A stretch of DNA of 64,000 nucleotides from Octopus vulgaris (taxonomy: Eukaryota), in NCBI GenBank assembly GCA_951406725.2, contig OX597824.1, positions 65,658,001-65,722,000 of the forward strand, read 5' to 3'. Each line of letters opens with the position of its first letter. The first letter of the stretch is position 1. Shown piece by piece: positions 1 to 64,000 of the stretch. The notes beneath the pieces are model-generated. The model had not been told where the DNA came from and ran no database searches. It saw only the letters and a program-made list of their open reading frames with translations. The position numbers and the translations under genes were made by a program.

Positions 1-150
1 TTCTGCCGAGGTCGACTTTGCCTTTCATCCTTTCGGGGTCGATAAATTAAGTACCAGTTACGCACTGGGGTCGATGTAATCTACTTAATACCTATGTCTG
101 TCCTTGTTTGTCCGCTCTGTGTTTAGCCCCTTGTGGATAATAAAGAAATA
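1..150 (+). mobile_element. tRNA-derived SINE family A, 3' part
   Basis: GTCGACTTTGCCTTTCATCCTTTCGGGGTCGATAAATTAAGTACCAG core and AATAAAGAAATA tail shared with 26213-26443 and 31401-31619. Confidence 0.85.
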
Positions 151-159
151 GGTATCTGC

Positions 160-1125
160 TATGACCACCATTTTGCTCAGCTTGATGGGTCTTCTTTCTC
201 ATGCACAACATAATGCCAAAGGTCTCAGCTATTGCCTCTGTAAGGCCCAGTGCTTGAAAGGTGTTCTTTATGTGCCACTAGCATGGGTGACTTGGTTTGA
301 TGGGTCCTCTGAAGCACAGCACATTGCCAAAGGTCTCGGTCACTATTCATTGCTTCTGTGAGGGTTCAAGTTCGAAGATCATGCTTCACTACCTCATTCC
401 ATGTCTTCCAGGGTCTACCTCTACTACAAGTTCCCTCCAAAGTTAGAGATCAACACTTCTTTACACAGCTGCCCTCATCCATACACATCGCATGACCATA
501 TCAGCACAGTTGTCTCTCTTGCTCACTACATCTGATGCTTCTTATGCCTAACTTTTCTCTCAAGATGCTTACACTGTCGGACATGCACACTGACATTGCA
601 CATCCAGGGAAGCATACTGGTTTCATTTCTTTCAAGCTTACACGTGTCCTTAGCTGTCACAGCCCATGTTTCACTGTCATGCAGCATAGTTGTTTGCACA
701 CAGGCATAAAAAAAATCTGCCTTTCACTCTGAGAGAGAGGCCTTTTGTTGCCACTAGGGGTAGGAGCTCTCTGAACTTTGCCCATCCTGATCTTATTCTC
801 ACAGCTATACTCTTAGAACATCTACCTCCACTACTAACTTGGTCACCTAGATAATAGAAGCTATCTACTACCTCTAGCTTGCACCCCTGGCAGTCGATGA
901 AATCTTATTTTCTGCTCATTTTCAGCATTTATTGTACTTGTGCATTTTCCACATACAAAAGCTAGTTTCCCTGTTAACCTTCCTCTGATATTGCTGCACC
1001 TTTTATGTGTCCAAAGCTTACACTGGGTCTCTCTTATAAAGTCTCTACCTACATCTTTTTTACAGTTTGAGAAAGGCCATCTACTTGAAGGGATTTGTGA
1101 TTTGTCTGCCTTCTTATTTACTAAG
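160..1125 (-). mobile_element. RTE-clade LINE fragment (family with PHD-like insert)
   Basis: KKADKSQIPSSRWP..QCKLWTHKRCSNIRGRLTGKLAFVCGKC, homologous to 57775-59550. Confidence 0.85.
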
Positions 1126-1657
1126 ACGTGTGTGTGTGTGTGTGTGTCTGACTCCGACATATTTTCTCTTTTCCAAATTTTACTAATAAGGTATTGATCA
1201 AAATGAAGACATAGTAGAAGACATTTACCCAAGGTATATCACTGTGGAATTGAACCCAGAGCCATGTGGCTCAAATCAAACTTCTTATACTCCCATCTCT
1301 AAACCACATTGCTTACATTGTCCTAGTGAGTTATTACTTTGAATTTAATTAGAAAACCAAGCTTGCTTTTTAAAAACTGGTGCAACACCTGTCACCTTAA
1401 ATTGTTTATTTTATGTTTACATTGAAACAAAGGAAAAGTAGTTATGTTTTATAAAATTATCAGTTTCTTATTAGAATGGCTCCTAACGTATCAATTTTTT
1501 TTATCAAGCCATTCTGGTTTCCGTTGAGTTTTTTCTTTATATTTCATTAATTTGTTAATAAAGTTATTTCAATTTTTCATTTCATCCTTGACATGTTACT
1601 GTTCTCTTTTCACTTTAAAAGTTTACTTGAAATTATAATCATTGCTTTTTCAATTAG

Positions 1658-1753
1658 AATGCAACGAAAGATATATTGAAAAGCAGACGACATACACGAT
1701 CAGTGAAAAGTCCTGTACAAAACAGCACAGCTGCTACTGTTGCAATGAGAGAG
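1658..1753 (+). CDS. TMEM87A: TMEM87 exon (luminal linker [32 protein letters not shown])
   Basis: ag/gtgagt boundaries, 96 nt open, phase 0 into the next exon; weak sequence conservation. Confidence 0.7.
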
Positions 1754-2507
1754 GTGAGTATCAAACAAATGTTACTGTTGTTATTTAGATCCGTGTTAAC
1801 ATGGCTCAAAAAGATTTAGGATCAAAAGTGTTCCAGCTTTATTTTTTTAATGGTAGGGTGTGATTTGAGGAAGATTTGGCTGCTGTTTCTAGAAGATCCC
1901 TTGTTGGCTCAAGTTATTACTGTTTGTCATCATCATTTAATGCCCAAGTTCCATGCTGGTGTGGGTTTGACTGTTACTTTTTAATAAAGTGGGTATCCGA
2001 TATCAACGCTTATCAATGTGTGAAATGAAGTGATTATTGAGTAGTTGTGTTAAACCTTTAGTATTCAAACTGGCCATATCATGCCCAAATATTCTGTTTG
2101 TTTTATGTTCAAACTGGCCAGGTCTGGCCTCATACATCTACCCTACAATATCATTCTAAAAATAAACAATCACATCATTGAAATCTCAAATCTGTGAGAT
2201 AATGCATGATAAATTCAAAACAATGTAAATAAACAAGCATTACACTTGACAAATTAATCTGATTACTAAAGGGTTAAGGGAAATTATTGATCAGTTATTA
2301 CTGATGTGATACTAGCCAGTTAAGAGATGTGGTTGTTAGTAATAGTAGAGATCAGTAATGTATTGTACCAGTGAGTGCAATGTATTTATATAGTATATCA
2401 GAGGAAGTCAATCTGATCAAGTTCATTGCTCCCCAGGTTACTGACTTCAGTGAAGTTTATATGATATAAAAAAAGCCATGAAGTTATGATGGTTAGATCA
2501 TTTTCCA

Positions 2508-2539
<32 letters not shown>

Positions 2540-5500
2540 TAAATAAGTGTACTTGATCCAATGAAAATTTTGGTGCAGCTTAGATTTTTTAGAAGTTTAT
2601 TTTGACTGTATCACGCTAAGAAAATATCTTAGTCTTTATGTGTATGTTGGGTCAAACACGTTTAGAGCTTGATCATTATGGTACCAAGTGTTGTCTCTTT
2701 TCTGAATATGTAAGTTTTTGTTGTTGTTCTTTTCCTTTTTTATGAAATTTAACCCAAGTAAATTATTTATTTTTTCTTTATTCACCTATTCATATACTAT
2801 CCATTTGCAACAAATTGAAAGTTATACAACTCCTCTGTCTTTCTCCCTTCAACAAATGATGTTCTTTCTTAAGACTAGCTTTCCCTATTTGTAAAGACCT
2901 CAATTGGAATTATATTTGTTTTGTTGTTCTAAATTCCAATGGAATTCTTTATTCTACTTTTACAAATTATTCGAGATTGCTTGAAATCATTTTGAAATAA
3001 TAATGCTGCAATATTGTAAGCATCTGATGATCTGTGAACCACAGTATTGAGTTAAAACTTGGAAGACAGTTGTCATAATGTTTTGTCCTCATCATGTTGT
3101 CATAGACAGCTATTACACACAAAATGCCTGTTTGCAAACACTGTTTTCTGATTGGGTAAAAATAAACTTTAAACCTTTTGTAACATTTTTCTAAATTTTT
3201 CCTGAAACAAGTGAAAATCAGATTCAGTGTGAAAAATTACATCAGTATACCAAATTTGAAAATTTTCACTTAATTTTAAAATTTCAAAAACTGTGAGCAA
3301 AACAGTTGTGTGTGGTTGACAGAGAGAAATTAAAGAAAGACAAAAGGAAAAGACATGTTGACCTCACAAAGTGATGATATATTTTAGAATGTACCTGTAT
3401 CTCTTGCTAATACTCCTACTCAACTGTCTGTGTTCTTCATTCTCTCACTACCACTAACTTAAAAATCATACTGTTTCTCCAACTATTCCATCCTGTTTTA
3501 CACCAAAGAAACTGCATAACTGGGTTTGTATTATTTTAGTTCTTCATGGATTATTCTGGGATTCTTTCGGATTTCCATGCCAAATTTGGTAAAAGTTTGT
3601 TAAGAAATGACAAAGTTGTTTCAAAACAAATAGACAAACTTTCATGTTTATTTCATAGATAAGTTGTGAGTTTATGATTTGTAAGGTGTGATAAGGTTAG
3701 CATGTTTTGTTTGTTTTTCTCTTTTTTATTAAACACATGTTTGCTGCCAGAAATGCATGTCTATGACCTGGTTGGTTCCTGGGTCTGTCCAAGCTACACA
3801 GCTAAGGTTCATTGGCAACAGCATGAGCATCAAACATTCCCTAATACCCTCCTAAAAGACATATTGGCTCATGATGAATTTAGAAATTTACAAATGGATG
3901 AGGATAAACATGTCATTTACAAGAAGTAGGGATAAACTTATTTATAAAAAATAAAAGCATGTAAATTTAATCAAAATTCTCCTTTTATTCATGAGTCATA
4001 ACTAACAGTTTTGAACAGTTAAAATATTTATTCAATTCATATGACAATCTCTTGTGATAAGCCAGCATTTTCTCTTAAAACCAATTCTGGTACTCACTGC
4101 TGTTAGGGCTGTATAAACCTGCTTTGTGGTTGTGCAGCACTTCCAAGGAATGCTGTATGCGTTAATAATTTCATAAAATAATAAGCATTGTTACGAAGCT
4201 GGTGGTATAATTTTATATTTTTACATATATTTCAGCACGAGAAACATTCCTTTGTGGCATCAACATGGCATGATGGACCATATGCCTTTTTCTTAGAAAT
4301 CACTTCCAAAAAGGAATTCACCGCTGATAGTATGTGTTGGATATGTTTCTTTCTCACTTTTTAATTATTTCTAAAGTTTTAATATTGTTAATGTTAACAT
4401 TTTGAAAATTACAACCACTGCCACCACCACCATCATCATCATCATCATGCCCATTTTACCATGCTGGTGCATCTTTGTATTTTTTTTCTTATCTTTGATT
4501 GTCTATGGCAAAACAAATAGGAAGAAATTGTGTACATTAAGTCACACTTATATACTTATATGTGCAGCAAGTGTGCAAGTGTTTTTACAGTTAGATATTT
4601 TCTCTCTGCCTTTCACTGAACTTTTAGTCATGAAATTAAAAAATAATATCTATTTTCAGTTAGACAGATTGTGAAAGAAATTAAACACCATAATTGTCCT
4701 GGATCTAAATCTGCAATATATTTCTTTTTTCTCATACAAATTTCAGCATTACACAAAATTTACAGTAGAGGGGATTGTGATTTTATGATGGTTAGGTCTT
4801 TTTCCCAGTAGTTTGAGCAGGTGTGACTGTGATTGAGAAGCTTACTTCCCAATCATTTATCATTCAATTCCATTGCATAGCACCTTGGGTGTTTTCTACT
4901 GTAGCTCTGGGCCAACCAAAGTCTTATGAGTGGATTTGGTAAATGGAAACTGAAATAAACATCATCACCATCATTTAGCATCCATGTTTCATACTGATGT
5001 GAGTTGGATGATTTAACTGTATCTGATGTGTCCAGGGACTGCATCAAGCTCCAATGTCTACTTTGGTATGGTTTTTAGAGGTGATCTCCCTAACACCAGC
5101 CACTTTACAACATGGACTGGGTGGTATTTTTGGGCCACCAGCATTATTGAGGTTGCCACACAGTTCACAGGACTATGAATACTGTGGGAAGTGGTGGGGG
5201 TTAGCATCATGTTAGGATGTGAGGGGATTACTATGGGGGAGTTGGGAGGGGGAAAGAAGCCCATCACGTGTGTGTATATGTGTGTGTGTGTGTGATTGTG
5301 TTTGTCCCCTACTACCACTTGATAGTTGGTGTTGGTGTGTTTACATCTCCATAACTTAGTGGTTTGGCAAAAAGACTATTAGAATAAAAATAAAAAGTAC
5401 CATTAGAATAAAAACAAAAAGTACTGGGATCAATTTGTTCAACCGAATGATTCTCAGTTGGGGTCCATATAAGATTTTTTTGTTAAAATTTATGTACCAT

Positions 5501-8500
5501 AAATTGTTTATACTTCTACAATACACAAAATATTTTAATTGTTTTTATGCATTTCATAATAATGTTTAAAAATATAGCAGGATTACTTTTATATCCTTAG
5601 AATTGCTCTGGAGGTCCAGTAGAGTAAAATAGGAATCAAAGGAGTCCATAGCTAAAAAATTATTGAGAACCTCTAACCCCTCAAAGCAGTGCTTTAGCAT
5701 GGCTGCACTGCAGTTACTGAAATGAGTAAACATTAAAAGATTGTTAGCAAAAGAAAAATATGTCAAGAGTGGAATTTGAAAATAGGTTATGCAACTAGAT
5801 ATCACTTTGAACTTGCTTCCATTTGGTGACATTCATCAGTGTTTATAAAGTAATGTTGCTTTAATGTGTAAGATTCCATAAGCAATCCTTGGTTGAAGAC
5901 AATGCAGTGATATTACTTTATTTTCACCCATTTAACTATTTCAGTCAACTGTTATTTATCATGATGGTTAACATTTTTAAGTGCTGTCATAACTGCCTCG
6001 GAGCAAGATTTTAAGCAATTCATAACACTTCATCATTCAGCGTGTAACATCATCCATTCACATTAAATATTCATACCAATTTGATTGTCCCTTTTGCATA
6101 CATCTGTCAAAACTATGATGTCCAGTTGCTTTGCTAACATTGCACGTGCATCAAAACTTCCTTATTCCTCTCTAACTGCTAAGGTTCTAATATATTCACT
6201 ATCCACATTTCCCTACCATCACACTTGTGATAAATGATTCATGTACTCTCCCTGCTATGCATGCAATAACTGAATTTCTTAACCCATTGGGTTGTTGAAG
6301 AACTATACCCAATTCTCTTACAATGCAATATGTATAGAGAGTGAATCAGCTTGGCAGAGTTTATCCTTTTTTGTTTTTTTCTTTTCAAATCCCATCTGTT
6401 GGAAGTGTTTCACTGGAAGTTAAAAGAAGAATGCAGCAATATTACAGTGCCACTGCTGTATATAGTAGTGAGTTTTCCTGCTCTGTGATGCTTATTTACA
6501 GCTTGGGGCACTGAACTAATTGAGACTTCAGTGTCTCGGCCACAGGCAGATTATAAAGTTTATATCAGTATATGAAATACTGGTCTTCTTATTGATTCAA
6601 CTTTTCACAGTCTCTGTATTGATAGTAAGAATGCAAAAACATTCTTGGTAAAGTTACATGAATTCCTTTCTTCAAGATCTTTGACCACTATATTAATTGC
6701 TTCAAGAGATATTATTACTATCTGTGATACATTCAAAGTGAAGTTCAATCTTGCTTGCTTGCAATGTTACACAGCCAAACTGGCACATAATGGTAAAATA
6801 CTTTGAATAAAATACTTTGAATGGAATAAAACAAGTTTCGCATAAATCTGATCAGTAGTTCTTGAGATATTTGGTGTTTTGGGGTATAAATACCCAAAAT
6901 GGTGCATAATGGGAAAACACACTGAAAATAACTTAGCCCTGAAAGGCAAGAAACTGTAACCTTTCCATTAGACACATTATGATGGGGAAAATATTTTTAA
7001 GTGAAAATGACTTTAAAAATACGGTAAATATTTCATAAAAGACACGTTTGTAACCTCAGTGTAAAATAGTTTTTTTCCATAGGTTTTTTTTGAGTGCATT
7101 CAACGTATTCCACCTCCAAAGATTTGGCTGCTATTTCTAGCACACCTTGCTACCACGTAACAGCTTTTTTTGTGATAAAGGACCTGAAATACCTGTTATA
7201 TGGTAGCAGGGCATGCAAGAAATAGCAACTAAATCTTTCCTTTTCTGGGGAAAGGTGCCGTTTATACATGATTTTGATGTCACATTCATTGAAAGCATGC
7301 AATATAACATAGAAAAGAAAAAAAAACCTACAAAACAAAACTCCATTGCTGGGAAACTCAGACTTCTCCAGTGACCCAACGGGTCACTGGTAGACTAGTT
7401 ACTATTTTTATTATCATGAAGACTGCAAGCTGGCAGATCATTAACGTAGGAGACAAAATACTTAGTATTTCTTCCCACTTTTCATGTTCTGAGTTCAAAT
7501 GCTACTAAGGTTGACTTTGCCTTTCATTCTTTTTAAGGATTGATAAAATAAGTTCCAGCCAAATACTGAGATTGATGTAATCAACTAAACCTCTCCTCTT
7601 TAAATTTGCTGGCTGTCTGCCAAAATTTGAAACCTGTATTATTACTTTTATTATCATCATTAGGACAGTGAGCTGGCAGAATTGTTAGTACATTGAGCTA
7701 AATGCTTAACAGCATTTCATCTAATTCTTCATGTTTTGAGTTCAAATTCTGAGGCCAACTTGGCCTTTCACCCTTTCAGGGTTAATAAAATAAGTACCGG
7801 TTGAGTATAGAGGTTGATGTAATTGACTAGCCCTTCTGCCAAAATTTCAGGCCTTATTATTAACACCATTATATCATCTGTTGAATACTTGGCTTTCATT
7901 ATTTTTTTTTTTTTATATATATCTTTTTCTTAATGTAATTTATATTTAATTTTCTCTCATAAAACTGTAATATTGTTGCTGTTGAATTCAGAAAGTCAAA
8001 GAGAATTTCTAGGATTACTTCCATTGTGAAGTTTTTATTTTTATCAGAGTCAACTGTATAATGACCTATGTATATTTCATTTCTAGTTACAATTCGAATG
8101 GTGGGAAAGCATGGATATTTATCTGCAAATGAGTGGCCCCTTCTGTTGGTAAGTTTAGTTGTTTTTAAAACTTATAATATTTCAAATTGTTCTTGTTGAA
8201 TAACCCCATTGCACATCATGTCTGAAGCTTCGATAAAGCTATAGGATGATACACAAGCATTCAACTGTGGGTGCATTACTTCTTGTAGCAGAAACAGCTG
8301 TAAGCTAGTGAAATACATGACATAATTTCTTATTCCTTCATCGTTTAACATCCACTTTCCATGTTGTAATAGGTTGGACACTTTGATTAAGAACTGGCTA
8401 GTCAGGAGGCTGCACCAGGCTCCAATCTGATCTGGCAAGGTTTATACAGCTGGATGCCCTTCCTAATGCTAACCACTCTGAGAGTGTAGTGGGTACTTTT

Positions 8501-11500
8501 TATGTGCCACTGGCATGGGGGCCAGTCAGGTGGTACTGCTATTGACCACGCTCAAATGGTGCTTTTTATGTACCACCAGCACGGGACCAGTCAGGCGGCA
8601 CTGGCATCAACCACACTTGTATGGTGCTTTTTATGTGCCACCAGCACAGAAACCAGTCCGATGGGACTGGCATTGACCACACTCTAATGGTGCTTTTTAT
8701 GTGCTACCAGCACAAATGCCAGTCAGGTGGTACTGGCACTGGCCATGACACTGATTTCACTTGATTCAACAGGTCTTCTCAAGCGCAGTATCTTTCCCAA
8801 TGATTGAAGGGTACCCTTAAATGGGCCGGTTATGTGACACTGGGATAGTTCACAGCTAGTCTCACTTGGCTTGCCAGGTCTTCTCAAATACAGTATATCT
8901 CCAAAGGTCTCGGTTACTTGTCATTGACTTCATGAGGCCCATTGTCATTTTAATTTCGGCACATAAAAAACACCATCCGAGCGTGGCCGTTTGCCAGCCT
9001 CGTCTGGCACCTGTGTCGGTGGCACATAAAATCACCCACTACACTCTCGGAGTGGTTGGCGTTAGGAAGGGCATCCAGCTGTAGAAACACTGCCAGATCT
9101 GACTGGACTGGTGCAGCTTTCGGGCTCCCCAGACCCCAGTTGAACTGTCCAACCCATGCTAGCATGGAAAGCGGACGTTAAATGATGATGATGATGATGA
9201 TGATTACTGCTCTGTACTCAGCTGATGCATTATTCTGAAGCATATGTATACTGAGTTCTAACACCCAGTTATTAGTATTGCTATGCCTAAGCAATATAAT
9301 AAAATACACACACTCAAACACGCACACACACACACACATGCACAGTGTATGTGTATATACACACACACACGCACACATGGATGAGTGGAGAAATGAAAGA
9401 GGCATTCAACACATTTAGCAGGAGTTACATACAAAGGGTGTTCATTAAAAATTTCCCCTGACCCACTTCTCAAGGACTGGGATAAATGAAACTTGGCATA
9501 ATTATTAGTCCTTCTCTACATAGCCACCACCAATGGTGACACACTTCTCCCATTGCTTTATGCAGATGTAAAACCTTGTCTGTGGAAGTTGGTAGGTTGC
9601 ATCTGTGACCAAGACTTTACATCATCCAAAAAGTGCTTCCCCTTCAAAAAAGGCTTCATAGGTGGAAAGAGGTGGAAGTGAGATGTTGCAAAGTCAGGAG
9701 AGTAAGGAAGATGAGGAAGGATTTCATAGCCGCAGGAGTGTGCTTCCATCTGGGCAATATGCGCATTGTGAACTGAGGTGTTGTCTTGGTGGAGGCAGAC
9801 TCCTTGGGTCAGTATGCCATGCCTCTCTGCTTTGATGACACTGCACAATTTCTTTAGCAGAAAAGCATAATATACTCTGTTAACTGTGGTTCCCTTTGCC
9901 AGAAAATCTATCATTGCTACTTCATGCTGGTCTCAAAAGACTGTGAGCATCACCTTGCCTGCTAAGGGTTGGACATGAGCTTTCTTTGGAGGTGGTGAGT
10001 TATCATGCTTCCATTGCTTTGACTGGACTTTAGTCTCAGGATCATATTGATGGACCCACGTTTCATCCTGTGTGATAAGTCTGCCAAAAAGTCCTCCTCA
10101 TTTTCTTGGCACGTTGCCGAAAAAGCCTGGGAGTAATTGACTCATTCCTGCTTCTGAAAATGTGTGAGCATCCGGGGAATCCATCGTGCAAACGACTTCT
10201 GCATGTGCAAATGGTCATGAATGATTTTTTTCCTCTGCTTATCTTCACTTCATGGGCTAGCTGCCAAATAGTCATGCAACGATCCTCCAAAATGATGGCT
10301 TCCACTTTATGAATGGTGTCATCATCAACGGTGGAATGTAGTCATCCATGAATAGGAGCAGTTTCCTCCAATGTCCAACCACATTTGAACTAGCAATGCC
10401 AGTTCTTGGTTACATCATATGATGGTGCATCATCACCATAAACTTCTTTCATCTCATTGAAAGTCTCTTTTGCTGTATGACCTTTCGAGTATAAGCACCT
10501 GATCACTGATCTGCATTCAACTGCCTCCATTATAACACCTTAGTCCACTTCAGCAGCCGTAAAAGACAAACAAATACTAGTGAAAAGCTGCAATTTACAA
10601 TATGACATGTAGAAACATGTATAATTATACCTGTATAAGTTCCATTTCCTGCAATAACTGGATTAGAGGAAATCTTTAATGAAAACCCCTCATATATTAT
10701 TATTTAAAACAGTTTGACTTGGCCCCGTGCAGCTTAAAGTTTCATAGGTTTCTTACAGAAGCCTAGTTCATCAGCATGGGCCTAATCAAACTGTTTTAAA
10801 TAATAATAATAGTAATAATAGACAATAAGAAGAGCATGATGCGATTTGTAATAGATTGTTTATTTAACGGTTTGGATGATATTTCAACAGATCATCTGTC
10901 TTCTTCAGGTTCAAAATGTAAAATGGAAACAATCGCAGAAACGGAAATACAAAATATTAATGAGGCAATCTTGCGTTCACATTTTGATAGAATCGCATCA
11001 TCAGTTTTCAATTTTATAACTGGTAAAAGGAAAATAACATAGCTAAAATTAGCAAGGAAAGTTAAACTTCCACACATAATTTTAGCAATCAAAGTAAAAT
11101 TTGTGATAGAATTCCTTTAGTAATTAACTGGCACTGAAATTTCACTTGCATTTCAAAAGTGTTACATGAAAGTTACTTGTATATTGCAGAAAAATATCCT
11201 CATTTCAAACAAATGTTCCTTTAGCCACAATAGAAATATAACAGAAATATTAACCACTGCCTTTAACTTCAAGAAAACTATCATTGGAGTTTCTGAATGC
11301 TGCACTTAGAAAAACAGCTGCAAGAGAAGTAAGCCCTGTTCATTGTGCAACAACATGAGTCAAATCAATTCTATCATGTATCATAACAGAAATGTTATGA
11401 TTTATATGGAAGGTGGGACACATATAGATTCTCATTTGGTGTATGCAGCAGAATGCACCAAACACAACTTGGTTTATATTGATTGTACAATAGAACAATT

Positions 11501-14500
11501 ATACAAAAGATTTGATGGGCACAGGTATGATGTCAGGCACAATAACTAGTTCCACAGAACTCGCCAAACATTTTACATCAAATGGCTGCAATTTTGAGAA
11601 ACACCTGAAAGTTCACATTCTCAGAAAATATTCTAAATTCTACACTTTCAGTCCTCAAAATGCATGAGGACAAATGTATTTGTGAATTACTAACATCATA
11701 ATAATAATAATAATAATAATAAACATTGTGTACAGTGCTCAGGTGCACTACAACTCATCGAAAGTGTATATATAATCAGGTGTAGTTTCGACGGATTTCA
11801 GAAAGCATGAGGGCCTTAAAGGATGCAGTGTCATGGCAGTCAACAACTGACGCAGGCAGTTTATTCCATGCTTCAGCAACTCTGAGTGTGAAGAAATGTT
11901 TCCGATCATGCCTTGGAGGAATGAATAAAATGACTGGTGAATTTACACAAAACTGTTCAACTAAATATTTTTCCTTTTTTTTTTTTTTTTTTTTTATTAT
12001 TTCTTTATTTCTTTTCATTTTACCAATTAGAAAATTAAAAACTGGTCGTTCTATCAAAATAGGACTGCAGGATTTCCTTGTTTATATTTTGAATTGTGTT
12101 TCTGCGGTTGTTTTCATGTTAGATTTTAGAATCTCAAGAAGACAGATGAACTGTTGAAATATCATTCAAACTCTTAAATAAATGGTCATTTACAAATCAC
12201 ATCATGCTCTTCTTATTGTCTATTTACCTTCATGAAGAATTACGTCAATCTTTATAAAATAATAATGATGATGATAATAATAATAATCTTTCAAACAATA
12301 AATGAGGAGACTTAAAATAAAAAAAGTGAAGGCAATTATTTCTCCTCATCATTTTACATCCATTTTCCCATGCTTTCATGTTTTAGACGAGTCTTTTCCA
12401 GCACAATTTTTTACTTGGCCTAAATGTTTGTTAGCTATTTTGGTCTGCCTTGGGCCTGGAGTTTATTAGGTTAGGGCATATAATTGACCAAATGTATAAT
12501 ACTTTCCTCTGAATGGTACACCAGTCTGTCACAGAATTGACCCTCTCAACATTGCCAGCTGTTGCAAGTACTCATTTTCAGGTATACAGTGCATCTCTTG
12601 GGCTGAGGGTTGAAACCATGTCTATATGATCTTCAATCTAGTACTCTATTAGGTGATGGTCATTTACCTGCATGCTTATAGCAGAGTGAATTTCACTCAA
12701 GGAATCCAAGGGCCTGGTTGTAGTGTTCAGTCAGGTTACCTGGCTTTATTTTGTCAGTAATATATGTTGTGTATAAACTGAAATTGTAAGGGTCTAATTT
12801 GTCTAAATATGGAATAAAATATTTGTTTCTTATGAGTCAGATAGTACATGTTGTGTATGTTTGGGTATATGAATTTTGACGGGTACATACTTCCTTTTTC
12901 ATTATGTGGTATTTTGTTTACTTGTTATTTTTTTTCCAAGACAACCCTAATCAAGCAGACCTATTATGTAAGACAGTTCAGCTGTGACTATCCTGTCTTT
13001 TGTATATTCAGGTGCATATTGCAATCTGTCTTTTCTTTTGAATATGGTTTGATTTAAGGGAGACTTCGCTACTATTTCAATTTCAGGTCAAGTGGTAGCA
13101 TAGTCTTCTGTTGTTGACTCCTCTGTTTGGTTAAAAGCTGGTTTAGAAATAGTGTGATTGTATCTTCATGTCTGTATGTGTTTTGAGACTATCATTTTAT
13201 ATTATTACATTTTATGTTTTAACATTTTATCACTTCAGTTCTTTGGCATCATGGGTCTATTATATATCTTCTATGGCATAGTTTGGTTACTTCTATTGGC
13301 CTGCAACTGGAGAGACCTACTTCGTATACAGTTTTGGATTGGTGCTGTTATCTTACTAGGTAAATATTCAGTTTTCTTTTTTGTTTGTTTCTCTCCAACC
13401 TACAAATATAACTACTTTCTATTCAAAATTTGAGCTATTTTGAATGAATACCTATAGTTACAAGGAATAAATAATATTTAACTGATTGGAAGTGTTATCA
13501 TGTATATCGTTTGTTTTGGTATAAAAGACAGGCTACAGCAAATATTTTTCTTAATACCACAGATTTGGTCGTTAGTTGTTTGTCCCTTAGTGGCTGACAG
13601 TATGTGCATCACTGATCACAAGCAGAGGTAGTGGGGGAGCATCATAGCCATGTGTTGAGAGGAATTCTTTGGGGTATGGATAATTCACTTCTGGAAACAT
13701 GGGTGTTTTGTTCAATATCGTTAACCCTTATTCAGGGACCTTTTGAGCAGGATGGGCTACTCAACCTAAAGAAAATTCTAACTGGGCCCCACCTGCAAGG
13801 TCATGCACTGTTCATCTTGATATGAGATCACTATGTCGCGCACATATGGTTGTGATGCATGTGCCTGGTGTACTCTTATCAGACAGATAGTCATGATGGG
13901 TATATTGGGCTTCGTATGTTTTACTCCAGTGTCATTTTGATGGCATGCACTGCTCTCTCACTCAATAAATATAATAGTAATAATTTTCTTTCAATATGTT
14001 GTATCACAAATTGTTATGATGATAATGTTTTACACTATAACCATGTAATAACAATAAAACATATAACAAATCCGGGTAACAACAACGTAACAATCCAAAA
14101 AGCGATATTCCAATAAACTACCAAAACGACACCTTACAACTTCTTGTGATTAAAGCCTACTCTCACTCAGTCCAGTACTATTTATAGTTGTCTGGACAAG
14201 ACTATTCTTGCAGCGGGTGTCATGACTCTCGCCACAAAACAATATTAGCATATGCATATGAATTATGGGAAAGTATAAGTGCTTAAAATGATATCAGAAG
14301 GATGAAGAATAAAGTGAGCACTAGTGAGATTTGAATCCAAAACATAGAGGGATGAAACTAAATACCAAAATGTCTTTGGTTCAACATATATTTGACTAAT
14401 ATTATTTTATTAACCTGTAAGGATGAATGGCAAAACTGATGCCAGTGAGATTTGAACCCGGGACATTAAAAAAAGGAAAAAATGTAACTGGTTATCACAC

Positions 14501-17500
14501 GGCATATTGTCCAGCACTCTACTGATTCTGCCACTACTCTACTCTTGGTGCTAATAACAATGATAGTAATAATATTTTTTCTTTCTTTCTTTCAAAATGC
14601 AGGAATGTTGGAGAAGGCAGTTTTCTATGCTGAATACCAGAGTATCAGTAGCACTGGAGTATCGGGTGAGTATTTTCTTGTATTCTGTATTTTGTTATAT
14701 GTTGTTGTCAGTACAGGTACGGAGGACAATCAGTTGTTTTGTTGGGGGGGGAGTTATTTTTTTAAAGTATAGTGCATTTAGGGCTGCATTTCCTAATGTG
14801 TCTCTCCTTTTTTAATGTGGTAAAATGTGATTTGAAGGAAATTTGGATGCTACTTCTTGTAGGCTGAGTGACTAAGTAGAGGCTCAGACTAATATTTTCA
14901 TTTGTAATTGGATGTAGTTATAGTGGTGTTGTCGAGGGAATTTTTTCTCTATTTCATTGTAGAGTTTAGTTTTGTCATCAGTAAAATAGAAAAAATTTTC
15001 TTATAAAAAAGGAAATTTTGTTTAGTTGCAAGGGAAAGACCAGGGCTTTTCTCCCCATTTTTGCAGCTTTACTTATGAATCCTTTTTATGATAGCATGCA
15101 CTTGACAGTGACATAAAAATGAAACTCATTATCAGATAAATAACCTGGAAGATAACTAACTATTGTGGGGTACTTTGCTCACATGCTCAGCATAATACTT
15201 GTAATAGAATTTTGAATATCTGACCATACAGTGAGCAGTTCAACCATTTAACCTTACAAACATTCTAGTTTCTTATAAAGGGCAAAATAAAGTAAATATT
15301 CATACAAGCAGTTTGTTTGGACAGATTACTTCTGTAATTTTAGTCATCACAAAAGTCTTAGTTGATCAACTTATTGTGTGGTTGGCCTACCCGTTGAATA
15401 GTTCAAAGTTTGTATGTCATTTACTCTGTGCTGAGTCTCCTCAGTTCATCTAGAGTGCTATTGGGAGGTATACCAAATTTTTACTTTAGTTGAGGTTGTG
15501 TACAATAAAGAGATGACACTGGTTCAGTACCACTAATTTCCAATCAAATCAATTCCATTAAATTCTCAGTACTTATTTTATTGACCATGTGAATGGAACC
15601 CAAAACATAGGGATAAAACTAAATATTGTCAAATAAAATTAAAACTTACTTGAAATTGTTCCCAATGTTTTTCTCTTTTAGTTCGAGGAGCAGTCATTTT
15701 TGCTGAGTTGGTTTCATGCTTCAAGCGGATGCTGGCTCGCATGCTAGTGGTCATTGTCAGTCTTGGTTTTGGTATAGTCAAGTAAGTATCATACAGTTTT
15801 TTTTTTTAACTTTTCATATTTTTCCTGTTTTTTAATACTAATTAAAGATTGAATGAAAGATTAAATATTTGAGTGGGTAAGGTTGTCATACATTTAACTT
15901 TAGCAGTACGAGATCAAATTTCCCTCTTTTTCTTCCTGTTTTTTTAATGGTTGAGTGAAGAAGAAAGAGTTGTGTTAATCTTTGCAAGTCCATCAAGACT
16001 GTTGAGATTGATGTAGTTTAAGTTCAGTTTAAATGTTGCAGATTTGTTGATGTCTGTGTGCAAAATATTTAAATCTACATATCCTTTTACTGTTTTCGGT
16101 CATGAGATTCTGGTTATCCAAGGGCAAAACTTTCAAAGCATGTAGTCAATTATATCAATCTCAGTATTATTCTAGTAATTTTTTTATTGATTCCTATTTA
16201 TTATATAGTTGAGTTAACCTAGTTTTAGGGAGTTACCTCCCTTTAATGATGTAAATATCTTTGTGTTAGTTGCACAGATATACAGACACACACTCACCAG
16301 ACACTTCTCTCTCCCTCTCGCTTTCTTTTTTTCTCTCTTTCACACACACACACACTTTCACTTGTTAAGTATTAGTTAACGATAGGCTATGGTAGAACCA
16401 CTCAGAGTTCAATAGGAGCTGTACTTGGTGTTGCTGGTACTGAACTCTGAATCACATGCTTGCCTTTACTCATGTTTTATTTCATAATTGGAAATTGTGT
16501 ACTATAAATTCTGAAGAAGTTACTTGGGGTGACCTAATATCTTATTGAACATTAATTTATCTCTCACCTAAACCATACAGAAACAATTACTCAACATTGT
16601 CAGTTCATTGTCTTGGCTATAGACATATCATAGTGATATGAACTGTTCTATCAATTCCTAAGACAGTAATCTTGGACCTTCTCAGTTCAGCTAACCATGA
16701 CTCTGTTTGTTGGAATGGCAGGACTATTCACCTGGAAGCACCACACAATGCTGTATATACTCCATTTCTTTCTTATTCAGTATCATTTTTTTTATTTAAC
16801 CTTGTACTATCTTTGTACATACATTCTACACTTTGTTTCATACTTCTTTTTTCTTGTCCCTATCACGTACATAAAGCGTATAGTCAAAATTTGACTCCTT
16901 TTCTATATTCTCCCTTGAAGGGACTTTATCTTACCCAATAATTCACTTTCCAAGAAACATACATCGTTGTCCATTTTCTCTACACTTATAGACCCCGACT
17001 TGGACTCACCTTTCACAAAGTCCTCTGTGTTGGCATGTTATACTTCATTTTGGCATCTATTGAAGGTTGCTTACGAGCCTTAAAGGTAAGTTATTTTGCT
17101 TCAAAATACTTTTAAAGACTGATTAACTTGAACGAAAATTCATGTCAGGTAGATGGGAGAACATTGGACAAAATACCTTGTGGGTATTTGGTTAAGTTTC
17201 TATAGATTCTGAATTCAAATCCTACTCTGCCTTCCATTGATAAAGTTGATTAAATAAGTATTAGGGTCAATGTAGTAGTAGTAGTTGTAGTTGTTGTTTG
17301 CCAAGACACACCCAACACCCTAGGGTAAGTGAAGGTTAAGAGATGTTGAATTGTAATTGAAAACCTGGGAATATAAAGTAGAGAGGGCAATTCAGAAATA
17401 CATTCATGTAATACAACACGATACAAACATTTAAATCGCTAGGGTTTTTCTAAGGACGCAGGTGGTATTTGTCAGCACAATCTTTTGGATTTCTTTGAAA

Positions 17501-20500
17501 TATGATTCTCTTGAGATGTTGTCTAATTGTTTCTGATATTTGTTTTTTATCATAGTGAGAGCACCTACAATAACAGGAACAGTTTTTGCTTTATGGTGCT
17601 GCATTTTTTGTATTTCACCTTCTAGATCCTTATATTTACTAAGCTTGTCAAATTTCTTTACAGATATAGTTTTATCAGTGGGGATACTTACATCTAGCAA
17701 TCTACAAGTATTTTCTTCACTGTATTTAATAATTATAATTATGTCTAGTTGATTAACCTAAACTGTTCTGTCAATTTTGACTGAAAAATCCCTAAGGATG
17801 GTGATATTTTTTACCTTCAACCACTGGCTCATGATGGTGTTCATACCAGTTGGTAGAAGTGACAATTTTGTAGTGCTTCCATATTTTCCAATGTTAATAC
17901 CATCCTACCCTATTGTTATTCATTTGGTGTTGGCACAGAAATAAGATGGTTTATTGTTTCATCAAATGTGTTGCAGAATCTGCCTTTTGGGTCAGTACCA
18001 TTATTAAGAACATTAGCCTAGTAATTTTTGGTAAACCTGCTTTGATCTTGTGTTTCCAGTATAAAGTCTTCAGTCTCTGTTTTCAATCATGAACTCTTCA
18101 GCCACTGATGGGTTGTTGCTTGATCAATGTCAGCATTTTGACTTCAAAGAGTATATTGTACATGCAAGGATTTCTGATTCCACCTCTCTTCAGTTTCTTT
18201 CTGCCCATTCTTTTTAGCAGTCTACTTGATTTGTTTTGCTAGTTTAGTAGCAGTGGTTTCAGATTCTTCATCTAACTCAGGATTAATGCCAAGTTCCCTT
18301 GTGAATTTACAAGCTTCCATGACAAACCACCACCACTATTGTTGTTGTTAATAATAATAACAATACTAATAATAATAAAAATAATAATAATAAGGTGGTG
18401 ACCTGGCAAAATCGTTAGCATGCCAGGCAAAATGCTTAGCGGCATTTTCTTTAACTTTAGCTGCTTCATCATTCAGTGAAGAAAATTGTTTTAACCACAG
18501 GATAGCCTTGATTGTAATGGATCTGTGAGAAAAGGGTGCTCCAGCCATGACCATGTTGTCTTATTCTTTTCTAGAAGTAATGAATTCCTATGCGAACATC
18601 ATAAGATAATATAAACTTGAATTTATTTTTCTTGAAGACAGAAATTTCATTTTTTTTTTTTGTCAGGAAGATTTAGTTGCTCTTTTTAGCAACTTGAGCC
18701 ACCAGGTAAAGGCTCTCTTGTTGCCTCGTCTTGTTCCCTTCGTCACCTGTTGCTTAGTCCTGAGTTGGATCTGATTGAGCAGATATGATCAAAGACATCC
18801 CAACTGTGACCATTCCATCTTTCTTCCCAGACATAATGGACTCTATATGTATATCACAGAATAGAGGTTTTTCTATTCTGTATATAAAGAAGTTTGGTTA
18901 CTTTTTCTAGCAGGTCATACAACCACATACAGGCTCTGTCGTTGGTCTGTCTCAGTAATAATTTTGTTGTTATTTAGCCTCAAATCAACCCTGATACAGC
19001 AAACCTATCATCAAAGACATTCCAGCCTTCAGCAAACCATCTTTTTAGGGATAATCTAGTACATTATGTATAAGGGGCATATGATTTAGGTAGGGGGATA
19101 CTTTGGTTGCTATTTTTAGCATGTCAAGTGACCAGGTGGAGGCTCTTTCATTGGTTCGATTGCGTAATGAGATTTTTCTACACATATGTATGTATATATA
19201 TCATCGGCAGAAGTTAGAGAGTAAGTCAGAAGTTGAGAGTGTCATGTATTGGCACTTATCAAACTCTAATTTGGCCATTGTCGCTCTGTAACTTCTACCT
19301 ATTATTTGTGTGCGTGCGTGCATGTGTGTGTATAGATTGATAGATAGAGAGATCCATACATACATACATGCATATATATTAACTCACTGAGGAAATAAGA
19401 AATTGTCTGATTTTATTTTTGTTTTTTTTTTCTTTGTTTTCTTCCACAGCCCAAGAGTGACCAATCTAAAGAACTGATGTTAGCCAATGTTCCTTTAGCT
19501 GTTGTTGATGCTGCTATTTGCTGGTGGATATCCTTTACCATAAGCAAATTCATTTTTAGATGTGTTTTTTGAATATTTTTTTAAGATTGAGATATATTAA
19601 AATATATTGCTAATTATATTGTAAGATTGAAAGATATTACTAACTTATTCTACTTGATCTCACAGCCAGTATACTCTTAACTTTCCTTCTCAACTATATT
19701 TAATGTACTGCTTCTAATTGCTAATGAAACTAATTTGTTGCTAACTCTTTACCCTCCATCATATGTAAATTTTCTTCCACTCTCAATAATATGATGTTAG
19801 TTAGGCCATGCGACATGTTGCTAAACTGGTATCCTCCACCAAAAGTTATCTTGAGTACAGTTCTATATTTGAGAGATGAGGAATTATGTACATTATTTAC
19901 ATTTGATGGATATTTGTCCTCATCTTGTTTGTTGTTAACACAACATTTTTGCTGATATACCCTTCAGCCTTCTTCAAGTGTCTTGGGGAAATTTCGAACC
20001 TGGGTTCTCCTTCCTAAGGTATTTTTCAATATTGTTGTTGTCATTGTTGCTGTTGCTGTTGCTCAGGTCACTGCTTGGAATCGAACTCAGAATCTTGGGG
20101 TTAGTAGCCCACGCTCTTAACCACTACGCCATATGCTCATGGGAATATGGCGTAGTGTATAGGTATATCAGCTGAAACATTGTGTTAACAACAAACAAGA
20201 TGAGGACAAGTATCCAAATGTAAATAATATTATCTTGAGTGTTTCACTCATGACTGTGAGATTGTGGTTTCAATTCCTGGATCATGTAGTGTGTTGTGTT
20301 CTTGAGCAAAACATCATTTCACATTGGTCTATGATCACTTTGAAATCTGACATGTGGTATACAGTGCATCTTGTTCAGGCCATGTCGATTTGATGGAAGG
20401 AGTGAGCTTGTGTACAGCACATACATTTGATCACTATAAACAAATCATCTGTGCAGGTTGTTCAGCAAGAAATTGCAGAACTGTCTTTTTCAGACTATGA

Positions 20501-23500
20501 GAGACTACCATCATTACATAGTGCTAATTACAACTGATTACACATGTAACTTACCCATTCTACTCATCCTGTTACTTATATGCAGTATTATTCTCCATGT
20601 ATTGCTAACTTAAAGTATTGATATGTTGGCAACTTGCTAACTTCAAAACCCATTGATATGTTACTAACTTGTCCTTACCTTTGCAATATGATGCTATGTT
20701 CCCTTTCCAAGTATAACATATATTAAACTACTGGACACTAAAAAGACAAAATATTTTTTCTTAATGTTTATACATTTTCTCTGGCCTTGTACAAACCACC
20801 AGAACACTGCGACTACGAAGAAACATAGTGAAGCTTTCACTCTATCGACATTTCACCAACACACTTATATTTGCAGTTTTGGGTAAGTAAAAATATCAGT
20901 CTGCTCTTTAAACCTCTTGTTACCATATTTCTGTTGAGATGCTCTCTGTTTCTTTCAATTAATTTTAAATATAACAAAGAATTTAGTAAAATAACTTATT
21001 TATCATTAAGCTAGTGTTAGGAACATAAATTCTTATTAAGGTTTGGTAGAAGATTTTAATTCAGAACTTTTGAAAACAAGACATTTGTATTACAGAGTCA
21101 GAGGCAGTTTCATCTTGGTTGGTATCAAAAGGGTTAATGTCACCATCATAGTCTTATTCACAGCAGAGTTTTCAAGTTTTTTCAAGCAAATTGAAGGAAT
21201 TGTGTGATTAGAGAAAACTTTGAGTGAATTGTTCAGGAGAAGGACCATCAGTTGTTAAAGTTGGTTCATTCAGAAATCACAATAACTCATAGTCACAGTT
21301 TAAATTTGTTTTTTGTTGTATTACACATTTGTCATGAATCTTCTCTATAAAGCAAAATAGTAGTTTGAATCACTATCTGCCCGTTGTTGGATAGTGAAGT
21401 CAAACCTTGATATATTTCTCAGTAGAACACTTTGTATTATACCTTGACCTAGTAAAACCATTTGGGATAGGTTATCAGATCATCTTATAATGTTATATCT
21501 AGAGATACATTGATGTCTCATCTAATTAACTCTTAATACCATGTTACCATAGCTCCTAAATACTGGCTCTCAAAAGCCCTTCAGGACTTAAGAAGAATGA
21601 TAGGACCTTTGTCTATCACAAGCAATTTTCTCCTAATCCATAAGTTGGTAGTTTGTTATTCATCTGTTTTATTTCTATTAAACCTGTTTGTTTCAGTAAT
21701 TTTTATTGTTCTATAATGTACAAGTGGTTGTCTGTCAAGGGTTTGTCCTTATCTCTTTACTTTTCATTCATGTCATTAAGGCAACCTCTGTATGATTTAA
21801 CATATGTTTACATCATATTTGACACCATTGTAGATATGTGTCACCATTGAGGTTCATTATATCTATTATCATATCAAAGAACTCTATGTATTTATGATCC
21901 ATATTGACAGACCAATAGCTATATTCATATTAGAAGATACTATACTGATATATTTATATTGAGGACATCATATAGTTTTGACTATATTGGTGAACTTTAT
22001 ATGATTAACATCTCTACTGAAGGACACCATATTTTAAGCCTTTAACTGTTAAATTAGATTTCATGGTTATTCCAGTAATGGTGTTAAATATCTACCAAAA
22101 AGTAGGATTGGGATTTTCTGAAAATCACATTGCCTTAATAAACTTTACATAGCTCAAAAGAAACTACTTTGAAATATGACATTCCTCAACTAAAGAGAGA
22201 TTGATATATAAAACTACTTTCTACAGTTAATAGTAATGAATTTTTGAGTGGATATGTCTGCTCTCGACAGTAAAGTGGTTAATGTCTATGATGTGAGACA
22301 CCATATATGCCTCCATCTTGAGGAAAAGAGACACCATAGATTTATATTCATTTCTGATAATACTGTACAATCAATAGGGGGACCACATGACAGCTTTGAG
22401 AATGATTCAAGTTGTTCAGTTAATGAAACCACTTCAGCCATTTCAGTAGAGTAAAACAACAACATTTATGTAATTACATAATTAACATACATACAATGCA
22501 TTAATTTAGAAGTGATGGGTTACCTATTTCTTCAAAAGAAAACATGCAAAATGGAAATCAAAATGCTGTTACTAATTTAAATATAAATGGAATAGAAAGG
22601 AGAAAAAGACAGAGAGAAGAGTCAATCTGAGGCTATAGTAAGATTCTTGCTGAATGTGCTGCACAATCGGATTGAAACTGAAACTTTGTGATTATGAAGT
22701 CAACATTTTCAGCATTAAGACATGTGTTTGCACTCAATACAGTTATATCCATCTTAGATGATACGATTGTTCCATGTTAGGAAGTGCCATACAATTTTTG
22801 TCTTATGTAAGTTGTGACATCAACTTGAAACTAATATTTCACTCTATTTGTTGCAGCGTCCATATCCTACATGGCTTGGTCAATATCCCAGCACAAACTC
22901 AAGTTCTGCCTTACAGTAAGTCTTTCAATTAACACCTTCATTATATTTATCCAGAGTTGTTTTTGTTGTTGCTTATTAAGCTCAGCCCTCATTATTGTTT
23001 ATTTAGACCAGCCTTCTTTGAGCAGACTTAGAATCAAAGGCATTCTAGCTGTGATCAGCCAGACCATTTTCATTTGGGCTAACTGCATTACGTAAAATAT
23101 AAGTTCATAAAGTGTGATTCTAGAAGGAATTGGCTATTATTTCTAGTAGTTTATGTAATCATGTAGATATTCGCATGTTGATCAGGGCTGATGTTGTTTA
23201 ACCTTAGTTCTGGTCAAGCAGGCATGGTCAAGTCAGTCTAGCTGTTACCATCTCAAATTTATGGCTAGGACTACATTGTCCAGTTTGTCTTCCATCTTTA
23301 AAGATGTTTGAGTGTGATTTGAGGAAGTTTTTGCTACTATTTCTAGCAAGTTAGCAGCTGTGTAGAAGCTTCTCTGTTGGCCAAAATAACTGAAAAAAGA
23401 TCTACCAGAAATGTATTTCTCCTTGCGATTGAAGGAAAGACATCACCTTTTACTGATTCACTGATCTGCACATTTAATTTCTACTGTAAATATTGTATTG

Positions 23501-26500
23501 TGCCTTATTTTATAACTTCATTTATAACATAGTATCTGCAGCAAATACAGATACTATGTACTCAATACTTAGTATATACTATGCTCAATACTTAATATTG
23601 GACATATATTGTGCCTATGAAAGACATCAAGTTTGTTATGAAAGCTAGTTGAACTTTCTCATGAGCATAGATAGCTAGTGGTACCACAATGAACATGTAG
23701 ATGTATAATTTCACTTCCATTGGAAAACTGCTGCAGCTTTCCTGAGTTTCGTCCAAACATTAATTTCATCATCATTGTCACTAGAAATATTGTTTACAAG
23801 ATATGGAAATTTTATTACTTGTCACACACTATGTTTTTGCATTTAATGTAGATATTATTTCCTGTACAGTTTCTACTACAATGTTATCAGCAAAGTTTAA
23901 GCATCCACAGATACACATAACCACACAAATACTGACTCTTACATGTTTGTATGTAAATAAACTAGTATCAGTGATGGTTGCAAAGGGACATCCTAACAAT
24001 CTGTAAAAGGGATTTGTTATGACTGTAAGTAATGATGTTTGTTTTTTATTTGCTTTAAAGGATTGGCGAGAATTGTGGGTTGATGAAGCCTTTTGGCATC
24101 TGCTGTTTTCTGTGCTGCTCTTGGTTATTATGATTTTGTGGAGACCCTCTGCAAATAACCAAAGGTTTGTATTTTACATCATTATTCCAGCTTTGTTTAT
24201 TTTGGCTATTGCTATTGAATTGTAGTCCCTGTCATCTGTAACTAAGCAGACCAGTAACATAGATGTTTATTTTTAGATATGTTGTGACTTCTTTCTCACT
24301 ATATCTCTAATACTATTGCTTTTATTGGTATATGGAGCAAAGTGTGGAAACCTAAACATTTTATGTCTTGTACAGTATGATTTTATTAACCTCAACCTTA
24401 GTGACTAGATGCTTTGACTCTACATGTTCCAGATAGCATAAAATACATCACATTTTTAGGTAGCAACTTATTACTAAACTTAAAGAGTACATGTATATGG
24501 TATATTTGGGTAAATTCCCTTAGAGTCTTGATTAAAAAACATATGAAATTGTTTTGTATATTCTAGATATGCCTTTTCTCCATTGCTCGATGCTGAAGAT
24601 GAAGATGATGACGATACTGTTATGAACGATGCTTTTGGTCAGTATAAACTGATTTATTTTTGTTGTTGCTTTTATTCTTCTTCATTTAGTTTTTGTTCTT
24701 CATTTGTCAAAGAAGAAAGGGTATGTCCCTTAACCTTTGAGAGCTTTCCTTGATTAAGCTGTGATTAGATAAGCATTACTTGTTAAAATAGCCAGAAGTC
24801 TGCTTTTCAAGTTTCAATTGATACTTAATTTATCTTACTTTTTTCTGTTAGCCTCTAATTCTCAGTTCTGTCCCTTACAGATGGTATGAAGATGAGAGGA
24901 GCTAAACCTCTTTCGAATGGATCTCCAAAACAGAAAGATTCCAAAAATAAAGCAGTAAGTTTCTCTAATATTTTTAAATATTTCATACTCTTTCAGGGGT
25001 TGCATTTAGACACTTATTATTATATATTTTATATTACAACTAATGAACTACAGTGTCGTTAGTTACAGATTTCTAATGATCCAGTTAATGGTTCATTGCA
25101 TTCTCACAAGAGTGACAAAGGTGTGTCTGTAAGAAATTAAGAAGTACATCAAGGGACTTCATGAAGCATAGTTGTTTTTTTTAAATTTTGATTTCTCATC
25201 AATGGTTATTCCTTCAACTATATACATTGGCAAAAATTACACGCATACACATACTCTCATATATAAAATATACTGTTCCATTATTGGTAGGATCAATTAA
25301 AAAAGTTCTCCATCCAGTGAAAGACAACATTTAATGTACACAAGATTTAAATTCAAGTTATTAATTTCATGCCTCTGGAAAAACAATGGCTGGACAAACT
25401 TGTATAGCATGCCACATATTTCCAAGCAACTATTTACACTCTAAAATACAGCATATTATGTGTTGTATTTTAGAATCTTAGGTTTTGGTCAACTTAAGAC
25501 TATGATATAAGGCACTTACCCAAGGTGCTGTGTAGTGTAAGCAAACCTGGAGCTATATGGTTGTGAAACAAACTTCTTAATTATACAACCATGTCTGCAC
25601 TCAGTTTCTTACAGGAATCATTGGAGCTGGTGGTTTGTTGTTCTTACATTTCTGTTTTAACACTAACTAGTCAATGAATGTAATAAATTAAATATTTGTT
25701 GTTTCTTTGGTGATATATGCAATATGAAATATTAGTAGTTATTAATATGCAATATGAAATATTAGTAATTAAAATTGTTATTATAATGAACTTAACTCTG
25801 ATATCTGACAAATGTGTAGTTAAGGGATTACTGGACAGTGTACTATTATAACTAGGAATCAAGTGTGGAAAAGTTTCATTGCAGTCAGTATGTTCAGTTA
25901 GAATTTCTTTATTGAGGTTAGCCTTTTTATGTAAGTTGTAAGAAGGTTTTTTTTCTTTTCTTTTTTTTCTGGAGGAAAGTAAATCTGCCCGTGTCCTTTT
26001 GCATGTCCTTTAAGACTAATGAGTTCAGTGTGGTTCATGTTCTTCATTGAACAACTCCAAGAAAAACGTTTAGGCCAGCCAGATCAGCTCTGATCTAAGC
26101 AAGCGGCCTGTGATCAAAACCATTCCAGCTTTGATCATCCTGCCACTTTTTTTTCAGATACAGTGTTCTATATTATCCCATGTATTCTTCCTTCACAGCT
26201 AAGATAGAATGTAAGGCAGCGAGCTGGCAGAAACGTTAGCATGCCGGGCGAAATGCCTAGCAGTATTTCGTCTGCCGTTATGTTCTGAGTTCAAATTCCA
26301 CCGAGGTGGACTTTGCCTTTCATCCTTTCGAGGTCAATTAAATAAGTACCAGTTATTCACTGGGGTCAGTATAATCGACTTAATCTGTTTGTCTGTCCTT
26401 GTTTGTTCCCTCTGTGTGTAGCTCCTTGTGGGCAGTAAAGAAATAAGATAGAATGTGATTTGAAGGATATTTCAAATCACATTTCTGGTAGGTTGTCTAC

Positions 26501-28164
26501 TATTTCTGGTAGGTTGAGTGAAGAAGTAGGAATAACTAATCATGTCTGAAACACATTTCAGTTGATAGTTGTAATCAGTCCAGTTTACCTCACTTGTGCC
26601 TTATCTTCAAAGCTTTTTGGAGAGACATGGGTGACATCATTCAAGTATTTTCACTATAAATCTAGAACTGTATACTGTGGAAATTACAGTTATTAATGGT
26701 TTTATTGGTATTATCGGTTTGCGTTGGTAAGCTGTGTTCGTAATGTTCAATTTCATATCACAGAAAAATTGTAAAAAGCGAAAAGTTACTGTACTTGATC
26801 TGAGATGTGCTTTGCTCACCTGTAATCTGTATTATCCTCTTTCAGGAAGATGATCTTAAATGGGTTGAAGATAACATCCCTACTTCAGTGGCTGACAAGT
26901 AAGTATATAATTTTCTGAATTTTTCTTTTTTAAGTATATTATGGCTTAGTAGAGGGGGAATATTAGCACCTTTAACCTTTTGCAGGACTTCCAAAGCTGG
27001 TGGGGGAAGAGAGGAGTTATTCTCAGGCTGAAAACTTACTTTGAATGCTTTCAATAGTTAGTTAGCAATCTTGTCTGATGATGTGCCCGATCTAGTTCCA
27101 GCCTCTGCACCTGATTTCATCACTGATCTTGCTGATGTCAAGTATTTTCCATAAGCATACGACTTGGAAGCTGTCCATTGTTTTTTCTTCCATTTTTGTC
27201 ACTTCCCAGTTTCACATCCATAGAGTAATACTGATTGGACCAATGTCTTGAACAGCTTCAGTTTCATTTTGCAGCTTATACCTTTGCTTCTAGCTTTGTT
27301 ACATTGTAGAATGCTCTTCAGGCATTGGATATCTAACAGAGTGGACTCTGCTAAAATAGCTATGCTACACAGCAGTGAAAGATGGGCTGTGACTGCTGAG
27401 TATATGGGTAGGCTTGAAAGAAAGGAAGCTAGTATGCTTCGCTGCACATGCAATGTCAGTGTGCATGTACAACAGAGTGTGAGTGTCTTGAGAGAAAAGA
27501 ATGGCATAAGAGGCATCAGGTGTGGTGTGCAAGAGAGATGACTGCGCTGGTGATGCATGTGGGTGAGGACAGCTGAGCAAAGAAGTGCTGATCTCTGTGG
27601 ACGGAACCAGAGGAAGAGGTAGACATGGGACGGGGTGGTGAAGCATGATCTTTGAATGTTGGGCTTCATGGAGGCGATGACAAGTGACTGAGACCTTTGA
27701 TAATATGTCATGCTTGAGATGACTCATGAAGCCAAGTGAAATTATAGTCATGACTGATGTCAGTGCCATGTAACTGGTATCCATGCTGATGGCACATAAA
27801 AGCACCTGTACCAGTGGCATATGAAAAGCACCCATTACACTCTTGGAGTGTAATAAATTTACGCAAGTAATTCAGACTAATGGTTGGTGTTAGGAAGGGC
27901 ATTCAGCTATAGAAGCCATACCAAATCAGACTGCAACTTGGTGCAGCTCTCTGGCTTACCAGTTCTAGTCAAATTGTCTAACCCATGCCAGCATGGAAAG
28001 CATGTGCCATTAGTAGAAAGGACTACTACTACTACTACTACTAGTAGTAGTGAGTATTTTCACTCTAAAATGTCTTATGTTCTTCTTTCAGGGCCCTGCC
28101 TAGCCTAATTGATTCTGATGAAGAAATCATGACAACAAAGTTTGAAATATCCAAAATGGAGTAA
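1658..28164 (+). CDS. TMEM87A: TMEM87A/B-family GOST (lung 7TM) Golgi membrane protein, 5'-partial, 15 coding exons in window
   Basis: Exons 1658-1753, 4236-4329, 8087-8148, 13239-13359, 14603-14665, 15682-15781, 16992-17085, 19450-19527, 20774-20882, 22857-22915, 24061-24164, 24567-24637, 24881-24954, 26846-26898, 28092-28164 splice in phase. Hallmark peptides [91 protein letters not shown] and C-terminal ..FEISKME* match vertebrate TMEM87A/B as recalled. Confidence 0.96.
2054..2273. mobile_element. piggyBac-type MITE
   Basis: TTAA on both flanks; termini CCTTTAGTATTCA / TGATTACTAAAGGG. Confidence 0.7.
3103..3660 (+). mobile_element. possible Helitron/Helentron-type non-autonomous element
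   Basis: 3' end AAATTTGGTAAAAG..ACAAATAGACAAACTTTC..TTTATTTCATAGAT resembles such termini; boundaries approximate. Confidence 0.35.
4236..4329 (+). CDS. TMEM87A: TMEM87 exon ([31 protein letters not shown])
   Basis: ttcag/gtatgt; TWxDxPY motif. Confidence 0.9.
8087..8148 (+). CDS. TMEM87A: TMEM87 exon ([21 protein letters not shown])
   Basis: ttctag/gtaagt; GYLSAxEWPL motif before TM1. Confidence 0.93.
8336..8945 (-). mobile_element. RTE LINE 3' end with ~65-bp tandem repeats in the 3' UTR
   Basis: Same sequence as 57775-58350; TGGTGCTTTTTATG unit recurs near 8490, 8557, 8622, 8688. Confidence 0.8.
8955..9203 (+). mobile_element. RTE LINE 3' end with (TGA)n tail
   Basis: Reverse complement of the 8336-8600 type sequence; ends GGACGTTAAA(TGA)n. 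Confidence 0.8.
9432..10692 (-). mobile_element. mariner DNA transposon, full length, degraded
   Basis: TA flanks, ~30-bp imperfect TIRs (AGGGTGTTCATTAAAAATTTCC / GGAAATCTTTAATGAAAACCCCT); transposase remnants [26 protein letters not shown]. Confidence 0.9.
10817..12224. mobile_element. element with ~220-bp imperfect terminal inverted repeats enclosing a GIY-YIG remnant
   Basis: 10817-~11035 is the diverged reverse complement of ~12000-12224; internal + frame [38 protein letters not shown]. Confidence 0.65.
11700..11910 (-). mobile_element. CR1/L2-like LINE 3' end
   Basis: [25 protein letters not shown]-terminal motif, short UTR, (TTA)n tail. Confidence 0.75.
13239..13359 (+). CDS. TMEM87A: TMEM87 exon TM1-TM2 ([23 protein letters not shown])
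   Basis: cttcag/gtaaat; conserved motif. Confidence 0.96.
13490..13980 (+). repeat. probable interspersed repeat (SINE-like) with AAT-rich tail
   Basis: GC-elevated block ending GCACTGCTCTCTCACTCAATAAATATAATAG; single copy in the window, so family status is inferred. Confidence 0.4.
14603..14665 (+). CDS. TMEM87A: TMEM87 exon ([21 protein letters not shown])
   Basis: gcag/gtgagt; conserved motif. Confidence 0.96.
15682..15781 (+). CDS. TMEM87A: TMEM87 exon ([34 protein letters not shown])
   Basis: ttttag/gtaagt; conserved motif. Confidence 0.96.
16992..17085 (+). CDS. TMEM87A: TMEM87 exon ([31 protein letters not shown])
   Basis: tatag/gtaagt; conserved motif. Confidence 0.95.
17300..18310 (-). 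mobile_element. R4/Dong-like RLE non-LTR retrotransposon, 3' fragment
   Basis: [13 protein letters not shown] knuckle remnant and [37 protein letters not shown] restriction-like endonuclease C-terminus. Confidence 0.8.
18750..19160 (+). repeat. short interspersed repeat family C (often tandem)
   Basis: GATCAAAG.CATTCCAGCT..TGTGATTTGAGG.AGATTTGGCTGCTATTTCTAG..GTTGGCT also at ~1790-1910, 12940-13130, 22970-23380, 26070-26520, 62395-62890. Confidence 0.7.
19450..19527 (+). CDS. TMEM87A: TMEM87 exon ([26 protein letters not shown])
   Basis: cacag acceptor; ends at U12 donor ATATCCTTT. Confidence 0.93.
19528..20773 (+). other. U12-type (minor spliceosome) AT-AC intron
   Basis: 5' ATATCCTTT, branch-like TTCTTAAT (20758-20765), terminal AC (20772-20773); splicing gives conserved CWW|IF in phase 0. 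Confidence 0.93.
19870..20228 (-). mobile_element. tRNA-headed SINE-like element with degenerate hammerhead-like 3' part and inverted partial copy
   Basis: Minus head GGCGTAGTGGTTAAG..GAGTTCGATTC (A/B box); 19892-19961 is inverted at 20162-20228. Confidence 0.65.
20774..20882 (+). CDS. TMEM87A: TMEM87 exon ([36 protein letters not shown])
   Basis: AC acceptor/gtaagt; conserved motif. Confidence 0.95.
20912..21133. mobile_element. piggyBac-type MITE
   Basis: TTAA flanks, ends ..GGTATCAAAAGGG; second copy at 32207-32406, older copy at ~32900-33100. Confidence 0.75.
22857..22915 (+). CDS. TMEM87A: TMEM87 exon ([20 protein letters not shown])
   Basis: ttgcag/gtaagt; phase-consistent. Confidence 0.92.
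24061..24164 (+). CDS. TMEM87A: TMEM87 exon TM7 ([21 protein letters not shown])
   Basis: aag/gtttgt; conserved motif. Confidence 0.96.
24567..24637 (+). CDS. TMEM87A: TMEM87 exon ([23 protein letters not shown])
   Basis: ttctag/gtcagt; acidic tail. Confidence 0.94.
24881..24954 (+). CDS. TMEM87A: TMEM87 exon ([25 protein letters not shown])
   Basis: ttacag/gtaagt; GMKMR motif. Confidence 0.94.
26213..26443 (+). mobile_element. tRNA-derived SINE family A, full length
   Basis: Head GGCAGCGAGCTGGCAGAAACGTTAG, B-box GAGTTCAAATTC; 13-bp TSD TAAGATAGAATGT (26200-26212 / 26444-26456). Confidence 0.9.
26846..26898 (+). CDS. TMEM87A: TMEM87 exon ([17 protein letters not shown])
   Basis: ttcag/gtaagt; conserved motif. 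Confidence 0.96.
27330..28005 (+). mobile_element. RTE LINE 3' fragment
   Basis: [33 protein letters not shown].. plus the family 3' UTR. Confidence 0.8.
28092..28164 (+). CDS. TMEM87A: TMEM87 last coding exon ([23 protein letters not shown])
   Basis: ttcag acceptor; TAA at 28162-28164; conserved C-terminus. Confidence 0.96.
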
Positions 28165-28803
28165 AAATGACAGATACACCACAGGAAGGACAATCTTGGA
28201 CTTGGTTGTATTGCTACAGAACCGTTATTTATATCAAAGCTACATCTTCACCAAGTTGTGTGTGTATAAAGATATATGTGTGTGTGTTTGCATATCTATA
28301 TGTATGTAGTTTTTGTTTATGTTGTGGTACAAAACCATATAAGTGCTCAATACAATTTTGTTGGAAATGAATGGAGTTTTATATATGTTAATTTTTGTGA
28401 AATTAATGAGAATTAAACACTCCTTAACTGCAAATTCACTTGATAGATCAGTTGTACCATTGCTGACTGAACAGTCTTTTGCAGCTTGGGAGTATACAAT
28501 CTGTTTATTTCCTAGCATTTAACATATGTTCATTCATATATATATATATATATATATAATAAGGCTGTCAAGAATGAAATGTTCAATTTCGAATTGAAAG
28601 TTTATTTTATTTTTGGACATTTCATTCCTAATGACCTAATATATTGCTGGTTTAAGAAATTCAACGTAGCTTACTACTACAAGGTTCTCAAAGTAGTAAA
28701 TAATTAATTGGAGTTTTTAAATATGTATATATATATATATGTATATATACACTCTCAACTTAGTATTGAGTAATCTCTTTGTACTAACCATATATAGCTA
28801 CAT

Positions 28804-28841
<38 letters not shown>

Positions 28842-29697
28842 TATATATATATATATATGTTTGTGTGTGCAACTATATATACACACACGTGGATTTTCTT
28901 CATTGATGTAAAACATTTATTTCCATTGCATCTCACCCCCTGGGGACCATATAACATTTCCAGCTGCCTAAACTTATCCAGATAAGGATCTAACTACATC
29001 TATGTGCACATATGCTCATAGACACACTAACACAAATAGTGAGTATATATGCATGTGTGTGTGTATATATATATATATACACACACTATACACTGAAGCA
29101 TTAATTGAAATTCTAATGGAGTAAAGGGTCATAAAATTAACAAAAATATGCAAAAATAAATCACATAAACTGATGAATAAATATATAGAGGGAAATATTT
29201 GTACAAGAAATTTTTTCCTTTTTTTCTCTTTCTTTATAAATATGCTCTCTCTCTCTCTCACACACACACATATTATATGTATATATATATACACACACAC
29301 ACATATCTTTATAGGGAATAGGGAGTACATTTCCATGAGCCCTTGATGCAAAATTTCATTTCTTCTGTTTTTGTACTTAATGAATAAAAAAGATAATCCT
29401 AAATTCTCATGCATATTTAATTTCCACTGTAATGAGGCTCATTGTTTCTCATATCAAACTATGTGCATTCTACACACACACACACTTGCAAAAAGAACCT
29501 AGTATATATAAATCCATATTGAATTTTATGTCTCTATGCAGCATCCACAAATATTTGTTAAAATAATGTTAATGACCTATGTATACATGTATATACATAC
29601 ATACACTAATGCTCTATGGTATTTCACTCTAAGTATATACCTGGAGAAAGATCTATATATTTATGTACGCATGTATATATATTTACATATACATACA

Positions 29698-29734
<37 letters not shown>

Positions 29735-31230
29735 GCAAATATATATAGTTATGTTAAACATCTGCAGTCTCAGCACATACAATACAAAGATGTTATTGAA
29801 TAAGCATTGGTGTATTTATATATACATATATATATATATAAATTTATATTTCATAGAATTATGATCATATGAACATCTGTCTACTTCCAGCATTTGCATT
29901 GTATGTGTGTCTGTGTGTACATATACTTACATGTAGATAAATACATACACACATGTATCTATGCATATACATGTTGTGTTTGTATATATGTGTGTGTATG
30001 AATAAACACATTGCTCCATAAATGCGCACATATAAATGCATAATCATAATATGGCTCAGAGTGTATGAGGCTAATTCTGATAGTATTAAACACTGTAGTA
30101 TGTAAGAGTACGATATAGGAATACACAAGCATGAGTGCACTATGTACATCCTGCCACACACTCATGTGTACATTATTTGGCTGTTATCTTAAATATAACT
30201 GCTGTGCTGAGTTTCACCTCCCAATCTCCAGCTTGTTCATTTTGCTTCTTCATCTTTCTAGTTTCAAAGACCGAAATGTAGACTGTTCCTCTTGTTTTAT
30301 TTTTGCCTTTCTTTTATTTTGGTTTATTTGTTAATTTTTTTTCCTGCACTATTGACCTATGCAGCTGCACACCTATGTGCAGAGATAATCTTAGCTGGTT
30401 TAGATTGATAATAGGTAGTTTGTTTTTGCTTGAGGAAAAGATCTAAGGTAGCACCTCTATAAACAATCCAAAAGTGGAATGGTATACACACACACATACA
30501 CATGCATTGTACGTATTTGTCATTCTACAACTGTCTTTCAAAATTTGAAACATTTGGAGTAACTAAAAGTTTTTCAAGGTAAGAATCATAACTTTACGTA
30601 AGCAATTAAGACTAGTAATTTATATTTGTTATGAAGTGGGGAAAAGAAATAAAATAAAAGTTATAGGTTGTTATAAAGAATTATGTGATCACCTCTACAA
30701 TCCACCACAGCCAACAAGATATATAAATATATGTTGTCAATCACAGCATGCAATGGTTGCAGCTGCTAACCTTTTGTTATGTGTACATATTTTCAGCTGG
30801 GTTGCCATTTAACTAGAGATGGTTAATTATCTTTGATGCATACAAAAAGAAAAAAAAAACACTCTAAAGAAAGATTTGCTTTCATGTTGAATGTGCCAGG
30901 GTTATGTGGCTTGAGGTTGAATGAATGGTGGTGACCCAGTCTCTTCAAATTTATTCCTGTTTGCATTATTATGTTGTTATTATAATATTGCATTGATAAG
31001 TTTGGATGAAGATTGAGACATTAAACAAAATTTAAAAAATTAAATATAATTGAATTAAAAAAAAAAACAATGTATCATCATACGGTTTGAATGATTTCTT
31101 TTTTTAAATTTGATTTTATTATATTTAATATCTTGAAGTGTTTACATGAAATACATTAGGGTTATTAAAAGGGAAACCATACATATTTGTTGCAATAAAG
31201 CTGTATTGCGCAATTGTGATTTTTCTACTT
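28165..31230 (+). other. probable long TMEM87 3' UTR with candidate poly(A) signal
   Basis: ~3 kb with microsatellites but no recognisable SINE/LINE; AATAAA at 31194-31199 followed by a T/GT-rich tract, after which interspersed repeats resume. Confidence 0.5.
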
Positions 31231-31400
31231 TGTTATTTATTCCACACAGAATTTTTTTTCTCTTCCTTTTTTTTTTTTTTAGGTATAGGCATGGCTGTGT
31301 GTTTAAGAAGTTTGATTCCCAACCATGTAGTTTTGTGTTGTCTCACTGCATAGCACTAGCCAACCAGTCTAGTGAGTGGATTTGTTTGATGGAAACTGAA

Positions 31401-31619
31401 GGCAGTGAGCTGGCAGAAACGTTAGCGTGCCAGGTGAAATGCATAGCAGTATTTCGTCTGCTGTTACATTCAGAGTTCAAATTCTGCTGAGGTCAACTTT
31501 GCCTTTCATCTTTTCGGGGTCGATAAATTAAGTATCAGTTACACACTGGGGTCGATGTAATCGACTTAATTCCTTTGTCTGTCCTCTCTATGTTTAGCCC
31601 CTTGTGGGCAATAAAATAA
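31401..31619 (+). mobile_element. SINE family A nested in a family B SINE (31288-~31830)
   Basis: 10-bp TSD GGAAACTGAA (31391-31400 / 31620-31629); the host continues on both sides. Confidence 0.85.
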
Positions 31620-32206
31620 GGAAACTGAAAGGAGCCAATTGTGTGCGTGCACATCCCTTCATCCTGGCAGTGGGTGATAGCTGTGAATGAGTGTCAAAAA
31701 TATGTTCACTTATGGTGAAATATTATCTTACTTGGAAACATGTTAGGGTAACCCTAATTGGCAACAGGAAGAGCATCTGCCTCAAAGAATTCCGTTTGTC
31801 CCTTGTAAACTTAGAAAAGAGGACAATAAAATATTGACTATATTATTGCCACACCAGAGCACCCAGTTAAATACCAATGAGTCAATGGAGTCTCAGAGTG
31901 GTTAGCCATCTAGCTAAAAACAGCAGCTGAATTCTTTCTCAAATTGCATGGTACACTGAATGCTGTAAGCTTAGATGCATTATGTCTGACTAAAAGATAA
32001 TACGATGGATGGAATGCCTTTGGTCAAGGTTGGCCTGGGAATAAACAACGAAGTATTTAGTGTTGTCCTACTGTTCTCAAAGACTGCACAACCCAACCTT
32101 CTGGAAGTCAATAACACATCAGAAATACACTATGTATATGCAGTGTCAAAACAAGATTTGTTCTTTTCACAAACCGATTTTGTGTTTAAATTAAAATGTA
32201 CATAGT

Positions 32207-32406
32207 TTAATCTTGGTGCCATATTTTTTTTTGTTTCTTTCAATTAATTTTGAATATAACAAAGAATTTAGTAAAATAACTAAGTCATAAGGAACATAAA
32301 TTGTGACTAAAGTTTGGTGGAAGATATTAACTCAGAACTTTTGTAAACAAAACACTTGTACTAGAGCCAGAGGCAGTTTCAACTGGGTTGGTATCGAAAG
32401 GGTTAA
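32207..32406. mobile_element. piggyBac-type MITE (same family as 20912-21133)
   Basis: high similarity to that copy, ends GAAAGGGTTAA. Confidence 0.7.
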
Positions 32407-33962
32407 ACCCTCAAGGCTATTTCTAAGAACTATGGGTCAAAAGCGTTTCAACTATAACTACCATGACTTCCTAAGCAGAATACATCCAGGACTTCATTAC
32501 CAATGTATCCTTTTCCTAAGCAGGAGTTTGACCTATTTCATAGCAGCTCTCATAAATGTGTGTGGATAAGAATCGAAATTAGAACCATACTGAAGAAACT
32601 TTAGCCAAGAAATTCACAAGGGAGACAACTTAATTAGAAGTTGAATTGGTTGCATGTTGAGTAAAGTGAATGATTTTTGACAAACTCCCAGCATTTTCCA
32701 TTTTATAAGACATCAATGATGCATAATTTAACCAGTATTTATCAGATTTAAAGACAGCTGAAAGATATTTACTGATTAGACAAAAACACTGATAAGGGAA
32801 AAGTTTCCCAGTAATGCTTTCAACATGAACAGTTAACTGCAGGGTAGCATAACTAAAGATAGGTGAAAATAAGACAACGGAGCACCAACCATATATTAAC
32901 AGAACTTTAATTAAAAAACACTGCCTTTGTTTCAGTGGATTTTTTTTTTAATGAAGAATGTAGTAATTTTATCATTATGAATTTGGTGTTGAAAGCGAAT
33001 CAACATGAAATCTCAATGGTAAGTTTTAATTAAGATAACTTTAAAACAAAGTTTGTATCAAGAACCAGAGGCAATCTTGGGGTGGTTTTGAAAAGGGTTA
33101 ATAACACAAATACAATTGTTATTCAGCCCTCAGATAAACTGCAGACCACCAGATTTAAATTTAAAAAAATGCAGTCATCACTATCTTGTCTTCCTCCCAT
33201 TACCATATACATATTTGGGACTACATTATTCAGATAAAGGGACAAGCTTAAGAAGGTTTAAATCCTAAACATAATTGTAAAGAATTCATTATTTTCAAAA
33301 GTAAGGCAGTGTATTTCAACAGAAATATATTAACAGAAGGGTTAAAATTGCCCAGCATCACAAAGAAAAATTACATGGATGCAAACTTTGGTTTTGTCTT
33401 CTCAATAATAATGACAAAGGGATGCTAAAAATTTCACTAATACTTGATGGCAGATGCTGAGATCTCATTTCAGAACCATTGGCCTAGTTTAACTGAGACA
33501 ACATTATCCTAAGTATCTTTTTACTTGTGTAAGATGCTACGGTTTGTTAAAGGTGACTTAACAGCTTTCTTTAACAAGTTGAGCAAACACAGGCTTTTTC
33601 ATTGGCTCACACACCTCCCAAGTTTTAGTTTAAATTTTGTGTTAGGATCAATTTTATTACTTAACATCACAGCTGTTGTGCTCCATAAATCAATCTATTT
33701 TTTCATAACATGTTGACAATGGACAACTTGAGATGGCTGTATAGAATCTTAATAGCTTGCAGTAACGTAAGTCACCTAACAATTACAAACCTATTTAGGT
33801 TAGGCATAATGCTAGACCAGATACAATAAGAGATAGTTTACTAGACAGCAGATAAATAAAAAAGCCTTGTGACTTAAATTACACAGACATCATCTGCATG
33901 TAAAACAAAAAGTGAAGTTAATATTAATATACTTGATGCCTTAAGTACCAAGTTGATTATTA

Positions 33963-34758
33963 CGAGGTGGTATCAAAAAGTTCTCCGGCTAATTCTGTAG
34001 CACACCAACGGAGCTAGCAGTGACCTTCATGAGGCAGTGTGCCAAGTGATATTGCTGTATTTACTTTGCAATTTGTGATCACATATGCTGTAGTCTACAA
34101 TTTTGTCATGGACAGGAACAAAGAGCCAACATGAAATTTTGCATTAAACTTGGGCAGTTTACCAGAGACATGGAGCATGCTTCAGCAAGCCTGTGGTGAC
34201 AAGGCAATAGGTCATATGCAATGTTTCAAGTGGCACAGATACTTCAAAAGCAGAAAAATGTCCCTGGAAAATGATGAGCAATTAGGAAGACCTGCCATGA
34301 GTGGTACTCTGGAAATGTGGTATTGTGCATCAAGAATTTGTCACCCAGGGCCAGACAGTCAAGAGTTCTACAACATTTAGAAGTGTTTGAAGGAGGACAT
34401 TTGGAAAAAGCAACCAGATCTGTGGAGCATGAAGAACTGGATTCTTCAGTGACAATGCACCATCACCAAGCTCTCCTCACCGAAAACAACATGGTATTGC
34501 TTCCACACCTGGCCTATTTGCCAGATTTAGCACCTGCAGACTTCCATCTGTTCCTCAAGATGAAAATGCAACTCAAAGGTCACTGTTTTAAGATCAAGAG
34601 CGAATTGCAAAAGGTCTCCAAATCACAGAAAATGAGTTCCAGGCCAGATTCTAAAAGTAGCAGGAATGCTGTATTGCAGAGTAAGGTGACTATTTCAAGA
34701 TGATGTTAAAACTTATTTACCTAAGTAACTAGTCCAGGAACCTTACGATATCACCTCG
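33963..34758 (+). mobile_element. mariner DNA transposon, internally deleted
   Basis: TA-CGAGGTGGTATC / GATATCACCTCG-TA termini; KWHRYFKS..ENDEQLGRP and LPHLAYLPDLAPADFHLFLKMK. Confidence 0.88.
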
Positions 34759-35374
34759 TATATGCTCCCAAGCCATATTAATCAATGGCTAATATTTCAA
34801 ACATTCTAGTAAGGATAAACATAATTTTGGACATGATTTGGTCTTAGCATAGACTTCACTACATTTGCAAATGTAGAAATGAAAAATCACAATGGGGATG
34901 TGCAATATAATATGTGAAAAGCAACACATTTTTGAGAATAAATTACTGAGATGCCACTTGTATGAAAAACCATTTAGAGTTAAAACGCTTTTATGAACAA
35001 AAGACAATATAAGTCAACAAGTAACATATGTTAATAACAAGTAACTGAACATTTGTGGTATAAATGATCAAGTATAAAATAACCTAAGGTAACATCTAAA
35101 CCTACAAAAGACACCACCAGTGGAAATGTGGCTGCAAAAAATTTTAATAAAGACAAATAAAATCATAAAAGAAAACATTTTTTTTTATTATCAAATCGTA
35201 ATGTGAGAAGGATGAGCAAATATACAATGAAAGATGATTTTTAAAAATGTGAAGGATCTTACTGAGTTTTATTAAATCAAAACTACAGTAAGTTGTGCTG
35301 TACTAGCTATCACAAAGGATTCCATTAAAACAGTGCAATGATAATGGCAACATGCTTCCTCCTGCTACAGCTGG

Positions 35375-35387
35375 TTAATTTGATGAA
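35375..35387 (-). CDS. PCLAF: PCLAF probable terminal exon (SSSN*)
   Basis: strong polypyrimidine tract plus cag acceptor, TAA, downstream AATAAA on minus (35268-35273). Confidence 0.65.
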
Positions 35388-38300
35388 CTGAAAAAAAAAA
35401 AGAAGAGATTATTAGTCATATGATATACAAAATCTTTTCTTCAATAACCCATTCCACCCTCATCTATTCCCACCTTCTATATCCCCATTTCTTCTCACAC
35501 CTTCCATGTACACTTGCCCTTAAGATAGCCTTATACAACCCGCCTTACACCTTTCTACCCCACTCCTCCCTTTATCACATACCTAACATCAATCCTATTC
35601 CTCTTCCTGCTATATTTCCCTCTCCTACCAACTCAATAGTGTCTCCTCTATTATGAGACTCCCTACTACCACCCTCTTACAAGAAACCTGTTCCTCTAAT
35701 TCTACTTCACCCTCTTTTCTATTCTTCAGTTATAGGAGCCACTTAAGGCCCTTAGCTTTGCAAGTTGGAAAGCAACACTATTAGCATTGATGCTACAAAA
35801 AAGAAAGAAAAAAAAAAGCACCCTGGTTGAGTTATGTCAAGGGATGTGCATCCAACCATAGAAACCATGCCAAAATAGACATTGAAGCAAGATGTAATGC
35901 TCTGATTTGTTGGATCTTGTCAAATCATACAACCTGTGTCAGCATGGAAAGGGGGCATTAAGTGATATTAGAGAAGCTCAAAGTTTACTAGTAGTTCAAA
36001 TACCATATTAGGTTCTCTGAGTTTCTGAACAAAAAAACTTAAGTGTTCAAAAATAGCAATCAAATTTGAAAATACTTATCACAACAGACTGATATTCTAT
36101 TACAGGTCACATTGCTCAAATACCTAACATCTACTCCCTCACTGAATGGGAGATTATATGTTTTTATGAACATCAAGGCTTTGTTGACATATAAGAAAAA
36201 ACTACTAAATTTGATCAGGACATTATTTTCAGTTAGAATAATTATATGTAGATATTTATTTTGTATCACAACTCCCGCAGTACACTTTTTTGTAATGAGA
36301 GGGAATTATTTAAAGGAGATTTAGTTGGTATTTCTAGCAGATAGTGACCTTGACATGTGCGAAGTGTAATTGTAATGTTAACATTCAGTGCCAGATGTAT
36401 ACTGCATGTACAATTTGAAAACATATGGATAAGATTGGGCTTATTGGTACTATGTAAATGTTGGAACTCCCTGTTCCCTTTTTTAAATAAAGAAGTATAA
36501 CTAAAATTTCAAGCAGTTAGTTCATAACAAGAAGATTGTTTGAAATTATAAGATATTGAAATAAAAGTGCATGAAATATAAAACGGGTTTAGAGAAAACT
36601 GTTCTATGTAGTAGCAGCCTTTACACAAATCAGTTGAAAATAAATACTCACCTCTCCTCTGAAGTTGTTTGATCTCCAATTTTCTGAATAGTGCTGCTTT
36701 CACTACTTTTGTTGTTGTTGCTGCCATTAGACTTGAAAAAATTTGTAATATTCTTCTGCCAATCTGGAGTTGGCCGTGAACAGACTGGGTTACCTCCTGA
36801 ATATTTGTCTGCATGAAAGAAAATTTATACGTCTCGTCAGTTTTTATCCAACAACAGACAAAATTTGACAAATCAGTTTGTAAGGTAATCACACCAAAAT
36901 GGGTTGTGTAGTGTAATCCTAGATAACCCTAGATATCAAGAGCACAACAGGAATGCTTTTGACCGGAGCTAAATAAAAACATACCCATGTTTACTAGTAA
37001 AAAAATAGTTATGCATAAGGCACTCCACTAGCCAGTTAATATCATACTTGATTATGCAATTGCAAAATTTGCAGAAACAATATTTCTGATTAGGCACAAG
37101 ACCAGCAATTTTGAGCAAAGGAGTTAATAGTACCACCAACTTCAGTATTTCGCTAGTATTTACTTTATAGACTTTGGAGGAATGAAAAAGTTGACCTTAG
37201 TGAGATTTGAACTCAGAACATAAAGAGCAATAATAATTTTTTTAAATTTTGGCACAAGACCAGCAACTTTGAGAGGGAAAGGAAAATTGGTTACACAAAA
37301 TCCAGTGCTCAAATGGAACTTCTTTTATTGACCCTTGAAAGGATGAAAAGTAAAGGATGGCAGAATTTGAACTCAGAACATAAAGAGTCAGAAGAAATGC
37401 TGCTAAGTATTTTGCCCAACAGATAATGATTCTACTAGTTTGCCACTTTTAATAATAATAACCCTTTCTACTATAGGCACAAAGCCTAAAATTTTGGAGG
37501 AGGGGACTAGTCAATTACATCGACCCCAATGCTTCATCATCATTGTTTAACATCCATTTTCCATGCTAGCATGGGTTGGACGGTTCAACCAGGGTCTGGG
37601 AAGCCAGGCTCCAATCTGATCTGGCAGCATTTCTACAGCCGGATGCCCTTCCTAACGTCAACCACTCCGTGAGTGTAGTGGGTGCTTTTTACGTGCCACC
37701 GGCACAGCGGCCAGAGGAGGCTGGCAAACGGCCACGATCAGTTGGTGCTTTTTATGTGTCACAGACACGGATGCCAGCCAGGCGGCACTGGCATCGGCCA
37801 CATTTGGATGGTGCTTTTTACATGCCACCAGCACGGGTGACTCCGAAAGGATGAAAGGCAAAGTTGACCCCAGCAGAAATTAAACTCAGACTGTAAAGAT
37901 GAACCAAATGCCACTAAGTGTTTCACCCTGTGTGCTAACAGTCCTGCCAGTTCACCACCTTAATAATAAAACAACAACAAAAATATAAAAGCAAAAGTGA
38001 AAAATACTTAAAATACTGTCCACTATTGCAGCAGAGTTGGGTTAATAAAGGAAAAATTGAACTTACTTGATGTACTTGGAGATGAGGGTTCTGAGCTGGT
38101 GCAAGGACCAAGACTTTTGCGGGGTGCCCGAGCAGCCACAGCTGAATAAATGGAAAATAGGTAGAATCAGGGATGAAAAATTAACATATAGGATGGCACC
38201 TTTCCCTTTAGGTAACCAATAATTTTAAACTAAAGCTTCTTTGTATATATTTATTTCTTCACAAATGTCATCTCTTCAAGATTAAAGCATAAATTTTTTA

Positions 38301-38977
38301 TTGACTTTTCTGCCATCCACTACAAATCTGGGACTAGATAGGAATTAGATATCTTGTTTTTATTTCAAAATCATAGCTTTTATCAATCCTGTATGTGAAC
38401 AGCAAGGAAACTTCTTTGCACCAAAAGTGAATTCCAAGAGCATAAGACACAGAGACACATGGGTTAAGAAACATAAGAAATCTTTAATTTTAAAAAATTC
38501 CAAGGCAAGCCAAGAGATCCTTCATCGAAATCTCAGGAAGTACTTTGATAGTTGTTAAAATATGATTAGATTGCATTGAACGAAAACATTTAGGATTTGC
38601 AGATAAATGACAATTGCCCACACAGAAGAATGGATATGGTACTGGACAAACAACTCATAGAGTGGAAGTTCAAATATACAGCAGGTGTTTTTGTGTTATT
38701 TCATCTGGCCTTCAGTTACAGGTGCTAGAGCATTTAGAAAAAGTTCACTGAAACAAAGCATCCTGCTTTTGAAAAAAAGCTGTTGTACTGGTAATGTTAT
38801 CCAAATCAAATGGATTGCTCAGTGGTGGCATGGCTGCATGGAAAGAAGCTTGCTTCTCAACCACACGGCTCCATGTTCAGCCTCACTGTGTGGAAACTTG
38901 GGCAAGTGTCTTCTATAGCCTTAGGTCAACCAAAGCTTTGTGAGTGGATTTGGTAGATGGAAATTGAAAGAAGCCTG

Positions 38978-39014
<37 letters not shown>

Positions 39015-42000
39015 GTGATCCTTTGGTTTGACTCGACAAAACAATAACAAGACCTCGCTTGTTTCCGTGACAACTCGACAATTCACTTCGGATATCTTTG
39101 TGACCTCCGTAACAGCTACTAAAGTGTGTCTGTATGTGCTTGTTTTTTGTGTGTCAGAACACACACACACATCACGAAGATATCCGAAGCAAATTGTCGA
39201 GTTGTCACGGAAACAAGCGAGGTCTTGTTATTGTTTTGTCAATATATATATATATATATATATTTGAAATTTACCAAAAAACAAAAGACAGGTGTATAAA
39301 CGACATGCAGGTGTATTAGTTTGACACTCAAGAAAGTGAAAATCTTTTACGTTTCGAGCCTACACTCTTCAATAAAAAGGAAAACAAGGAAATAAACAGA
39401 AAGAAAAAAAATTGTGGAGTTAGCAGTCAATCATGGTGACTGGTTGGACAAAGGTAGTTAGACAGGAGAGCTAGGGAGAAGGGGAGATAAAGTACTGGTG
39501 ATCCCAAATCAGAGGTGCATGTGCATGCAAGAGTAGTGTGCATGTGGATAGGGGCTGGTGACTGACATGCAGATGCATGCGTAAATGCGTGTCTAATGTG
39601 TGGGTGCTGGGAAGTAGTCAGTGCTAGTGTATGCAGAGTGGTGTGGGTTGGGATGTGAATCTGGGTGATGATGTGGGCTATGTTGGCATGGAATGTATGG
39701 GGTTTGATGGAGGGGGTATCAATAAAGGGAGAAGGTGGGTAGGAGTGAAGAAAGATGTTGGGGTAGGAGATGAGAGGTGGGTAGGAGTAAAAAGAGGAAG
39801 GGAGTTGAGCCCTTGTGGCACAAAGGAGAGATTAACTGCTGTTCATGGCGAAGGCGGGAGTCAGATGGCTCCTGTGCAAAGACAGTCAGAATAGACAGGT
39901 GTTATAATGAATGACCGGTAGAGTGGAAATGGCGCCAGACTGGGGTATCATTGCCAAGCCTAATGTCTCAGAGGTGCTCTGTGAACCAGTCAGCCAAGTA
40001 GCATCCTGTTTGACCCATGTACAGAGGACAGAAAGAGCAGGTGATGCAGTAAATGATGTTGCTAGAAGTGTAGGTAAAGGAGTCAGTGACATGATAGGGA
40101 CGACGATGGGTACCTGTGAAGATGGTAGTGAAGAGACAGTTGCAAGTGCAGCAGCACGGGCGGGAGCAGGAGAACAAGCCAGGTTGGGAGGTGGGGTTAG
40201 GGAAGAAACTGCGGACCAGGAGGTCATGTAGGTGGTGGGCTCATTTGAAGGAGGGAAGGGGTAGGTTGGGGAAGACATGCAAAGTGGAGGGATTGAACTG
40301 GAGTCACTGGGGGGCTTGGAGAATGATGCGCTGGAGGGGCGGTGAGGGGAAACAGGAGATGGGCAATGGCGGGGTGGGTGTGAGGAGAGAGCAGAGGCAC
40401 AGTCCACAGAATGTGCACTGGTGGTGTGGATAGTGGTGAGGGGATATCCACGAAGGATAAAGTGGCAAGCCATGAGCTGAGACTGAGTCTCAAAGTCATG
40501 GTTGTCACTGCAGAACCTACGCAGATGGAGGAATTGGGAGTAGGAGATGGAAAGCTTGGTGTGGGTAGGGTGGGAGGAGAAGTTGAGGTATGAGTGTGAG
40601 TCGGTGTGTTTGTAGTGGATGGAGGTAGTGAGAGCGGAATTGTGTATGTTGACTGAAATGTCATGGCAATGGAAGTGTTGGAAATGGTGCAGGAGAATTC
40701 AAGGGAAAGGAATCTAGTTGTTCGTGGGGGAGCAAGGTCGCACTGATACAGTCAATGATATAAAGACCATATAGTTTGAGAGTGAGACCAGTGAACCTTG
40801 AAAATATTTGGGCCTCAATGTAGCCAACAATAGTTCACATAGTTGGGGCCCATTCTCGTTCCCATGGTTACTCCTGAGACCTGTTGGTAAAACTCCCTCG
40901 TGAACAAGAAGCAGTTGAGCAAGAGAACAAGTTCGGCCAGACGAAGAAATGTGGACGTGTCAGGTTGGGGGTTGGGTCAAAGGTCTAGAAAGTGTTTGAG
41001 AGCAAGAAGTCCGTTGTGTGGGATCACCGTATATAGACTCTTGAAATCAAGAGTGAGAGAAGTTTAGAGGGGCTAGGAGGGAAGGAGAAAAAGTTGAAAA
41101 GACGAAGAGCATGGTTAGTTTCGTGGATGTGTGAAGGGAAGGAAGCTACTAGGGGGACAAGGACACGGTCGAGGTATTTCGAGATCAGTTCGAAATGAGG
41201 CAGTTACAGGCGGAGGCGGTGGGGCAGTCAGCGTTGTTGGGCTTGTGGATTTTGGGAAGTAAATGGTGGGGGTGCGAGGAGTGCGGACAATGAGGCTGGA
41301 GGTGGTGGGAGGGAGACGGGAGGAGATGAGATCATGGATAGTGGAGGACACAGTCTGTTGGAAACTAGGCATGGGGTTGGAGGGGAGAAGACAAAAGAAG
41401 AAGGTGTCTTGAAGTTGGTGGAGAGCTTCAGCCTTGTAGAGGTCTGCGCGTCACACCACCACTGCTCCACCATTGTTGGCCGGTTTTATGATAAAGTCTT
41501 TGCGGCATCAGAGACATCGAAGAGCAGAGAGTTCGGCTGAGGAGATGTTCAGATGTCAGGGAAGCCTGCGAAAGTTAAACCGGTCCCCAACATGTTGGCT
41601 GATGCCCGCAAAATGATCGACTGCTTGGAACTAGCCAGGAGCTGGCATCCAGTGGGATGGTCGGCGGTCCAGGTCGGTGAAGCAGTCTTCTTCGTTAGAT
41701 ACAGGTGGAGTGTTGTGGAATAGTGCATATAGCCTGACACACAGCGCACAAAGCGATATATAATGTACCTGTGTTTGTGCCCAATCACCGCTTGACAATC
41801 AGTGTTGGTGCGTTTATCTCCCTGTAACTTAGCGGTTCGGCAAAAGATCCCGACATAAGTATTAGGCTTTAAAAAATGTCCTGAGGTCGATTCATTTGAC
41901 TAAAACCCTTCAAGATGGTGCTCCAGCATTGCCGCAGTCAAATGACAAACACGTAAAAGTATAAAAGAAAAGTCTCCAGTTACTACAATGGAAAGTATAC

Positions 42001-45000
42001 GAAGAGAAAAATGCAAAAACTTGGGAAACAAGATAGCTTAACAATGTAGGGGGTGTAGAACACCCTAACATCACTGTCAAAAGTATTCACCATCATGATG
42101 ATTGGGCCCCGAAGAAATGAAATCTCTATCATCAGCTAAATATACGTATATACACATCATCACCACTGACCTATCACAGTAATAAATTCTAACAAGAACA
42201 CTTGTCTTCATTGCTAAGACCTAAAATCGCACCTCTCTTTGAAAAATGCATTTTTTGGAAAAGCATTTTTCAGATTCCTACGCTTTAGATGTCGGAGATT
42301 ACGAATATGCAAATAAAAAAATACAAATAAAATCAAATCAAAATAACACCCCCACCCACACATAACCACCACCACTCCCCACTCCCGTTTAAAATCTTGA
42401 ACTTTTTCGAACCCCCCCCCCATGTTTTAGATGACGGAGATTCCGGATATGCAAGAAACCACGTCTTGAAACTTATATTCAATAAGCATATAGATAGGTG
42501 GGGAGAGAGTGAGATATGAATGCCTTCCAGGGGCTAAGAACAACAGTAACACCGTCTTCTAATAGGACCGCCACATTTAGTTGACAAATATATTTTTATG
42601 AATAAACGGATAGGGATAAATAGACAGACAAATAAATAAATAAATGACGAAAAAGTTCAAAATTTAAAATTGGTGGAGGGGTGAAATTTGAGCCCCTTAT
42701 TAAACTTTATAACATTACTTATTAAATATTAATGTTTGTTTCTCATAAAATGGCTCACATGGGGATGTGGTGTATATTTAATTTACATTATATAATTATT
42801 TACGATTATATAAGTAGAACGCAAATTATTTTCACTTCAATGTGTTTGTCTCTAATTTCGATTTGCATATGTTCGTCAAATCAAAAATTTTAATGGGGGG
42901 GGGGGGTAAGAATGCATTTTTCAAGGAGAGGTGCGAAACTGCATTAGCACCCAATTCACATCAACATACACTTTACCAATCCAAATACAACCCTACGCCT
43001 GATATTAACTAACGCCTCCTCTACACACAACCGTTCGGCAAATAATACCCACAGATCCCTCAGCCCACATACCAATTGTCAACGCAATACCTTCATGACC
43101 AAAGCAAAATTGCTTTTATAAATCTAACATAGAAAAAACCCCAGTATTTCCAGAATTCAACAACACCCCATTCATCAACATAAACAAGGCAATATATGCA
43201 TTCATCATAATTATTGACACATTTCAAACGAGTATCCAGTTAAGAGGGGGGAAAATAGAAGCCCAAAACAAATGCAATATCCCACAACCATACATAACCG
43301 AAATAAAACCGAGTAAACAATTAAAAACAAATAGAAAAACAGAAAACTAGCAAACATTTGCACTAAAAAAAAAAACCCCAGTAAAATGTCCAAGTAATTG
43401 ACAAAGGTCACACTTCACACAATGGTAACTTCAACAATAAGCTGCTATTTCAGACGTTTCTTGTCAACCAACCACCAAATATCAAAGATTAACACAAAAC
43501 CGAGAATATGCACTTTTCACCTAAAACGTTTCCTTTCATAAGACTCTCAAAAAGCAATTGAGAAATTTCAAAAGCTGCAGTTCCAGATAAATCAAGTATA
43601 CACCTAAGTTTTGAAGTAATCATTGCATTCACCATCTACAACAGACTGTACCAAGAAATCATTATTAGCCGAGCACAAGAATGTGCTTGTACTATATTCT
43701 TAGAATAACACCAATTCATTTTTTCCTCATCCTTACAAAGTAAAAACTGACTTTTCGTTTCTATTAGAATATGTAGACATTGACTATGAAAAGTGTGCAT
43801 TAAACTGTAGTAGATGATATATTTTAAGTTAAGCACGAAGCTTTATTTAATTATTTTGCAGTATATCACAATCCGAATCATTTCTTACTTATTCACTCAC
43901 TGCAAGCACAAAAACTGGGTCTTTCAAGGAGGGAAAATGCAAACTGTCGTTCATATCAGAGTTAAGTGAACCAATGATTCCTCATGCGTAACAAAACCGA
44001 CAGAAAAGTTTTAACTTTCGTAAGAACGTCGGATGAAATGATTGGTGATATTTTTTCTAGTTACTTGCCTTTTGAGTTCGAATCTCGCTTTCACGAGTGC
44101 GATAAATAAAATACCAGTTAAGGACAGTAGACAGGCGGAAACGTCAAAGCATCGAACAAGTCTTGCAATATTTGTTCGAACCTGGGTGCCTTTGGTAGAG
44201 ACCTTTCTATTACAAGCATCCAGGTTGGGAATATCTTCGTCCCTAGGATATTCTCTACAGGGTCATGGGTATAGCCCTTTTCTTCTGACAAGAGAAATTA
44301 AACGAGGTTTATGATTTCTTCAACCACAATTTGTGATGTTAGTGATACGTAAACAGCCGAGAAACATCTTACGAATAAGGAAATCACATATGATTCTTTT
44401 TGACCGCTTTAAAGGAACGTTTCACATCGACGGAACTGCAAACATATAACTACATAGAATTTCTGGTGAAGGTAAAGAATACGTATACCAGGTGGTTAGG
44501 AATTTTTTACGCCGAAAACCAGTGGTGTACGTATTCTTCACCTCGGCCGAATTTCGATTATCTTTATGGCCTTCATTTCATAATAATTTCCAAATATTTT
44601 TATATATACTACCAAAGATTTAGATAGAAATAGGGATGTTTATGCCTGTCTCTAGAGCATTCAGAAAATAGAACGTTGCGAAGTTTAAATTTTTCTGCTT
44701 CGAAGTATCGAATGACTTAATAATTCACATTTCACTGACTTCGTTTCGAATTACGAAACATCCTTTTGTTAATGCGAATACCAAAATATATTTCATCTAC
44801 TATTATGTTGTAATAGGAATAAATGCCAACGAAATTCTTCAGAATCAATTACAAAGACAATGATTTGGAGATCATTATTCATCATGTGGTAATAGAATGA
44901 AAAGCTACATCGGAAAAGAAATATTTTGTGAGGAAGCATCTTGAACGTTTTCAGATGAGCTCCTATAATATTTAGTTTAATTATAAGTAGAATCTGAACA

Positions 45001-45053
45001 ATTTGCCTACCTTTTCTCACAGAGGCACAGCCATCAGCACGTGTTCGTACCAT
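35375..45053 (-). CDS. PCLAF: PCNA clamp-associated factor (PAF15/KIAA0101), 4 coding exons, 95 aa
   Basis: Exons 45053-45011, 38141-38067, 36808-36652, 35387-35375 give MVRTRADGCASVRKAVAARAPRKSLGPCTSSEPSSPSTSNKYSGGNPVCSRPTPDWQKNITNFFKSNGSNNNKSSESSTIQKIGDQTTSEESSSN*. MVRT N-terminus, AARAPRKxLG, KYxGGNPVCxRPTPxWQK and PIP box QKNITNFF match PAF15. Confidence 0.95.
36652..36808 (-). CDS. PCLAF: PCLAF exon 3 with PIP box
   Basis: tgcag/gtgagt; KYSGGNPVCSRPTPDWQKNITNFF. Confidence 0.95.
37080..37960 (-). repeat. tandem SINE family A copies with a nested RTE 3' end (~37533-37838)
   Basis: repeated GATTTGAACTCAGAAC / GGCACAAG motifs; the RTE tail splits the third copy. Confidence 0.7.
38067..38141 (-). 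CDS. PCLAF: PCLAF exon 2 (AVAARAPRKSLGPCTSSEPSSPSTS)
   Basis: ttcag/gtaagt on the minus strand. Confidence 0.95.
38826..38990 (+). mobile_element. tRNA-derived SINE family B, 5' half (3' half at ~41770-41968)
   Basis: GGCAAGTGTCTTCTATAGCC..CAAAGCTTTGTGAGTGGATTTGGTAGATGGAAA; other copies at ~4820-4955 and ~60090-60215. Confidence 0.75.
39035..39240. repeat. ~68-bp near-perfect inverted repeat (hairpin element)
   Basis: 39035-39102 vs 39172-39240 differ at about 3 positions; flanked by (TA)n. Confidence 0.85.
39265..41760 (-). mobile_element. Penelope-like retroelement (RT + GIY-YIG), frameshifted
   Basis: LDFKSLYTVIPH and QQVSGVTMGTRMGP RT motifs; SSNIIYCITCSFCPLYMGQTG..FTEHL GIY-YIG; hammerhead-like motif near the 3' end (39349-39372). 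Confidence 0.88.
42214..42948. mobile_element. non-autonomous TIR element (MITE-like)
   Basis: TCGCACCTCTCTTTGAAAAATGCATT (~42228) inverted at AATGCATTTTTCAAGGAGAGGTGCGA (~42911-42936). Confidence 0.6.
45011..45053 (-). CDS. PCLAF: PCLAF exon 1 (MVRTRADGCASVRK)
   Basis: ATG at 45053, donor gtaggc. Confidence 0.93.
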
Positions 45054-45191
45054 CCTCAACACTTGAAACGTATCTAAACTTACCAGAAAAACATTAAATT
45101 TGGCGGGAGCGCAAGTTCGCGCGGAACTGTACATACGTCACTTTGATAGCTTTCGTAGCTTCATTTTCTTTACTCTTTTGTTTGAATTTAG
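45054..45191. promoter_or_regulatory. putative bidirectional promoter PCLAF/PIGH
   Basis: CpG-containing patch with TTTGGCGGGA and TTCGCGCGGAA (E2F-like), TACGTCA (CRE-like) and TTTGAA (CHR-like) between divergent ATGs 500 bp apart. Confidence 0.6.
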
Positions 45192-45552
45192 GTAATTTTA
45201 TTGAAACTTGTTATATAATATTTAATTATATTTTATTTTAGTGATTTCTTACAAAAATTGTTAATTCTGAACATCAAGAAAATAAATATATTTCGGGTTT
45301 GTTCGGATATTTCCGGTATAGCAAGAAATGACATGGCTACTCAGCCTATCGACTGTCGGTGTAGAGGCGTCCATAGGAACGACTTTGACTACAAAATCTT
45401 AATTAACCTTAACAACTCTGTTTTACGTCACTAATATCACCGGAACTCTGCTGCAATCACCCACTTTTCGTATTTATTGCTGAATTCCGTTTTTACAGAA
45501 AGAAGTAACTCAGTTATCTGTCACTTTGTTGGTTTTGTCTAACTTTGTGACA

Positions 45553-45705
45553 ATGCTCAGGCATGAAGTTCGCTTCACCCACAAGGATTACGGTAAACAG
45601 GGCAGTGAGTTTATCATCGAACACCCGCAGATACATTTATTCCGGATGCTCTACTCTACTCCTTTCTTGACATTTGCTGCTTATTTGGTGAACCTTTCTG
45701 AATGG
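45553..45705 (+). CDS. PIGH: PIGH first coding exon (MLRHEVRFTHKDYGKQGSEFIIEHPQ..AAYLVNLSEW)
   Basis: ATG 45553, donor gtaaaa; EF...P and AAY motifs. Confidence 0.78.
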
Positions 45706-47264
45706 GTAAAATTGTATTTGATTTCTATGTATACGGCTCAGTTGCGTTCTCTTGCAATGTAACCATTGAAAGTAAATTGCACAATCTCTTTCGCATATCA
45801 GCTGATTGCATCTCACATCCAGCTTCTTTTCACCTGTTTCTCTTCTACATCCATGTCATCTTTTTCAGGCTCCTTTCTCTGCTGAACCTATGTATGTACA
45901 TGTAGGTATGTAGGTACAGGTATGCATGTACGTACGTATGTACCTACATGTATGTATGTATATTTTTTTTTCTGGCTCCGTTTTGTCTTCTCTCTATTCC
46001 AAAACTCCACAGTAACACCTTCATTTCACATTTTGTAGAAAATTGTATCTTCTCTATTTCTTGTAAATGATCATATGCTAATGCAAATTAATTCACTCTT
46101 TATTTCCCTATAATTTTGTTCACAAACTCTGTTTTTATTATTTGTACAATAGTACAGCGCTCCAAGAAACCTATAGCAAAAATGGATCTGTTTGAGATTA
46201 CCAATTTGTAAATAAAATTAATTGAAAATAGAGGAATTACTCGGTGGCAGTAAAAATTTCATATCTTAACTCAAATCTCAGATTTACAGGAAAACCAATG
46301 ACTTTTCAAAATAATGTTTCACTGTTTAGGGACATTGGAAATGAAAATTACTAGAATTTTAAATAAAGGAAAATATTTTTATAGCAATAAGAATGAAGGC
46401 AATGTTATTCGCCCATAGTAAGGGTAATATTTGATTAACCCTCTACCACTACCCAGTTCACGTGTGTAATCTACAGCAAATCAAAATATCTGGAATATAT
46501 GAAATAAATTATAGAACATGTTTCACGAATATTGCAAAAGTGAATGCTAATGAATTAGTGTTGGAAAGGGAAAACTACTTTTGTGAAAGTGAATTCAATA
46601 CTTTCCTCATACTCTTTTGCAACTTCCACCCACTCTCACTCCTTCTCCCATTGTCCCTCTCGTTTCTTTCCACTTCGTACCTTGAGGGTCCACCTAGATA
46701 CCTCTGTTCACCGCTGTTTTATTTTTCTTTCCGCCTCACTCGATTACTCTTCACCTTTTCTAAAATGTGTCATGTAGCTCCTTTTCCACAAGTATCCTGT
46801 TCTGCTTTAGCCCCTTCTCTTATACTTACCCCTCATTTCCTTGCGTAAAACTGCCCCGTCTTGCAAGCTGCATGACAACCTTACTAGTATTGATGACTAA
46901 AAAAAAAATTTTTTTTAAGCCCATACTTGAAGTTGGTGTTAGGAAAGGCATGCAGCTGTAGAAACTATACTAAAGCAGACACTGGAATACGATGTGGTCC
47001 TCGGGCCCATCGGCTCATGTTAAACTGTCCAGCCATGTTTCATGGAACATGGATGTTAAATGATAATGATGTCCTTCGAAGTCCCATACCTCATATGAAA
47101 GGGAAAGGTAGTTTCTCTTTTTAACGATTCCGCGATATTTTTGTCTCTAAATTTCAAATTTTCACATGTTTGTATTCCACCCATATACTTTCTTGTGAGT
47201 TATAGGATTTGGGGGAACAGCTATCCTAAAACTGCTGCTACTACTGCTACACACACATATGCAT

Positions 47265-47309
<45 letters not shown>

Positions 47310-50300
47310 CAAAGACTTGTCTGCATAGTAATTCTTTCACTCTACCTGCTGCGTCTCCTTTATTCTATCTTTCTGTCTCACCTTTTTAGAGTCTATGGTT
47401 TTACCTTTCTCTCTCACAAACATTTCCTTCTTTTTTATCCTTCTGCCTATCTCATCAATCTATTAAAAGGTAGGTCGCTGGACTGAATGTCTAGCATTGT
47501 TTAGTTTCATCTCTCATTTTTGAGTTCAAGATCTATCCTCATCGAAGATGGCTACTAGTTCGGTTAATAGTTCGATTAATTTTTCTTCGAATAAAAGAGC
47601 AATACACAAACCAGGTATTCCGCCCACCAAGAGGAACAATTCGCCGAGGTCAACTTTACCTTTCATCTTTCTGCAGTCAATGGAATAAAGTACCAGATAC
47701 GTACAAGGCGTATTCTTATGTAAATAGAATTAGAAGATACTCGTTAAACAGGGTAACAGTTATTCCACTTATTTGTTCAATGAAGCATGTCGAAATGAAA
47801 TGTTCTCCCATATTCTTTGAATAATGTTTTGCTTATTTCTCGTTGAATTAGAAAGCGAAAGCATCATTTAGTAATGCAAAACATGCTCTCAGACAATCTT
47901 TAGAATGGTTTAGTTAGGTCGGGTGAGTAATGCTCATGACTTTCGCAGCCCAGGGGCTGGTCAGATTGCTTATGGGAAGTGTTCGGTTTAACGAATCTGT
48001 GAGTGTACGTTTGTGGGAAGAGAATTTCTGAGAGTTGAAGTTCTGTAGGTGAAGAATTATGGAGTATAAGTGGTTAATGCAAAGGACAGAAACAGTATGG
48101 GTGACGAGAGAGACTGCATGACCCGTGTGATGGTGATATGCAACAAGTTAGTTAAAACGAGTCGAGGCCATTGTAATAGCTGTAGAAAAGGGATACTGAG
48201 GCAATAGTGTGCTTGTGGAGGAGGGGGACTATTGTGTTGGTGAATGCAATTTTGCCAATTAGTTGGATGAAGTCTAGGTTGTTCATGTGTGCAATAACAG
48301 CATTGTCCCACATGTAAGAACAGCATTTCATTCATTGTGGCTCTTGAGAGAGAACACGATAAAAACTTAAATATTTCATGGTCCTCAGAATAAGGGTTAG
48401 GGTTATACAATTTTGAACCATGTATGTATGTTTATGTGTATATATGTGCATGGATGTGTGTGTGTATATGTATGTATATATGTGCATGCAGTGCTGGATT
48501 TAGGACGAACGAGGCCCCTTACTTGGACAGTCAGGCATACATGCTCAAGAAATTTAGTAGTAGTTAAAATATTATGTTACCCGATAAATCATTATTTTTT
48601 TTAAACCAGTCTTAGTCAAATTTTTGAATTATCAGGGCTCAGGCATTGTTTGACATTTGAAAAGGTCACCGTAAAAAATTTGGGGGGCAGGAAGATGGGC
48701 TCCCTGGTCAACAGGGCCTTGTGCTTATGCATCCCTAAGCATAATGGTAAATCTGGGACTGTATGCATATATGTGTATATATGTGCAAGTTTGTATACAC
48801 ATATGTGTACATATGTATAAGTGTGTGTGTATATATGTATAAGTGTATGTGTATATATATGTATGTGTGTATTAAGTCGGAGAGAGTGTGTGTATGTGTG
48901 TTTATACATATGTGCACGGTTATGTGTATATACATAAATGTGCATGCTGATGTGTATATACATAAATGTGCATGCTGATGTGTATATCCATATGTGTGTG
49001 TGCATGTATATGTGTATATACAATATATGATGTGCACATTATATCACCCACCTAATGCCTCAACTCTCAGTGGTAAATTTGAGGAAAGGCTTACTATGAT
49101 AAGTACTAACAAAACTAGATCAATGTGTTAATGTACTTCTAATGAAACCCAGCCATAATAATAATAAATAATAGGTAACTTCAACTTCCCCAACATCAAA
49201 TGGCTAGAAAGTGCCATAATTGCAGGAATGACATGCAAATCACAGAATCAAGTATGATCTTCACTTGATTTCACGAAAATGCTGTTCAAGCAACAAACCA
49301 TATTCTTCCCAAACAGAAACAATAACATATTAAAACTCTGCTTCACCAGCAATGTAGAACTTATCCACAATATGAAGATATTACCAACAATCTTCTTAGA
49401 CTACAACATAGCAGAACTGATGTATGATCCAAAACTAATTAATGATGTATTCTAAACAGATGGCACCCAAACCCTATCCAGTTTGAACTTTTGCAACACT
49501 GACTGACAGTCAATTGAAAAACAGATACTCCAGCAAAATTGGCTTAAAAGTCTCTCTATGAAAGCCATTGATATGAAACTTAATGAATTTATGTCAATAA
49601 TGTGATCCATATACATTAAATTTGTTCCAGAGAGTCATTACATACAAAAACAAGTAACTTAATGACAGCAAGACATCTCTCCTCAAAAAAGCACTTTTAG
49701 ATATTGAAAATAAACTCACTCTCCCATGAAAATTAAAGAGCAGAAAGGAAAACTAGGACAGTGGAAAATATAGAAATGAATCCTAAAGCTTTCTATATGT
49801 TTGAGAGAGAATCTGCCTTGGTGCTCTACAAGATAGAGCCACTGTTTGAAGAAGATGGCTCTTTAACTACAGGAGGACAGGTGAAGTGCTAAATAAACAA
49901 TTCCAAAGTGTCTTCACCTATCTGCTGGGGAGCCTGCAAATAAGCAAGCCTGATGACTTTTTCAACACTGTAGATTTACATGGAAAAGAGGCAACCATTG
50001 ATTTCATCAACATAAAAGAAGTTGCGATATCAATCATTGATGAGATGAACTCAAACTCAGCAGTGGACCCAGATGGACGTCAGACATGCAAGAAAGCTCT
50101 TGCAAAACCACTGCAGATACTTTTGCAGAGTTTTTTTTGCATGTGGTAAACTTCCCAAATTGTTAAAAGAAGAGCAGATGCTAAAAATTTTAGGCCTCTC
50201 TGACTTCATGTTAGCAAGGTCATGAAGCGCATTGTCAGAAGGGGACTGATCACATTTCTGAAAGAAAATAACTTGTTTGCAAACACACAACATGGCTTTT

Positions 50301-53300
50301 GTTCAGGGAGGAGCTGCTTCACACAGCTACTACAGCATTATGACTGGGTACTGAACTAGCAGCTCAGCCACTCAAATGTGTATGTGATATATCTTGACTA
50401 GTACTAGGCAGAGAGGCAATGGTCAGCATGAGCAGGATCTGGAAGAGTAGAGACATCAGACTCGCTACCAAATGCAGATTGGTGAATGCAATTGTCTTCC
50501 CAATAGCAACATATGGATGCGAGACCTCTGGACACTAAAGAAAACTGACCAGAAGAGAATTAATGCATTCGAGCTTTGGTGTTGGAGAAGACTTTTACGG
50601 ATTCCATGGACAGCGAGGCTCACCAATGGAGAAGTTCTTAAGCAGATAAGGCCGAAAATGTCGCTAGAAGCTAGGATCACCAAGCATAGATTGGCATATT
50701 TCGGTCATATTATGCGGAGAAAATCCGCGGAGAAGGACATCATGCTCGGAATGGTCAGTGGCAAGAGAGAAAGAGGCCGACCAAGAACCCGCTGGCTTGA
50801 CACCATCAAGAGTGATACCGGAATGGACATAGCCAATCTGAAAGAAGCGGCCCAGGATAGAACTGACTGGAGGATACTGATCCGAGTGACCGAGAGTCGA
50901 CTTCGACTGAACAGTTAGAGAGATGTCAAAGCCTTTGACAAAGTTGATCATGGGATATGCCACAAACTGCGTGACTTTTGTATCACTGGAAAACTGGGTG
51001 AGTGGCTGCATGACTTTTTGAAAGGCAGAAGTCAGGCAGTTGCAACCAATGGTGCTCTCTCTGGGGAGACATCATTTCACTGCAGAGTTCCTCAAGGAAC
51101 TGTGCTGGGACCATTACTGTTTGTGATGGCTCTCTCAGCCACTTTCATAAGCTATCAAGAACCCTGATGACATATTAAAACTGCAAAATGACCTGAATGC
51201 AATGTACAAATGGGCTGATGAAACAAGCATGCAGGACCAGAGGTAGTGCAATCCCAGAGTCAGTCAGTCAGTAACCTGGGAATTCACATGAGTAATGAGG
51301 CAACATTCCATACTAAGATTGCAACACTGCAAGTGAGTAGTTGGATGGATTCTGAGGTCATTCACAACTAGGATAAAGGATACCATGCTACTCATATGGA
51401 GAACTTTCATTCTCAGTCATCTGGATCACTGCTCCCAGCTGTGATCACTGCAGAGCATCAAACTGGTGACAGAACTTGAGGCAATCCAGTGCCACTTCTC
51501 AAAGAAAATTGACTTGGTGAAACAGATGAGCTATTGGGAAAGGCTAAAGGAACTGAAGTGCTACTCTCTAGAGAAAAGGCATAGGAAATATGCAGTGATA
51601 TACACATGGAAGATCCTGGAAAGTTTAGCTCCCAAATTTGGAATTGGGAGCTATATCAACCATTGAGCTGGACAACATTGCATAGTATCAAAGATCCTGT
51701 CTTCTCCATCTAGAATTAGGCCTCAGTACTGTAACTGCTTGGGTTTCAAGGGTCCATAATGTTTAACATTCTGCCAGACAACCCCAGAAGTTTGTGAGGT
51801 GTAGATGTGGAAGCCTTCAAACAGCATCTGGACAAATTTTTATGAGATAGCAGATGAACCCATAGCACTGCAGGAAGAACAAAGAAGAGCAGTTCCATCT
51901 GACTACTTTAAAAACAGTACAGTAAAGAAACCCAAACTCACTGCAAGGCAGTGCTCAGTTTCTGCCTGAAACCTGTAAAACATAAAAGATATATATATGT
52001 GTGTGTGTATATATATATATACATACATGGACATATTTATACATGTGCGTGTGTGTATACATACATATTGTTGTACCTGATTCTCAACATCCATTGACAA
52101 GGCTGCAAAAGTAACGAAAAGTTTGGAAGGAAAAATATAAATAGTAAATGAGTGGAAATAGAACAGGTGAGTGTGTTAGATAATAAGACATTAAAACACC
52201 AGACACAACAAAATTTGCTTCAAGACACGAATTCACAGAAGAAATCTTGCAAACCAGATACAAAAATTAAGTATATATATGATATATATATATATATAAT
52301 AAATTTGATAGATCTAAATAAACTGAATATACCATAACATATATTTGCCTACTAAGTGTGGCATCCTATATAGGAGAGTGCTATTGATGTTTATAGCCCC
52401 AGGAAGACATCTCCTCTAGCTGGCTAAAGATACACATTCTGTGTCCAAATAGTATTTGTGAGGGGAGATCATTGCTCCCATCTCTAGTCTTATGTGATAC
52501 ACATGGACTCAAGTTTCTGGGTAGTTACCTGTCCTCAGTGTGTGTTAATCACCAGCTAGTGATAAATTCTTTATTATGATCATAAGATCTAACATAGAGG
52601 GTACAGCACATATAATGTTCATGAGTTCATTTAGTTTATGCAGTTAAAATATTAAATGATATACATTTGTGATGAGTGTTAATTATAATGAATTATTTCA
52701 TATTTTGGCCAGGAAGTCTACCAGCTACACCATACAAATTTACTGTGTATTTAAGCAGGGTCATTCATACCCAACTTCCTCATCACATCCTTCCGTCTTT
52801 TCCCGTATATGCTTCATGACAGACATCCCATCTCCAGCCCTATCTTGCTCTTCAGATGATATCTAAAGTAGTACAGTAAAACAGGGCTGTAGATGAAGGT
52901 TCCTGTCACGACTCCGTTCATCCTCGTTTTTACAATACATATTTCTTGTGACCTAAGGTCATCCAGGAGACAAGTTTGCTTCCATTTTGACTCTAGGCCA
53001 TGCACATTTATGCACCCTAACTTAATTCCTTAGAAATCTGTACTTACATTTTGATTTTGGTGAGGGTTTGCATGAATTCAGCTTCCCACCCCCATCCTCC
53101 TCATTCTATGGTGTAGCCGCTGGACTCACAAAGAAGCTCTTGCCAGCCATCTCTGTGCTTACGTCCTTTATATCTTTGTGTCAGTTCATTGAACAAACCT
53201 GCTTCCATCCTGGCCATCTGAATGTGAGCTGGCAAGTCTTGGCTTGCTTTGTACACTTCTGCTTTATGATGTGCATGTATAATTCATGACAAAGCTTTGT

Positions 53301-56300
53301 TGCTGACTTTAAATGATACAATTTTGTATTGTATTTTGGGGTGGGGTTTGGAGATGGGTTTTAACAGGGGGATGGTGTTTCTGTATGGGGAGGGGAGTCT
53401 GGGACTGAGGCCTTTTTTTTCTTTTTTGAGATTTCACTAATGTAAATCCTATTTCTTCTTCTGTGGTTGGTGTTTCTTGCCTTGGTTTGCTTTCCTTGGG
53501 CACTTCTACTTATTTTTTGGTTGTTTTCCTTTTCCTTCTGTATCTTTAGATTTTTGCTGAAGAGGGGCTTTGCTCTTTTTCTCTTTGCATTCTGAGCAGG
53601 CGTGGCCTTTTTTGCTGCACTTAAAACAGTGCGGCCTATATCCTTCAATGCTCACTCTTATGCTCAGCCCCTCCTCTATGAACACCTTATCAGGAAGTCC
53701 TTCAAGGATTTCAGGACTGGCTTGGACTACCATTTCAAGTAACTGGCCTTTCCAATTTCCTGCCTCTTTTTTCTGTATTTGTAGTATTGGCATTTTTTCT
53801 TCCATGTCGTATGTTACGGCTGCTACAAACCACTACACATCCAAACCAGCCAGAATCTCCTCCACTTTAATTTTCATCCTTCTCCTACCTAGATAAGTTG
53901 GCTGGAGAATTATTTCATTGTTTCTCAGTGTTAATGTCAACAGTTCATTTGCTGTACTCTCGTCAGTGAATTGTACCTCCACTGTAGCACTTCTTATACC
54001 ACATCTGACGTTTTTTATTTTATTCCAGACGTGTTGCATGCACTTCTGAATTACTTCATTCTTGACAGACATTGTTTCTCCTTAAGACTGTATGTTTTAT
54101 AGACCACAGTCTTGGTAGCTATATTCTGTAGTATATCTTGGGGAGGGAGCTACTTTGTATCATTCCCTGTTTTCTTTATCATATTCCGGTATTTAAATAA
54201 TTCTGCCATAGATACATTCAAATTCACCATATTGCTGCCAATGGCAGCTGAAAAACTGGGTCTTTCCTTCTGAACTTGTTTTTCCCCTTCCTTTTCGCCC
54301 TCTTTTGCCCTTTCCATCTCTGGGAAGTCCAAAATTGACTCTAAGTCAAATTCCATATTAAATACAAAATTCTTTAACAGGACACGCAAAATGTTTTCAA
54401 AAACTGACAAAAAAATTTTTTGCCAAAAAAATTGTCTTTTACAAAAAATAATTTTTAAACAGAACAATTTTTTCCCTGTAAAAGGGCAAAAATCAAAGTT
54501 CACAGTTCTCCAACATAACAGAACTTTCTGCCCTGCAGGGTGAAAACAACTGTTAACAAAATAACCGAGGTTCAAACTTCACAGGTTTAACAATTCAATG
54601 GAATAAAACACAAACAGTAGAAGCATAACATTAGAATTACCGCAAAACGAACTCACAAAAATCCAACAATTACAAGCTCGTGATGGAAGTTTATTCCACT
54701 TGCAAATTACTATGTATTTTCCAGCGACTCACTGTCACTGATCTCGAAGAAGAGAGAGAATGTTATATTAAATCTCTGAACGAGATATAAACAGTAGCAA
54801 TACGGTGCCATAACATATTTTTGCCAACTAAGTGTGCCATCCTATACAGGACAGTGCTACTGATGTTCACAGCCCCAGGAAGACATCTCCTCCAGTTAAC
54901 TAAATACACTCATTCTGTGTCCAATTAGTATTTGCGAGGGGAGGTCATCACTCCCATCTCTAGCCTTATGTGATACACACAGACTCTAGTTTCTGGGTGG
55001 TTACCCGTCCTTAGCGTGTGTTAATCACCAGCTACTTGCTCAGAGATTTATTGTAACAAACATGGGGCTATAAACATCAGTAGCACTGTCCTGTAAAGGG
55101 CACCATACTTAGTTGGCAAATATATGTTATGGTTCCGTGCTGCTACTGTTTATATCTCACTCAGAGATTTAATATAACATTTTCTCTTCTATGAGATCAG
55201 CGACAGTGAATCGCGAGAAAAATATATAGTAATTTGTGAGCAGAATAAGCTTCCATCACTAACTGATGATTAACATACTCTGAGGATGGGTAACCACCCA
55301 GAAACTTGAGTCTGTGCATATCACATAAGGCTAGAGATGGGAGCGATGACCTCTCCTCGCAAATACTAATCAGACTCAGAGTATGTCATTGGCCAGCTGG
55401 TGGAGATGTCTTCCTGGGGCTATAAGCATCAGGTGCACTGTCTTGTATAGGATGCCACACTTAGTTGGCAAATATATGTTAGAGTTCTGTACTGCTACTG
55501 TTTATATCTTGCTGAGAGATGTAATATAACATTCTTCTATGAAGTAATATAGTTTTTAAAATAAAACCTAATAGAGAGTTTCCTTTAGGTATTTTTACAA
55601 TAAAATTTACAGTCTATGGGAACTGAAATAATTCAATATAAATGGTTTTACTGTGGTTAGTAGTCACTGTAACTTGTAATGAATGGTATTTGGCATTATG
55701 ATGTAATACTTGAGTTATGTGACATATTTGAGTTATGTAATTAGCTTATGGTGTCAGCTTGTATATATTCGAAATGCTTAGTCATTAGCTATTATTATTT
55801 TGCATTTACTAAGTTTGGAATATTTTCAATCAAACAGTTTATGAAAATAATGTTAGGTCTAGGTTTTTACTCCTATTTACCACATACACGTTATGTTTCA
55901 GACTTATGAACCAACATGGTTCTTTTTTTTTTTTAATCCCTGTTGGTAGCTACATCATACTGTCTGGTTTACTATACCCATAGATGCCTTTAGCAAAGTT
56001 CAGTCATTAGCAAGCATTCAGACCAGGCTTTCAGCTGAGGTCAATGTGAACTCATGATGCACTGGCACTCTCTATGCTTCCTGTCATGGCAAAAAATAAT
56101 TCTAAATGACAAGACAGTTTTCTTTCTTCTTCTCCACTATCCATGACTGATACAACCTATATACAAACCACACATCCTCTTCTCTGATACAGAATTCTTC
56201 CTCCATTTATGCTGTCAATACTATATTCTATACTCAAACTTCACTCTGAAAGGTGGTGTCTACCACTCAACTTTCTCGTTGGATATCAACAACTAAAACC

Positions 56301-59300
56301 TGCAATTACTGTTTTCCTGTCTGTTTTCCTGTTTACTAGAATTTTGGACTTTGCTAAGTTAACTTTAAGGACTGTTGGTTCCAGGTTTTGCTTCCACACC
56401 TACAATTTCTTTCTTAATTTTACTACAGATTACACTATAAGAACAAGGCTATCAGTATAAAGGAGACTATGGGCAACTGGTCTTAAAATCCTCTTTTATA
56501 ACCTGGAGAACTGTGATAATTAAGGGACAGAGAGTTGAGTTCTGGTGATCTACTTTTACACTAAATTCATTGCTGTACTCAGTGCTAACTCTCATACTGA
56601 CGGCACCTCAGTACATAGCTTAAATGACTCTTACCAACCATTTGTCTATTCTTAGCTTCCACTGCAACCATCAGGTCAGAGTGTAAGGTATCTTGTAAAA
56701 GGCTTTTTCTAGATCAACTAAAGCCAAGTACAACAGTTTATTTTTGGCTAAATACTTCTGCTTTACTAGAAAGAGAGCATCAGTAGTACTTCTTGGTACA
56801 AATTCAAACTGCATCTCATATAGTCTAACTCTCATCTGAATTAGTTATAAATCCTTCTGTAACTTTCATGACCTGATCCAGCAACTTGATATTCTGTAAT
56901 TACTCCTCTCTAAGGTATCTATTGCCTGCCCTCATTAATTTTTCCTGTATGTTATAGGTCCTCTTCCTCCTGCTCATCAGATGCTTCAGTTAGGACTTCT
57001 CTAAATCCCTGACTATTCAATGGCTCTTTAAGCTTCCATATCTCTCTTTTCCAGACTGGTTTGTGTCTCTAAGTTCTTCCAGTTCTAACTACTAACTTAC
57101 GTTGAATAGAACATCCTTCACAGGAGAAGGACTTTGCATTTACAACCATCTCCTTTCTTGTGAGAAAGTAATCACTCTGGCTTGTGTGCTCACCAGATTG
57201 ATCAGGTACTGGCAGGTTTCTTGAAGTTAATGTTGCAGATGATTTGGTCATTTGTATCACAACTCCTAGAGTCTTGTTCCCACCTCAAGATATATACATG
57301 TAGTTATGGCTATGTATGTGTATATATTTATATGTTAATGTATGTTGATATTGTATCTTATTTATTTTCAGGATGACAGTAGTTTGTACATATTCTTCAT
57401 TATACTCCTTGCTGTTTTTGTTATCAAACTATACCGGAAAGTTTTGACAGGTAAAAAGTAAAATATTTTTAGCTGAATTATTTTCAATTTCTCTCTCTTG
57501 CATTAAATGTTTACTGTTTTTCCTCAGGTATAAGGTCACTGAAGAATAAGTGGGGAGCTTCTGTTAAATATTTCTCTTGGCAGAAAGAACATTTGCGATA
57601 TCTAGCATGATGTTTTTGTAATTAACTAGCTAGTGTTTTAATGAATTTATGAATCTAAGTCCTTGATTTGTTGGTATAATAAAAGTTTTATACATAAGCT
57701 ATGGGATTTGATAAATTTGTGCCGTTTCAAAGATTATTAACAATATAAGTAGAAAGCAAAATCAAGTTAGATACATCATCATCATTGTCGTTTAACATCT
57801 GCTTTCCATGCTGGCATGGGTTGGATTGTTTGACTGAGGGCTGGCGAGCCAGAAGGCTGCACCAGGCTCCAATCTGATCTGGCAAAGTTTCTACAGCTGG
57901 ATGCCCTTCCTAACGCCAATCACTCCAAGAGTGTAGTGGATACTTTTACGTGCCACCTGCACAGGAGCCAGTCCAACAGTACTGGCAACGACCACACTTG
58001 AATGGTGTTTTTTTACATACCACTGGCACAGGAGCCAGTCAGGCGATGCTGGCAATGATCATGCTTGAATGGTGTTTTTTTTTTTGTGTCACCAGCCCTG
58101 GCAATGATCACACTCAAATGGTGCTTTTAATGTTCCAGGTGGTACTGTCATTGGCCATGACAATGATTTCACTTGTCTCAACATGTCTTCGCAAGCATAG
58201 TTTATTATTCAATGATTGAAGAGTACTCTTAAATAGGCTGGTTATGTAGCATTGGCTTAAGCCACGGTTATAGTCCCACTTGGCTTGCCGGGTCTTCTCA
58301 ATCATAGCATATCTCCAAAGGTCTTGGTCACTTGTCATTGCCTCAGTGAAGCCCAGTATTTGAAGGGCGTACTTCACCACCTCATCCCAGGTCTTCCTGG
58401 GTCTACCTCTTCCACAGGTTTCCTCAACTGCTAGGATGTGACACTTTTTCACACAGCTGTCCCCATCCATTTGCAACACGTGACCATACCAGTGCAGTCG
58501 TCTCTCTTGCGCACCATATCTGATGCTTCTTAAGTCCAACTTTTCTCTCATGGCACTTACACTGTCGTGTATGCACACTGACATTGCACATCCAGTGGAG
58601 CATAAAGGCTTCATTCCTTGCAAGCTTGCACATGTCCTCAGGAGTCATGGCCCATGTTTCACTGCCGTGTAGCATGTCTGTTTCACATGTGTCATATAGT
58701 CTACTTTTTACTCTGAGCTAGAGGCCCTTTGTCACCAGCAGAGGTAGGAGCTCTCTGAACTTTGCCCAGGCTATTCTTATTCTAGCAGCTACACTTTCAG
58801 AGCATCCAACTTGGTCACCTAGGTAACGGAAGCTATCAACTATTTGTAGTTTTTCCCCCTGAAATATGACAGAAGTTGTTCTCTGCACATTTTCAGTGTT
58901 TATTGCTCCTGAGCATTTGCCACACACAAAAAATATCTTCCCAGTTAGCCTTCTTTTGATATTGCTGCACTTTTTATATGTCCATAGCTTACACTGGGTA
59001 CATCTTATGGAGTTTCTACTTACACCTTTTCTACAGATCGAGCAGGGCCATCTACCTGAAGGGATTTGTGGTTTGTCTGCCTTCCTACTTATTAAGACTT
59101 TGGTTTTTGCTAGGTTGACTCTAAGGCCCTTCAATTCTAGTCCTTGCTTCCACACCTGAAACTTCTCTAATTCTGATAGTGACTCAGCTATTAGAGCAAG
59201 GTCGTCAGCATACAGGAGCTCTCAGGGACATCCTGTCTTGAATTCCTCTGTTATTGCCTTGAGGGCTATGATGAATAAGAGGAGACTGAGGACTGATCCT

Positions 59301-62300
59301 TGGTGGACCCCTACCTGGAATTCTTCACTGTACTCGTTGCCAACCCTCACCTTACTGACAGCATCCCTGTACATGGCTCGCACAGCTCTCACTAACCATT
59401 CATCTATCTCTAGTTTCTTCATTGACCACCAGATAAGGGATCGGGGGACCCTGTCAAAAGCTTTCTCCATGTCAACAAAAGCCAGGTACAGAAGTTTATT
59501 TTTGGCTAAGTATTTCTCCTGCAGCTGTCTTACCAGAAATATAGCATCAGTGGTGGGTGGCCACATTATGTGACTTGCTAAAATTATGATAAAAATGTGT
59601 GAAGTGAAGTACACCTTGTCACCACCATCTTTATTCGCTCTTTCCACCTTATATAATGCAGGGTCATTATGTATCTCCTCTACAGCAATGTGCTTATTCT
59701 TGTTTTGTTTATAATACATTAGCATCTCCACACCTAGCATAAAACCATCTCTCTTTTTCTATTATACCCCCATTCAGTTAAGGGGGCTTTTTTGTCTTTT
59801 TTTTTGCTTGGTGACCTTGCTAGTGCCATTTCCATGAAAAATGCATACAGTAAAGTGGTTGGCATTAGGAAGGGCATCCAACTGTAGAAACTAAACCAAA
59901 ACAGACACTGGAGCATGTAACAGTCCTCCAGTGTATTGGATCCTGTTAAATCAATCAATCCATGCCAGCATAGAAGACTGACTTTCAATGATGATGATTG
60001 ATGTGAATCTGCTTTCAATAGAAAGTGAAACCAAATCATTTTTGGGTGAGACCAGAAAAACATTATTGATAAAGCATGAAAACAAAGTTTCCCAATCATA
60101 TTGTTTTGGGTTCAGTTCCACTGCATGGCACCTTGGACAAGTGTCTTCTACTATCGCCTCAGGCCAACCAAATCCTTGTGAGTGGATCTGGTCAACAGAA
60201 ACTTAGAAGCCCATCATGTGTATGTTTGTGTCTCCTTGTCTTGACATAGTGTGATAGTTGTAAATAAATGTCACTGTCTTATAAGAAGTGTCATTTAATT
60301 TCTGTTCTACAAAAACATGTCTGGCCATGGGAAAATATTACCTTGCTTGAAGGGCATCCAGCCATAGAACTCTGCCTCATTAAACTTTATCTGATCCATA
60401 GAAGCAATGAAAAAGTGGGCATTAGAATGATAATGATCATGGTTTGATGCTAATGGGCAAACAAAGTTTTCTCATTGACGTCCAGTATATATTCATTGAT
60501 TCTAGATAAATTTGATGACTCTTTGGTGTTTAGCAAACTGGCTAACAAAAGGATCTTATTGAAAGATCATTGGTACTTTATACTTTGAGTTCAAATCACA
60601 CTAGAACTGGCTTTCAGCCTTCTGGTGTTGCCTTTTTTTTACCTTCTGAGTCAGATAAAATAAATGCAAGTGAAGTAATGAATTGATTAAATTGACACTA
60701 TCAACCCCTCCTCACCATACCCTTAAATAATATTTGTGACCTTGTGCTGCTGTTAGAAATGATTATTACTGTCATTATTTTAGAATTGGCATATTCAAGT
60801 TTAATTGCTTTACAATTGATAAAAGATGACTTTGTATTAATGAAAGGAATCATAATATTAGGATGGTGAATTGGCAGTATTGCCTGCATATTTGGGGAAA
60901 TGTTTTTGCAGTAGCTGTTCTAGTTCTTTATATTCTGAGTTCAAATCCACCAATGTCAACTTTGCCTTTCATTCCTCTAGCATCAGTAATGTTAAGTAAC
61001 AATCATGTACTAGAGTCAATATATTCAACTGTTTCCTTCCTTCTCTCAAATTTCTAACCTTATGGTTTTGTTAGAAACAATTGTTTGTATTATGGTGATG
61101 ACTTTGCCTTTTGTTCTTCAGGAGATGTTAAAGTAAATCTTAATCAATTATGAGGTTTAATTTGATCATCCTTAAATGTATATGGCTTTATGTCAATGCT
61201 AGAAATTGTCAAGTAAAATGCATTGAGTGCCAGTAAGATACTAGAATTGATTAATTTAATTGTGTTTCTCTCCTATAATATGTGGCCTTGTATCAACATA
61301 AGAAATCATTGCATTTAGTTATTTTTTTCTAAGTTCAAATAATACCAGTGTCAACTTAGCATTTCCTCTTTCTATGATTGATAAGATTAGTGGCAGTCAA
61401 GTACTGTGATATAATTGACCATACCTTCCTCACAAATTTCTGGTCTTTTGTCTATGTAACAAATTATTATTAGGGTGGAATTGTTGGACAAAATATCTAA
61501 CAGTTTTTAGTTCAGGTTCTTTACATTCTGAGTTCAAATCCTACTGAGATCAACTTTGCTTTGCAGCCTTCTAGGATTAATAAAATTAAGTACCACTCAA
61601 ATACTGGAATCAATGTGATCAAGTGCTCCTTGGTCTATATTTGATTTGTGCTTATATTAGAAATTAAAGTGGTGGTGAATCAACAGAATCATTCTGAATT
61701 CCAGTCCTGTCAAGGTCACCTTCTCCTTTCATCTCTTAAACATCAATAAAATAAAGTAGCAAACACTGAAGTCATATATTTGATTTTCATCTCCACCCAA
61801 ATTTCTGGCCTTATGTCTACATTAGAAACAATTATTATTATAACATCAACCTCAGAGGGTAGCATATTGATCTCAGAATCATATTAATGTTAGGAATCAT
61901 TATTATTGATATTAGTGTAATCAAATGGCAGACAAGTTAACTTACAGTATGTAGTTATGCTGTGATTACCTTTATCTTTCATCCTTCGAAGGACTATAGA
62001 ATAATTACTGGTGTTGATTTCAATCAGTTAGATTCCCTTCCCCTTCTTCCATATTATCTGACCTTGTACATATATCAAATGATTATTTAAGTGTTACTCT
62101 GCAATGCAAGATTGATGAGTGAACCATCAAATAAACATTGACTGTATGATATCATGAATTATAATAACTACAAACTATCTCTTATTTTCTTCCTTTCTAC
62201 ACAGAATCAGTTTTGTTTCTGACTGCCATTGGTGTCCAGATTGAAACAAAGTTCCTGTTTGGTCATTGCACCACCAAATTTATTGACATGACCCACATCA

Positions 62301-62332
62301 AAGATATAGTCATTCTTGAAGGGGTCAAAATG
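45553..62332 (+). CDS. PIGH: GPI-GlcNAc transferase subunit H (PIG-H), 3'-partial
   Basis: Exons 45553-45705, 57372-57450, 62205-62332 splice in phase. Two hydrophobic segments, then ESVLFLTAIGVQIETKFLFGHCTTKFIDMTHIKDIVILEGVKM, matching the PIG-H motif (E.LL....LG.Q......G.....FI....KDIVI.E). Confidence 0.9.
48489..48761. mobile_element. hAT-type MITE
   Basis: TIR CAGTGCTGGATTTA / TAAATCTGGGACTG; 8-bp flanks TGTGCATG / TATGCATA. Confidence 0.65.
49170..51900 (+). mobile_element. CR1-like LINE ORF2, degraded
   Basis: IGNFNFPNIKW, GFCSGRSCFTQLL, VIYLD..KAFDKVDH, VPQGTVLGPLLF, MSYWERLKELKCYSLEKR. Confidence 0.85.
50401..50923 (+). mobile_element. RTE/BovB-like LINE 3' end nested in the CR1-like element
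   Basis: WTLKKTDQKRINAFELWCWRRLLRIPWTAR..YFGHIMRR..RGRPRTRWLD; splits host YLDY|VKAFD. Confidence 0.88.
52499..52545 (-). ncRNA. type I hammerhead ribozyme motif, copy 1
   Basis: ACACACA CUGAGGA CAGGU AACU ACCCA GAAA CUUGAG UC / CAUGUGU; core intact, stems partly decayed. Confidence 0.72.
52564..54674 (-). mobile_element. Tx1/L1-like non-LTR retrotransposon, internally deleted (degraded ORF1 plus ORF2 ends)
   Basis: ORF1 from ~54356 with stops and a CCHC knuckle (GYRPHCFKCSKKGHACSEC). ORF2 start GCINVHGL..ICIVKTR (APE-like) is fused to a C-terminus-like YFRYHLKSKIGLE. AATAAA at 52570-52575. TSD AGCTAGTGAT / AGCTCGTGAT. Confidence 0.75.
54975..55021 (-). ncRNA. type I hammerhead ribozyme motif, copy 2
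   Basis: ACACACG CUAAGGA CGGGU AACC ACCCA GAAA CUAGAG UC / UGUGUGU; stem I intact, core G5>A. Confidence 0.72.
55273..55319 (+). ncRNA. type I hammerhead ribozyme motif, copy 3
   Basis: CUGAGGA UGGGU AACC ACCCA GAAA CUUGAG UC; core and 5-bp stem II intact, stem I decayed. Confidence 0.75.
56590..57260 (-). mobile_element. degraded RTE LINE fragment
   Basis: EMQFEFVPRSTTDAL and LALVDLEKAFYKIP remnants. Confidence 0.7.
57372..57450 (+). CDS. PIGH: PIGH exon (DDSSLYIFFIILLAVFVIKLYRKVLT)
   Basis: ttttcag/gtaaaa; TM segment; phase fits both neighbours. Confidence 0.85.
57775..59550 (-). mobile_element. RTE-clade LINE, 5'-truncated (RT + PHD-like finger + 3' UTR)
   Basis: TTDAIFLVRQLQEK..AFVDMEKAFDRVPR..VGVHQGSVLS..LYADDLAL..MLHGSETWAM..RRLHWYGHV..GRGRPRKTW; (GAT)n tail. 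Confidence 0.93.
60560..62090 (+). repeat. head-to-tail array of degenerate SINE family A derivatives
   Basis: about 8 recurrences of GAGTTCAAAT..CAACTTTGCCTTT..ATAAAATAAGTA..GGCCTTGTG..TTAGAAA..ATTATT. Confidence 0.7.
62205..62332 (+). CDS. PIGH: PIGH exon (PIG-H domain)
   Basis: acacag/gtatgt; conserved motif. Confidence 0.93.
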
Positions 62333-64000
62333 GTATGTTCACTCTTTTACATTTATCTTGTTTTTCTTTTTGACATTATCTGTATTGTTGTTGTTGTTTA
62401 GCTCCAACCCCAAGTTGCTTCTAACTGAGCAGAGCTATAACCAAGGGTATTCTTTCCATGATTATGCTGTCTCTCAGGTATTGTGTCTTTAGAACTATGT
62501 TATACATTGTGTCATTTCATTCTCAAGACAATAAAATCTAATTTGAGGGAGATTTGGCTGTACTTCTATCAGACTGTGACTGCAAATTAGCTCCCTTGTT
62601 TTATTGGCTGTCAAATTATAAGCAAATCATATACTGCTACTTGCATAATTACTTTTTATACTTCACAGTTGAGTTTCATTTCATCAAAGGCTGTCATGAT
62701 ATCAGCCTTAGAGCAGTCATTATAGTGTTGTTTTGCCCCAAGTCTCCCTTGATTGAGCAAAAGCATTCTCTCTTATTGTGTATTTAGGATTACATTAACC
62801 AATGTCATCATCTTTTTAAGATGATAGGGCGTGATTTAGTAGCCACTCTGGTAGGTTGAACAACTACGTAGAAGCTTTTTTCTTGTTGGTTCATTGTTGC
62901 TACTGTTATTAAGTAGTTCCAGTCAGCTCTTTTCAAGTTGACAATGGCCCAGGTGGTTAATATTTGAGAAAGATCTATTGGTTCAACATTTTCAGGAATG
63001 CCATGGAACTTTATCACCTGTTCAGTTCATGTCCCACTATGTTCAATGTAGCACATTTGTTTTCAGACAATAGGCATGATAGGGTGTATAGAAAGTCAGT
63101 GTGTAAATAGTCAAATCATAAGGTATAAGAAATTCAACCTAAAAATCTAAAGTTTATAGCCTACAATTTGTTTTAATGCCTTCATTTGAGGAGGAATGGT
63201 AGTGCTTATGACTGCTTTGAGGGCCTCCATGACTAGAACAAGGAAGGGAGAAAGTTATCTTCATATCGGAAACCTATCTTTGATGCTTACAACAGAAGAA
63301 ATCAATTAAGAAATTATGCATTTTTGTTTAACAGGAGGATTTAATTTGCTTCTTTAACACGGCCTGACTATTGACCAGAATCAGTTTCAGCTTCATGGTT
63401 TTATTTATTAGATCTAGATGAAATTCAAATATTGAGCTGTCTATTGTGGTTGATGTTATTAACCCCTTAATGGATCAATTATTTTGACATGGTGTTTCAT
63501 TTCAGAACATATTTTTTTATTTCCTTTTTTAATTGTATACACTGTGTTAATTACAAAAAAAAGTGTTTTTTTTATCTTGTTTCCTTTATTTTTTATTATA
63601 GAAATTAAAATGTACTTTTACTCATTTGGATTTAAACGAGTTAACTCGGACATTGAAAAAATACATATAACTTAACTATCTTCGATTTTTTATAAGATGT
63701 ATTGTTTTTAAATCAAAGGAAAATTTTTTTTAAATGAGATAGACAGTTTATTTAGAATGATAATTTTTAAAACAAGGAGTTACACACAAAGTTATCTTGC
63801 AAACATCACACATGTACCTGTTTTCTCTTCGAATCGGTCAAGCAATTGATTTCATGCCATGCACTTGCATCTATCTGATTATCTTCTTTGTCATCTTCTG
63901 AAAAATTGTCAGAGTCTGAACTACACATGTCTAATTCATCCCCAGAGCTTTCCAGATTGTGAAATGAAAAATCACTTTCGTGATTGCTGAATATATCTAA

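Follow-up and report, generated by a model that had tools for sequence, protein, structure and literature searches.

How does a LINE come to lie inside a repeat that carries hammerhead ribozymes, on the ribozyme strand and immediately in front of a ribozyme, and how would it be transcribed from there? The question is raised by a locus in a 64,000-nucleotide stretch of Octopus vulgaris DNA, called the window in the following, which has these features:

52332..52563, minus strand: downstream part of the host repeat, from +1 to about +232.
52494..52552, minus strand: type I hammerhead copy 1, predicted cut at 52506/52505 (+58); core intact, two stem I pairs lost.
52547..52563, minus strand: downstream copy of the target duplication, +1 to +17 of the repeat; near-palindromic.
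52564..54667, minus strand: L1-group (Tx1-like) LINE, decayed and internally deleted; full-length relatives have about 4.9 kb.
52754..53023, minus strand: two fused ORF2 stubs, which flank the junction of a deletion of about 2.77 kb near 52930.
53509..54356, minus strand: ORF1 remnant with frameshift and stops, 40-46% identical to the ORF1 of an intact relative, which bears a CCHC zinc knuckle.
54668..54684, minus strand: upstream copy of the target duplication, 14 of 17 positions identical; predicted start of the LINE RNA.
54685..55039, minus strand: full upstream unit of the host repeat; within it hammerhead copy 2, predicted cut at 54982/54981, G5 changed to A at 55012.
54734..54742, minus strand: predicted proximal promoter element of the snRNA type; it precedes the insertion point by 58 nt and is the best of 189 positions.
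55063..55540, plus strand: inverted repeat copies, a 5'-truncated unit followed by the uninterrupted site at 55255 and hammerhead copy 3.

The ORF2 remnant of the window matches the intact relative L103, in which a domain search detected PF03372, PF00078 and PF13966. Among solved structures, human L1 ORF2p was the best match to the L103 ORF2 (E 1.5e-67; R2: 2.7e-25). The predicted ORF2 architecture of APE endonuclease, reverse transcriptase (RT) and C-terminal zinc finger, closest to L1 ORF2p, places the element in the L1 group, and its duplications and 5' truncations fit target-primed reverse transcription, a trait of that group. The zinc knuckle of the L103 ORF1, a feature of the Tx1 clade, was found as PF00098 with 21.1 bits at a cut-off of 20.8, and it was undetected in the two ORF1 pieces of the window. 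None of the homologues found has an informative name, and the available part of PMC13282606 lists L1-Tx1 families without targets. Young copies are intact, with open frames of 1069-1166 amino acids. The copy in the window is a dead, non-autonomous fossil, which has retained only residues ~22-69 and ~1070-1148 of ORF2 (numbering of the intact relative). The deletion junction near 52930 exhibits a short microhomology and is identical in locus L048. Splicing was ruled out as the source of the internal deletions, because the junctions lack intron-like features.

That the LINE is an insertion into the repeat unit on the minus strand was confirmed in the sequence. The uninterrupted empty site of the original prediction is indeed present in the inverted unit, with its first base corrected to 55255, and the duplication flanking the LINE exists, but it comprises 17 nt rather than 10 nt (52547-52563 and 54668-54684), and therefore the element is bounded by 52564 and 54667. 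Relatives have the same kind of duplication, with lengths of 11-17 nt. The two flanks of the LINE are 88% alike across 227 nt at a spacing of 2476; a reading as an LTR pair was rejected, as empty sites exist and the flanks vary. A polyadenylation hexamer is located just 5' of the end of the LINE.

Both proposed cleavage positions, 52506/52505 and 54982/54981, are present as predicted sites. The LINE was said to end 18 nt before stem I of copy 1, which is correct for the inner segment of the stem, but the outer segment overlaps the duplication. The missing stem I pairs of copy 1 are those adjoining the core, and its minimum free energy fold is not a hammerhead (z 0.06). This kind of folding was uninformative for single hammerheads (z 0.51 to -1.67), and the fifth stretch missed the ribozyme. 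Rfam reported no hammerhead in the window, either at the gathering score or at E values up to 10, and none in 19 further loci. The ribozyme call is based on the core bases and on covariation in 18 copies of the family: 87.6% of the cells are paired and 21 double changes occur. The pairing level was reached by 0 of 500 shuffles, a control that is not a probability because the 18 copies are related; slid controls gave 13-50%. At the family level the core and three covarying stems characterize a putative type I hammerhead, from which copy 2 of the window deviates at G5.

The host is best explained as a dispersed, retrozyme-like type I hammerhead repeat of 355 nt. A first look yielded 2926 candidates, and most of 30 loci contain one to three partial or inverted units of about 355 nt. 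Inverted 5' segments were found in 17 of 34 loci, a kind of inversion known from Penelope-like elements. A Penelope-type ORF (RT plus GIY-YIG) beside the repeat was not found among 80 scanned of the 233 flank ORFs. According to the accessible parts of the sources, the repeat resembles non-LTR retrozymes (PMC7229834) in its unit size (350 nt), its type I hammerhead and its two-pair helix III with tetraloop, and it resembles newt satellite 2, a hammerhead satellite, in its putative snRNA-type promoter, as one is cited for the latter in PMC2220036. In contrast to both, the arrays comprise only one to three units, and inversions are frequent. The LINE had also been suggested to be the mobilising partner of the retrozymes, and as such it would be autonomous. 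Close physical association is all that favours this idea; it is extremely unlikely, because 28 LINE-free repeat loci have no sequence in common with the LINE, the repeats carry the 5' inversions, and animal retrozymes are tied to Penelope-like elements, as far as the available part of bioRxiv 10.64898/2026.07.22.740005 goes.

Does the LINE select this site? Two sets of loci were analyzed, an old set of 30 loci with the nearest LINE 3' ends and a young set of 60 of 150 listed RT matches. In the old set, 23 of 30 copies are joined to a hammerhead repeat a short distance upstream of its ribozyme, 14 of them in the family of the window and five and four in two other families; three further copies lie in another LINE, two in other DNA, and two have no 3' end. 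The young set comprises 27 insertions in hammerhead repeats (four classed by eye, the others by descriptor), two in U2 genes, four in a SINE head and 17 elsewhere, as well as five tandem copies and five without a 3' end. All 50 insertions in hammerhead repeats (23 old, 27 young) are co-oriented with the repeat. In the clade of the window LINE, 14 of 15 copies join the repeat, and the remaining copy is a tandem join. This share lies above the threshold of more than 20% flanks of one sequence type that the available part of PMC4494074 gives for target specificity.

The targeting of the retrozyme-like repeat, as originally predicted, was thus borne out by independent copies on many contigs with differing 5' truncations at one site, and additional support comes from LINE and flank subtypes that are not matched one-to-one. 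The junctions strongly support targeting of one exact site of the repeat. One or a few insertions might instead have multiplied as composites, through segmental duplication or because the repeat itself was mobilised. The nearly identical junctions of the youngest family (L107-L109, L151-L153, L156), the internal deletion common to the window and L048, and the lack of an upstream repeat at five of the 14 loci of the window family are in agreement with such a spread. However, four 5'-truncated copies (L053, L055, L057, L058) adjoin the upstream half of the repeat with a duplication, the duplications are of unequal length, a single LINE clade occupies two repeat subtypes with differing outer flanks, and the hammerhead targets require six changes on the RT tree. 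For the clade, composite spread is largely refuted and highly improbable.

Insertions outside of hammerhead repeats indicate what the targets have in common. L101, L102 and L106 differ by less than 0.5% in their RT, yet they are found in U2 genes and in hammerhead repeats. The U2 insertions are located at the Rfam-defined 5' end (+1), the first base of the gene, in contrast to Keno, which reportedly uses an internal site in U2. Insertions of a derived clade often follow a TATA box at a distance of about 30 nt (8 of 16 distinct targets, judged by eye and without a background test). A recurrent multicopy target (L111, L138, L141, L148, L191-L193) has the motif described below about 125 nt off and no clear TATA box, and a more distant family inserts inside a SINE head.

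A motif matrix was built from the upstream regions of U1, U2 and U5. The motif occurs at -57 to -59 in 12 of 12 U1, 9 of 10 U5 and 1 of 1 U2 loci, and in 0 of 10 U6 loci. In 22 of 27 repeat flanks the best match is at -57 to -60 (chance 4% each), although the flanks are mostly homologous and amount to few independent cases; three flanks missed it (L048; L149, at -50; L045, at -64), and in two it ranked second. The repeat and the U1, U2 and U5 genes have a proximal element in common at the same spacing, as expected for a putative snRNA-type promoter. The insertions suggest that hammerhead repeats carry such a promoter, as newt satellite 2 does. The 3' ends of the LINEs are similar to the 2-5 bases that precede the site, and therefore +1 is uncertain by about 3 nt.

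We consider it likely that members of the clade integrate at start sites of transcription and are then transcribed from the captured promoter. The 355-nt repeat would hold an internal snRNA-type Pol II promoter, and the LINE would integrate at its +1 by target-primed reverse transcription, in sense with transcription. Thereby the first 14-17 transcribed bases of the repeat would be duplicated, and the upstream promoter, if the motif is active, would drive the LINE from the 5' duplication. Its RNA would thus start at +1 with a tag of the host site and not at the upstream ribozyme cut. Borrowing of the repeat's transcription had been foreseen, and motif and tags support it, but the source would be the snRNA-type promoter within the repeat and not read-through of an array.

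Alternatively, the endonuclease could read a short near-palindromic target, as in Tx1-type sequence specificity, and the LINE could have its own promoter; conservation of this part of the repeat would then account for the overlap of target and start site. The window target is near-palindromic, the targets of the U2-hitting subfamily have the first four and two later bases in common, and target choice is mainly endonuclease-determined according to the part of PMC4494074 available. Furthermore, U1 (12 loci) and U5 (10 loci) carry the motif and no insertion was seen in these 22 loci, and thus the position of the motif alone is insufficient. On the other hand, close relatives reside in unrelated sequences at equal distance from promoter motifs, and foreign 5' tags require RNAs with a 5' end at the beginning of the duplication. 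A purely sequence-specific choice is therefore unlikely, though not negligibly so. For start-site insertion, promoter-bound factors and a loose sequence preference would together pick the site.

Extra tags after the duplication were found at five of 41 young loci with both junctions and at one tandem junction. The tag of L101 and L102 corresponds to +1 to +14 of another hammerhead family (13 of 14 matching). Some 5' junctions carry additional tags, from the start sites of earlier hosts. The short 5' tags from a donor site that are said to occur in HeT-A are comparable.

The tags also bear on the prediction that LINE and array are transcribed together and that an RNA of 2.48 kb, unit plus LINE, is freed by two hammerheads in an R2-like manner. 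In its favour, co-orientation and a position just 5' of a hammerhead are common to all 50 insertions, and six of 34 loci are bracketed by hammerheads, four of them in the youngest family. However, 28 of 34 loci have no upstream hammerhead in the flank examined (three of the flanks were cut short), the starts of the upstream segments are scattered, with only two near +59 and no pile-up at the cut, the tags begin at +1, relatives reside at U2 and other ribozyme-free sites, and copy 2 of the window has the G5 change. This prediction was not supported, and release by two hammerheads is very unlikely. The LINE may resemble R2, which has a ribozyme, in its reliance on a promoter outside of the element, but here the ribozyme is a part of the host repeat, found on the 3' side of the element rather than at its 5' end. 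Trimming of the LINE 3' end by the downstream hammerhead (cut at +58) is a tentative possibility. Somewhat more doubtful is the full scenario: a promoter-less animal LINE clade that is tethered to Pol II pre-initiation sites, that moved from the snRNA-type promoters of hammerhead repeats to U2 and TATA promoters, and that takes its RNA 5' end from the captured promoter and its 3' end from a host hammerhead 58 nt downstream.

Target-specific Tx1-clade LINEs include Tx1L in Tx1D, Keno in U2 snRNA genes and Tx1-Mar in Mariner-N4 (PMC4494074, available part). The octopus clade resembles them in its APE-RT-zinc finger ORF2, its multicopy repeat or RNA-gene targets, its long duplications and its head-to-tail arrays, but it differs in that its target is a hammerhead repeat and its sites follow promoter spacing across unrelated sequences. 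Ty3, Tj1, TRE5 and NLTR-A likewise insert in a position-specific manner at transcription starts or close to them, as described in the accessible part of PMC5911963; TRE5 and NLTR-A belong to the L1 clade, and TRE5 ORF1 binds TFIIIB. All four use Pol III genes, whereas the promoters predicted here are of the Pol II snRNA or TATA type, and TRE5 inserts upstream and in opposite sense, in contrast to +1 and same sense here. A literature search that did not extend to Repbase and most subscription papers gave no earlier description of LINEs inserted at hammerhead repeats or at start sites of Pol II.

The site choice of APE-type LINEs is usually credited to the sequence preference of the endonuclease. 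As near-identical proteins insert into unrelated sequences at a constant promoter spacing, tethering would be directly testable in an animal LINE of which intact young copies exist. The insertions would further show where hammerhead repeats begin to be transcribed, a question that metazoan retrozymes still pose. As an insertion tool, a LINE could be attractive if it integrates at +1 behind a promoter of choice. Among the contigs searched for expression, none passed a 31-letter rule for bridging the junction; element and repeat occurred in runs that bear three further organism labels, and three runs contained joints of the empty site.

As originally observed, the LINE on the minus strand of the window is inserted into a repeat of about 355 nt, which is recognized as a carrier of a type I hammerhead by its core bases and covariation; Rfam did not detect this hammerhead. 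The features of the window, which corresponds to G000:C11:65658001-65722000, are:

52564-54667, minus strand: LINE remnant of 2104 bp between two parts of the 355-nt repeat
55255: uninterrupted (empty) site, inverted relative to the interrupted unit
50451-51780: other LINE RT-like frame fragments, immediately left of the repeat
8492-8745, 37681-37836 and 57944-58081: three arrays of a 66-67-nt tandem repeat family

The target duplication comprises 17 nt, 14 of them identical. ORF1 of the remnant is broken, and two ORF2 stubs lie on either side of a 2.77-kb deletion; an intact relative contains APE, RT, and zinc-finger domains, and its nearest solved structure is human L1 ORF2p. The two hammerheads said to bracket the LINE hold up in part: the cut sites are present, G5 is changed in copy 2, and copy 1 lacks two stem-I pairs. 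Three distinct internal deletions, seen in the window (at 52930) and at the fetched loci L048, L051, and L056, share nearly the same 3' boundary, to within about 6 nt, and the deleted copies retain the last 370 nt or so. The window and L048 have one deletion in common, and thus a non-autonomous subfamily has moved at least twice.

Insertion of the window type is real and targeted, and the clade is a target-specific LINE. Using the last 307 nt of the LINE as query and scoring 40 of 582 candidates, 30 loci were obtained. Fourteen, including the window, join the identical base of the window's repeat family, and together with one tandem copy they form a single clade (support 100/99). The others lie at two different hammerhead families (5 and 4), at another LINE (3), and at other DNA (2), or have no 3' end (2). 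The spread of a single insertion as the source of all copies is largely ruled out by four 5'-truncated copies abutting the upstream half of the repeat via duplications of 11-17 nt, which such a spread cannot yield; the proposed targeting of this repeat site is strongly supported by independent insertions at the same base. We calculate that, for 2926 candidate repeats spread over 2.8 Gb, chance alone would place about one insertion in two million at one particular base and strand. The upstream repeat is absent at 5 of the 14 loci, probably due to later rearrangement. Repeat copies at L068-L096 terminate at three favoured points, about +226, +277, and +290, frequently beside dinucleotide runs, and are often fused to inverted 5' pieces.

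A protein search yielded 13739 candidates; among the 150 listed, many have open frames of more than 1000 aa and lie in tandem arrays, and 60 were fetched. Hammerhead repeats of several families are the end point of 27 of these young copies, the first base of a U2 gene of 2, and a SINE head of 4; 17 end elsewhere, 5 are tandem, and 5 have no 3' end. All 50 hammerhead insertions of both sets are co-oriented with the repeat. In an RT tree of 64 rows, rooted at the midpoint only, hammerhead targets occupy most branches, with 6 changes, and the group with other targets is a single derived clade (88/99). The U2 copies are nested within near-identical hammerhead-site copies. The two LINEs at U2 snRNA genes (L101, G000:C3:20826000-20835000; L102, C23:43308500-43317500) look intact; one is in tandem, and an empty U2 copy lies nearby. 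A more distant young family (L112-L114, L116; RT identity 63%) uses one position inside the SINE head in 4/4 copies seen. At least seven RT matches among the listed candidates, spaced by about 5.28 kb, form a long head-to-tail LINE array (G000:C9:59206543-59249484). In the hammerhead families at L099, L106, L107-L109, L133, L165, and L019-L029, the core varies repeatedly at positions 3, 4, and 8, and the helix III regions are self-complementary over 6-10 nt, which suggests dimeric cleavage. At L061 (7538-9682), a 715-aa open frame presumably resembles, as judged by eye, the N-terminal part of a Helitron Rep/helicase.

It had been proposed that cleavage by both hammerheads releases a 2.48-kb RNA. 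Of the 34 loci at which the 5' junction can be seen, 6 retain an upstream hammerhead, and upstream segments begin at scattered positions, two of them near +59 (three are cut by the edge of the fetched stretch). Therefore, this release is not the mechanism of the family, and it is unlikely at the window locus. The downstream hammerhead may possibly trim the 3' end of the LINE RNA; however, relatives at U2 and other sites manage without one. Nothing favoured the LINE as mobilising partner of the repeat, and no Penelope ORF adjoining the repeat was found among the flank ORFs scanned.

The best mechanism is promoter capture at +1, the insertion point and predicted transcription start of the host repeat, which we regard as fairly probable. 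In the simplest reading of the DNA, the LINE RNA would begin with base 1 of the duplication, where the host promoter is predicted to start transcription. This is suggested by tags and by a mismatch at 5' junctions. At 5 of the 41 young loci where both junctions are present, as well as at one tandem junction, a short extra sequence separates the 5' duplication from the start of the LINE. The tag of L101 and L102 matches +1 to +14 of another hammerhead family at 13/14 positions, that of L132 matches the target of L142, and L136 carries two such pieces. At L106 the 5' copy is identical to the tag common in the family, whereas the 3' copy of this insertion departs from it at 2/14 bases, even though the element is only 0.1% from its tree neighbours.

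Targets of known Tx1 elements include transposons and U2 (PMC4494074), and other elements are positioned at Pol III starts by factors (PMC5911963). Metazoan retrozymes have already been described (PMC7229834; bioRxiv 10.64898/2026.07.22.740005, the accessible portion of which does not mention Tx1). Our literature search, largely of open papers and without Repbase, revealed no report of a LINE at hammerhead repeats or Pol II start sites.

A short motif, a putative snRNA-type proximal promoter element, lies 57-59 nt upstream of U1 (12/12), U5 (9/10), and U2 (1/1), and of none of ten U6 genes. A matrix built exclusively from U1, U5, and U2 has its top score 58 nt upstream of the window insertion point, and scores best at -57 to -60 in 22 of 27 repeat flanks, which are largely homologous to one another (2 second-ranked, 3 misses). 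The G-type family, not alignable to the other flanks, also peaks at -57, weakly. The snRNA promoter of a newt hammerhead satellite is cited in PMC2220036. Half of the distinct targets in the derived clade (8 of 16) have an apparent TATA box 28-31 nt upstream, a raw count scored by eye. No insertions were seen at 12 U1 and 10 U5 loci, and one frequent multicopy target (L111, L138, L141, L148, L191-L193) carries its insertion some 125 nt downstream of the motif; together with the SINE-targeting outgroup, this argues against a pure position rule. This target, for which Rfam gave no match, is possibly an unannotated small RNA gene, and it carries long tandem LINE arrays.
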